From Asterias rubens (Eukaryota), in assembly GCF_902459465.1 (NCBI RefSeq), contig NC_047064.1, forward strand, positions 6,758,001 through 6,822,000: DNA of 64,000 bases. The letters run 5' to 3'. Below, piece by piece: positions 1 to 64,000 of the stretch (position 1 is the stretch's first letter; each line of letters begins with the position of its first letter). The translations under genes and the position numbers were made by a program. The notes under the pieces were generated by a model. It saw nothing but the letters and a program-made list of their open reading frames with translations, made no database searches and was not told where the DNA came from.

Positions 1-271
1 TGGTGTCACAATGCAAATCACTTTGTTTGGACACTTTACCTTGGATTGGGTACTTTGGGCTATAAAAGTGTGTGTTGTGAAAATATGGTATTGTGTGGTA
101 AACCACTAACCTTAATCTCTCCAGTCTCCTGGTTTATTTTTTTTTTTTTTGGGGGGGGGAGGGAAAGCCAGTTTGGCACTGGGCACTAGAGTGCACCAAA
201 AGAAATTGGGCTTTAATTTATATTAAATCCTTGTCGGCCATTTTTCCTTGACCCGTGAATTTTATCTTTAG

Positions 272-319
272 GTTGCGAAGCACTTCGCGTTGGGGACAAC
301 AATGTGATCGAGGCGAAAG
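272..319 (+). CDS. DCTN6: Dynactin subunit 6 (p27), internal exon (xCEALRVGDNNVIEAK)
   Basis: Acceptor tttag at 267-271, donor GTAAG at 320. Translation matches the DCTN6 motif GDNNVIE.K. The phase-1 end joins the next exon (G+CT = Ala). Confidence 0.9.
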
Positions 320-363
320 GTAAGGTGGAATATAATAAATAACGAGACCGTATTTTGGCTCTC

Positions 364-737
364 TAACGACACTGGACACTATTGGTAATTGTCAAAGACC
401 AGTCTTTTCTCTTGGTTTATCTCAACATATGAATAAAATAACAAACCTGTGACAATTTGAGCTCAATTGGTCGTCGAAGGTGCGAGATAATAATGAAAGA
501 AAAACACCCTTGTCACTTGAAGTTGTGTGCTTTCAGATGCTTGATTTCTAGACCTCAAAATCTAATTCTGAGGTCTCAAAATAAAATTCATGGAAAATTA
601 CTACATTACTTCAGAGGGAGCCGTTTCTTACAATGTTTATACTATCAACGGCTCCCCATTACTCGTTACCAAGTAAGGTTTTATGCTAATAATTAGTTTG
701 AGTAATTACCAATACATGTAGTGTCCACTGCCTTTAA
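364..737. mobile_element. MITE family A (TTAA target, TTAAAGR ends; T2/Kolobok-like), in DCTN6 intron
   Basis: Ends gacactggacactattggtaatt ... gtgtccactgcctttaa. The body recurs about 15 times in the window. Confidence 0.85.
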
Positions 738-1065
738 CTATGCCTAGGTAAAATAATATGTATGCAGAGCTTTTGTTGAGTTATCAGACCACTTTATGTA
801 GTACCTTGTAAGGGTTTTATAAGGTGCTGTTGTGCAATCTGCACAACCAACCATTCCAGAAACATTTGGCAAACCCCCTCTCTTAATTCGATTCAATTTT
901 ATTTCCACAAACACATTTCCACAAATAATACAGAACTACATTGTAATGCCTGTAAGTATTAAATGCAAAATACAGAAAAAGAACAAACTAGGAGAAAGCA
1001 CGTGGAGGCAATGCCCAAAATAAACCAGGGCGTGTAGCGGCTTGCCTTTACATAACAAAATACAC

Positions 1066-1212
1066 AAGGGACATGTTGCCTTGGATTGGGCGAGTTTCTC
1101 TATGAAAAGCATTTGTAGTTAATTGTTACAAATTGAATATGGTTTATAGAAGGATGTTTATAATGATCCACACAAATATGCCCTGAAATTGCGTGGTTTT
1201 CCTTTTACTCTG
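1066..1212. mobile_element. One arm of foldback MITE family C, in DCTN6 intron
   Basis: gttgccttggat...atgatccacacaaat...aaattgcgtggttttcctttta matches an arm of the element at 32316-32707. Confidence 0.75.
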
Positions 1213-1253
1213 TAAATTATTTATTTATAGTTTAAGTTTCTTTCTACACACAG

Positions 1254-1396
1254 CTGTTGTTGGGCGTGAGATAGAGCTAAGCAGTGGATGTGTCATAGGC
1301 GCCTTCTGTCCAGTCACCAGTAACGAGACCTTGCCGGAGAACACGGTCATCTATGGTGAGAAGTGTGTCCGAAGGGTACAAGCTGAGCGGCCACAG
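1254..1396 (+). CDS. DCTN6: Dynactin subunit 6, penultimate exon ([48 protein letters not shown])
   Basis: Acceptor cacag at 1249-1253, donor GTGAG at 1397. Matches the DCTN6 beta-helix C-terminal part (VGR...SGC.IGA.C...[17 protein letters not shown]). Confidence 0.95.
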
Positions 1397-1429
1397 GTGA
1401 GGAGAATTAAAACTTGATCTTATTAGTTT

Positions 1430-1592
1430 TGGTTTTTCTGTTAACACTGTAAACTTAGTACTTTCCCGGGCTCTGTGAATAAAATCACAGGCATATTATT
1501 GGTGTGTGATTCAAACCCACACAACCTGTGCAAATTTAGAGCTGTGTCTTACCAACTAGACCACCAAGCTTGCCCAGTAGCTAGAGGCAAAG
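1430..1592 (-). mobile_element. Degenerate tRNA-derived SINE (family S1), in last DCTN6 intron
   Basis: Collinear similarity to 11972-12200, with a decayed B-box (gattcaaacc). Confidence 0.75.
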
Positions 1593-1630
1593 TAAAAAGA
1601 TTAAACTTTTATTTTTCTTCTCTCGAACAG

Positions 1631-1723
1631 GCTCAGACGCTCCAACTCGATTTCCTGATGAAAATCTTGCCAAACTACCACCATCTTAAGAAATCGACTC
1701 GACCAAAGAATCCGGAGAAGTGA
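1631..1723 (+). CDS. DCTN6: Dynactin subunit 6, terminal coding exon ([30 protein letters not shown])
   Basis: Polypyrimidine tract and aacag acceptor ending at 1630. [20 protein letters not shown] is the conserved DCTN6 C-terminus. TGA at 1721-1723. Confidence 0.95.
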
Positions 1724-1976
1724 AAAGCCAAAAGAATAAGAGATCGTTGAGGAGTGTCGGGAGTACAGAAAGAGAGATTTAAAGGTGGACCACTCTTTGA
1801 AAACTTCCGTTCATGTTATTTATTTCGTTTGGAGTTCCTTTTGAATTTTATTTTTTTCTTGCATTTTCGCTTTTTCGTACGGAAATGTTGGTCATTTTTT
1901 TTCGCAGTGCATTATGGACAAGTTTACTTCTCTTTTGTCGCCATAAACTGTTTTGAAAGCTGAGGAAAAGTGAAAC

Positions 1977-2085
1977 GATCCACTATGTGTGGATGAAATG
2001 ATCCACCACGCGTGGATGTAAGATCCACTACGTGTGGATGAAAAGATCCACTACGAGTGGATGAATTAATCCACTCTGCGTCGAT
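1977..2085. repeat. About 23-bp tandem repeat of ATCCAC-N5-GTGGAT hairpin units, about 5 copies
   Basis: ATCCAC at 1978, 2001, 2023, 2046 and 2069. The first four are followed by GTGGAT. Confidence 0.85.
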
Positions 2086-2129
2086 CAATGTCTTGATTGA
2101 AGTACCATCAAATGCTTGAGGGCCGAGGA

Positions 2130-2590
2130 CATTTGTTTAGAATCCACTCTGTGCTGATGAACGCATTGATAATGCACAGTATTATACTTTGTGGATTAAT
2201 CCACTGTATGCTGATCAACTTGCACATCAACGAGATCTAGTAAATGGTTAATTAGCTGCTTGAATTGCTGAAGACGTGTGTTTAAATCCACTTTGTTCAG
2301 ATCGACATGCCGATTAGTGAGGACGAACTGATTACCGCGTTGATAATGCACGATAAATACTTGACATTTGTGGACTAATCCATAGTATGCAGATCAACAC
2401 GATTATCAACGCGCTCACAAACTAAAAACAGGCACCAAAATGAGAGCGGAGAAAGTATGTGTAGAATCCACATTGTGCTGATCAACATGCTGCTGAGTAA
2501 CCAACAATCTGATCTACGCGTTGATAATGCACTATAAATACTTGACTTACGTTGTGGATTAATCCACTGTGTGCTGATTGACACGATTAT
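2130..2590. repeat. Degenerate about 180-bp repeat, about 3 copies, with palindrome GTGGATTAATCCAC
   Basis: Palindrome at 2191-2204, 2370-2383 (degenerate) and 2554-2567. The block ttgataatgcac...atactt recurs. Confidence 0.75.
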
Positions 2591-3506
2591 TGCTATAAAT
2601 GCTTGTAGCTGTTTACATGTAGACCTGTTAAGGCTGTCACCGTGTCTTGTTTCAAGAAGACATGTTAAAGATAAATATGGAGTTAGTCAATGTATCATAA
2701 GCACCAGACTGTTAAACAGCAAAGATGTACGGCATGTAGTTTCTTTTAACGATGGTAAACAAAATTGTGCAATTAACCCAGATTTGGGCCTCATTCTGCT
2801 TGTGCTAAAAATATCTTTGGTGCATTAATTATGAGGGAACCTTTTTTTTTTTCTTCTTAAGTAGAGTGGTTTTCCTGCAAGTTGCAGTGGATCCATGATG
2901 ATCATGATGAACTTTCTTTTAAATGTAGACAAATTCATTCAGCAAATTGTTTTTTGTGTTCCCCTTGAAGCCAGCATCATTACAGTTAGGCGGGGGGACA
3001 TTTTACGCAGCAGACCCCCCAAAAAAATTCTCCCGTTGATATGTAAAGAAAAATTTATGTAATTGAAATGGGTTAATATGTAAAATACCTTGTCGAACAA
3101 TTGTGAGTTTTGGAAGGAAATGCTTGGTTTTCGCATGGGTTGTCACTAATTTTAAGGGTCAAGTGGGACTGAAATAATTATTTTGGAATTAGACAATTAG
3201 AAAACTGCGCATTGGCGGTGATGGGTTGCTTAGAGTATGGGAAAACGAAAACAAAAAATACAGCAGTGGGATTTATTGATTTTTTTTTAAAGAATAAAAT
3301 GGAAGAGTCAATTGACAGTCTAGTGTACTAGCTTTTAGAATAAAAAAATATTTCTTTAAAAAGAGCAAATATTAAAACAACCACTGAACCTGAAAGCTTT
3401 TATAATTTGTTGCTTTATAATTAGTTGTTTTACCCTAACTTTGTTCCAGTTTTGCAAGCAAACTAAACATCTTCAGTACACAAGGAACCAAAGACAATAA
3501 AAAAAC

Positions 3507-3725
3507 TTAAACGGAAGGTACACGTTAGCTAGAAGTCGTTTATTCTTATCTGAAAGCACACAATTTCGTCCAACAAGGGTGTTTTTTTCTTTCATCATTT
3601 TCTCGCAACTTCGATGACCAATTGAGCCCAAATTTTCACAGGCTTGTTATTGTATGGTTATGATGGGATACACCAAGTGAGAAGACTGGTCTTTGACAAT
3701 TACCAAACGTGTACCTTCCCTTTAA
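3507..3725. mobile_element. MITE family D (TTAA...GGAAGGTACACGTT TIR) with a family-A-like body
   Basis: ttaaacggaaggtacacgtt ... aacgtgtaccttccctttaa. The interior matches half of family A. Confidence 0.8.
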
Positions 3726-4155
3726 AGGTTGACAAGAACTAATCTATGACCATACCTTTAAGAGAGAATCGTGATTGTTTGAATCATGGTTAAACCACGC
3801 AACCCACTCTTGGGGGCCAAACATACCAGTCTTATCTAAGTCAAAACATTGACTTGTTTTGAGTAACTTTAGACTGAAAGAATTGGATTAACCTGGGTGG
3901 GGTGGGAAGGAGGTCAAAGGTTATGGGTATTATTCTTGTTAAATCTGATGATCATCTGTCGGTGAAGTATTGAAAAATAATCAATATATTGGATAGGAAA
4001 AACTATAAATAAATAGTAAACTTGCGGGTAAAACTTTGAGTAAATCTCTTTTGAAGGAGTGGTGGCTCTGAAAAGAGCCGGTTTGGTCTTGACATTTCGC
4101 ACAGTATACTCTGCTCGTCTTCAAGAGAATGCTGGACTACTGGTGGTGGTAGAGC

Positions 4156-4500
4156 TTAAAGACACTGGACACTCTTGGTTATTGTCAAAGACTGGTCAGT
4201 CTTCTCAATTGGTGTACTTCAACATATGCATGAAAAAACAAACATGTACAAATTTTAACTCAATAGGTCCTTGAAGTTGCGAGACGGTAATGAAAGAACA
4301 AAACACCTCAAAATCTAGTTCTGAGGTATCTAAATTAAATTTGTGGAAAATTACTTCTTTCTCGAAAACTATGTTACTTCAGAGGGAGCCGTTTCTCTCA
4401 ACGTTGTATACTATCGACATCTCTCCTTTGCTTGTTACCAAGTAAGTTTTAATACTACAAATTATTTTGAGCAATTACCAATAGTGTCCACTGCCTTTAA
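4156..4500. mobile_element. MITE family A
   Basis: ttaaagacactggacact ... aatagtgtccactgcctttaa, TTAA at both ends. Confidence 0.9.
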
Positions 4501-5273
4501 GTATCGCTGAACTCTGATGGGATGCACATTTGGGCGGGAAGGATCCAAACTGTTCTTGACCGGTGAAGTGTGTAATAAATCGAAGGATCTGTATCATTTT
4601 GCAAGTCACTGAATAATATTGTTGTCTTTGGGTAAGAGGCAGTAGAGGTAGGAACAATTTTTTAAGGCACTGGACACTACTGATTATTGTTAGCATAAAA
4701 AATTACTTGGCAACAAACAAAAAAGGGCTGTTGATAAACATTGTGAGAAACAGCTCACTCTGAAGTGACATAGTTTTTTAAAAAGAGTTAATTCCTCACT
4801 CAAATAATTTGAATCTGATAAAAGACTTTTAGCCTGAAGCTGTTTTTTAGACATTGAAAGCACACACAATTGTGCAAAAAAAGCTTTCATTGTGTTTAAT
4901 TGTAAGGTTAAAACAAATAATAAAATAAGAGTTGCTCAAACTGGGATATGATAAGAGCCTTTCCTCTCCCCCATCAAACCCCTCCATCATCTCCTTCAGC
5001 GGCTCTCTTTTTTCTCCCTTTTTTCAGGGGGATAACATGTCATGGTCATTTCACACAATCTTACATTAATAACTCTTTCTCAATAATCTAAGCCACACCC
5101 ACAAATGGGGTTACTCTCAGTGACCCACATTTTACAATCACGATGAAAACTCACGGGTAATGCACAATATTCTGAACACAGGAACTGTAGATTTGTCTTT
5201 TTCCTTTCAAGATGAATGCATTGCTCTTCCACCAAGTCAGTACCTTAATTTCAAGATATTTGTATCTTGCCTT

Positions 5274-5287
5274 GTTGCCATGGTAAC
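5274..5287. promoter_or_regulatory. RFX X-box GTTGCCATGGTAAC
   Basis: Near-perfect match to the X-box consensus GTTNCCATRGNAAC. Function untested. Confidence 0.5.
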
Positions 5288-6231
5288 TTCTCCATCCTTA
5301 ATGGGCCACTGCATCTGTTTTTTACGCATCGTACTCATACACAGTCAATAGAGCATGTAATTACTGAGAAAGTTTGGTGAGATGTGGTGTAACAGCAGTT
5401 GCAGCAAATATCAGAAAATAAAAGAAGATTTTTTAACCTTAAAGCTTACATGGTGGAAGTAACTTAATTGCACTCTACACATGATTGGTTTACAGTGGCA
5501 AGTGTTCATTAACTATTTCAGTGACAGCAGTTCTTGGGTTTTCCTTCATAAAGTGCAAATTTTTTATTTAAGGTATTCAAAATTCTGTGAAAACTAAAAT
5601 ATGAAACTCTTACTTACCAAACAGAAATGTATCTCGCTAATTTGTGTTGTCCTGTGTGAGGTTTTGAAGTAGAGCGTGTATGCTTCCTTGGGGGCTGCCA
5701 TTTTTTCAAAGTGTTTCATACAAAAACAAATGTCAGATGGAATTGTGTTTGAGTCCCACTCTCTAAAACCAGATTCCATTGAAGGGAGTTGGCTGCAGTA
5801 CTGTAAGTTTTAAATGTCATTATGGAGCATGGTGTTTAAAGAGTGAAGTGGTCTTGTTGACAAACTTGGCTGTGTTGAATCCTGGAAAAACTTTCTAGCA
5901 GCCGTGCCATGTATAGAGAGATTTACATGAGGAGTATCACCTTGTAATGGATGAGCTGTAATGGATGAGCTCATGAACCGGGAGCTAATGAAGTGTTTGT
6001 AAAAAAAAATTAAAGAGATGTGTGACATGTCTAGAAAAAAAATTTGAGAATTTGGTTTATAAAACTCAAAGTTGTGTTTTCATATATGCCAATGGCTGTT
6101 GTGCAGACAAACGGTGAGCTGGTTCTGAAGTTGAGTCCACATTAGATGAATTCAAGGATGCCAATCTTGAGCCAGAGATTTGTTTTGAGTCCTCCAGACT
6201 TGGGGTGAGCGGCTATAAAGTCATTTTCATA

Positions 6232-6552
6232 AAAAGGCACTGGACTCCTTTGGTTATTGTCAAAAACCAGTATTTTCACTTGAATGGTGTATCCAAACAA
6301 TATGCATAAATTAGGAAACCTGTGGAATTTTGACTCAATTGTTTGTCTAAGTTGCAAGAGATTAATGAAAGAAAACACCCTTGTCTCTAAATTTTTGAGT
6401 GAGAAATTAAACCTCTTTCTCAAATTCACTTTATTTCAGAGGGAGCCGTTTCTCACAATAGTTTATACTACCAACAGCTCTCCATTGCTTGTTACCAATT
6501 AAGGTTTTTATGCTAACAATTATTTTGAGCAATTTCATAAATAACCAATAGA
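6232..6552. mobile_element. MITE family A, degenerate
   Basis: aaaaggcactggactcctttggttattgtc start, family body, decayed right end. Confidence 0.8.
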
Positions 6553-6904
6553 TTCCAGTTCCTACCAGTCAAAGGGATTTATATGGTCCATGCCGAATGA
6601 ATATCAGAGTGCTTTTATTGAATAGCGCCCTCTTGTGGTGATTTTGTGAAGTTGCACACAAGGATTCCACTCATAGAATTGTCTGAGAAAAGATTTTGTC
6701 TACAGAATGTGTCTGTGGCTGTCAAAGGAGCTGACAGCGACTTGATATTTTTTTTGAAGGTTTAGGGGGTTTCCCAAATGTGTAACTTTTTGACATTGCC
6801 TTCTCTGTTTTTCCACAGAGATCGCCCTCTTTTGGTTTCACTAATATATTACTTGTTGTTATAATTACTACCTTGAAAGTCTTTTGTGTTTCTAACCTAT
6901 TGTG

Positions 6905-7288
6905 GGTAAAGGCCCCGGACATGTTTGGTAATTGTCAAAGACCAGTATTCTCACTGGGTGTATCCCAACGTGTGCATAAAATAATAAATCTGTGAACATT
7001 TGGACACAGTTGGTCATCAAAGATGCAATGAGAACAAAGAAAGAAAAAAAAAAACACCCTTGCTGCACAAATTTGTGTGTTTTCAGATGCCCAATAAAAG
7101 GCTTTGACCTGACGTCTTTTAATATTTGAGTTTGAAAATACCTCTTTCTCAAAAAACTATGTTACTTCGAAGGGAGCTGTTCTCACAATGTTTTATACTA
7201 CCCAACAACTATCTTTTACTTGTAACCAAGTAAGTTTTTATACTAACAATTATTTTGAGTAATTACCAAAAGTGTCCAGTGCCTTTAA
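6905..7288. mobile_element. MITE family A
   Basis: taaaggccccggacatgtttggtaattgtc ... aattaccaaaagtgtccagtgcctttaa. Confidence 0.85.
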
Positions 7289-7439
7289 ATCAGCCCCTCC
7301 CCACCCCCTTCCTTGTTCATCCCTTGACTTTCTGCCACTTTTTTTTTCATTTGAATCCACTTGACTTCTTCTGTGGCACCAATATTCCTAGGTGTGTTGT
7401 GTTGTCAGTTGTGTTTTCATTTGGCCTCTGAGAAAGAGT

Positions 7440-8327
7440 TAGTGTTGGTGCAAGGCGTTTCTTGTTTTACTTTCACGCACACCGCGGCCAATTCACCAAC
7501 AGCACCCGCACCGACTCACCTGACTTTGTCCACACAACGCCCCGCAACAGCGCTCGGACCGACTCACCTGACTTTGTCCACACAACGCCCCGCAACAGCG
7601 CTCGGACCGACTCACCTGACTTAGTCCACACAACGCCCCGCAACAGCGCTCGGACCGACTCACCTGACTTTGTCCACACAACGCCCCGCAACAGCGCTCG
7701 GACCGACTCACCTGACTTTGTCCACACAACGCCCCGCAACAGCGCTCGGACCGACTCACCTGACTTTGTCCACACAACGCCCCGCAACAGCGCTCGGACC
7801 GACTCACCTGACTTAGTCCACACAACGCCCCGCAACAGCGCTCGGACCGACTCACCTGACTTAGTCCACACAACGCCCCGCAACAGCGCTCGGACCGACT
7901 CACCTGACTTAGTCCACACAACGCCCCGCAACAGCGCTCGGACCGACTCACCTGACTTAGTCCACACAACGCCCCGCAACAGCGCTCGGACCGACTCACC
8001 TGACTTAGTCCACACAACGCCCCGCAACAGCGCTCGGACCGACTCACCTGACTTAGTCCACACAACGCCCCGCAACAGCGCTCGGACCGACTCACCTGAC
8101 TTAGTCCACACAACGCCCCGCAACAGCGCTCGGACCGACTCACCTGACTTAGTCCACACAACGCCCCGCAACAGCGCTCGGACCGACTCACCTGACTTAG
8201 TCCACACAACGCCCCGCAACAGCGCTCGGACCGACTCACCTGACTTAGTCCACACAACGCCCCGCTGTTGGTGAATTGGTTGCGGTGTGCGTGAAAGGAA
8301 AACAAGAAACGTCTTGCACCAAGACTA
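7440..8327. mobile_element. Non-autonomous TIR element (62-bp TIRs, probable TA TSD) enclosing a 48-bp tandem array
   Basis: 7442-7503 is the reverse complement of 8264-8325 with 5 mismatches. TA at 7440-7441 and 8326-8327. Confidence 0.9.
7510..8265. repeat. 48-bp minisatellite, 15 full copies plus 1 partial
   Basis: Unit accgactcacctgactt(t/a)gtccacacaacgccccgcaacagcgctcgg starts at 7510, 7558 ... 8230. Only one variable site seen. Confidence 0.97.
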
Positions 8328-10514
8328 AGAAAGACTCTGGTAGGCTAGGGTGGAAATGTCAGACCATTAAAGGGTTTAAGTTCCTTTTGAAGATCAATTT
8401 TTTTTGCCATGACAATGACATAAATCCCTGTGAACGAGGATGTATGTAAAATAATTTACCTGTAGACTAATCAGCTTCATTGGTCGCCAAGGTTTTAAAA
8501 AAAAAAGTGAGAATAATCACAGAGCAATGTTTTCAAAAGAGTCGTGTAAATCAATTGAACATCCTTACATAATTTTCATAGATTTGTAGAGTCGACATTG
8601 CTCTGTTCCATTCTCATTCGTATAATAGCTGCACTATATATAAGGATGCAAGGAAGGAAGATGCCTGAAGGGTTTGTCTAGTCAACACTGTAAGGTCAAA
8701 TTGGCCTCTCAAGATAACCCCCCCCCCCCCCCAAATGGAAGTAAAATCAAAAGTTGTGTGCATGTGTCAATCAGGGATGTGATTTCTACATTTGTTACCC
8801 TACCCCCCCCCCCATGAAAAAAAAGAAATAAAGAAAGAAGGGGGGGAAAAAGGAGAACAAAAAAATTGTCAAGATCTTTAAATGTTGTTATAATTAAGAT
8901 TAAACTAACAAACTTGAAGATAAATCCATAGAAAGCCCAAGATTAAAGAGTAGGGCTTTTAAAACCAAAGATACAAGGCTTCACACTTTGCGCTCATGGT
9001 TCAGGTTATTATGTCAACAGCCTATCACAACCCTGATTATATGCATTGTTCATAGTACACCTTCCTGCCCAACACATCATTCATGGGAATGAGTTTTCAC
9101 TCCTCACTCCTCGACTCCCCACGCCATTTATGTATCTCACCCGCTGTCTTTATCGTGACAATATCAAGATTCAAAACTGCTTGAGTTTTTATAATTTCCC
9201 CTGAAGTTGCACATCACCTGTGACACTAGCCTTGTGTGACAAGTTGTTAATTGTTTGTCGCGATGATAGCGTAACAGCTCTCACGCGACTATACACTCAT
9301 GAGCAGCAAGGCTGACTGTTCTCTGCTGTTCTTGCAAGACTCCTGTTTTCTTGATACTGTTGCTCCTGAGGTCAGACTTTTACTCTTGAGAGTAAGGTCG
9401 TACGTCCAAAACAGCGGCTTCGTCTACAGCTGCAGCTAGATCACGCTTGTTTGCCTATTCTTCAACACTGGCAGCCGCGCTGATCTAGCCAAAGCTGTAG
9501 CCGAAGTCGCTGCTTCGGACACAGTCTTGGGCTAGTCAAGGAGGGGGAGCTATCATCTTGTCAAACATTTTGTCCACAAAGTAGCTCTGACACCGGTTTT
9601 GTTGTTTGTGTTTGAAAAAAAAACAGACCATTGGAATGAACAACTACCAACTGATATCTGAAAATGTAGTGTGTTTTGGTTTTTTGTTTTGTGCGTCTTG
9701 TTTTCACAAATTGTGAATTTTGTCCAGAGATTAGTTGCATTTTTACTTTCTACAGCTATTTTATTTGTTTTGTGATTTGACAAATTTCAACAATATAATC
9801 TGTTTGTTTTGGGATTGGGTATTTCACAATTTATTCAACATCTATTTTTAGTTTTGGGAAAAGGAACAGACTGTTAGATGATTTTTTTTTAGTTTGAATT
9901 CAAAAACAATATCGTGTTTCCGATTCTCGATTCAATGTTTAAAAAACAAAAAACATGAAATGCTCTATCAAGTTTCTAGAACTCCAAGAAGTTTAATACA
10001 GGTCACAGATAACGCTGCAGGGCGAAGAGAAAAATTGTTGTGTTCCACAAATATTTGGACTCCACTTGTTTTGTCTAAATGTTAGCAACTGGAGCACAAT
10101 TGTTTTGACAAATTCTATGACCTGGGGACTGGGGAGTTTATTTAACTTCTTATCATTTGTTTTTTAAATAAGATTTTTGTGTCCCTGGTAAGAGAGAAGT
10201 GGGGGGGGGGAGGGGATGATCCAGTTTTAGATGTTAAATTCCAAGTTTTTAGATGTCTATTTTTTTAAAGTGTACTTTAGCTGGTTTTCAATGAACACCC
10301 TTACACCCAAGAAATTAGTGCATAGATTTACAGGCAAGATTCTTTCTACTTTAATCTGATTTCTGTTTTTCTTTGATTGTTTTTTTTCCCCCTTTAGATA
10401 AAACAGCCAAATTGTTATGAATTAGCCTGGAAAGTATTTAAAGACCTGTGCGAGGTGTACATGTACATGTAGGTTATTACTCTATAAACGTGTCCTACTT
10501 TTTCCCAAGGACCA

Positions 10515-10635
10515 GGTTATTGTTACTGAGGTGGGATCCGATTCGGACACCTTTGCAATTTTAGAGCAGTTTCTTTAGACCACCGAGATTGCCTGGTAGG
10601 TAGCTATAGAGGCAGTTCGAATCCTATGTTTCAAA
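10515..10635 (-). mobile_element. SINE S1 fragment
   Basis: gcaattttagagcag...gtagctatagaggcagttcgaatcctatgtt matches 12090-12170. Confidence 0.75.
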
Positions 10636-10959
10636 AATGGTTACACACCTATGCTCACAGTTTCTATTTTTGACATCCCAGTGGAGACATCTTTTGTTCT
10701 TTCCTCTGTCCATTTAGTTTTGGGAACCTCATGTAGTCTTTGTATGCAATAGCCCTTGTGGAGCACCCTCGTCCTTAGATTTGTGACTATGGTGACCTTT
10801 TCCTGTTTCTTATTTGTGCTTGGTCTCAGTAAAGTTATGAAATTAAATCACGCACAGGCCTGGAAATTCATCTTTGAGAGGGATGGCAAGCCTTTTTTAT
10901 TTTGAATTATTATGGCACTTCTTTAAAGTCTATAGGAAACTTTTTTTTGTTTTGACATA

Positions 10960-11218
10960 GGTCCGACACACTTGTGTTTTGACACACTTGTGTTCTGACA
11001 CATCTCTTTTCTGACACACCTCTTTTCTGACACCCCTACTCTATGCTCCAACATTCCTATGCTCTGATATTCCTATGTTGTGACATTCCTATGTTCCGAC
11101 ACACATGTTTTGACACACGTTTGTTCTGACACTCCTATGTTTAGACACACCTAGATGTACACCCCTGATGTACTTTCCGTATCCTAACTCTAGCCCTTAC
11201 CCCCAACTCTAACCTAGT
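10960..11218. repeat. Degenerate about 16-bp tandem repeat (ctgacac..tatgtt) followed by a CCCTAA-like tract
   Basis: Recurrent gacacac/gacattcctatg units, then cctaactctagcccttacccccaactctaacc. Confidence 0.7.
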
Positions 11219-11800
11219 GGTAGATCATGAGGGGTTAAATGAACACAGAGTTGGCGGAATGAAGAGCAGTCACCCTGAAATATTACTTTTCAAACTAAAC
11301 CCAGGCCCAAAACTATTTCCTTCTAGAAACAAAGTAGAAGAAGAAAAGAAAAAAATAAGGGGATAAAAAAAAAAAACTTAATATGTAACCAAGCAACATT
11401 GATCAGATTACTCTGTCATATATGCGTGCAACCACTTGTAATCAGACCCTGTGAAATATTTAGAGGGGTAAATATCAATATTGGTTTACCCTGTGGAGAA
11501 TGTTTGTGGAAACAATGTTTGCACTCGGCACAAATTGAACTTCTAAAAACCGAACCCCAATCTGTGCTTGTTATTGATAATAGGTCATGTGGGCTAACTT
11601 GTTCACATCTACAATTGACTTAGTGGAACAATTTCTTAGGTAAACTTGATTTGTGTTAACTAAATGGGCGTGAGTTAGTCAACTTCTTTGTATGCATTGA
11701 TGTATTTATATATATTGGAGTTTGACAGTTTTCACAAGTTCAAGCCTTTTCTATTTTTGATAGATGTTAACTTTGGATTTGGAATAAAGAATACTATAAA

Positions 11801-11900
11801 TTTTGGTTTTACATCGCTATGTGTTAGCACTGTAAACTCAGTCCTATGAAGAAAAACAATAAGGACAGCCATATTACTTGTGGGTTTGAGATCCAAGCAG
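11801..11900 (-). mobile_element. SINE S1 3' fragment
   Basis: ttttggttttac...tgtgttagcactgtaaactcagt matches the S1 tail. Confidence 0.65.
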
Positions 11901-11971
11901 TATTATGCCTGTGATTTGTTTCTCAGAGCTCGGGAAACTACTGTCATAAGTATGCAGTGCTTACCTATATT

Positions 11972-12200
11972 AATTTTGGTTTCTACCCATACACCGATGT
12001 GTGTTAGCACTGTATACTCAGTACTTTCCCGAGTCCTGTGAAAAAAATATCACAGGCATGTTACTCGGGTGGGATTCGAACCCACGACCCTTGCAATTCT
12101 AGAGCAGTGTCTTACCAACTAGACTACTGAGGTTGCCGGTAGCTAGAGGCAGTTCGAATCCTATGTTTTGGCAGCGGGTACTGCAACGATATAATAGATG
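11972..12200 (-). mobile_element. Best-preserved tRNA-derived SINE S1, with putative 11-bp TSD
   Basis: Minus strand carries an A-box-like TAGTCTAGTTGG and a B-box GGTTCGAATCCC (12071-12082). Flanked by the direct repeat ttacctatatt at 11961-11971 and 12201-12211. Confidence 0.85.
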
Positions 12201-13064
12201 TTACCTATATTGGTGTAAAGGTAAAACCAAAATTAATATTACAGCCTTTTCTTTGTCAAAGATGCATGTGAGAATCTATCAGAGACTGTTGATTACATTT
12301 AATTGTAGAATTTTTTTATAGTTTCTCATAACTTATTTATTCATTTTTTCCAGTGTCATTAACCCAACATCATTGCTACTAAAAAGTAGCAACAACAAAT
12401 ATGTTTTTAATTAACATTTGGAGGTGTCAACTTCAAGCGAGTTGATTTAAGAAAATTAACCACATCCTTGAACTCATTCACACACAGTTCTCGTTTACAA
12501 CATCCTAATTCAGACAGGGAACAGTTTGACCTCTTTGCAACCATACCAAACAGAAAACTCATTTACAAAAGATTCAAGTTCATTTAAATGATCTTCACTC
12601 AAGTTTCTGAAAATGTTAATGTTTTCGTATTTTCATCAAGGGTAATCAGGAATCAGTGAATATTTTCACAGTTACTGTAACCTTAACAAACACTCAGACA
12701 ATCAGTCAAAGTTTCACATGTAAAGTTGCCGTTACACTACCTAAAACCATGGGAAGTTTGAAGAAAAAGACAGTTCACACCATAAGAAATCGGTGAAAAT
12801 ATTCGCCTTCTCATTGCTTATAACAGCTGCGCACAGGGATCCAGTAAACGTACTCATTTTCACAGTTGTCACAACTCCGCCAGACAACAATCAGTGAACA
12901 AAAGATTATCAGAACATTACCTCCCACCACCTCCCCTCCCCTCCCCCCCCCCCTGACTCGGACATCATTTGCAAAGATTACATTATTTGCCCGTTTTGAA
13001 AGGGGGGAAGTGTTGGGTGGCAGCAGGCAATTACCCTTGGCGTAAACTTATTAATCTCATGTCA

Positions 13065-13078
13065 GTTGCCATGGAAAC
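13065..13078. promoter_or_regulatory. RFX X-box GTTGCCATGGAAAC
   Basis: Consensus match in repeat-free sequence. Confidence 0.5.
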
Positions 13079-13559
13079 GGCCACCTAAGCAGATTAGTAG
13101 GATGTAATTGTATTCTGATGGCAAGGGTAGTGTGCTCTGCCCTCTGGCTTCCTCCCATTCCAAGTCGTCTGAAATTAAGGTCACCTAATGATTCCTTGTG
13201 TTGTAATTTCATAGGAACTAAAGGACCACCCCGCTGCCTGACTATTACGGAGGACGCTGCGTGGTGATTTCTCCTCCCTCCTTCTTTTTTTTTTTTGCGA
13301 GTGTCGTGCCCTGATTAGATCTACGCGCAAGGCCTTACATCAATTAATACACAGTGCGAAGGAAGTCAAGCTTAAAGTCGGAATAAAGGAAGACTGAAAG
13401 GGGGAAGCGATTTCTATTCTTCGGTCGGTTGAGAAGATGTGGGTCACTCCGCAGAATTAAGTTGTGAGTCAGAACTGAAAGGTACATGAGAAACTACCTC
13501 TTGTGTTGGCCCGCTCAAAGTCAGAGTGAAAACATTTTGATGTTAAAACACGCACCAGA

Positions 13560-14380
13560 GATTTATGTACCCATATTCTGATGTGTATGTAAAGCACTGC
13601 ATCATGAAGCACTGTATACTTGGTACTTTCGTGAGTTCTGTGAAAAAAATCTACAGGCATTCTACTTGGGTGGGATTTGAACCCATGCTCTTTGCCATTT
13701 TAGATCTTACCACTAGATCACCGAGAGTGGACCTTATTTCTTATAATTTTGTCGAAGATTGGCTTTCTACCCATACATTAAAATGTTTGTAAAGCACTCA
13801 CTGTATACTTGGTAATTACCTGAGTCCCTGTGGAAAACAAAGTCTACAGGCGTTCTACTTGGTGGGATTCGATCCCATGCCCTTTGCCACTGTTGAGCAG
13901 ATATCTAACCACTAGACCACCGAGAGTGGAACTCGTTTTTCATACATTACTTTTGTAGGAAATTGGCTTTTTACCTGTGTGTAAAGCACTTTATTCTCAG
14001 TACTTCCCTGAGTGGTAAAAACAATATATACACAGGCATTCTACTTTGATGGGATTGGAACCTCGTGCCCTTTGCCATTGTAGAGCAGATATTTTACCAA
14101 TAGACCAGCGAGAGTGGAACTCTTTTTTCATACATTACTTTTGTTGGGGATTGGTCTTACCCATACCCTGAGTTGTGTAAATCACTGCATACTGAATACT
14201 TTCCTGGGTCCTGTGAAGTAACAAATTCATAGGCATTCTGCCTGGGTGGGATTCGAACCCATGCCCTTTGCCCTTGTCGTCAGATATCTTACCACTAGAC
14301 CACCGGGAGTGGAACTAGTTTCTCATAATTTTGTCGGAGATTGGCTTTTTACCCATACATTAAAATGTGTGTAAAGCTTT
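13560..14380 (-). repeat. Head-to-tail array of about 195-bp SINE-S1-like units (4 full plus 1 partial)
   Basis: tacc(cata) anchors at 13568, 13768, 13972, 14158 and 14350. B-boxes at 13672, 13864, 14051 and 14248. Confidence 0.88.
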
Positions 14381-15162
14381 CAAGTGATATCAGTTCTGTA
14401 CAATTTCTTTTCTTTTTTCTTTCCAAAGAACATGTTTATGTAGTTGGCGTCGTAAAGAATACCACTTTTTTATCAATAAACCCCACTTACGAGGAGCTCC
14501 AAAATGTACAAAGGGATATTCATAAATACCCCAGACAGTTTCTCTACTCCTATTGGTGGAGAGCGTGTCACGTGGGTGTGCATAAACCTTTTGTTAATGC
14601 ACACTGGAGCTCTGTTTATGCACACTGAGCTGGCTTCCGCGTGTCGGGCGCGCAAGATTATCACGCGTATAGCGCAAATTATAACTATCAGCGCATAATC
14701 TAAGCGCGTGCCTGTACACACAACCCACGCGCCTCGAACAGATTCTTCACAAAGTTTTGGAAAACAATATTTCAAACATCAGTCAATTTTCAATTGTTAA
14801 AGTGTCTATAACTGTATTTGTTTTACGTTTTTTAACAAAATGGCATTTATGAATGGGAATAAAAGAGTACATTTAAAACCTTGCAGGGTCGTTGCCGTGC
14901 GATAAAGGCCCGAGCCGAATCACACAGCCGTCGACCCTGCTGGCTTTAATTGTACGTTGAAGAACTCGTCGCTACCCTTTTATCCCCTTGTTATCAAAAC
15001 CTTACAAGTTGCATGAAGCAAAAAAATGTGAAGGGCTAAACCTTGTGTGTAAATATTTTTTTATAGATTTTCCTTCCTCTATGATGAAACCAAAGGTTAA
15101 AATTTGATGTTAGAGGCCCTAAATCTGGAGCATTCTTAAAAAAATAAAAATAAAAATAAAAA

Positions 15163-15520
15163 TCTTGATGACTTTGGTGATTTTGTTGTTTCTTGAGGAC
15201 TTTGGTGAATTTGTTGTTTCTTGAGGACTTATTTGAATTTGTTGTTTCTGGAGGACTTTTGTGAACTTGTTGTTTCTTGATGACTTTTGTGAATTTGTTG
15301 TTTCTTGATGACTTATGTGAATTTGTTGTTTCTTGATGACTTTTGTAGTTTCTTGAGGCGACTTACGTGATTTTGTAGTTTCTTGAGGACTTATGTAAAT
15401 TTTTTGTTTCTGGAGGACTTTTGTGAATTAGTTGTTCCATGAAGACTTTCGTGTGTTTGTTGTTCCTTGATGAATTTTGTGGAATTTTTGTTTTCTTAAT
15501 GACTTTCATGAATTTGTTGT
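15163..15520. repeat. 28-bp minisatellite (ttgttgtttcttgaggacttttgtgaat-like), about 13 copies
   Basis: tcttga anchor at 15163, 15191, 15219, 15247, 15275, 15303 and 15331, then degenerating. Confidence 0.9.
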
Positions 15521-16135
15521 ACAACAAAAGATGCTCTGTATTAAAACTACCATGTCTGTCCCAAGCGTCCAAACCTCACCCATCATATTAATCACTTCAT
15601 TGTCCCATCAAAATCAGGGGGTGAAGTTCCTCATTTAAAAAAATTCAAAGAAAATTTACATGTGAGTTCAAATATTTTCGTAAATTTGTCTTGAAGGAAA
15701 ATTTCATACAAATTATGTTTTTTTTAAGAAGTTCAACCAAAGATGCTCCTTACTTAAATGTCTTGGTAATTTTATCTAGAGGAACATAATTCATAATAAT
15801 GATATTTTCTTATGAAGTATAAACCCCAACAATCACATTATTCACTACATTGTCCTGTCAAAATCAGTGGTTAAAGTTCCTCATTTAAAAATGAGTTCAA
15901 CTATTTTGGTAATTTTGTCTTGAAGGAAAATTTCATAAAAATTATGTTTTCTTATGAAGTAGAACCAAATATGCTCTGTAAAAAAAACCTGCACGTCTTG
16001 GTAATTTAGTAGAAATGTTCATAGAAATTATGTTTTTTTTATAAAGTACAACCAAAGATGCTCCGTATACAAACTACATGTCTGTCCCAAGTGTCTAAAC
16101 TGCAACCTTATTATTAATCACTACATTGTCCCGTC
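15521..16135. repeat. Degenerate complex tandem duplication
   Basis: Blocks aaccaaagatgctc, catgtctgtcccaag and gtcttgaaggaaaatttcata each recur 2-4 times. Confidence 0.7.
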
Positions 16136-18378
16136 TACCTCGCACAATATTAACAATGTGGCGGTTCGTCTCTCCCCCTCTCTCTCTCTCTTTCTCCTCT
16201 TGCGGTTCCCCGTCTCGTGTCTTCTCCCCCGTCTCGCGTCTTCTCCTTTTCTCCTCCTCAGACTCGTCATCATCAATCTAAAAGCCGACAGGGGAAAAAA
16301 TGGAAGGGGACACACACAGTGCCGGTTAAAGTTGCGTAAAATACATTGATTGTGCGCTCTGTTGGGCAAGCAAAGAAAAGCAGCGCCCCGAGGGGATAGC
16401 AATTTGCCCATTGGTTTTGATTGACTTGTGGATAATTGGTAGAGAGGGAATATCTCCCACAGTACAAACAAGTGGGTGGGTACAACAAGGGGAGGTTGTT
16501 CCTGCATGTGTATATTAAACATCTTGGATAACGGGTAGACAGGACACAAATTACGCCATCTATAGATGTGGTGAAAAATCACAGCGATGAATATGACTAT
16601 TATTAGCGCACAGCCTTGTACATTTTTCCCAATGACATTTTGTTTTGTTATTAATTGTGAGGAAATATGAAGAACCCCTTTTTTTCAGAATCAGAAGTCA
16701 AAATAAGTGTTAGATGCTTATAGAGGATGTGACAAGTGTGTATAGGAAGACAGTATAGGGGTGTTGGGTAAGGATCTGGTTACAGAAATTGGCACCCCCT
16801 CCCCTATGCCCCACCCATACCCAGTGACCTTCAATTGTGAACCTCTCTTTGTATCCATTGTTTGGCTTTGATCATCGGTGGAGAAGCTTCCATTGGAGGA
16901 GGGGGCTTGCTGTTGGAGAAGGGGGATTTCATTAGAGGAGGGCTTCAATTGGAGGAGTGGGTTTTCTTTGGAGGAAGGTTTTTTTTTAGGGGGGGGGATT
17001 CCATTTGAAGAGATGGAGAGTTTTACTGGAAGGGGCTTTCATTGGATTGGGTTTTTGTCTGGTTTTTTTTCTAGGCTTTTGTCTTAAATGAGGCTTCCCC
17101 ATAACACAAGCAATGGCTTATTGGGGTTTGCCTCCATTTTCCCAACTATTGAATTGAATAATTAGTGAAAAATGCTTTTCTTGGGGAAAGGAGCGGAGAG
17201 GTCATATATAAGAGTACAACATTTATTTTCCAAGGAAATTTTGACAATTCTTGACAACCACTCAGATGTATTGATCGATATAAATTAAGTGAGGATGGCA
17301 AAACGAGTCAGGGGTTGTTTAGCTGATGTGGTTACAGGGACAAACACTACACTTGAAACAAAATCACTTGTGTTGATAGTCATCTATAATTTTGTAAAAA
17401 ACCTATGGCCCAGAGAATTGACCACAGTAACTAACAGGAGCTTAAATTTTAAAAAACTACTCCAAGGTGATAGAGAATCCAAAATCTAATAATTTCAGCT
17501 TCAGTAGATTCCGTGTGTCAACACAGCTGGATTTGATAAGATCCGTGAAATTTACAAATGCTTAGAAGACACAAAAGAGTTCAAGTTCATGGGATGCCTC
17601 GAGCCGCCTTCTGTTTTTTTTTCTTTCCTCGCGAAGACAGATGAGGCCACAAGTGCGATGATTGTTAAGGAAATCATTTGACCAGCGGTGGGTGTGGAAT
17701 CACGAGAAGGTTATGTCTCTTGACAGGGTAGGATGAGAGTGGTGGGTTGGTTAAAGGAACATTACAGAATTGGTTTTTGCTAACAAAAGAGTTGCTAACA
17801 GTGTCAGCACTTTATGTAATCCACCATAAACATAAACTGACAAACCTGTTTGAGATCGATCAACCATCTTGGTCACAAAAAAATAGTGAAAAACTGATTA
17901 CACATTTTGCATGGCATCGGTTAAAAAGAAATTAATAAAACGCTCACTGAGAGGTAAACTCCAAACGGGAAATTAGTTTTACTTATTACTTATCAAATAT
18001 GACATTTCAGACAGAAATATTTCAAGGGATATTTTCTACTATCATCATCATCAAACTGTGTAAGTTACATGTCAATCTGTGATCTTAACAATGTTTTTTC
18101 TTACCAAGATCTGTAATATTCCCATACTTTTTGTAGCCCAAAACACAATGTCCACAGATGTACTTTTAATAGAAATCTTTGTACATTGTGTTTTGTGTCC
18201 TACAAACATTACCACGACCCTTTATTCTACGGCCATCTTCCTCTCTGCCCCGGTAGTGACTTTCTCTCCGCCTCCTGTGTGGTGATGAAGAGGACTGACC
18301 TTGGCTGAGCTTTCAAGAACATCTCGGGGTCCTTTAGAGTTGGCCGTCTCGAATCGATCATATTCACATGCCACGTTC

Positions 18379-19440
18379 AAGTCACATGTACTTCCTCTGA
18401 TATGACGACTGATTTATTTATTCTCGTATTCTTTAACAGCACTCACTGTTATGAAGCTTGTGATTGTAACTGTATTGTCAGGAGCTAACATTGAGAAATT
18501 GTAAACAAATTAATACAAAATTTGCTGGGACGGTTTTTAACAAAAAATATAAAAATATTGTCTCATGAAGTCACATCATGTACTTCCTCCTCCTTAGTAA
18601 TTTGACAACTTATTTTTTTTTACCTATAGTACTCTCTATCATCTTTGAGATGTACCATGCAGATTTATCACTCTCTGTTGTGAAGTTTGTGATTTTAATT
18701 GTATTGTTAGGAGCCCACATTGAGAAAATGTCAAGAAATCAATACAAAATTGGCTGGGAAGATTTTGGAAAAAAAGAGAAATAATATTGTCTCGTTAAGT
18801 CACATCATGTACTTTCCTTGTTATTATGACGATTTTGTATCTCTTGTACTCTCTATCATCTTTGAGATGTACCTTGCACATTCAGCACTCTCTGTTTTGA
18901 AGTTTGTGATTTTAATTGTATTGTTAGGAGCCAACATTGAGAAAATGTCAAGAAATCAATACAAGTTGGCTGAGAAGGTTTTTGAAAAAAATAAAAATAA
19001 TATTGTCTCTTTTAAGTCACATGTATTTCCTCCTTCTCGATAATATGACAACTTATTTTTTTCCTCATGTATTCTCTATCGTCTCTCAGAGGTACCTCGC
19101 AGATAGCACTCTTTGTTTTGAAGCTTTTGATTTTAATTGTATTGTTAGGAGCTAAAATTGGGAAAATGGCAAAAAAGTAATAAAAAAAATCAGAGAAGAT
19201 ATTTTTTTTAAATGAGATAATATTGTCTCATTAAGTCAAATCATGTACTTCCTCGTTATTACGACAATCTTTTCTTGCTCGTATTTTCTATCATTTCTGA
19301 GAGGTCAGCATTGATTTAGCACTCACTTTTTTTAAGCTTGTGATTTTATTTGTACTGTAAAGAGCAAACATTGAGAAAATGTCAACACCTAAACAAAATA
19401 TGCTGAGAAGCTATTGAAAAAAGGAGAGATAATAATGTGA
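18379..19440. repeat. About 220-bp degenerate tandem repeat, 5 copies
   Basis: aagtca(c/a)a anchor at 18379, 18568, 18797, 19014 and 19233, with shared ttgtgattttaattgtattgttaggagc. Confidence 0.88.
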
Positions 19441-19992
19441 AGTGAGAAATTGATTGTAGCACTTACACTTGTAACTAAACACCGTGAATCAATCTTGGGT
19501 TAGTGCAAGTTTAGCATGTCCGATCAATAACTGCATACTTCACGTTGATATACAAACAACAACAACAACAACGGAAACCACTCAGTTATTGAATTAAAGG
19601 TATTATACAGGATTGGCAAAAGCAAAAGGCATCATGGTGGTTAGTCTAAAACCACTTTTTTTTCTATGATATATTTCCCTCTGAAATGAAGTCAAGAAAA
19701 CTAGACCTAAAAAAAATGCAATCCCCCAGCTGATTTGGTTGTTACAACCAAAATAAGGACAAAATGTTAACATGCTAAATATTGTGCATGTTTTTTAACT
19801 ATTTGCTCCTGAGCCCAAATTCGTATACAGGTTTTTTTTTTCTTCATATTGTTGATCAAACAAAACATGAACACTGTCTGTGAATTTTTCATCAGCTCTA
19901 CCAATCCTGTAATAATATCTTTAAAAGAACAACAAAAAACAAATTGTAAAAACAAAAGTTAAAGGTGTTTCAAAGAATTGGTGATGCATCCA

Positions 19993-20140
19993 TTAAAGCC
20001 ATTGGACCCTTTCGGTAAACACTATTGTCCAAGGCCCACACTTCGTGTATCACAACTTCTATATCAAATAACAAACCTGTGAAAATTTAGGCTCAATCGG
20101 TCATCGGAGTCTGGAGAAAATAATGGGAAAACCCACCCAT
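19993..20140. mobile_element. MITE family B (TTAAAGCCATT ends), truncated
   Basis: ttaaagccattggaccctttcggtaaac, same as the starts at 22248 and 55514. Confidence 0.8.
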
Positions 20141-20888
20141 TCTTTTTTTATTTTGTGCAAGGTTTTATATTGAGTTTTATTCTGCACTAGGACTTCATTT
20201 CAGAGGAAAATATTTCACAGAAAAAAAAAAGTTGTATGATGAACTTATTAACCAGTAAACTCTCTGACTAAAACTAAACAGCGCTGTGTTTTCCCCTGCC
20301 AATCCTGTATAACCTTTGAATAGGGGATAAAGTGTGGTAAACACATATTATACTCAGACCTGGAAGGGCATTACAGGGCATTGCCCCAGGTCTTGGCCTC
20401 GGTGCCCCTTTGAAGGTTTCCTATAGAATGTGAAGATTTTCCAGTGGATGTGCCCTTTGCATAAAAGGGAACTGGCCTTTCCTTCACAAAGATGAACTCC
20501 AGTCCTGAATAGTGATTACTTATGTTTTTATATTTGGGTACAAAAAAGCTATTGATTGGTTTGCACTTACCAATAATTGGAAAAAACACCATAAGCATAC
20601 ATTTATTTCAGGGTTTATTTTCTTTAGTAAAGCGAGAGAGCGAGGGGGGGGCAGTAAGCATCTTCTATATTCACAGTCGTCCATGCGTGTACTTTGTTTA
20701 TTGATGGAGTGTAGGATAGAACTTTCTTGTTAGTTTTCTGTGTGTTTTTATTAAGAATTACTTGACGGCAAGCATTGTATTATACGCCTTTATGAGTGGC
20801 CATTTACTAGTAATACGTTGTGTCAATCCGGCGGAAAGGAATGTAATATTGAAGTGTAGTGTCTCTTTCCCTTCACAGGGCATTCATT

Positions 20889-21282
20889 TTAAAGGCAGTG
20901 GACACTATTGGTAATTACTCAAAATAATTATTAGCATAAAACCTTACTTGGTAACGAGGAATGGGGAGAGGTTGATAGTATAAAACGTTGTGAGAACTGG
21001 CTTCCACTAAAGTGGAGTAGTTTTCGAGAAAGAAGTAATTTTCCACGAATTTGATTTTGTGACCTCAGGTTTAGAATTTGAGGTCTCGAAATCAAACATC
21101 TGAACGCACATAACTTCGTGTGACAAGGGTGTTTTTTCTCTCATTACTATATCGCAACCTCGACGACCGATTGAGCTCAAATTTTCACAGGTTTGTTATT
21201 TTATGCATATGTTGAGATACACCAAGTGAGAAGAATGGTCTTTGACAATGAAACAATTACCAATAGTGTCCAGTGTCTTTAA
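20889..21282. mobile_element. MITE family A (opposite orientation), near-intact
   Basis: ttaaaggcagtggacactattggtaatt ... caattaccaatagtgtccagtgtctttaa. Confidence 0.92.
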
Positions 21283-22247
21283 TTCTCATATTGTAAGAAG
21301 AGTTCATTGTGATGCCTGTAAGTCATTTGTCAGCATCAAAATCCCTCTTCTCCTTTACACAGTTAGTAATCTTTGTCTCAGGCGGCTCTAACGTGAGTAC
21401 AGTTTGTTGAACCCCATCCTCATTTACCTGACGTCATGTTATTTCTCCCTGGCTGGGAAATTTACCTGCTGGATCAGTCAATCTTTTTCTAACCTTTTTT
21501 TTTTTTTTCTTTTTGTCTGTCTGAGTTTGTACTTTCGTCAGTCACACACAAGGATGTCGAACCTGTAAGCGGGGTCTTCTCTATGCAATGTGAACACACA
21601 CATTACAAGTGATCTCGAAGAGTGGATAAAGCTAATGTACACTTTGTCACTTTTTTATTCTCCCCAAAATTCTCCATCACGGCATTGCGCTCCTAGCTTT
21701 GCAGATCATCTGCTGAGGACTATAAGGTCATTAGTGCAATTTGTATGGATTTTATCAATTTGCTGCTGCGTGTGTTTTGGAGCTCCTAGTAAATGGAGTT
21801 TATTGATCAAAGCATTTGTTTGGTAAAAAAAACTGAAATTATTTGTTGATTTTGATTTATTTTTGTCAAATTGAAACACAATCTTAATTTAATGACCTAT
21901 TGATCATTTTAAGTAAAAAAAAATAACTTTATAGCACTAAGCGGATGAACTGTTACTTTATGCAGTAAGATAATTTTTGAAGATTTGTTAAAGATATGTA
22001 TACTTTCTGCCACTTGTTTGTCATTTAAAAATTTGAATCTCTAAGGAGCTTCTCGTTCTGCCGACTTTAGGAGATTCCAATTTCAGTGGTGTCCATTTGT
22101 GAATGATCCGGTTAGAAAATGCCACTGTCACCTAGCCAAGTATGGATGCCTTCAACTTCTTGATACAAATACTGTGACACTTTTTCTGCCGATTTCCCAA
22201 CCACCATACACTGTCTTCGGCTGAAACGTCCACCGGTGACTTATATC

Positions 22248-22593
22248 TTAAAGCCATTGGACACTTTCAGTAAACAGTATTGTCCAAAGGCCCACACTTT
22301 GTGTATCACAACTTATATATAAAATAACAAACCTGCGAAAATTTAGGCTCAATCGGTCATCGGAGTCGGGAGCAAATAACGGGAAAACCCACTCTTGTTT
22401 TTACTATAAATCCGTAATTCTCGATGTCGAGAATTGATAATTGTTTCAATGTTTTCTCAAAAAGTAAAGCATTTCATGAAATAATATTTCAAGAGAAGTC
22501 TTTTACCATTACCTTCTGTAAACCCTGTAAGTTATTTGTAAATCTGTGAACTTTTATTTGTGTTTCTGTTCCGAAAGTGTTTAATGGCTTTTA
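22248..22593. mobile_element. MITE family B
   Basis: ttaaagccattggacactttc ... ccgaaagtgtttaatggctttt. Confidence 0.88.
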
Positions 22594-23129
22594 CTGATAA
22601 GTGACAATTAATCAGCATTTTGTTGAAGAGAAAAAAATAACAATCTTCGACCTTTACCTTTAAGACCCTGAAGCAGAACTGAGGGTTGTCTTGCAGTTTG
22701 ACGCAAGACAGAGCAATTTGACTTTACTATGCTGACTACCCCATCACCATGTAATCTCTACAAATTAAGTGCATCATGAATGACTATACATTAGTTCCAG
22801 TAACAACTCAAGTCAGTAGAGTTGACTGGATTGAGCTCATTCAACCCCCAACAGACCAATACTTGTTAATCTCAAGTGTTTAGCGGCCATGTTAGTTTTG
22901 CTTTCTCTGCAATTTTTGTTGCATTGTTATTGAGAAATACAGGCAGTAGGTTGTGTATCGATTTAATTTAACATGTGGCAGAGGGTGTTACCTTTCAGAA
23001 GATATCATCAAAGTATCTGACTTGCATCATTACATTGACAAGCGACTGACGATACACTTCTGCCATTCCTAAATACGCCATTCCCAAATACAAAACTGAG
23101 TGCTTAAAACATAGACCCCCCTAGTTTGT

Positions 23130-23345
23130 GACAGGTTACCATGATAAAAGACTGCAGGACTTGCAACCACAAGGTTGTGGGTTCAAATCCCCCAGATTAC
23201 CACTGATTTCACATTGACTAGAATAAACATTGTCGTCTAGTTACTGAATCACAATTTCTTGATTTGTGCAATTCATAATCATAGATGTTAAACCAATGTT
23301 TGTATGAGAGAGATTGACTGGTGCCAGCTTGGGTGTTTGTATCCC
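23130..23345 (+). mobile_element. tRNA-related SINE family S2
   Basis: B-box GGTTCAAATCCC at about 23180. The body gactagaataa...tgtttgtatgagagagattg recurs at 63535-63650. Confidence 0.65.
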
Positions 23346-26300
23346 TTTGTGGGAGTTAGCCAAGTTCCCTTGATGGGAAGATCATAAAAAAAATTAAAAA
23401 ACAGATAAGAAGACGATAAATACCCTAATCGCTATTTTGTCTCTTGTACAGAACCCCCCCCCCTCTCTACTATAAAATCTTTTTAAGAATTCCTGAGATT
23501 CACAGAGCACAGTTCAGACACAATAGGAGGGGTAGTGAGGGGTACACCATGCTACATATCAAGCACCAAATGATATTTCAAATATCTTTTCATGTTTCTT
23601 CAAAATTAAGCTGCTTGAATGTCAGGTCACTAGGTCAAGGGTAAATTTCACAACGGTGCTTAAGGAGCTAAAAGTAACTAAACTCAACAAAATTGCGCTT
23701 GACCAGAGTAAAGATTCCACAGCTGAAATACCATGTCATATGGACCGTGTGACTGGGTAAGCTGCTTAATTTTGCTTAACAGCAGAAAATCGCTAAAGAG
23801 GGGTCCACGGTCAAATTTAGTTTTGTGACGGATCTGCTCGTTTTCTCAATAGATAAAGTCCTCAGGAAAATGAGGGGGGGGAGGAGCCAACGAGTTTCTG
23901 TCTTTTTTTGGGAGCCTGAGGTGGTTTCTTGTTTCAGAAAATTAATAAAAACTCAGAATAGTAAAACAATATTGCAGCATTCTCTGAAAAGGAAATGCTT
24001 TCTTTCAGATACGAGGACTTTTAGATAATTTTTGTGTCCAGATTGCCAAGGCTGTACTGAAAACGACTCCTGGGACTTGATTCATTCACCACGTTGAGGA
24101 CCGGAGCGTGCTTAATTCATAGTCATGTATGAGTACAAAGGAGTTTTAAGTCTCTGTTCTATGGCTATGTGTCCTTGCCCTTTCAGAAATTACCTGCAAA
24201 AATATTATAAAAGCATAAATTGCAAGACATGGTGAGGTTTTTCTTAAACCATTGTTGTTGTCTTACAGTAGGGGGGAAGGGGGGGGGGGACACTCGTTGT
24301 ACGAATGTCATGGCGTCGTTCGGGGTCCGAGATTACAAATGTACCTTGGCCTGGAAGCCAGCGATTTTACCAATGGGCCATTAAACTTATGATTCAGTGG
24401 TCATATGGATTTTTCAATTTCTAAATTATACCTCCTTGTGTGTATAATACCTGAAATAAATGAACCACATTATGTCCAAAATGTTCAAATCGAAGGATGC
24501 CTACATAAAGAAAAACAAGATTTGATTCAACTTTTGTGCATGATTTTTTTTGTTTTCCCATTTTGATTGTGGTCTTTTGAAACAAATTTTTGTTCCAGTA
24601 CAATGTTGATGTACCAAGCTCCATGGTTTGGCGAGTTTTCGCACAAGTTTGAGCTTATTGTGCAAAAACTTGCTGCATCATTCAGATTATACCCGGCAGT
24701 AGCACTCTCCTATATTAGTGCCAGTGGTGTAGACTAGACACTTTCATTTGGGTGGGGGGAGGGTGGAACATAAATACATGAGCATGGCCAAAGACCTAAT
24801 TTTGTAAGTTTGTTTGTTATTCAATGTATCTAACCATTCATTTGGTTGTCTTTCCTAAATCTCATAGGGAGGGTCCCATCTTTGCAACCCCCCCCCAAAA
24901 AAAAAAAAACATATTGGTACTCTGGCCAGACTTATTTTACTGTCTTCTTCAATGTAGATAGGGACCCAGTTACTCTGAATTATAAAAAAGAAATTATACA
25001 ATCATGAAGATTTGTTTTTTCATGGACATTTTTGCTATGGCATGATTTTTAAATTATTATTTTTTTTGTTTGAACAGAAAGGAACTGTTAGAACTTTGGC
25101 ATTCTTTGGGGATTTTTACTGAGAAATTAGTGAAAACAATTTTTTTTTGTATATACAAAAATTGGTAAAATTATCAAGAACCAGGCCTCGTTGGGATTAA
25201 ACCACTAGTTGAAAACCTCTTCACCACACATTGATTCCTTTAATAATACAGAAGAAACAGGAATATCATCAAAATCATAATCATAATTACAAAACAAACA
25301 AAAAAGAATAAAAAGAAACTGCCCTCTGTTTCTTTGTTGACGTTTTAATACTGTATATTTGCTGTAATTTTTAAAAATCTTTTTAGCTTCTCCATTTTTT
25401 GAGGTTTTGAGGAAATAAATAAAAAATAAAAAATAATAATATTAATAATAATATAACAAAATTAAAAAGAACACAGCTAGTAGTCATTATTAACAGAATT
25501 AAACAGGCACATTTCTCACTTATAACAACATTATCAGAGAAAGCAGCGTCGCAATAAAAAAATTTAGAAAATCAAAGGAAACAAAACAAACTTACAAAAT
25601 AAACTAAACAAACAAAGATAATAATATAGCCGCCATTGTGTTCAATAATCGAGTAACCAGTACGCAAATTGGCAGCTGCTTTCTTATACTAGGAGAGGAT
25701 AACGTTGATTAAAACAAGGATGATATTACAGTGTCTCTCGTTCTACGATTATCAGAGTGCAATAACCTTAACAATCTCAATACATTACATTACAGCCCAT
25801 TCAAAACCAAATCTATGCAAGAGTGCATATGAATTGATAATTTAATCACTAAGTCAAGTATTGTGGTAGTGGATAAAGAAGCTTGTCTTTGGTTTTTATT
25901 TAGGGTGTTTTTTTTTTCCTCTTGGTGAGTGGAGACCAGATGTGCATAAACTTAACTACCTTCCTATGAGGAAATTTATTCAGGATATATGGGAGACAAT
26001 TTCAAAGGGGCATCTTTTCTTAGCCACTGCTTCTGTTTAGGCTCTCCAGCTTTAGGGTCTGTCTGGTAAGTATAACAAATGTTAACCCTGTTGGGGATTC
26101 AACCATGTAGAAGCAATGGCTTACCTAAGGGTGTGGGCATGAGGTTGATGTCTTTGGTCCCTCACTCCCCTAATTCGAGATTAAAAAATTACCCAAATAA
26201 AAAGTATCATTTTGACAACTTCTTAGAGTATTTTTTTTTTTACACACAGACAATGTGTTTATTTTGTACCTGAGTGGTAGATTATATAACAAATAATTTT

Positions 26301-26969
26301 TGAAGTTACATAAAGAAAGAGCTGATAAAGGGGCTCGTTTAGGGAAAATGCAAACAGGAGCTACAGTTTTAATTGGCCAGAAGTGCCCCCCCCCCCGAAG
26401 TAATAGTGCAGAGTTGGAAAGGTGGAAGAATAGCCAGATCAAAAGTAAACGCTCCAATATGAAACATGCCTCAGAAGGAAACCAAATAATAATTGTAATA
26501 CTGTTTGATTTGCATTAGCGCTTCATCACACCCCTAAGGGGCATTTCAAAGAGCTCATTTCTTGTTTTTGCAGGATAAAGGCCTGATTCTGAAAACAAGA
26601 ACGTTAAAAAGGCACACCCTCGATTGGTTGAGTGAGAGTGGGCGAATTCTGCAAATTCAACCAATAGAATGGGTTCTCTTTCCGTCATGATCATTATCGT
26701 TTTCATTATCGCTGCAGTGTGACTTGGCTTAAGCAGAGCTATGTTTTGAATTATGAGACCTATTAATGTTGCACTTTCTAGTGCTTAGTCAAGGTGATAC
26801 TGTGTAAGTCAGCAGCCACTGCAAGAAACACTGGGACAAACCCTTTCTCTTTGCAATAAGTGTAATGAGTTCTTTTAGGTGCATTACACAACACACGAAC
26901 ACAAGTTGGCTGACATTTGACTGGTCTGACGATGTTGTAGTTGGCACTTGGTCAGCAGACCACTCACTG

Positions 26970-27362
26970 TGAAAGGCACTGGACACTATTGGTAATTGCT
27001 TAAAATAATTGTTAGCATAAAAGCTTACTTGGTAATAAGCAATGGAGAGCTGTTGCTAGTGTAAAACATTGTGAGAAACGGCTCCCTCTGAAGTAACATA
27101 CTTTTTGAGCGCGAAGTTATTTCTCACTAAAATATTAAAATTGATTTTGATACCTCAGCTGAGGTCTTAAAATCATTAAAATCAAGCAACTGAAAGCACA
27201 CAACTTCTTTTGACAAATGTGTTTTCTTCCATTATTCTCTCGCAACTTCAACAACCAATTGAGTTCCAATTTTCACAGATTTGTTATTTTATGCATATGT
27301 TGAGATACACTAAGTGAGAAGACTGGTCTTTGACTATTGCCAAAGGTGTCCAGTGCCTTTAT
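26970..27362. mobile_element. MITE family A (opposite orientation)
   Basis: gaaaggcactggacactattggtaatt ... aaaggtgtccagtgccttta. Confidence 0.88.
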
Positions 27363-27819
27363 AAAAGAAAACATCAAACTAGACACAATTTCTTCATTGC
27401 TATCTAACATCAAATAACATCAAAAGAGCCCTCGATGTTGCATATGTTTTATTAGCTTCTAGATTGAATTTTATGTGTCCTCAAAGAAAAATCTGATTTG
27501 GATTTAGCTTAATGACGATATTTACCCACACAGTCAAAACATCACAAAGCACTGGACAGAACATAAAACTCCAATTTGCTTTTTTTTTTACTACAAAAGA
27601 AAACGTGACTACCTTATTTTCACAAAACATGTTCACAGGTTGGCCGACTAATGTGTTTGTTTGAAAAAGGTAAAAGGAACAGAAAACGAGACGCCCAACT
27701 GATCAAGGTCCTTTGATTATTCCACATAATGATTGATAATTAGGGTTATTATACAAAATAGTGTAACGAGGGTGATTATTGTACACAAATGGGGTTCGTC
27801 ATCGAGAACAATAACACTG

Positions 27820-28965
27820 ATGATGATGAAGGCTCAGCAGGAGCACAGGAAACAATTTTAGGATTTTGTTGTGATTTTTTTCTTCTTTTGATGGCCGGCA
27901 AAATTTGGTGGGAAAATTTTAGATCGTGTTTGGCAAAGTCACAATGATAAAAGTTACAATGAAACACATAAATTTCAAGCAGGGCCCAGTTAACAGCTGC
28001 TTAAGCACAAATGTTTCTTAGCACAACAAAGCAATATGCTTACAAGAATAAGCTGACCAGGTAAAATATCATGTCTCATGTGTGACTGGTGTTCTGATTA
28101 TTTTCGCTCGGATGATAAAGGCTCAATGGGAGCACAGGTAACAATTTGAGGATTTTTGTCTCTTTTTTTGCTTTGATGGCCAGACAAATTTGGTGGGGAA
28201 ATTTTTGATTGTGTTTTCAGAGTCAGACAGATAAGCTACAATCAATCAAACACATAATATTTCAACAAAGCCCAGTTTCATATAGCTGCTCAAGCACGAA
28301 AAGTTGCTAAGCAGAACAAAATTGTGCTTACTTACAAGAATAAGGTTACCAGCTAAAATATACCTGTCTCATATAGCTAAGCATGAAAAGTTGCTAAGCA
28401 TGAAAAGTTGCTAAGCATAACAAAATTGTGCTTACTTACAAGAATAAGGTTACCGGCTAAAATATACCTGTCTCACATGAAAAGTTGCTAAGCACAACAA
28501 AATTGTGCTTACTTACAAGAATAAGGTTACCGGCTAAAATATACCTGTCTCACATGAAAAGTTGCTAAGCACAACAAAATTGTGCTTACTTACAAGAATA
28601 AGGTTACCGGCTAAAATATACCTGTCTCATGTACAATCTGTGACTGGTAACAGGAGCACAGGAAACAATTATAAGATTTTTTGCTATTTTGCTTTTGGTG
28701 GCCGACAAAGTTTGGTGGGAAAAGATTGTTTAGATTGTTGATTGCAGTTTGCCGATACATACAGTCGAACACACTATAAATTGCACAGGAATACAAATGA
28801 TATCACATTGCACAAGAAGTGACTACAAAGGATGATACACAAAAATCAAACGTGTGTTTCCTATGTGGTCCTATAAAAGAATTGTTTTAAAGATAAATTT
28901 CAAGCAGGGCCAAGTTTCATATAGATAGCTGCTTAATAAGCACAAAAGGTTGCTTAGCTCAACAA
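27820..28965. repeat. Three-fold local duplication of a unique segment plus the left half of a Harbinger-like MITE, with an internal 77-bp array
   Basis: ggagcacagg(a/t)aacaatt...tttggtggg at about 27841, 28130 and 28653. taaggttacc at 28341, 28445, 28522 and 28599. Confidence 0.8.
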
Positions 28966-28969
28966 TATG

Positions 28970-29037
28970 TACTAAAAGTACCGAGTATACAGTTCTAACA
29001 CACATTTGTGTATATTATGGGTAAAACCAAAATAAAT
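28970..29037 (+). mobile_element. SINE S1 3' tail
   Basis: gagtatacagttctaacacacat...atgggtaaaaccaaaat. Confidence 0.7.
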
Positions 29038-30796
29038 GTCAAGATTGCCATTGTGGGAAAACTTCTCTTGGGGAGGAGTAGACATCAAATGCAGGGGGGG
29101 GGGAACGTCTCCTCTCTTTAATGCCACTTTGTAATTTTACCAACATGTGGGCGTTGTGATGTTAGTCAAGTGAATTGGGTCAAAACATTACAATTGTTTT
29201 CGCAACCGTTCTTTTTCAGTGGACAAAAGGATGAGAGCAAAAATGGGTCTTTCGTGCCTGCAATATTTTCTTAAAATAATTTTCATAATTTACGCATCCC
29301 ATTGAGCGTAGAGTTCCTCTCATCGATTTCGCATTGTGAAACGTTTTGATTTAAAATTGAAATTGATGTTATTAAAAAATGTAGCCCTTGTACTTACAAA
29401 ACACTTTTTCCCTTTGGGCTTTTTTAGGGGGGGGGGGAGTAACTGTCCATCAATTATGTTCAATGTTAAGAATTGCTCGTCCAATCCGAAGATTTGACCG
29501 AATCCGAGTGAGAAAGTTCAAAGAAATCGATTGCAAACATCGAGGGGGTAGGAATATGATTATAACGATGCCAGAGAACAAATGTCCACCATTGTGTATG
29601 GCATCTCCTGAGTGTGTGGGGCCCCTAACTGAATTACGAATGCTATATGCGGAAGGATTTCTGTAGCTGCATTAGTTTAATATAATGACACAATGCATTT
29701 GATGGAACTCCTGCTATACCGCTCTGTCAAGGTCGCTCTCTCTGCTGACTCGTGTAATTGTGAATAAATTCTTTTGCTCCGAAGGGCTGCTGAAGGGCAG
29801 CTTGGGGAACAAGGATTAAGTCTTGTCTTGTTCACGGCCAGCGGAGGGAAGATGGAGGAGTTTTAAGGCAACATAATGGCTGGAAAGGGAGTGTTTCTGA
29901 GGTTGTCATGCCTTGCCTTCTTCTTCATGATGTTCTTTGTTTCTCTTGTGTTATTTTTTTCTCTTTGAACTGAGGACCAACTGTGGTTTATTGACTCGGA
30001 CCTTCGGGCCATTTATAGTTCTTGAAAAACAGGAGAATTAGGGTACAATTGTTTGTAGAATGGAATTGAAATTTTAATTAGATTCATTGATATGAAACTT
30101 GTACGTTTCTGTTGATTATGGGAAGTCAACATCACATTTTTGAATGCGAAACTTGAAGGCCCTATCTTAAAATATTAAACCAGAAAAAAAACCAGGAAAA
30201 ACCCACAGATATTTTATGTGAGTTTTACATCCGTTTTATTACAGATTTGTCCTCTCCTTGAAGTTTGTAGATCTATGTGGTGAGTAGAAAGCACAGGCAA
30301 ATCAGTCGTATAGAAATATAACCCACAACCCTAGCATCGCTAGAGCAGTGGTGTTAGGGTATAACTGAATAGTAATCTTTATCCCCGATGAAATAATTAC
30401 ATCAAGGAAACACACTTTAAATTTTTATTTTTATGGCAAAATTATCACAAATTATTCTAAAAGCTGAATAAATCAAAAAAACGCAGAGAAAAAATGTCTT
30501 TATATAAGTATTTCAAAATCATAACAGGGCTTAAATTTGACACCGGACCACAACCCTAGGCCAGTTGCTTCAGTTTTGAGCCTTCCTTCAGGCTTATGGC
30601 TAGACACAAATTTGTTCAAATGTTAACTCTGAGCCTCATAAATACCTTTCCATAGGTTGAGTAATGTAGCATACTTAATACACAGGGAGACAGATTAGAT
30701 AAAGCATCTCTTGCATGTCTTACTGATAATTGTTCAAATCAAAACACATCAATGCATATTTTCAGTACCCTGGAAAATTTCTTCTCATGTTGATTC

Positions 30797-31250
30797 AGGG
30801 ATGCATTTCACAAAAAGTTAAGACGAGTCTTATCTAACTTAGGACTATATTCTTAAGTTTTTAATATCTCCTAGGACTAGTCTTAAGTTAGGACTAGTCC
30901 TAACTCTTTGTGAAATCGGCCCCTGCCGTCGATTTCACAAAGAGTTAGGACTCGTCTTATCTCGGGTTAGGACGAGTAACTCTTCCTAACTTAGGATTAA
31001 TCTTAAGGTCTGCATGCTACAGTGCAAGGTTGTGACTCTTCCTAAGTCCTAAGATTAATCTTAAGTGAGGAAGAGTTTTGTGAAATTGACGCCTGGTCTT
31101 ATACAAACATGTCCTGGGGTCGATTTCACAAAGATAGTCCTAACTTAGGACTCTTTAGGAGTTATTGGAAACTTAAGGCTAGTCCTAAGTGTAACTCGTC
31201 CTAACTCAAGATAAGACTAAAGTCTTAACTCTTTTTGAAATCCACCTCTT
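30797..31250. mobile_element. Three stacked family-G MITEs (GATTTCACAAA TIR, CWG flanks; Harbinger-like)
   Basis: TIR pairs at 30797-30925, 30926-31096 and 31113-31247. Interiors built from taggac/gtccta motifs. Confidence 0.85.
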
Positions 31251-31295
31251 GTCCAGTCGGCTTAAACATTTTAAGCTACAAGCCTACAGTAGTAA

Positions 31296-31650
31296 CATGG
31301 ATTTTTCTCCCAAATTTGAGCCTCGCATGAAAAAGAAGACTGCTATGGGTTGCTGTCCTCTTCATTTCTGAAACTCCTCACTTTTGAGGAGCCTGTAAAT
31401 CAAACTAAATCACATAACTAATCCATTCTTATTGAATAACATGTTTCCGCAACTCGAAAAGACAAAACAGCATGAATTTTTCTCCCAATTTGAGCCTAGC
31501 GCAGAATGTTTTTGTTGCAACTGCTATGGGTTGCTGTCCTCTTCATTTCTGAAACTCCTAATTTTTTGAGGATCCGGTAATCAAACTATATCACATAACT
31601 AACCCATTGTTATTGAACAACATGTTTCCGCAACTCTAAAAGACAAAACA
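31296..31650. repeat. 175-bp direct tandem duplication, 2 copies
   Basis: catg(g/a)atttttctcccaa...catgtttccgcaactc.aaaagacaaaaca starts at 31296 and 31471. Confidence 0.9.
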
Positions 31651-32315
31651 AAAAAGTCCTCTATTACAATATCATAAACAGATTAGGTATTATATACAAA
31701 ATTGGATTATATCACAAGTGGTGAACAAATCTTGTTGCTAGACAGAGCTCAAACTTCATCTTGATGGAATTAAACTCGTCTCAATCTCAATAAAACTCAC
31801 TCGAGTGTCAGTAATGAACTAATGATCATCCATGTCCTAGCATTTTTTTTTGCTTTCCCGCTTCGAACTGCTAAAAGAATCTGAATCTCCCCATGGATAG
31901 ATTCGGAGGGGGAAAGCCACAATTTAATATCTGTCAGATGTATAGATAGCGTGTTATGCCCATCCTGTGCGGCCATGTTTGTTGAGCCTCCTAGAACAAT
32001 GCAATAATTATTCACAGAGTGGGTAACTTGTACTATTTTTAAAGTTGTAGTTTGATTTACATTTTATAAATGTGTACAATGTTTTTTTAAATTCTTTGTA
32101 TGTACAATAACACAACAACAAGAGGCCTTTGATTCCAAAGAAATACTTCTCAGCACATTTTAACTATGGGAAAGATTGACTCATATAAAAAGTAATTCTG
32201 ACCTCTCCTCTTTCAAATTTTTCAAAATATTATGTTTTTGAAGATTAGATCAATACAACCTTTTATTGTCAGAAAACCAACCTTTGAAAATTTTCATCAA
32301 ACTTTGTGATCACGT

Positions 32316-32707
32316 TTAAAGGAACACGTTGCCTTGGATCGGTCGAGTTGGTCTTTGAAAAGCGTTTGAAACCGTTTGTTGTAAAATGCATATGATTAGA
32401 GAGATATTTTAAAACTAGAATATAATAATCATCACAAGTATCACTCAAAATTGCGTGGTTTTCCTTTTACCTCGTCGACTAACACGGTCAGCCATTTGTG
32501 GGAGTCAAATTTTTGACTCCCATAAGTGGCCGACCATGTTAGTTCACAAACTAAAAGGAAAACCACGCAATTTCGAGGCAAATTTGTGTGGATCATTGTA
32601 TTCTACTTTTAAAATATCTTTCTAACCATAAGCATTTTATAAAAAAAACAGTTTCAGACGCTTTTCAAAGACCAACTCGACCGATCCAAGGCAACGTGTT
32701 CCTTTAA
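32316..32707. mobile_element. Foldback MITE family C (TTAAAGGAA ends; T2/Kolobok-type)
   Basis: The whole element is an imperfect palindrome centred on gggagtcaaa-tt-tttgactccc. TTAA at both ends. Confidence 0.92.
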
Positions 32708-34211
32708 GAGAACACAACCAAGAACAGTTATGTTTTTTTAGTGATTTTAGTGTACAGTCTCAACAGGCCAATTAGGACTCCAAAATAGGAGTTGCTTATT
32801 TGTGGGGTCTTAAAATGGGGTTTTCTTCTTCATGAAAAAACATCCAGACAGACAAACAAAACCCGGAGGATTGGTGGTGATTTGAACCTTGAAATAAGTG
32901 AGCTTTCAGACTGAAACTCATTAATTTTCGAAATTGTGGGTGGTTGGGTCAAAAGAAATAACTGGAAATCGAACTTCATTATTTGTTTATTTTATTTTTA
33001 CATGATAAAATAAAGAAGGCTGCTCGATCTGCTTGATGTTGGAGTCCTTTGACCTGGTAAATCTGCATCATTTGAGGTATAACTTTATAGAGTAAATTGT
33101 GAAGTAAATCAATTTGGGGTGGGTGGGTCAAAACAATTTCGAAAACAAATCAAATTCTTTTAACACTGACTATTATGAATGGCCCCTTATTCCTGTCAAG
33201 AGGGCTTTGATTTCATATCAGTATGGCAGATCTCTCCTTTGCACCACACATATGGAATTGAAGATTCACTTTACTGGTGTGTGAAATCATACAGGACACA
33301 TGCATCAATTAGTAGAATGATTATAAAACATTGACTCAACGGTCAGTTCTGGCCACGTGTCAAACTGTGCTAATAAGCGACCGCCTTTATGAAGAACATA
33401 TAGAGAGGATTAAGACATGGAGGGTTCTACCTCCATCATAAGGAGAAGAAGCAGGGGTCTCAGAGATGCAGTTGTGTGGTCATTTTAATGAGCGATATGA
33501 TTCCTTGTGTTTAGTGTCATGGGTGTCGGATATTAAACTTTGCATGCTGGTGGGAGTATAATTATTGGTGCGTTCGATTAGCTTCCCCGTGTCGACCTCT
33601 CGGTGCTCATTCGGGTGAGTCCCTGACAAGAGCTAATTGAATGATCACACTTGCCCTCGTGGTAATGTCATGCACCTTGGGTCAGCCCCAAGTGATTCGT
33701 TCCACAAGCAGAAAACTTGGGGCTGACCCGGGTGAGCCCCTGGAATGACGTCAAAGCTATTTAAACGTAATGAGAAGTCAACTAACAAATGATAATACTT
33801 GAGCAGGAGTAGTGGACAAAGTACACAAGGCTCGACCAATTCCTTAAGAGGAGTAGAATGGCCGAGTATATCCCTTAAGAAGATGACACTGCATCGCTCT
33901 TACTATATTTATTTTGTCATCTTTTATATTTATTTTTATAGAGACAAAATTGAGAGAAATTGCTAAAGTATGCGGTATGAATGGGACACAATGGCGGTAG
34001 AGTTCCGCCTTTTGTTTGGACATTTTTCTGTGGAGAAGACGCTGTCCATTAAGGTCTCTCACAGGGGACAATGATCCCAGCCATGGACAATTGGTTTATT
34101 ATTTTGAATGTTTGATTGTTCAGTTGACTTTAAAGTGCACGAATAGTAATCTTTTCTATAGAAATGGTACAACATTAGGCCTTGGCAGAGTACATTCATT
34201 CACAATGTCTC

Positions 34212-34594
34212 TTACGACACTAGACACTATTGGTAGTTGTCAAAGACTAGTCTTCGCAGTTGGTGTATCTCAACATATGCATTAAATAACAAACCTGTGA
34301 AAATTTGAGCATTGATCATTCGTCAAAGTTGCGAGATATTAGTGAAAGAAAAAAACACCCTTGTCGCACCATGGTCACACAAAGTTGTGTGCTTTCAGAT
34401 GCTTGATTTCGAGACCTCAAATTCTAAATCAAATGCGTGGAAAATTACCTCTTTCTTGAAAACTACGTCACTTCAGGGGGAGCTGTTTCTCACAATGTTT
34501 TATACTATCAACCTCTCCCCATTACCCATAATCAAGAAAGGTTCTATTATAATAATTATTTTGAGTAATTACCAATAGTGTCCACTGCCTTTAA
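34212..34594. mobile_element. MITE family A
   Basis: ttacgacactagacactattggtagttg ... taattaccaatagtgtccactgcctttaa. Confidence 0.9.
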
Positions 34595-35949
34595 TAATAA
34601 TAATAATACAGAGTTCTTATAAAGCGCATAAATCCTAGACAATAGCTGTTGATGTTTGTCTAGATTTCTTTAAAAGTTTCATACTTCATTGCTGTGTCGC
34701 CCCAAGAAAATATCTTTAAGAGGGCTGAAAGAAAGAAAACTTGTTGATGTCCTTTTCAGGGTTTTGCGCATACTCATGATTGTGCCCGCTTTGTTTGCAA
34801 CAACTAAAACAAACTGCTAATTTTAGGAGTTTGTTTTAATTTCAGTTTTTGTTGAAGTGGAAGATTTCTCTGAAGGATTGGTACCGATATGAACTTTGTC
34901 TTGAGTATTGAGTATTGGTGTATGGAATCCTTATTCGGCTTTATAGCTTAAATTGGATTGTAAGTATAGGATTTGAGGCATTGCATGGTGAGGTATCAAT
35001 ATATATTTTTGGTTTGTGGTTAACACCATGTGTGTATCTTCTTGCCAGGTAGAGTTTGTACTTGGAGAACTGTCTTGCCTAATTCTACTACCGCGGAGTA
35101 GATTGCTCGGGTGTTTTGGAGACTTCTCAGTTCTTTTTAACTATTACCTGGGCAGATGGTATAGAAATGGGCTGGGACTACTACTTTAGCTTATACGATC
35201 GTAATTAACTGTACTACCGCGGAGTCGGTTCTTGGGTTGGTTTCATTGTTTCGACTAGCTTGCTCTAGTCATTGTCAGGAGATGGACAGTTTCTTTGCAA
35301 ACAATTAATTCATGATGAAAAACAATACCTCTGTAAAATGCTTTTGTGATTAAAGATTTAAACAAACTCAAGAACTTTATTTTGTAAGACACATCAACAA
35401 ATAAATAAGAATAACTTGTTTATCTTTTTAGTTTTTCTTCAACGCTGTGCAAAAATAACCCGAAATATTTCTTGAGTTAGTTAATGCATTTACCAAAAAA
35501 AAAAAAAAATTGTCAAATTTGGCATGATGCTGTGCAAAATAACCACAATATCCTTTGACTAAATTATTTTTCAAAAATTTCCAGTACAAATTGTCACACC
35601 AAATGACAAGACCAACTGTTTTTCTAAGTGAAAGTCTGTACTCATCACTGCAAACAGGTTGCCTGCTGTGTTTTTGATGTGTTTTGTGTTTGTTTTTTTC
35701 TTTTTGTGTATTTTGTTTACCAACCTTCCCCCATTGTTCCCCTCAGCTGTTATCAAATTGGAAAGCCAGGTAGCAATTGTGTTTTCCCTCACCATGGCCT
35801 CATTTGAATTCTGTAATGAAAGTTGTTTTCCTTTTTCTTCTGTAACTACTTCCTTTCTCGAGTTTCCCTCATTTTGAAGGAAGAACAAAGCTTAGGTAGA
35901 AAACATGGGGGGGGGGCTCAAAATTTAATGAATACTTACAAAATCACAG

Positions 35950-36060
35950 CCGGGCCCAGTTTCATAGAACTACTTTAAAAACACAAAAAGTAGCTAAACA
36001 CGGAATAATTATGCTTGCCAGAATACAGTTAGCAGCCAGCATAGTATGTCACTTCTGAAT
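35950..36060. mobile_element. Harbinger-like MITE family F, left half
   Basis: gggcccagtttcatagaact...atgcttgccagaatacagttagcagcc. Confidence 0.6.
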
Positions 36061-36253
36061 GGTCTCTAGTGCAAACTTATTGAAGTTTTTTCTCCACACT
36101 TTTGTCTTCACCCAGACAGTTTTAAATGTTTGTATTTTTTTGTCAGAAATTTTACAATAAGTTAAACAAAATAAAATTAGAAGGTGAAGAGGAAATCAGT
36201 TTGAGCCCTCTTTGAGCCCAATGCAGGTTCATCCAATATTACAATGTGTACAA

Positions 36254-36714
36254 TAAAGGCACTGGACACTTTTCCCCTTTGGTAGTTTTCAAAGACCAGT
36301 ACTCTCACTCGGTGTATCCCAACACTAAATGCATAAAATAACAAATTTGGGGAAATTGGGACTCAATTGGTCATCAAAGTTGCAAAAGAAAAATAAAAGC
36401 AACAAAAAAAACTTTTAAAAAGCCTTTAAAAATGCTTCAGGCTTGAAGTCTTTTAATATTTGAGTGAGAAAGTACCTCTTTCTCAAAAACTACATTACTT
36501 CAGAGGGAGCCATTTCTCAGCATGCTTTGTAGTTTCAACAGCTCTCTATTGCTTGTAACTAAGTAAGTTGGTATATGAGTATACAGTGCTTACACACATC
36601 GCTGTATATGGGTAATGACCCTCTTTATCCCGATGCAAATTTTCATCTACTAAGTTGTTATGCTAAATTTTTTTTTTTTTTTTAGTAATTACCAATAGTG
36701 TCCGGTGCCTTTAA
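36254..36714. mobile_element. MITE family A with a nested SINE S1 tail (about 36575-36650)
   Basis: Family ends are present. The insert gagtatacagtgcttacacacatcgctgtatatgggta interrupts the body. Confidence 0.85.
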
Positions 36715-37216
36715 ACACAAAGTAAACTTATCCAACATTGTTTAAGATATATAACAAGATATAATAAACTCACATCCAATATATCTTCCTTGCCATGCAC
36801 TTCAGTCTGACATCAGAGTACATTGCGTTCAGACGAAGAAACCATTAGTTCCTTAATCCACGTCTTGTCATTTTGAGTCATAAACAGTGCTTTCCACTCA
36901 TTCCGAATCCTTCGTATTTGTTCATCTTTTCATTAAGAAGATGTTACGAATGAGCAGCTGGTCCGGGAGGGGTTAAATCTTGCAGCTGGACTACGGGAGC
37001 TGAGATCTTTGTCCCGTTGCTGGATCGAGGGACCATGAAGTCATTAGAGAGAATGCATACTTAGTAATAGTGCTTTATGGATCTCTTTTACTTACTGTCA
37101 TTTTCAAGATAATGTTGCTGGGTTTTGTATCTCTGGCTGGGATCACTTCTGGTGTTTTTTTCTGCGATAGCTAACTGTAATGTTTATTTTGTTATTATCC
37201 AACGATTGGTCATGAG

Positions 37217-37448
37217 TATCTCTGTATGCATCGATTTAAGTAAGCCTATATTATATCTGCACGTAAGTCGCAGGGACCAAATGCAAATGACACTTAAAAA
37301 CAATGTGTTCTTGTTTACAAAAGAAAAAAATGCACAATTAGTCAGTTTTATTGCATCTGCGATTAGTCTTGTATATCTCTGTTATGCATCATATTAAGTA
37401 AGCCTATATATATCTAAGTCACAGAGACCAAATGCAGATGATACTTAA
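37217..37448. repeat. Two-copy degenerate duplication
   Basis: taagtaagcctata...taagtc.cag.gaccaaatgca occurs twice. Confidence 0.7.
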
Positions 37449-37640
37449 ACCCATTATACACTTTCGGAACAGAAAAAACAAAAAAATTCACAGATTTACA
37501 AATTACTTACAGGGTTTACACAAGGTGATGGTGAAAGACTTCACTTAAAATATTATTCCATAAAATGCTTTACTTTTTGAGAAAACATTAAAACAATTAT
37601 CAATTCTCGATATCTAGAATTACAGATTTATTTTTAAAAA
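37445..37640. mobile_element. MITE family B, one half
   Basis: ttaaacccattatacactttcggaacag, the reverse complement of the family-B right end. Confidence 0.8.
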
Positions 37641-39087
37641 GGAAAAGATCTCTATAGTACCTGTGAAGAGCAATAACAGTAAATCCATTCATTGGTTTAA
37701 ACTTTAAATCAAGCCAATGAAAGTTTGTAGGCCTACTCGGGCAGTTTATTACTTGATGATTGGATGCTGAAGTTTCTGAACTACTGAATTATTCATTAAA
37801 CATTCCCCTCTCTAGCCTGCCTTCAAACCATGCAGAGGGTCCCCGCCAATCAGCGCAACTGTTTGATACAAATTATTCAATATTCACTCATGCATTATTC
37901 ATGAGTAACTGCTTCCGTCTCCCTCCCAAGCGCGTTGTGAAGACTTAGCTTGTGTGCTCATTAACCATTCAGGGGCACCAGCCAATAGTGGCAAACCACT
38001 GGATCTGCCCTATTAAATATTCACTAGTGTCTGTGGTGTTTTGCAAACAATTATTGATAATCGGGCGATCCTACACCAAAGGAATATCTCCACCTACCCA
38101 CAGAGGGGTCTGCGCAGTCAATCACGGTAAATTTTTAATCAGGCCCTACATTTCTGAATCTTTCATGGGGATATTCTTGGGCCTTTCAGGGGAGCTTAAA
38201 GACACTGATGACTTGCCCTCACATTTTTTAACAATGCTCAACAGATTTGCCTGTTTAATTAATGCCGTACGGGACAACCTGTTTTGTGTTGACGTTTACT
38301 GAGTGGTTTCGTACCCAGAGAGACCTTGTACTGTGATGTGTCGTCTGCTTGATGCACACTTTCTATCCTGTCTTGTAGAATCTTACTTTTCACTGTAGTG
38401 CTTAAAGTAGTTCTCTGTCGGACATTCTTTAGTAGAAGGAATTGTTTTTCATTTCTGACATTTTAGAGTAAAGATGTAACTAGCAACATTTTTAATTTTA
38501 AATTTTGTATCATTTTGCCCCCCTTATGGGAGTTAAACTGATTCTCCCCGTAGAGATTCACCAAAAAATTAATGTACTCGCTTGTAACGATAGATGGGGA
38601 ACGGTGGGGCTTCCATATGCATACAAGTATTGTAATATATAGAGCCAACAGAAGGGGGCCTGGATCAGTTTTCCATAGGCTCGGGGCACCATTGTTTTGT
38701 AGTCCCGGGGCACCAGTGTTTAGTAGGCCGTAGCCTTCATGGCCAATTTCATAGCACTTTTAAGCACTGTATTTTATTACAATTTGCATTGATCCAAAAT
38801 GTATGGAGTTTTTTTATAAGTTTTATTTTATAGATTGAAGCTTTCCCAAAGGCCAAAGAACAGGAAGAAATGAAAAACATGACCAACAGATCCAAAAGGC
38901 TCCACAATATCACTCAAAATTGGAAGCTCGGTATCCACATCTAAGACATTTTGTAAAATTTCACTAATGTGCTCGCATACAATGTTCAGGCTTTATGTCT
39001 ACTCATGTACTGAGTGTGCTACAACTGTGGTCTGGCATTTATGACACTGTGATCGCAGGAATGGTGGAACGGTTTGTCTGACATCTG

Positions 39088-39240
39088 GGCCTAGTTTCAT
39101 CCATAGCTTGAGCAAAAAAAGGTAGCAAAGCACACAAAATTTAAGCTTACCAGAATAAGGTTACCAGCCTAAATATCGTGTCACATGCACCATTCTCACT
39201 GATATCCTGCTCATTGTTGCTAGCACAACATTTGTAAGCA
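39088..39240. mobile_element. Harbinger-like MITE family F, partial
   Basis: ctgggcctagtttcat...cttaccagaataaggttaccagcc. Confidence 0.65.
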
Positions 39241-39644
39241 AAAGTGTCTGTGGGCCCATGGTATTTTAAGCCAAAGTGATTGAGTCATTAGGGCAGAGTG
39301 ATGTTACAGTGTTGTTGGATGCTGACATCTAAACTCTGTTGGTTCACTGTTATTCACTTACAAAAAAGGTCGGCAGAACTGTGCCGTAGCGGACAAAACA
39401 TGTATCAAGTACATTGTATGCCCTTAATTTCTGATGACTCCACACTAACAAAAAGCAAAACAAGCACACATAAATAAATCAATACATGAATAAATAAACA
39501 TTATAAAGCCGAAACTGAAACCCCCTCTGAAGTTAACTTTGCATGAAGTTAATCCGCATGAGGGGCGGGGCTTGACAAAAACCAATATTCATGAAGCTCA
39601 TACCTTAATAATTAACACAGTCATTCAGTGCAAAGTAAACTCTT

Positions 39645-39980
39645 TGGGTGGGGGAAGGGGTTGGGGGAAATTGTAGGGGTTTACAATCGATGACCAAACG
39701 CGTGAATCCAACGATTCCTACTGAACTATTTTGGGGGCACCTTACATCCCTGAGTGGTGTGGGGTGGGGTGGTGAGGGGAAAATGTGAGTGATTTACAAT
39801 CAATGACCGAATGCATAAACTCTAACAACTTCAACTGAGCTTTTTTGTAGTAATGGGTACCTTAAACCCTGGGTGGGAAGGGGGAGTTGAGGGGAAACTT
39901 TATTGATTCTAAACCCCAACCATTCCAATTGAAACGTTTGCAAATGGGCATCTACCCTTGGGAACAAGGGGGATGGGGGC
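39645..39980. repeat. Degenerate about 125-bp repeat with G-tract blocks
   Basis: tttacaatc.atgacc occurs twice. G-run blocks at about 39646, 39755 and 39870. Confidence 0.6.
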
Positions 39981-42900
39981 GTGATGCAGGATGTGCAGAA
40001 GCACCCCACCCACACCCCCTCTTTGAAATCGACGTACAGCCCCTAAGTCATACCATGAATGAATCAACGTCAACTGTTGATGGAAAAGTAGACACGCTTG
40101 CTGGGGGTGATGTGGTTCACAAAAGAACTGCATTATGAAGTCAGCACGTGAATAGGTAAACATTATGAAATTTCAACAAATCATTCACATTGTTTTGTAC
40201 TTTAATTATTGAAATAAATGCTCTTGCTGAAGCTTTAGGAACAAAATATTTTGGTTCAAGGACTTTCTCCAGTGCTGCCCCCTACTTAGGAACTTTCTTC
40301 TTTCTAATTTTGTTTTCTAATGCTTTTTAATAAGTTTAATATTGGTTGTGTATGCCTATTAGTGTATTGTATGTTATGTTGTTGCTCTTTTGTTTTGTTG
40401 TTTGTAAAGCGCATAATATTGATATTTCTTTCAGTTCTGAAATGCGCTTTATAAGAATTAGCTGTTATTGTTATACAATTTAAAGAACTTTAGCATATGA
40501 GTATGAACATTTAAAGTTATGTTGCAATTAATACACTAGTAAGGCACTGGTTTACAAAAGAAACTTTTGAATGACATTAATACCCCACCACATGAATAAG
40601 TAAAGATTGCAACTGTGAAAGTCTTCAACAATGGTGCAGTTACTTATTCGAGGGGCAAATGGCCACAGAAGTTACTTTTGTTTTCTGCGTAAATAATTCA
40701 ACACAGTACATGTATGAATAAACAATGTACATTGAGATTGAAATGAGCTTTTGAGGTCTTGTGTTGGCAGGGGGTGTATATTTAAAGTTATAAATGAATA
40801 AATAAAGAACTAACCGAAACATTTTAATTGTTAATGAAGCTGTTGGATAGGATAAACTCGCAGGGGCTGGTTGTTGTTGTTTTGTATTTTATTCAATTTA
40901 TTCATATGTTTCTGGTAATGAAGCCAAGGGATTCTCAAAAGCGTCTAGCACTGTAACTATGATGAACAAATTTAAATGCAGCCAAGTTTCTCGTTCAAAA
41001 AAGTGTTCTACGCAAGTATTTTATACAATTTTCAAAGTAGATCCCAGAAAACATTTAGGTACTCACATATGCTGGAAGATACCTGTGTGGATAAAGCCCA
41101 GTTCATACTTCCTGCGAATGCAAATGCGAAGCAAATTTCGGTGAGCCAACAATCGGAACCACCCCTTTCCCTTTGTGATGCAGAGAAGTTTGCTTTTCAC
41201 GAAGCATTCGTTGGAAGTATAAACAGGGCTTTACTTTTTTGTTGTTCGGGGACTCTTTGGTTAAGGGGCGGGGGTTTGGGGGAGGGGGTTTTACACTGGG
41301 TTGAACACAGATAATAATTACAACAATTTATTCATTTATTATGCGCAAGTTTCATTAAAAAAAATTACAGATGCGCATTACAACAATATACAAATATTAA
41401 CAATAATTTAAACAGATTTAAAAATTGTAATTACACTGAAAATTACGAGAACAATAGTTAAAATCAATCAGATAAAACTTAAGTACCAACTTCTAATACT
41501 GGATCATAAAAAGTATTGTTGGTATCTCTGTGTGGCAACTTTTTCTAATTCTTTCTGTGCCCATTGCATCCCACTGTTTTCCCTGAATATGATAGGGCAG
41601 TTTGAGGTTTTAGTGGTTTTGGGGGGGTTATGAGGTAACGCTTTATTTTTTCCTCGTCAGTCGAGTCTTCTCTACATCTACATCATGAGTCTTTTTTTTT
41701 CTTCTTTTACGCTTGTAGCTTAGTTATTCTGCTCATACGCGTGCATTTTAGTGTGTAATTTAATGAATTTGTAGAGAAAATTTAAATTTGATAACAATAA
41801 TAAAACACAATTTATAAATTGTACACAAATTTGTATCGCAATGCTTCACTTCACACAAAAATGAAAGAACACAAATATAGGGGGAAAAAAGGAAAATTTC
41901 ACAAATTAAGTAAGAGAAATGACTTGACATATTTCATAAGGAAGGTTTGAAGAAGAAAACAAAAACAGTTTGAGGACAAAGATTCCTTAAATTCAATCAA
42001 TCAAATGTCTAAGTTTGTCATTGCCAATGGGCAGGCTCACTGCTTACAGACCAGGCTAGCTGTGAGAATCCTTGAGAAAGACTGCTTTTGAGTCATGCTT
42101 TCGACACTCATCTCTATGTTTTCCACTGTAAACCATAAACTAACATGCCTAGATCTCATTTCAAAAAGGGGGTTGCGATTTTAAGATATCGCCAGAAATC
42201 CAGAGCGAATATGTCCAAGCAGGAAGAATAATCCCTAATAAAAAGAAATTTATACACAATCTGGGGAGCATTACGAGGTTCAAACTTTGGGGACAGAAAA
42301 ATTGATATATTATTTTGTACATAACCACATTACTTCGTAGTAAAACGTTGTATACTTTTGAAAGCTGATGTAGGCTTCAAACCAGAAGTTTTTAGCGCCA
42401 AACATTTTAATGCATGTGGACAACATTGGTGATTGTCGAATACCAGTATCTTGACCTAAACAAACATGATATTATGAGAGTCATAAAAACACAGTTTTAA
42501 AAAACTATGTTTTTACTGTTTTCAACATCATGTTTTGGACATTTGCATTTCAAGCAAAAGTCTGTATATGGAAATTTTCCACCATAACCATTTTATACAA
42601 AAACTCATATATTTTGAAATGTGTCATTTGATGTTTCAGGATATTGACACAAAATCGCACTCGAAGGGTATTTAATATGTGCATTTCACAAGGTTTTAAA
42701 GGTTTTAAAGTGAGGTTCGAGGCTTGTACATTTCATCACTCTCAGAAGGACTCTATCTATTGGAAAATGATTGCATCACAAAACTGAATCTGACCTTGGA
42801 GCCTCTTTTTAAGTTATATATGACTGGAATAAAAACACTCTTGTAAAAAAACAGCTATATTTATACTTTGTAGATTCCTATCACAGGCTTATGAATGTCT

Positions 42901-43091
42901 TGCTTTCAGTCCATTCCCCATTGGGCCTGTTGGGCCTGTCAAATGCTGATTTTATTTCTACATTGTGCAGTTGGTTTGAGAGTGGGGGGGGGGGGTGGGC
43001 ATTGCCAACAAAGCATATTATCTTATAACATTGCTCCCAGCCCTTCTATTGCCACTGAATGTTTTTTTTCTTGGTTTATTTCTTGTTTTAT

Positions 43092-43436
43092 TTGAAGACA
43101 CTGGACACATTTGGTAATGGTCAAATACCTGTATTCTCACTGGTGTATACCAACGGATGCATAAATTAACAAACCTGTGAAATTTTTTGCTCAATTGGTC
43201 GTCGAATTTGCAAGGGAGTAATGAATGAAAAAACACCCTCATTGCTTTACTTTGTGTGCTCTCAGATCGAAGTCTTTTATTATTTTAGTGAAAAATTACT
43301 TGTTTCTCAAAAGCTACTTTAGTTCAGAGGGAGCTGTTTCCCACAACAGCTTTCCATTGCCCTGTATACCAAGTAAGTTAAGTTTTTATGCTAGCAATTA
43401 TTGTGAGTAGCAACCAATGGTGTCTAGTGCCTTTAA
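43092..43436. mobile_element. MITE family A, degenerate
   Basis: ttgaagacactggacacatttggtaatgg ... aaccaatggtgtctagtgcctttaa. Confidence 0.82.
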
Positions 43437-44934
43437 TAGATGGGTATGTTCATGGAAATGTATGCATTTTCAATCTTTCCCCCTAAAGATTTTCTGTACA
43501 CAGAAAACAAAAGTCTATTGTCATCACTCGGATCTATATTGTGGTCATGCATACAGAACGGAATGTATTTACCGTTCATTAGTGATTTTAGTAACAGTAA
43601 GGGAAAAGCACCAAATGTAAGATAAGAGTTGTTGAATCTTCCCTGAAATCTTCAGCGCATAATTTCTTTGATCGCATCATGAAAAAAAAAAAAACATCAC
43701 TGCATAAGATAAGTTGAAAATGATCACTTTTAGCTGCTCCGAGGTCCTTACTCAACCATCTGATCTCACGACTAGATTCCCAAAGTCTTTTCAAATCCAA
43801 TAATCGTTTGAGCTACGACGAGGCAAGACTTAAAAACCTAAGCATTAAAAAGCAGCCCATACGGCTAACTGATTTCTGTATCGTTTAAAAAACAGAAATT
43901 TTGGATGGTCCATCTTGCTTCATCGGAGAGAACCCTTTTGTATTTTTTATTCTCTTCTTCTCCAGAGATGCTAAGTATTTTCTGAAATAATAAATGTCCA
44001 GTGCTCTTTTCATCTGCTCGGCATTGTCTTGCTCAGTCCTCACCAGGGTCTCTTCCCATCTTCTTATGTTTTCTCTTCAGTTTTGTCATCCTTAAGTACC
44101 CACAGCAATTATTGTCTCTTGGTTTTCTCTTGATGTACATCTTTTCTTTCTCCTTCAGTTGCATCGCAATCTCCAGCCAGTCCCCGACGAGGACTCTTCA
44201 AATGAAGCCTAATGAAGACGGAATATTGCCTCCTATGAAAATCTCATCCGTAAATTTTGTACGTTCTATTCTTGCGCAAGGAACAAAAGATACTCCCCAA
44301 CAAAAGCAATCAAACAAAAACAGTCCCTCTGGCAAATTTAATTATTTTGCCATTCCTGGTGAAATTATTATGTACTTTTTTCCTCCTCTTTCTTCATCTT
44401 GGCAAAACTTATTTATATTTTGACAGTAGTGCTGGGATGCTTTTGTTGTTGTAGAATAACAGACATGGAAATTGGTTGGAAATTAACATGTGATTGAAAA
44501 ATCAGCTAGCCAGTAAATTTAAAACGCATAGAAGCATCTAAAGAACCTACCAATTCATGTTTGCAATTCATTTTTTTCCACTCAGAAAAACCAACAATAT
44601 TCTCAAGTTTGGGATGCACTGCTCTTTTGTCTTTTAAAGTCTTTGTCTTTTTGTCTCATCCACAATTTCCAGAGGTAAATTTAGAGGTTCTATTTATAAA
44701 TGTCTTTATGTTGTCATATCTCGGGTGATCTTACACTTAAGTTTTATTGAGCAAAGGTTAACAAAATGAAATTGTCTGACTTCAAAATGACATCTTTAGG
44801 CTTCATAGTACTGGGTTGCTTTCTTGTTGTTTAGGAATATAATGTTCGCATTAAATTATCTCCATAAACAATTTCCACATCCTATTCTATCCCCAGGAAA
44901 ACAAAAAACGGAAAGAAAACCCCAAAAGATTGGG

Positions 44935-45140
44935 CCCAGGGGAGCCAATTCTCTACAAATATGCTAAGCAGAGAAAAATGTTGGTAAGCAAAGTAACTTC
45001 ATTAGCAAAAGTGTCATCATAATGTATAGTTGCTTATGACTGACCACACTGTGCTAAGCATATCAACTTGCTAAGCAGATCATTTTGTAGAACAATTTTC
45101 AGAAGGAAAATAAGTCAAGTAGCCCTATTAATTGGCCCCG
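44935..45140. mobile_element. Harbinger-like MITE family F, degenerate
   Basis: gccaattctctac...tgctaagca repeats...aattggcccc. Confidence 0.5.
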
Positions 45141-45439
45141 TGTGTATATTGAATTTTAAGATTCCAAACATAATAATAAATGTTTAAAACAAGCTAAGAA
45201 AAAGATAATATATGGACATGGCAGGATTATAAAATATACCTATTTTCATTTAAAATAACACAAAGTGTCGAACCAACCTCCATAGCATGACTCGTATTCA
45301 CTAGAATCAAGATTGACTTCGGGAAAAAACAGAGATTGCCGATAAGAAATGACCTTGTAGATCTCTGCTCTTCCTTTCATGAAGTCGCTGTTATCAAGAT
45401 TTTTTCTTGTTTCCATGCGGTGCCATGTTCATCACAGAA

Positions 45440-46110
45440 ACGCCCCCCCCCCCCCCTCTGACGAGATAAATGAAACGCAGCAGAATCCTGGTTCATGTTT
45501 TAGCAGTCCACATTGTTCTCAAGAAGAACAAAAACAAACAAATTATTTTCAGTAAGAAATTTTCAGTTTCACTTTTGTCTTAGGTTGTTTTAAATGATAC
45601 CCCTCCCCTCGATGAGATAACTGAAACACACAAAGCATGATGCTGATTCATGTTTTAAATATAATTATTTCAACAGTCGACATAATTCAAAGAAGACAAA
45701 CAAATTATTTTCAGTAAAAAAAATTCAGTTTCATTTTTTTCCCCTTAGGTTGTCTTAAATGATACCCCCCCCCCTCCCCTCGCTAAGATAACTGAAACCC
45801 AAAAAGAGAATGCTGATTCATGGCTTAGATATGATTCAAACAGTCCACATTATTCTCAAGAAGATTTAAGACAAGCAAATTATTTTCAAGAAGAATTTTT
45901 ACAATTTCATTTTTTTTTTCTTGGGCTGTCTTAAATGATACCAACCCTCGATGAGATAAAGGAAACATTGAAAGCAGAAGGCTGAGTCATGTTTTTAGAT
46001 ATTTTTAAACAGTCCAAATTATTCTCAAAAAGAAACGAAGACAAACAAATTATTTTCAGTAATTATTTTCTCTTTTTTTCTTTCTTATGTCGTTTTTTTT
46101 AATGGTTTCC
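45440..46110. repeat. About 165-bp degenerate tandem repeat, 4 copies
   Basis: (g/a)agataa anchor at 45463, 45614, 45785 and 45953, with shared acaa(a)caaattattttca. Confidence 0.88.
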
Positions 46111-46719
46111 ATGCTTAAATTTCCAGATGAAATTACAAGATAATTAGTGGTTGTACGCTTTACCAGTCTCGGTTTTCTTTAAGGAGCTCGAGGGCCTTCT
46201 CAAACCTCACCTTGCAAAAGCGACTGATGTGAAATACAAGACATCCAATTGAAATTGAAAAATTTAATTTACAAAGAGAAGACTGCAACATGCAAGGTTC
46301 TTCTTCTTCTTTTTTCATCAAGTGATTTTTGTTCTTGGGGAGGGACGGTGGAGTCTTACTACAAATGGTAGATTTGACTAATTTCCATGAAATATTCATG
46401 AGATATTTATGAATATTGGATGGCAATGATAAGACAGTATATACTGGCTTATTTAAATTTACACATGAGAAAGCAGAGCTCGTAGTTAAATTCACCATGG
46501 TTTTCACCATTCTGCAAAAGATGTCCAGATCAAGGAAGAGAAAATGCTAAAACCCAAACGCCCAGTCACAAACCCTGAATCTAAAATACCAAGGGCTTAG
46601 TCCCGACCCTCTAATCTTTTAGAAAATAAGGATTTTCATATTTGATAGGATAAACCGGCCGTTGGAGTGATCCTCTGAAGGCCTAATACCCCATTGTGGA
46701 GGCTTGGGATGGACTGATG

Positions 46720-46806
46720 GGGGAGGGGCTAAACAAAAAAAACGCTGTGTGAACAGTCACTGCTATAAAGACTTAAAGCATGACCAGAGAGAAGAAAGCA
46801 TCATTT
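46720..46806 (+). promoter_or_regulatory. Candidate upstream core promoter
   Basis: GC-box-like ggggaggggc at about 46720, TATAAAG at 46764-46770, Inr-like TCATTT at 46801-46806 (spacing slightly long). Confidence 0.35.
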
Positions 46807-46935
46807 ATTTCCTTTTGAGTCTTTCCTCTCGTCTCGTGTGATACACAGCTCCTGCCTCCAGCCCGTGACAGTTAGGAGAAAACACTGCTCCCGGAGTAGA
46901 GACTTGCTACTTCAGTCTGAGGTTTTTGCTAGTAG
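46801..46935 (+). other. Candidate non-coding first exon
   Basis: Ends in a consensus donor AG|GTGAGT (46936). No AUG in it. Repeat-free. Confidence 0.4.
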
Positions 46936-46999
46936 GTGAGTTTGTGACACAAATTTCTCTGTCTCTCTCTCGTTTTTTAAAGTCATCTCAGCTACCATC

Positions 47000-47171
47000 C
47001 TCAATTGCAGGACACTTTTCATGTTATTTTTTTCAGTACCATTTTGGGAATAGGGGGTTTAAGTTCTGCATAAAATGAAAAGAAACATGGCAGTGTTTGA
47101 GCAGTCACAAGAGCTTGTTTCTTTCTTGAACACTGTAAAAACTGTCAATATTTTTAAGTTTTTTACACAAG

Positions 47172-47212
<41 letters not shown>

Positions 47213-47330
47213 AAAAGACCTCTTAGCTCAATTGGTGGACACTTTTCATGTTTCCAGTATCATGTTTGGAATAGTGTGCTTAAGTTATGCATGAAACTGT
47301 AAATGAAAAGGAACATGCCAGTCTTTGGAA
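47000..47330. repeat. Two-copy about 215-bp duplication interrupted by a (CT)18 microsatellite at 47175-47210
   Basis: ggacacttttcatgtt...aaatgaaaag.aacatg occurs twice. Confidence 0.75.
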
Positions 47331-47980
47331 CATGCCACTGTTTAGGCTGTCAAAATTTTGCTTTCAAAGTGACTGATGGTTCACAATAATGAAAAAACAC
47401 ATGTATTCTATTTTGGCCAGCAGCCATATCTTTTGTTGATGGTTATTGATTATCAACACAGTTTATTGACCCTTGTACTTTGTAGGTAAGTGTCAAAACG
47501 GACACTTGTATGTTCCAACATGATTATTGAAAAGACCAAGATTCTGCTTGAAAAAAGGCCAAAAGTCGATTAAATTTTTGTGCAGAAAAAAACCTGTATT
47601 TCATGGAAGATTTTATGTAAGTCGATTGTGGGGAAAAGTGGTGTGGGTACAACACAATTTTTTTTGTAGAGTTTTGAAACTTTCAATAATTTGTTCGTTG
47701 TTGAAATCTAAATTTTCACTCAACCAAACTACTCAATGGTGTAACGCAGTATAAATCTGTTCTGAAAACATAAAACCTACACAATTTTGGGTAGCAGATG
47801 AATAAACTGTAAACTGAGTTCAATTTAATGATTTGTTTTAATCTACTCAAGACAAATTTTGAAGAGGGCCACCAAGGTCAAGACCAGTTTTGTGATCCAC
47901 TCATTGTCCAGTTGAGTCCTTATAGAAATGGACAGACAATTCCAAGTCTCTAACCTCAAGTGAAAAGATGGTATCAAATT

Positions 47981-48263
47981 CTGGGGCCAATTTCATAGAG
48001 CTGCTGAAGCAAAATATTTGCTTAAGCACGAAAATAGCTCGCTTATTTTACACATGTTACTGGCCAAACTTTCATGCCATATACATTGCTTATGACTGGT
48101 ATTTAGCTGTTGTTTACTTAGCATAACAATTGAGCGAAGTCTCGGCCGGTAGTCTGATTTTATTAAGCAAAATTTTGTGCTTTAGCAAACTTTTGTGCTT
48201 AAGCAAAATGTTGTGCTTAAGCAGCATTTTGTGCTTAAGCAGCTCAATGAAATTGGGCCCTGC
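47981..48263. mobile_element. Harbinger-like MITE family F, complete, CTG TSD
   Basis: ctg|gggccaatttcatagagctgct ... agcagctcaatgaaattgggcc|ctg. About 20-bp ttaagca...tgtgc repeats lie near the right TIR. Confidence 0.88.
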
Positions 48264-48499
48264 TGTGTTTGATACTCTCCATGTACAGTTATAAAAATTC
48301 AAGTTCTTTTGATAACGTTGCATTTCAAATAAAATAGTCTGTACATTTTTTATTTTCAGTTCATCCCTGAATTTTGATAGTGTTCAATAAAAAATTTCTA
48401 CTTGGACATATTTGTTTTTGAGTGTGTTTTGGGGACATGTTTTAAATGGCTCTTAAATAAAATTACATTTTACACTATTTGAACATGCGATTAGAAACT

Positions 48500-48730
48500 T
48501 TAAAGGCACTTGACACTGTGGTGTTTACTCAAAGTTATTGTTAGCATAACAAACGTACCTAGTAACAAGCAACGGGAGTTTTTGAGAAAGAGGTTATTTC
48601 TCACTAAAACAATAAAATGCTTCAGCTGAAGCCTTTTATTATGCATCTGAAAGCACACAAATTTGTGCAACAAGGGTAATTTATTTTTGATTCATTATTC
48701 TCTGGCAACTGTGATAACCAATCGAGTCAA
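48500..48730. mobile_element. MITE family A, truncated
   Basis: ttaaaggcacttgacactgtgg... family body, right end missing. Confidence 0.75.
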
Positions 48731-48764
48731 TTGTCATCTTGTATTCCCTGTATTCTTGGGCACT

Positions 48765-48946
48765 AGAGGGGCCTAAGCACAAAACAGCAGCTGAGCACAA
48801 CAAAATAATGCTTACCAGAATATGGTTATCAGCCAAACTACTGTGTCACATGTGTAATTTGTGACTGGTATCCTGCTCATTTCTGCTTAGCATAAAGATT
48901 TAAAGCAATATTTGCTTGGTAAGCAGATCTATGAAATTGGGCCCTG
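48765..48946. mobile_element. Harbinger-like MITE family F
   Basis: Right end tctatgaaattgggcc|ctg, family body. Confidence 0.75.
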
Positions 48947-49593
48947 TGCTTAAAAACCCTAATTTGTTTGTCTTTTTGTCTTTTTCCTTCTTTCTTTTTC
49001 TTGTGCAGTTACCCAACATCTTGAACTTCTACATACAGGTATGTATTCAATTGAAATTCAGTCCCCAAAAAGTGTGTTTTGGATATTTTTATGCATGTGC
49101 AGTACCAGGGGGGGGGGGGGAACATCACAGAAATTTGTTTCAAAATGCTTTTCAAAAATCATATGCTTTTTCAACAAACAAGTTTATTATACTGAAACAC
49201 TTAAAACAACTAATTTATGGACGATATGACCTATGTTTACATTCAAACTGCCCTCTGTTAACAAAAAACTGTATACGTCATGTTTCGCCGTTCAAAAAGA
49301 CCGGTAGTCATGGTGAGATTGCGTTCACTTTCTAGCTGGCTGCCAAAACACAAAGGTTTTGCCCGGCGGTATGCGCGCAAATCATGTTATGGTTTGAGTG
49401 ACGTCATAGGTCACATCAGCTATATGGGGCCTTTTTCTGAGGAAAATGTGTTCTGTATATTCTTAAATTAAACAAGACTCTAAGGTCAGATTCAGTTGTA
49501 GGATCCACTCAGTTTCCAAAAAGATAGAGTCGACCTCATGAAACAGTTAAAACAGTTTAAATGGCAATGTTTCCCTTTAAGTTTTTTTCTTCA

Positions 49594-49982
49594 TTAAAGG
49601 CAGTGGACACTATTGGTATTTACTAAAAACAATTGTTAGCATAAAACCTTACTTCGTTACGAGTAATGGGGAGAGGTTGATAGTATAAAACATTGTGAGA
49701 AACGGCTCACTCTGAAGTAATGTAGTTTTCGAGAAAGAAGTAATTTTCCACAAATTATGATTTCGAGACCTCAGATTTAGAATTTGAGGTCTCGAAATCA
49801 AGCATCAGAAAGCACACAACTTCGTGTGACAAGGGTGTTTTTTCTTTCATTATTATCTCGCAACTTCGATGACCGATTGAGCTCAAATTTACACAGGTTT
49901 GTCATTTTATGCATATGTTGAGATACACCAAGTGAGAAGACTGGTGTCTTTGACAATTACCAAAAGTGTCCAGTGTCTTTAC
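49594..49982. mobile_element. MITE family A (opposite orientation), near-intact
   Basis: ttaaaggcagtggacactattgg ... aaaagtgtccagtgtcttta. Internal 16-bp stem at 49758-49773/49785-49800. Confidence 0.92.
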
Positions 49983-50186
49983 GACTTGATCTTTTTGAAA
50001 ATGGGTGCATCACAAAACTCAATTTAACTTTGGAGCCCTGTTATTTAATATCGAAAGGCGATATCAAACTTGAATACATGATTGCTAGAAATACAGAGAT
50101 CTCTGGATTTTTCTTTTTTTTAAAGTGTGATTTTTGGAAGAGGCAGCTAAACCTTCACAAAACAGTAATGAGGTTTTAAAGGACAT

Positions 50187-50406
50187 TTAAAGACACTGCA
50201 CACTATTGGTATTTGTCAAAGACCAGTCTTCTTACTTGGTGTCTCTCAACATATGCACAAAATAACAAACCTGAGAAACTTATACCTCAATTGGTCGTTT
50301 CTCACAATATTTTATACCATCAACCTCTCCCCATTACTCGTTTCCAAGAAAGGTTTTATGCTAACAATTATTTTGAGTAATTACCAATAGTGTCCACTGC
50401 CTTTAA
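50187..50406. mobile_element. MITE family A, internally deleted
   Basis: Both TIRs present with TTAA; centre absent. Confidence 0.88.
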
Positions 50407-50570
50407 AGGACCTTTTAAAAAACTTAATACCAGCAGTGTTTGAAGCTTTGTTCAGTAGTGATAAAAAGAAATAATTGTTGCTGGTAATAGTACAACAATG
50501 CGTAAATATTTGCTCCAAAAGTGTTGGCTACACCAGGCGCTTTTTGTCTTCGGGTCTAAGGGCCCAATTG

Positions 50571-50750
50571 TATTAACCCTGTAAGCACAAAAATTTGCTG
50601 AGCACAGAAAAAACTTGGACGCAGAGACATGTTACCAGACAACATTCCATAAATTCACTTGTTGTATTGGTACCCCACTCGTTCTTGGCTTAGCAAAGAA
50701 ATTTGCTAGGCTGTATTTTTTTTTTAAACACCTTCGTGAAATTTTGCCCT
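50571..50750. mobile_element. Harbinger-like MITE family F, degenerate
   Basis: gggcccaattgtatt...gtgaaattttgccctg. Confidence 0.6.
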
Positions 50751-50842
50751 GATCTCAATAAGGTTCGTATTCCTGTCATTAATCTTTTGTAAAAATTGCA
50801 GCAAATTAGGTGGACATTTTAATTCTGCAGAATAATCTTTAC

Positions 50843-51087
50843 CAGGGCCAAATTTATTGGCTTTGCTTACCGCCAAATTCTGCGCTTACGATCACCATTC
50901 TCTGCTTACTTGCAAGTGCCAAATTTCTGCGCTAGCTGTGTGAGGGTGGAATAGCTAGTAACGAGTACGCATGCACACAAGCCAAATTTCCCTGCTAACT
51001 CGTGTGCTTGACGTAAGCACGAATTCCCTGCTTCAGCAAGCGTTGACTTGTTGCTTACGGTAAGCAGAGCCATAAAATTGGGCCCAG
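50843..51087. mobile_element. Harbinger-like MITE, distinct subfamily, CAG TSD
   Basis: cag|ggccaaatttattggctttgcttaccg ... cggtaagcagagccataaaattgggcc|cag. Confidence 0.85.
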
Positions 51088-51672
51088 GGTGTGTTAAGTT
51101 CATTGTTCTGCTATCTCTCAAAGTTAGGTCATGACTTTCCTCAGGTGTTGATCAGATGACAAGTTCATGTTATAACCTAACCCAGTTTTCAACTTGTAAT
51201 AGTCATTCAAATGGTTGGTGTTGCCTTCATTAACTCATCCCTTGGCCTGTATCCTCTACCCTTCTAAGATAAGTGTCCACGCCTTAATGTTATCTTAAAA
51301 CTATCTTAAAGTTGACTCTGAGAACTTGACTATGAGAACATTATGTGTGATGGGATCTGCTTGTCTGTCAAATCTTGACAAAAACTATTATTTTGCCATT
51401 TTGTTTTTATCACAAAGGCAGATAATGCGATACCCTAAGTTTGGGTGAGGATTTTCTTACATTGATGCAAATCTACGTGCAGACATCATTTATAGGCTTT
51501 AACTGTGACCTATTTAGTTTTAAAGAATTTTGAACTCTTTCAGAAGAAGATAAAAAAAACATTAATAGTTTTTTCTTTTGTGTCATGCTTGGCAAAGATC
51601 ACTCCACAAATTTAATCTGATGACACATAAAATGCCAATTGTACAAATATGTGAATAAAATAACACCCATAG

Positions 51673-52025
51673 TTAGGCAAGGTATACTTTTGGTAAATGT
51701 CAAAGACTTAACTCTGTGTATCCCAACATATGCATAAAATAACAAATCTGTGAAGAATTGGGCTCAATTGGTCTTGAAATTGAAAAAAAATAATGAAAGG
51801 AAAAAACACACCCTTGTTTAATAGAATTGTTTGCTTGTAGAGGCTTCAGAGGCTTCATGCCTGAAGCCTTTCTCAGATTCAATTTTGTCTATGAACAAAT
51901 TACCTCAAATGGGGTCGTTTCTAACAATGTTTCATGACATCAAGAGCTCTCCAGTGCTCTTTACCAAGTATGATTTTATGGTCTTTAACTGTGGGAGTAA
52001 TTACCCAAAGTACACCACTCCTTAA
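51673..52025. mobile_element. MITE family A/D, degenerate
   Basis: catatgcataaaataacaaatctgtg...gggctcaattggtc core with decayed ends. Confidence 0.75.
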
Positions 52026-52198
52026 ATGTGAACTGATAACTTTCCCGCCCACTCAACATGGCCCTGTCTCAGAGATAAGAACCTATCCCAGCTGTGGTGC
52101 AAAATATTCCTTCATTATTTTGAAAACAAAGATGGGCAACCTCTGGATAGCGCTAGTGCCTCTCCCTCAACAGGCATGCACAATTCCCGGACCCAAAC

Positions 52199-52522
52199 TT
52201 AAAGGCACCGGACACTAAAAAAAAAACTTGCTTGGTAACAAGCAATTTGGAGAGCTGTTGGTAGTATAAAATATTGTGAGAAATAGCTCCCTCTAAAGTT
52301 TTATTGTTTTTCAGAAAGAGGTAATTTCTCACTCAAAAATTAAGAGACTTCATCAGCTGATGCTTTTTATTACAAGGGTGTTTTTTCTTTTATTATTCTC
52401 TTGCAAATTTGATGACCAATTGAGCCTAAACTTTCACAGGTTTGTTATTTTATGCATATTTTGGAATACACCAAGTGAAAATACTTGTCTTCGAAAGAAA
52501 CCTTACGTGTCCAGTGCCTTTA
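52199..52522. mobile_element. MITE family A (opposite orientation)
   Basis: ttaaaggcaccggacact ... gtgtccagtgccttta. Confidence 0.82.
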
Positions 52523-52663
52523 CCCCCCCCCCCACCCATTTGCTGAAACTGTACTTAGCCATACACCAGCCATTTGTTCGATAGAGAATGAAACATCGCT
52601 TATCCCCGCAGCGTACACCCTCTGACTCGTCAGCATTTCTGCTAAACCTTCGGTGGCTGTCAC

Positions 52664-52677
52664 GTTTCTATGGCAAC
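52664..52677. promoter_or_regulatory. RFX X-box GTTTCTATGGCAAC
   Basis: Consensus match next to GA-rich and GC-box-like tracts (52730-52778). Confidence 0.5.
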
Positions 52678-54016
52678 CTGCGTTGTCAATGCCAGATTTT
52701 CTCATCTGATTACTGCATAGATTGATGGAGAGAGTGAGAGAACGGGAGACAGTTGGGGGCGGGCGGGGGGTGGGGGAATTTACTCTAGGTTCTCATTAAG
52801 CTAAGCGTATGGAAAGTTTTTTTTTTTTTTCTTTTTTCTTGATGAGTTTTTAAATGGTTTATAAAACCTGGGGTTTTTTTTATCATTAAAACCCAGCAGA
52901 GAGGGATCTGTTTGGTTGCAGTGTCACTCTGGTACTTATTAGCAAATGCTGAAGTTTTTTTCCGTAAATTAAAAAAGCTTTTATTTTGCTTGTGTTTTCT
53001 TAAATTTTTGGGGTATCTAAGCATGCACATGTCTGAGTTTTTGCCAGATTTGTTTGCTTAATTAACAATGACAACGCTTAAGTTACCAATGACAACGCAA
53101 ACTGATTTTGCATGCAAAGGATCCTGGCAGAGTACTGTCCTTTCCCTCTAACCAAACCACTTTCCCCTGTTGATGAACACCCCCCTCTAGGACACGTGGA
53201 ATGGTCCAGCGTAGGATATCATCGCATATGATCTGACCAGTGTGAATGGTTTTGTTAAGACAATGGAAATATTAAAACATACCACATGCTGACAGCATTC
53301 ATCTTGTTGGTCCAATAGGATAGGTGTATCATAGAAAAATTGCTGCACAACCGGATGTTAAATTGTTTGTTGTTGTGGTTATTTATGTTTAACCTTCTGG
53401 ATTATAGATTCCTTTTGGTTCAGAACTTGGCTTAGTATATGTTTTCTTAATTAGTCTGTAAAGGTCTTTGTTTAGTCAGGAAAAGAGAGGGGGAGAGGTC
53501 TAATTACAGAAACCAAACTGAGCTTTTAAGGTAGTTCTCTGTATGTGATTTCTTGAATAGCGAACTGTGTCATTTTGAAATCTTGGAAAGTACAAACAAT
53601 CTGCTTTTATTTGTTTATTGAGTCAACACTGCTCTAAAATAAAGGATCAGTGGTAACAAGGATTTTATATTTTAAAAGAGTGTGACCAAACACAGCAACA
53701 AAGATTGGGTAATTTATGAGAAAGAAAAATGGTTTACTTGCTTTTGTTGTTGCTTTGTTTTGATAAAATGATATTTGATGACTTTGTCTACACTTCTTTA
53801 CAATGTTTTAGTCAAATTTTGTTGATGACAATTAAGATAACTTTGTAACCTTTAGGTATTCATGTAATAGTCCCCCAACAAATTAAATAACATGTATAAA
53901 TTGTAAACATGTTAAATAAGTCTTTGGTTTTTTAACAGTGGTCGAGAAAGATTTAGAGGTAAAAAATAGCATGATTACAATTATGAAGTCATCAAAAAAC
54001 ACTCAAGGTTTTGAAT

Positions 54017-54200
54017 AGACTTGTGGACAAGTCGTTAAGTGTCTGTCACGGTGATAGCAAAACGACTCTCTCGCAACTATCTCATGAGACGGCTGGCTGC
54101 TGCCCTCTGTGAGAGGGCTTCTCTCATGACTTCTTCTCTCATAAATGAGAGCAGTTTGGCCATCACTGCAACAGACATTTAACGACTTGTCCACAAGTCT
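54017..54200. mobile_element. Small MITE (family H), 30-bp TIRs
   Basis: agacttgtggacaagtcgttaagtgtctgt is the reverse complement of acagacatttaacgacttgtccacaagtct (1 mismatch). Confidence 0.8.
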
Positions 54201-54447
54201 TGGTAGGGAAATGAAGCCTTCTTTTCGATTGTAATTCTGCACAATGGGTCTCCCATGAACTGAAGGATTCGCACTTCGTACATTAAATGTTTTGTTTTTC
54301 TGTTTGACTTATGTTTGTTTTGGGTCTTATTCTTCTCACTGTGGATCATTGGGAAGGATTATCAATATTTATCCAAAATCTACAATGAACTGAAATTTTG
54401 GAAATAAAAAATATTTTAAAATTAAAAAGAAAAAGTAACAATCTTGT

Positions 54448-54568
54448 CCAGGGGTTGATTTCACAAAGGCATCCTAATAACTTAGGACTAGTCCTATATG
54501 ACTCTTGAGGAGTTGTGGTCCTAAGTTGGGATGAGAAACTGATCCTAACTCGAGAAATCCAACCCCGG
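54448..54568. mobile_element. MITE family G
   Basis: cag|gggttgatttcacaaag ... gaaatccaaccc. Confidence 0.8.
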
Positions 54569-54782
54569 TTTCGTTGGGACAGAACAAAACTGAGGAATCA
54601 GTGATTTCAACCTGCATGATGAATGCATTTCCATCCATTGAACTATTTTTTTTTGTTGTACAACCTAATTTCAAGCAAAAACTGAAAGTTTAAAAGTTGG
54701 TGCTTATGGCAATCATCGGTATGACTGTTTCTCCTTGATGTGGCAACTTTCTCCTGAAGATGATCAGAGCATGCTGATATAC

Positions 54783-54856
54783 TGGGGTTGAACAAAGAAA
54801 AAATGAGTAGAGCAGAATTTGAACCAACAACTTCTGGATTAGCGTGCCAGCGCTCT
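54783..54856 (-). mobile_element. tRNA-derived SINE fragment (third family)
   Basis: Minus strand agagcgctggcacgctaatccagaagttgttGGTTCAAATTCtgct: a tRNA-like arm with a B-box. Confidence 0.55.
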
Positions 54857-55033
54857 AGAGGGTACTTGATTGCTTTGTGGATTTATTTCCCACCTAGTTT
54901 TTCCGTTATTACACCAAACAAAGAACCTGCGAAATTGTCATCAAACTTTGTGCTCATATTACGAGAAAGTATAATAATGTTCTTGTTTTGTTAAATTTTT
55001 AACATAGCCCCTTTGGGCTCATTTTGACCATCA

Positions 55034-55350
55034 TGAAAGGCCGTGGACACTATTGGTAATTATTCAAAATACTTTTTGGCATAAAACCTTTCTTGGTGAC
55101 AAGTATAATGGGGAGAAAAAGCTCCCTCTGAAGTGATTTAGTTTTCGAGAAAGAATTTATTTTTCACGAATTTGATTTCGAGACCTCAGATTCGTGTGAC
55201 AAGGGTGTTTTTTCTTTCATTATTATCTCACAACTTCGACGACCGATTGAGCTCAAATTTTCACCGGTTTGTTATTTTATGCATATTTTGAGATACACCA
55301 ACTGTGAAGGCTAGTCTTGGACAATTACCAATAGTGTCCAGTGTCTTTAA
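55034..55350. mobile_element. MITE family A with internal deletion
   Basis: gaaaggccgtggacactattggtaatt ... caattaccaatagtgtccagtgtctttaa. Confidence 0.88.
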
Positions 55351-55513
55351 AGAAACAATGTTTTTCAAATGCCATTTCCCAGACTTTGACATTTTTTTCT
55401 CTGGATGATTGTTACAAGTATGATGTATTGAAAACTAATGAGTTTCGATAGCACTCAATCATTTACGTTTGTTTTTCAAGGTGTGATGACTTTTTAAAAA
55501 AACATTTGTCCAA

Positions 55514-55824
55514 TTAAAGCCATTATACACTTTCGGTAAACAGTATTGTCCAAGTCCCACACTTCGTGTATCCCAACTTATATATAAAATAACAATCCTG
55601 TGAAAATTTGGGCTCAATCGGTCATCGGAGTCGGGAGAAAATAACGGGAAAACCCACTCCTGTTTCCGCGCGTTTCGTCGTGTCATGACATGTGTTGACT
55701 ATAAATCCGTAATTCTCGCTATCGAGAATTGATATCGTTTTAATGTTTTCTCAAAAAGTATTAAATTATTTGTAAATCTGTGAACCTTTTGTTGGTCCGT
55801 ACCGAAAGTGTATAATGGCATTAA
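55514..55824. mobile_element. MITE family B
   Basis: ttaaagccattatacactttcggta ... taccgaaagtgtataatggcattaa. Confidence 0.9.
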
Positions 55825-56339
55825 GAGACATATTAAATACAAATTCGTTTCGGGAATTGCCATCCAACGTGTTGTTACTTATTTTAAATTGCCCAAATTG
55901 TTTTTAATTTACGGGAGCTAACACCAAAATATATGAGGAAGAATTGTTTTTCCTAAATTGAAATTCTCATGTGTTTTATTGGCAAAGAAACATTGTTTGA
56001 GATTGATGTCAAATTATTTGAGTCTTCTTGTGGCACTAAAAGATTAGAGAAATAATGACGTCCCACAAGACGCCAAGTGGTGCTATAAAATATTTGTGAA
56101 TTCAGACGCAGTTTAAGCTGGTACGATTAGTATTCCAGTGCTCAACAAATTAGTATTCACTTTTTGGAACCACCAGCATTTTTCTATTTTTTTGCATACA
56201 ATGCATTGTGTTTTTCAGGGATATTAAACCACGAACCCTAAGGGAAAACCATCAACATTTAAAATCTTTACGACAAATTTATCAGGTGGAAAACCAACCC
56301 GAAGCGTGAATCCTGAAATAAAACATAAATGTTGTATAA

Positions 56340-56800
56340 AACTGCACCGGCCGGTGTCGTCTGCTCACGCGGAACCATGCCCTGCACGACAGGTGTGTTA
56401 CTGCAAACCAACCGGCAATTAGTTATGTATCGAACGCTGCGATTGGCCAATTGAAAGCATATCATTTGAATAATAATTATAAGGGCGGCGCCTATCGAGG
56501 TCTTTCAACGACTGTTATATTACGCGGTGTAATATTTACTGCATCAGTCGTCACGTCGTAGTTGGTTGACTTTCTGGCTGTGTGTATTTTCAGCACGCAT
56601 TCAGTGTAATGCATTAGCGAGATAGTCACCGAAGGCACCACGCGTTTGTACACTGTTGCTCGCTCACACGACCGCATGCATGTTTTCACCATTTATCATC
56701 GTGTGTATTTGATTGGTATTTTCTTTGGTCAGCTTTTAGAAGGATAAAAGAGTAGCTAGCAAGCTCGTTGCAAGAGCTTGGCAATCACTTTTTAGTCACC
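56340..56800 (+). promoter_or_regulatory. CpG-rich promoter region of the second gene
   Basis: CpG density rises. Palindromic double CCAAT ATTGGCCAAT at 56442-56451, CGTCA/CACGTC at about 56549, ATTGG at 56712, TATA-like GATAAAA at 56743-56749. Confidence 0.6.
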
Positions 56801-56828
56801 GACAAACAAGCGAAAACACCCTGCCCAC

Positions 56829-56861
56829 ATGCACCAACTTCACAGCACCCGTGTTTCCTAG
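56829..56861 (+). other. Candidate upstream ORF (MHQLHSTRVS*)
   Basis: ATG at 56829 to TAG at 56859-56861. It is a uORF only if transcription starts near 56.78 kb. Confidence 0.35.
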
Positions 56862-57304
56862 TAGGTTTTTATATCTTTTTTAATTTTCAGTTTCATTTCA
56901 CATTTTCATTTGATCCAGCAGTCGTGCCAATAGCGCGCACATTTCAATTTTGTTGTATCCATCTTGCGTTCGCTTTTCCTACCATAGTGAAAACTATCCT
57001 CTCGTCCATCCACCATACAGAGTCAGCAAGTATTCAAGCCGACAGGTTTTAACCCCTCACCTCGCCAGCCGTCAACACGAATTCCCTAAGTCACCCGGTC
57101 GGGCCCACGGTGAGCTGTTATCTGCAGCAGCGCCAGGGACCGCCGCCTTCCAATAAAGCCGACCAGCTACCACCGACGCAACCCGCCGTCCGACCACAGC
57201 CGCCACACGGCGTCTTGGTCCCCGGCGACGCTCTACCACCCGGTAAAGTGGGTAGCTACGGGGAGGCAACGGACGACTCGGAGCCCGTCAGGAAACGCCT
57301 GAAA

Positions 57305-57355
57305 ATGTCTACCGTGAGCATGGACTCTTCGGCCAGTACCGCGGGCGAGGACGAG
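57305..57355 (+). CDS. First AUG-initiated coding segment of an unidentified gene (MSTVSMDSSASTAGEDE)
   Basis: AAAATG context, GC-rich codon-like sequence, phase-0 donor GAG|GTATGT at 57356, then an abrupt return to AT-rich intron. The frame is open from 57053. Protein not recognised. Confidence 0.65.
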
Positions 57356-60300
57356 GTATGTTACTGTTTTTAATTTCTTGTATCTTATGGTAATTTGTAA
57401 TCCACTTTCGTTTCACAAAACCTACTGCGTCATTGTTTTTTATGTGGTCGTTTTAACTCGAAGAACATGGATTGATTATTGTGAATCGGCAGTCAATGTA
57501 ATAATTGTCTCGTCTTGTGTTTGTAAAACTACATGTTAGCCAGTTTATCTGTAAAACATGTTTTCTTCTGATGCGTATGTAAGTTTTTTATTTGCCCACA
57601 CTTGCCTCACAACATCCTTGATCAATTTGCATATGAGCACTTTGGGAATAGGGGATTCAGTTATTTTAATGCATACATCATAAGTTCAGAATAAAATAAT
57701 AATCCTGGTCAATTATTATACCATAGTTCATGGCGTATATTTTTTACATAGCTGTTATGATGGGGGGGGGGGGTGGGAGTCTGGTCGTTGGTGAAAGCAT
57801 ATTCATTGCTATGGTGATCCGACACCTTCTGCTAACACGTTTGGAGCGTTGCCTGACACTTCCTGTGCATCTTCATCACCAACAGTGCATCCATAACTCT
57901 GTATTAGTTATAACTGAATTGGTTGACTCAAAGCCATCGCCTTTCTTCAAAAGAAGTGCAATTTCATTTTCTTTTAACACCCAGAATTCCTGACAATCCC
58001 TCATGACTCATTATTCCACTTGTCTCTTAGTGGTTGAGCAGGTGAATTTGTTTGATGACGATTGAATTTAATAAGTAACTTGGAAGATGTAGGAGTCTTA
58101 AGACGTTAAGGTTTGTCCATGCTGCTGTCTTTGAGTCTTCTCACTGTTGACTTCTATTATTGAGCTACCCTGACGCCTATAGCAGGTTCAGGTATTGACA
58201 TTGAATACATCCCCCTCAGTAGCATCTGGCTTCGTAGCGGCAGAGTCCGTTCCTTCGCCCCGAGCAAACCCTGCCTGTGAGATAATAAGTGTCAGATTTC
58301 TATCATGTGAAAATAAAGTTGCCTGCAAAGCAAATATGATTGTGTGGATTAGTTGTATTTGGACGCATAAATTTCATTAAGAGTTTGGATTAAGGGTTCT
58401 GAGTGTGCGATGGAAACTGTTTCGCCGACACCGTCGTCGTTGGGATCTGTTCGTACTTCCACCCCCTAAGGCGTTATGGATCGTGAGTAAGCCCAGCAAC
58501 TGTCTCTCGTGCTATTGTGTGGATGCCTTGATCCGATTCGGACAACAATAGGGCTCCTACAGGGATGATTATGTAAGTTCGTTGATACAGGGCCATTGGA
58601 CTATTCACTACCATGTCAATGGAGACTAATGAAATTTAGGGAACCATGGATCCTTGGAACTGTCTTCATTCACAGATTAACCATAAAGGTAGATTGTATC
58701 ACACTGTGTGAACCTGTTGAAGGGGGTGAACTATTGAACGTTTTAGTAAGGAAGGGAACACAGTGTGGTCTGACCATAGAGCATGTTACTCCATGGTCTG
58801 ACTAGCACTAATTCAGAGGACAGAATCAAAAGAAACACTCTCTCATGACCAGAAGCTAACTTCAATTTGTTGTACATACACTCCTCGTAAGTCTTATCCC
58901 AAGTCCGTCATCAGTTATGTCCACTCATGCCATTGTCCACAAGTTCTCTCTGGACAGTCATTTGTGTGGCTTGAGCCGATTAAGCCCTATGGAGAAACAG
59001 CTAGTGGGGACCCCTTCTCGCTCTATGCAAACACAAACTAACAGCTCTCTCCGCTTTGGAAACACATCTCTGAAACTGATCTACTCTGTGAAAAATAAAG
59101 TAATCTTAAAATCCCCTTCCATCCTTAAGACCCCTATTATCATTTCAAGGGATTACTTGCCAACGCTGGAAAAACTTTCTCATGTCAGTCACCTTGATGC
59201 ACCTGTAACTCAAAACATTGGGGGTTTTATAATTGGAGATAGAAGTGTGGAGGTTTCCTGTTCATATTAATTTGAAGGAGTGAATCTGAAATGTGTGCGC
59301 CGAAAAGCATCTAGTTGTTTGACACATAGAATAAAAACTCTCAAAACGAAATTGATATTCATCGGTTTTCTCGGACTTTGAATGAAGTGATTGACAAATC
59401 TGCACAGTTTACCTCTTGTCTGCCGGTACAAATAGGACACTATCTCTTGTGAAGTACGAACAAAAAAAGTCATAATTCTCACAAATTACTGTGATGAGTG
59501 TTGACTTCACTAATATTTTACCCATGAATTATTGTTTGAGGGCATACAAACAAAGCTATGTAAGTGCCTATCAACGCTCATGTATGTACACTTTATGTAC
59601 ATAGTCGAGCATGATATGTATAGAGCACTTGAAAGCAACGGTCAAAGACCGTGCCTACCCAACGCATCAGCATTTTCCTGTGGTTATTTGCTTTTCTTAG
59701 GCAGATTTATCCCGCTCTTTAGTCCCCTATATAAAACAGAAATGGGCCACTGCCGCTAGGTTTCACCGGTCATATACGTGAGCATTTTTTTGTTACTGTG
59801 TAGTTGCTGGTATAATGGCCCGCAGTGTTTAGGGGGGATTTTTAATGCCCTTCTTGTTGTCGATGGTACAATAATGGCACGGTGATGTTAATTTATTCAG
59901 TCTGAATGCTGAAAGAAACTAACCTGATCTGGTAAGAATAGCCGATGGTTTGCTGCAGGCCTTTTGGGTCATAACGTGGTTGTGATCAAGTATTCCGTGT
60001 GTGATGATGAAAAGAGGTGATTTTGATGTTAAACATGGGGCAGGAGAATCTGTGATCACTACTGTGATATTTTTGAAGGACTACTTTAGATGTAACAGGT
60101 TGCGTTTATTTATTATAACTCATGTTCATGTGAGGTTTAATTGATCTACTGACTGGCATTCTGACGTGTCTGTACCCCTGTTAGTTAAATCATAAGCAGT
60201 GTATTTCATGACAAGTTTTTCTGTCATCCCATGTTCAAAGAATGACCCAACATTTTAACATCAAACTCTTACCAAGATTTTAGCTGTGGTTTTGTTTTGG

Positions 60301-63300
60301 TTATGAGGGAAAGACAGACATTATTAGTGTGACTATACAAAGAATGACACTTTGTCAAAGAAGGTGTTATGACAAAATTACTTGCAACTAAATGTTGGGG
60401 CTTCTCATTTAGATTTTTGGTTTTGAGATTTCCATCTTCAGTCTTTTATTCAAACATATTTTCTCCTGAAGAGGATCAAAGCATACTGATCGAACATTGA
60501 GGAGACCCACTGTTCTTTTTAGAACAAACACCACTCAAAAGAGATTTACACATGGTGCTACTGCAAACCTCACCTAATCAAACGGTCTCTTCTTAAGTTT
60601 GAAACAATTTACAGAACCGCACCATTGAAACGAACTAATTACTCACCATAGACGTTTGTTAGAACTATGGGATCGTATAACTTGTTTTCAAAACCACCTG
60701 TCTTCCAACTAGAGCCTCTATGGGATTCTCATTCTGTTTAGAAGAGTGGCTCATGAAATTTGCAGTTTGCCCTGGAATGACCCCGCTGGGATATATTCTA
60801 TGTGTGAATCAGTGTCCCATCATCCCTGTAGTAATTGCCCTCGCTGCATGATGTTAACCAATGTGTCCAGCAGCCACTTGCATTCAGAAGGTTTCAGCTT
60901 GTTTACATACTATTGTAATTTTTTTCTCTCTCGCGATGTTGAGTGACATTATGATTATTTCCTTATACCTTGGCACTAGTAGCTATTTTTTCACCCAGAA
61001 TAAAAATATATATCGGACGCAAACAGCCGGCTACTGGTTCAGGTGAACCGTGCAGTCGGTGAGTGACAAGTGCATGATCAGTGACATTTTGTTTTGGAAC
61101 GTCACTGCAGCAAAGCTGTCACAAGTGTCATGTGATGGGCTTTAAAGACGATTTTCTTCTTCCAAGGGAGGTGTTCTGGTCTGACATTCTCCCCGTGAGA
61201 GAATAAACTAAACACTCATCAATCTAGGGTAATGGCTCTCAAGTTTTACTTGTTGATATTTCTGTATAAATCAATACTGCCCTTGTCCCAGTTAACCACA
61301 TCAGGAACTTTAGAATTGTCTGAATTTATGGACTTTTTATCTGTATCAGTAAGTGTTCCTTATTTCTTGGCTCTGTGTGCTGTGAGAACTTTCTATGGGA
61401 AAAAGAAAGGAAAAAATAATAGAGATAGCTGCTGATAACTGCTTACCAACCAAAAATGACCTATGGTAAAAGTGCGAACAAAATAGTTAGTGGCCTGAAG
61501 TTTTGAACCTAGCAGACTCGAAGGACAAGTGAAACATTTCAGAATTTCTGTCAAAGTACTGTCAAGCATAATTTTCTTGGGATCTGAATCTCTCATTAGT
61601 TTTCCCCTTTATTTTAAATATTGTCTTCTACATTCTTCTTTTTTGGTCTTTTAACAATTTGTTTAAGGGCGGCTCTCAAAAAAAGGAAATATTATAATAG
61701 AGTATGATGAAATAAAACTCGTAAAAAAGGTATGAACATGCTCATTAAGACACTGTGTCTTAACGAGAATGTTCAACCTTATTTTAAGAGCACAACAACC
61801 GGAATTGTTCATCATGTGTTGTTGTGTCCACAGACATAAATCTAATTTATTGATGTGAATAAGTGTTTGTCCTTGGGGTGGTATTGTGTGCTACATGTAC
61901 TGGTAGTCCAGTCTGGAGTCTCCACCCACCACTGTACCCCAGCGGACAGTCAAGGATGATTGCTTTAATCACCTTAGTACAGCATCATATCATTGGGAAA
62001 CAACAGAGCCGTGTTCATTGCCAGTGTTGAACCATGGAGCAATAAACTAGTTGAACTAGGTTATAAAACATGGTGGGGTGGACAAATTCATACCTTCATA
62101 TTTTATGTCAGAGCTAAAAGGCGCATTTATTGCCTGGTATTTACATGCAATCAAAAAAATGATGCATTGTTTAAGGGTTTGGGTACTTTTTGTATGACCC
62201 AAAACACGAACGTCCACAGAATTACATTAAATTTACTTACTGTACATGAATATTATGATGGTAGTAAACGTCCCTGAAACTATTACTTGCTGAGGTGCTA
62301 AGTGCTATAGCTTTTGAGAAGTTAGTTAACAACTTACCAAAATTTTTTTTTTTTCTCATGATGAGACAAAAATTGTTTAAGCATATGAAACGGACTCCCC
62401 TAAAAACAGCTCTGTGATTTTACTTCTTGATATAATAAACTTTATGACCAATGAAACTGAAACTTCTGCAGGTAAATTATATAGCCTACTACGTCTTCTG
62501 TCACAGTGATTAGAGATTCATGTCATGGCTGTGCCGGTCTTGCAAAAGAATCACATAGTATTTTGTGTCCACCCATACAATGAGTTTGACGAAGCACTTC
62601 TATTTTGACAGAATGGTAAGACAACATTACACCATGTCTTGGGAAAGTCACCGACGAAATCAACATCAAAAATGTACAAAGCTAAAACAAAATACCCCTC
62701 GGCAAAACCAAGAAATGTTCTCGAAGTATCCATCAGTCATAACATAATGCACTTCATTATTCCCAACCACATAAACTGGAGCAAATAACGGACCATGTAC
62801 AACAAGCAAGTGACTCACATGCCCCGAACATACGTAAAGCTGCCGAGTAGTTATGCCTTTGGGGAAGAAAGGACGAAGAAATAATAATCAAACCGTGTAC
62901 AGTGAGATTTAGTCGCGCCAAAATACACGCTTTATTGCCCCAATCTGCCAGCACAAACAGAGATTTAAACGGTCCTGGGTGAGATCATTATTTACCTGTT
63001 GGGTCAAAAGGGCCCCATGATTGGCACCTCAGAGTGTTATTAAGGTCAGGTCCTGATTGTATGTGGTTAAATGTCGGAATAAATTCTAAAGAAAAGCAGA
63101 ATTTATAGTTACGGATGCGCTTGTTGTGTTGTGTGTGTTGAATCCAGAGATGGATGGATTGAAGCTTATGTTGAATTAAAACAAATACTCTCACCACAGA
63201 TAAATTAAACAGATAAAGATTGTTTTTTTTGTTTATTTCCAGTGTTTTGTCCGTAATGTTTGCATGGCCACCTTAATTCCAGATGCAACCATCTTTAGTT

Positions 63301-63534
63301 AGGAAATTTGGAAATTGCGCAGTGACTTGTGTTGGGCTCTGCATTGCAGGCAATCTTTTTCCTGATACCTGTACACAATTCCATTCTGCACAAGATTCTT
63401 GCATTGAATAAAAAAGTTAAGAACTTGTGAAAAATGACTCCGAAAAATCAATTCACCCCAGGGAAATAGGAGGAGTTAAAAATCATTCACCGACCCAGCT
63501 GACGAAATGAAATGATGGAAGAACAAACACAAGC

Positions 63535-63650
63535 TAACTGCTGATATCACCGTGACTAGAATAAGTATTGTCATCGAATAAGCATTGTCATGTTTGTATG
63601 AGAGAGATTGGCTGTTGCCAGCTTTGTGTTTGGTGTTTATATCTCCTTGT
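63535..63650 (+). mobile_element. SINE family S2 fragment
   Basis: gactagaataagtattgtc...tgtttgtatgagagagattggctgttgccagc matches 23215-23340. Confidence 0.65.
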
Positions 63651-64000
63651 TTGATGAGAAGATCTTCTAAACAAACAAAACAAGCAATAAAAAAAACAAC
63701 AGTTCTTGTTTCCTACAAGACCCCAAGAGATGAAGATGACATTTTATCTACTTCCTTCTGAAAATGTGATACTCATCCATCCGAAAATTATTACGCACAT
63801 GTTGCGAGAATTGTTTGATGTATTCCTTTTTGGGGGGAATTCAAGAAAAGCTTTTAACCTATTTTTAAATATTTTTTAATGGGGGGAAAAAACCACTCAT
63901 CTTTTTTATTCTGTTTAAATAATTACGAATGTCAGACCTTAATCTAATTTATTACTTCTTCTTAATGGGTACCAAATTGATACACATTTAGTAGTAGACT

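What the first reader, a model, noticed from the sequence alone, without database searches (positions are those of the whole stretch)
7440..8327. TIR element whose centre has amplified into a near-perfect 16 x 48-bp GC-rich array
62-bp TIRs with 5 mismatches and TA flanks enclose 48-bp units that differ at only one site (T in units 1, 2 and 4-6; A in unit 3 and units 7-16). Each unit contains caacagc, the inner end of the left TIR, plus the core, so the array looks like repeated duplication of the whole interior of a MITE of about 165 bp. The array is far more homogeneous than the TIRs, implying expansion or homogenisation well after insertion. The right TIR ends in its own mini-hairpin (GTCTTG-CAC-CAAGAC, 8311-8325). 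The unit is 30/48 GC with 5 CpGs, so it creates a CpG island of about 80 CpGs in AT-rich DNA. This may be a MITE-seeded minisatellite caught at birth, or a family that carries variable arrays.
Basis: partly seen in the sequence, partly recalled or inferred. Interest (0 to 1): 0.7.

Follow-up and report, generated by a model that had tools for sequence, protein, structure and literature searches.

The report
Minisatellite grown inside one starfish MITE
One old copy of a very abundant small jumping gene in a marine animal genome (probably a starfish) has had its 48-base middle piece copied head to tail 16 times; this is a real but ordinary case of a transposon seeding a tandem repeat.

Summary
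Window 7440-8327 is an inverted-repeat element (64-nt arms, 5 mismatches) enclosing 16 x 48 bp at 99% identity, with 79 CpGs.

Two details are wrong. Unit 1 differs at three further sites. TA is not the target duplication: TAG...CTA are the element's own ends, and the true duplication is 9 bp (AGAAAGAGT / AGAAAGACT).

- **Family:** about 1,500 ends genome-wide. The usual copy is a ~200-bp near-perfect palindrome. There are also 1.5-kb and 4.3-kb non-coding relatives. No transposase partner was found, so the family is Mutator- or Merlin-like by duplication length only.
- **Origin of the unit:** the 48-bp unit is the inner part of the left arm. The window copy lacks the inner right arm.
- **Sibling copy:** an independent insertion on another chromosome shares that deletion joint but has one unit, so a ~168-bp asymmetric form transposed first and the array grew later.
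- **Uniqueness:** the unit-to-unit joint occurs 15 times in the genome, all here.
- **Age:** no private changes in 720 bp against about 28 expected from arm decay, so the array is much younger than the insertion.

The unit count and any length polymorphism remain unverified. This kind is known, and this scan has already reported similar transposon-born arrays elsewhere in this genome.

The parts
7431..7439 (.). Left copy of the 9-bp target-site duplication, AGAAAGAGT. It has 1 change against the right copy.
   Evidence: 9-bp duplications occur in more than twelve other family copies. A weak paralogous empty site has AGGAAGACT once.
7440..7503 (+). Left outer inverted-repeat arm, 64 nt, starting TAG. 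It has 5 changes from the family consensus, 3 of them private. The terminal mini-palindrome has decayed here.
7497..7544 (+). Unit 1, the divergent edge unit. Its 5' part ACCCGC is closer to the family consensus GCCCGC. It carries T at the variable site.
7545..8264 (+). Units 2-16: fifteen 48-bp units identical except for T (units 2, 4-6) or A (units 3, 7-16) at position 31. All share the derived T10 and G13. There are 5 CpG per unit.
8265..8327 (-). Right outer inverted-repeat arm, 63 nt, ending CTA. G8264 is shared with the last unit. It has 2 private changes (CGCGG to CGCAA). The inner right arm found in normal copies is absent.
8311..8325 (.). Terminal mini-palindrome GTCTTG-CAC-CAAGAC, a family-wide feature of both ends.
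8328..8336 (.). Right copy of the 9-bp target-site duplication, AGAAAGACT.

Best explanation
Window 7440-8327 is one old copy of a high-copy, non-autonomous DNA transposon family with 9-bp target-site duplications. The standard form of that family is a ~200-bp near-perfect palindrome with arms of about 106 nt.

This copy inserted as an asymmetric ~168-bp deletion form. It had the full left arm but only the outer 63 nt of the right arm. As single-stranded DNA that form makes a 64-bp stem with a 40-nt loop.

After insertion, the 48 bp made of the loop plus the top 7 nt of the stem was duplicated in tandem. This most likely happened by a replication error at the hairpin, with only 1 nt of microhomology (inferred).

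One duplicate then picked up two substitutions. That duplicate was amplified to 15 further units by replication slippage and unequal sister-chromatid exchange, which also spread a T/A variant in blocks (inferred).

The result is a locus-specific, CpG-rich minisatellite of 769 bp. There is no evidence of function.
For: **Anatomy:**

**Family**
- 748 + 758 termini at 2 or fewer mismatches, reversed control 0.
- Perfect 9-bp duplications in L002, L003, L005, L015, L049, L056 and L061-L065.
- A normal copy folds as a 215-nt hairpin, -105 kcal/mol, z = -21.5.
- The alignment shows that the unit is arm positions 58-105.

**Asymmetric precursor**
- The joint between the unit end and the right arm occurs at exactly two places in the genome: here and at G000:C20:4696129.
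- The second copy is a 147-bp element with its own 9-bp duplication, different flanks and one unit. It is 91% identical to the collapsed window copy.
- The one-unit reconstruction folds into a 64-bp stem and a 40-nt loop.

**Locus-specific array**
- The unit-to-unit joint is found 15 times, all here, plus 3 matches elsewhere, each with 3 mismatches.
- No other locus holds two or more high-identity 48-bp units.

**Young array**
- 5 private changes in 127 nt of arms, and 1 in 18 nt of the target duplication.
- 0 private changes in 720 nt of units 2-16, where 28 are expected (P about 5e-13). All 75 CpGs of those units are intact.
- The edge unit is the divergent one, as expected under unequal exchange.

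**Independent data**
- Logan contigs of run X1 match both element-flank joints exactly (7262-7485 and 8299-8468).
- A marine-metagenome run from another study (X3) holds an exact 78-bp contig that contains the unit-to-unit joint.

**Other copies:** small independent duplications occur in L043 (2.1 x 52 bp), L011 (2.9 x 116 bp) and L049 (two arm copies about 97 bp apart).
Against: - The count of 16 units rests on the assembly alone.
- In the Logan contigs the array-unit contigs have only about 2-2.4 times the depth of the unique flanks, where 11-16 times would be expected (X1: 372-416 against 132-171; X3: 11.9 against 5.63). The tool warns that contig depth is unreliable, and no raw long reads could be laid.
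- The first duplication has only 1 nt of microhomology, so its mechanism is a guess.
- L043 duplicated a similar region in a fully palindromic copy, so the loop is not required.
- No autonomous partner was found, so the superfamily is open.
Confidence: 0.8

Rival explanations
1. The tandem structure is real, but its length in the assembly is wrong. It may be mis-sized or over-homogenised by assembly or polishing, or the assembly may show one long allele of a highly variable locus.
For: In two independent runs, X1 and X3, the depth of array-unit contigs is only about 2-2.4 times that of the flank contigs. No read-level check was possible.
Against: - The assembly has no gaps (N) in the window.
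- A 769-bp array is far shorter than typical long reads.
- The ordered T/A pattern and the distinct unit 1 are not what a collapsed or padded repeat looks like.
- The tool itself says that contig depth should not be used.
Confidence: 0.12
2. The array is a family-level module, as in pearl/DTC84-type tandem-repeat-containing MITEs. [quoted passage not shown]
For: A few other copies have small internal duplications: L043, L011 and L049. The subfamily with the 15-bp CCCGCACCGACTCAA doublet shows that duplications can be inherited.
Against: - The 48-bp joint is unique to this locus.
- About 45 sampled copies, and the sibling with the same deletion joint, have one unit.
- The duplications in other copies have different periods and phases.
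Confidence: 0.03
3. The array is kept because it does something. It could be a new unmethylated CpG island or regulatory element, a cluster of binding sites, or a coding repeat (48 bp = 16 codons, open in three frames).
For: It meets the sequence criteria of a CpG island: 769 bp, 62.5% GC, observed/expected 1.26. Open reading frames of 260-270 codons run through it.
Against: - Open frames follow trivially from a stop-free 48-bp unit.
- No Pfam-bearing open reading frame lies nearby.
- No run on record as RNA was listed for the stretch.
- The unit has no unusual fold (z = -0.5 and -1.7).
- Intact CpGs are explained by the array being young.
Confidence: 0.04
4. It is a Stowaway-like (Tc1/mariner) MITE with a TA target site.
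For: TA lies at both ends of the quoted interval.
Against: In every copy examined the 9 bases outside TAG...CTA are duplicated, and TA is part of the inverted repeat.
Confidence: 0.01

Closest known systems
Tandem-repeat-containing MITEs of the pearl / DTC84 type (bivalves, sea urchin, insects; Satovic & Plohl 2013, PMC3879986)
   Same: A small non-autonomous element with inverted repeats at its ends and a central block of tandem core repeats. Copy number changes are thought to involve palindromes or stem-loops.
   Different: In that type the array is a module of the whole family: up to about 5 units of about 160 bp, plus a microsatellite, with an AA target site and a possible Helitron link. 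Here the array is 16 x 48 bp, is unique to one copy, is made from the element's own arm, and the target duplication is 9 bp.
Xstir MITE-derived tandem arrays in Xenopus (Hikosaka & Kawahara 2004) and the miDNA4 MITE with an internal satellite (Scalvenzi & Pollet 2014), both as summarised in PMC12628747
   Same: Tandem repeats are derived from the internal sequence of a MITE. The proposed origin is a stem-loop during replication, and arrays grow inside the element.
   Different: Those gave genome-wide satellites or many copies with variable arrays. miDNA4 is Tc1/mariner-type and is proposed to have captured an existing repeat. Here there is a single locus, and the one-unit precursor form is still present elsewhere in the genome.
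Foldback-type elements that seed satellites, such as Tetris in Drosophila virilis (Dias et al. 2014, cited in PMC12628747)
   Same: The normal copy is almost entirely a long inverted repeat, and internal tandem repeats arise from the arm sequence.
   Different: Tetris arms carry arrays as a family feature and gave rise to a satellite. Here the normal arms have no arrays.
Mutator-like (MULE) and Merlin DNA transposons. This comparison rests on my own knowledge of their target-site lengths (MULE 9-10 bp, Merlin 8-9 bp).
   Same: A strict 9-bp target duplication, long inverted repeats (106-148 nt), and a gene fragment carried by the 4.3-kb relatives, as in Pack-MULEs.
   Different: No family member with a transposase was found. 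The MULE and Merlin-type (IS1595-like) transposase loci examined in this genome do not carry these ends.
Other transposon-born minisatellites already reported by this scan in the same genome (s1-150678, s1-150515, s1-150633)
   Same: An old mobile-element copy with a short internal or end piece copied head to tail, judged to be an ordinary local expansion.
   Different: Those are at different loci, and I could not check whether they belong to different element families. Here a one-unit sibling copy documents the state before expansion.

Membership tests
MITE (small non-autonomous terminal-inverted-repeat DNA transposon) | Terminal inverted repeats | tested here: met
   65-nt arms, 92% complementary. 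The consensus arm is about 106 nt.
MITE (small non-autonomous terminal-inverted-repeat DNA transposon) | Target-site duplication of fixed length at independent insertions | tested here: met
   9 bp in more than twelve copies with unrelated flanks. Here 8 of 9 match.
MITE (small non-autonomous terminal-inverted-repeat DNA transposon) | Small, non-coding and high in copy number | tested here: met
   Normal copies are 97-361 bp. There are 1506 termini in 417.6 Mb.
MITE (small non-autonomous terminal-inverted-repeat DNA transposon) | An autonomous relative that shares the ends and encodes the transposase | tested here: not met
   The 1.5-kb and 4.27-kb relatives, and the 8-10-kb copies with nested insertions, have no transposase reading frame. 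Absence from the assembly is not proven.
Tc1/mariner-derived (Stowaway-like) MITE | TA target-site duplication | tested here: not met
   TA is inside the inverted repeat. The duplication is 9 bp.
Mutator-like element (MULE) | 9-10-bp target-site duplication and long inverted repeats | tested here: met
   9 bp throughout, with inverted repeats of 106-148 nt.
Mutator-like element (MULE) | Ends shared with an element that encodes a MULE-domain transposase | tested here: not met
   Three PF10551 loci, one with a 1046-codon frame, have no family ends within about 8 kb.
Merlin | 8-9-bp target duplication, and ends shared with an IS1016/IS1595-like transposase element | tested here: inconclusive
   The duplication length fits. 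There are 16 PF12762 matches, including at least 8 near-identical 312-codon frames. The one locus fetched (L076) lacks these ends. The other loci were not fetched.
Minisatellite / VNTR | Head-to-tail units of 10-100 bp at a single locus | tested here: met
   16.0 x 48 bp, at a unique locus.
Minisatellite / VNTR | Length varies among individuals | tested here: inconclusive
   Only collapsed contigs were available. Their depth hints at fewer units in X1 and X3, but it is unreliable.
pearl/DTC84-type tandem-repeat-containing MITE family | The core-repeat array is a module present in most family members | tested here: not met
CpG island | At least 200 bp, at least 50% GC, CpG observed/expected at least 0.6 | tested here: met
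   769 bp, 62.5% GC, 1.26.
CpG island | Unmethylated, or with promoter activity | not testable with these tools
   No methylation data, and no RNA run listed that holds the stretch.

The most novel reading that the evidence does not exclude
The hairpin loop of an asymmetric foldback MITE is a preferred birthplace of minisatellites. The unit is exactly the 40-nt loop plus the top 7 nt of the stem, which would be a footprint of template switching at a stalled hairpin. The resulting array would be a hypervariable VNTR, perhaps about 2-16 units among individuals as the contig depths hint. It would also create a CpG island from nothing in CpG-poor DNA.
Probability: 0.12. Interest if true: 0.45.

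Novelty: new member of a known kind. Interest (0 to 1): 0.22.

Why it matters
It is a clean example of how a tandem repeat starts inside a transposon. The insertion, the pre-expansion form (a one-unit sibling copy), the first mutated duplicate and the later block expansions can all be read from the sequence.

It also characterises an abundant echinoderm MITE family that I have not matched to any named family: a 9-bp target duplication, palindromic copies, and recently mobile 4.3-kb relatives that carry a helicase fragment.

The principle that MITEs and other mobile elements seed mini- and satellite DNA is well established, and this scan has met it repeatedly in this genome. The value is therefore illustrative, and the locus may serve as a population marker. 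It is not conceptually new.

Tried and rejected
- **TA target site / Tc1-mariner affinity:** rejected by the 9-bp duplications.
- **Autonomous partner:** not found.
  - MULE (PF10551) loci L067-L075 carry no family ends.
  - One Merlin-type (PF12762) locus, L076, carries none either.
  - Pairs of ends 4.3-10 kb apart (L061, L062, L079, L080) are non-coding 4.27-kb elements, some with nested insertions.
- **Other arrays of the same unit:** none in this genome, and no match to the unit joint in JGI metagenome contigs.
- **Read-level check of array length and of an empty allele:** not possible.
- **Unit secondary structure:** nothing unusual.
- **Neighbouring genes:** no Pfam hit in the 9 open reading frames scanned, 76-153 codons long.
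- **Paralogous empty site:** only a weak one. It is a 73% paralogue of the left flank that carries AGGAAGACT once; the right-hand match is 12 nt at E = 0.8.
- **Organism:** not established by any tool here. The assembly size (417.6 Mb) and marine-metagenome holders fit the starfish Asterias rubens. That identification rests on my recollection of the assembly size and on unchecked notes from other agents of this scan.

Full report
**1. The observation**

The sequence at 7440-8327 is as described in outline.
- Tandem Repeats Finder reports 7497-8265, period 48, 16.0 copies, 99% matches, score 1482.
- The repeat finder reports one inverted pair, 7439-7503 and 8264-8328, 65 nt and 92% complementary. 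A direct comparison gives 60 of 65.
- Units 2-16 are identical except at position 31. It is T in units 2 and 4-6, and A in units 3 and 7-16.
- The array is 62.5% GC with 79 CpG and CpG observed/expected 1.26. The window is 37.5% GC, and its 2-kb flanks are at 0.22 and 0.44.
- The mini-palindrome at 8311-8325 is real.

**2. The target site is 9 bp, not TA**

A search of the window's own genome (G000: 417.6 Mb, 150 contigs; the window is C3:6758001-6822000) with the left arm found many copies.

In every complete copy examined, the 9 bases directly outside TAG...CTA are repeated.
- Short copies: GTGGTTGGC (L002), GGGTATACT (L003) and GTATGCACC (L005).
- 1.4-1.5-kb copies: ATCCAAACT (L015), ATGTTGACT (L056) and CCAACTGCA (L049).
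- Long and other copies: CTCCCTATA (L061), GTTTTGGAC (L062), ATTTAGAAT (L063), ACATTGGGC (L064) and AGGTTAGTC (L065).

At this locus the duplication is AGAAAGAGT (7431-7439) and AGAAAGACT (8328-8336), matching at 8 of 9. A distant paralogue of the left flank (G000:C10, L078) reads AGGAAGACT once, followed by CTG. This fits an empty site, but the right-hand match is only 12 nt.

**3. The family**

- The 22-nt terminus occurs 748 + 758 times at 2 or fewer mismatches, with none for the reversed control. Only this copy lies in the window.
- Pairs of ends among the first 100 places give sizes of 97-361 bp (14 pairs), 822 bp, about 1.46-1.50 kb (3 pairs), 4.27 kb and 5.25 kb.
- Aligned short copies show that the standard element is a near-perfect palindrome with arms of about 106 nt. 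L003 folds as a 215-nt hairpin at -105 kcal/mol, z = -21.5.
- The 1.5-kb relatives have at least 100 candidate loci.
- The 4.27-kb relatives have about 15 pairs. They are 97-100% alike, with 148-nt arms 99% alike.
- None of the relatives has a transposase frame. The longer ones are 4.27-kb elements with nested insertions.
- The 4.27-kb form carries a weak DEAD/DEAH helicase fragment (PF00270, E = 5.9e-5, below the cut-off).
- MULE-domain and IS1595/Merlin-type transposase genes exist in the genome. The loci I fetched lack these ends.

The superfamily stays open. By my knowledge of target-site lengths, a strict 9-bp duplication with long inverted repeats points to Mutator-like or Merlin elements.

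**4. What the unit is**

Against a consensus of 52 arms, the 48-bp unit corresponds to arm positions 58-105, the inner half of the left arm.

The window copy has no inner right arm. The last unit joins directly to the outer right arm (...CGCCCCG|CTGTTGGTG...). That joint occurs at exactly one other place in the genome, G000:C20:4696129, with one CpG-to-TpG change.

The second copy (L077, C20:4696060-4696206) has these properties:
- It is a 147-bp element with its own 9-bp duplication, (T/C)AGTTTCTG.
- Its flanks are unrelated to those of the window copy.
- It has a single unit.
- It is 91% identical to the collapsed window copy.

Built with one unit, the window element folds into a 64-bp stem with a 40-nt loop. 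The repeated unit is that loop plus the top 7 nt (CAACAGC) of the 5' side of the stem.

**5. The array is local and young**

- The unit-to-unit joint (21 nt, up to 3 mismatches) is found 15 times, all at this locus. The only other matches are 3 elsewhere, each with 3 mismatches.
- A three-unit query found no other locus with two or more high-identity units.
- The outer arms carry 5 private changes in 127 nt (3.9%), and the target duplication 1 in 18.
- At the arm rate, units 2-16 should hold about 28 private changes. They hold none (Poisson P about 5e-13), and all their CpGs are intact.
- All of units 2-16 share T10 and G13, which differ from both the family consensus and unit 1. They therefore descend from one mutated duplicate.
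- The edge unit stayed apart, as expected where unequal exchange homogenises the interior of an array.
- A at position 31 is the state in the consensus and the sibling, so T is derived. Its block pattern (TTATTT, then ten A) needs multi-unit duplications or exchanges.

**6. Mechanism**

- Shown: the insertion with a 9-bp duplication, the descent from an asymmetric deletion form, and an in-place amplification that is much younger than the insertion.
- Inferred: the first duplication arose from a replication error or template switch at the hairpin. The duplication ends share only 1 nt of microhomology.
- Inferred: later growth came by slippage and unequal sister-chromatid exchange between perfect 48-bp units.

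Models of this type have been proposed for MITE-derived arrays: Izsvak 1999 and Hikosaka & Kawahara 2004, as discussed in PMC3879986 and PMC12628747.

The hairpin loop is not a strict requirement. L043 duplicated an overlapping 52-bp region (2.1 copies) in a copy that keeps both arms. L011 has 2.9 copies of a 116-bp piece that extends about 260 bp beyond the element's end. L049 repeats an arm segment about 97 bp apart. The unit itself has no unusual fold.

**7. Independent data**

Every listed run offered only Logan contigs.
- Run X1 (organism A, 2019, possibly the assembly's own sample) has exact contigs across both element-flank joints: 7262-7485 and 8299-8468.
- Run X3 (a marine metagenome from another study) has an exact 78-bp contig, one period plus 30 nt, and so contains the unit joint.
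- Run X4 (labelled as another organism) has a contig from 8267 into the unique right flank with 6 differences in 449 nt, so the insertion is shared there.

The tandem structure is therefore not peculiar to this assembly. The number of units cannot be read from collapsed contigs.

The array contigs have only about 2-2.4 times the flank depth, where 11-16 times would be expected (X1: 372-416 against 132-171; X3: 11.9 against 5.63). This could mean shorter alleles in those samples, a composition bias, or a mis-sized array. The tool warns against using contig depth, and I could not resolve the point.

**8. Context and function**

- The window is gene-poor near the element, and 9 open reading frames of 76-153 codons gave no Pfam hit.
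- No run on record as RNA was listed for the stretch.
- The reading frames of 260-270 codons through the array follow trivially from a stop-free 48-bp unit.
- The array meets the sequence definition of a CpG island, but its intact CpGs are explained by its youth.

**9. Comparison and verdict**

Tandem repeats inside MITEs and foldback elements, and their growth into mini- or satellite DNA, are well documented. Examples are pearl/DTC84 (PMC3879986) and Xstir, miDNA4 and Tetris (reviewed in PMC12628747).

This case differs from the family-level arrays of pearl/DTC84 in three ways. The array is unique to one copy, it is made from the element's own arm, and a one-unit sibling is preserved.

Notes from other agents of this scan report similar transposon-born arrays elsewhere in this genome and name it a starfish, Asterias rubens (s1-150678, s1-150515, s1-150633, s1-150598). 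I did not verify those notes. I only saw an analogous 'end plus flank' array in L011.

It is a new member of a known kind and of modest interest.

Noticed in passing
L062 (G000:C2:22358916-22363189) and L061 (G000:C2:12122103-12127350): These are 4.27-kb non-coding relatives of the MITE family with 148-nt arms 99% alike. There are about 15 copies, 97-100% identical, so they were mobilised recently. They carry a helicase gene fragment: a weak PF00270 hit at L062:935-1237, a PTGFGKS motif, and a VDESHCVSKW motif in the next frame.
   Followed up: partly
L011 = G000:C7:15522151-15522493: Another copy of the family has 2.9 tandem copies of a 116-bp piece, 95% alike. The piece starts in the right arm and the array extends about 260 bp beyond the element's end.
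   Followed up: partly
L043 = G000:C16, locus positions 1483-1592: Independent 2.1 x 52-bp duplication of an overlapping inner-arm region in a 389-bp copy of the family.
   Followed up: no
G000:C3:13709491-13709886 (L076:2530-3465) and 15 other places: A Merlin-type (IS1595-like DDE, PF12762) transposase with at least 8 near-identical 312-codon open frames. This looks like a recently active DNA transposon family that is unrelated by its ends to the MITE studied here.
   Followed up: partly
G000:C5:16414866-16415153 (L069; frame at 6782-9919 of the joined L070+L073 sequence, i.e. running past the end of L070): A 1046-codon open frame with a MULE transposase domain (PF10551, 38 bits).
   Followed up: no
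window 4039-4084 (-): Rfam histone 3' stem-loop (RF00032, 36.6 bits), which suggests a replication-dependent histone gene just upstream on the minus strand.
   Followed up: no
window 12061-12133 (-) and 13835-14353: A tRNA gene (RF00005). Nearby is a 188-bp x 2.7 tandem array whose unit contains a tRNA-like segment (GGTGGGATTCGAACCC), which looks SINE-derived.
   Followed up: no
window about 6900-7300: An extremely abundant repeat just left of the element. Summed contig depth reaches 10-17 million in run X1, and it is also abundant in the runs labelled organisms B and C.
   Followed up: no
window 18437-19438, 15163-15520, 28399-28629, 45504-46062: Further tandem arrays in the window: 217 bp x 4.6, 28 bp x 13, 77 bp x 3.0 at 99%, and 170 bp x 3.3.
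   Followed up: no
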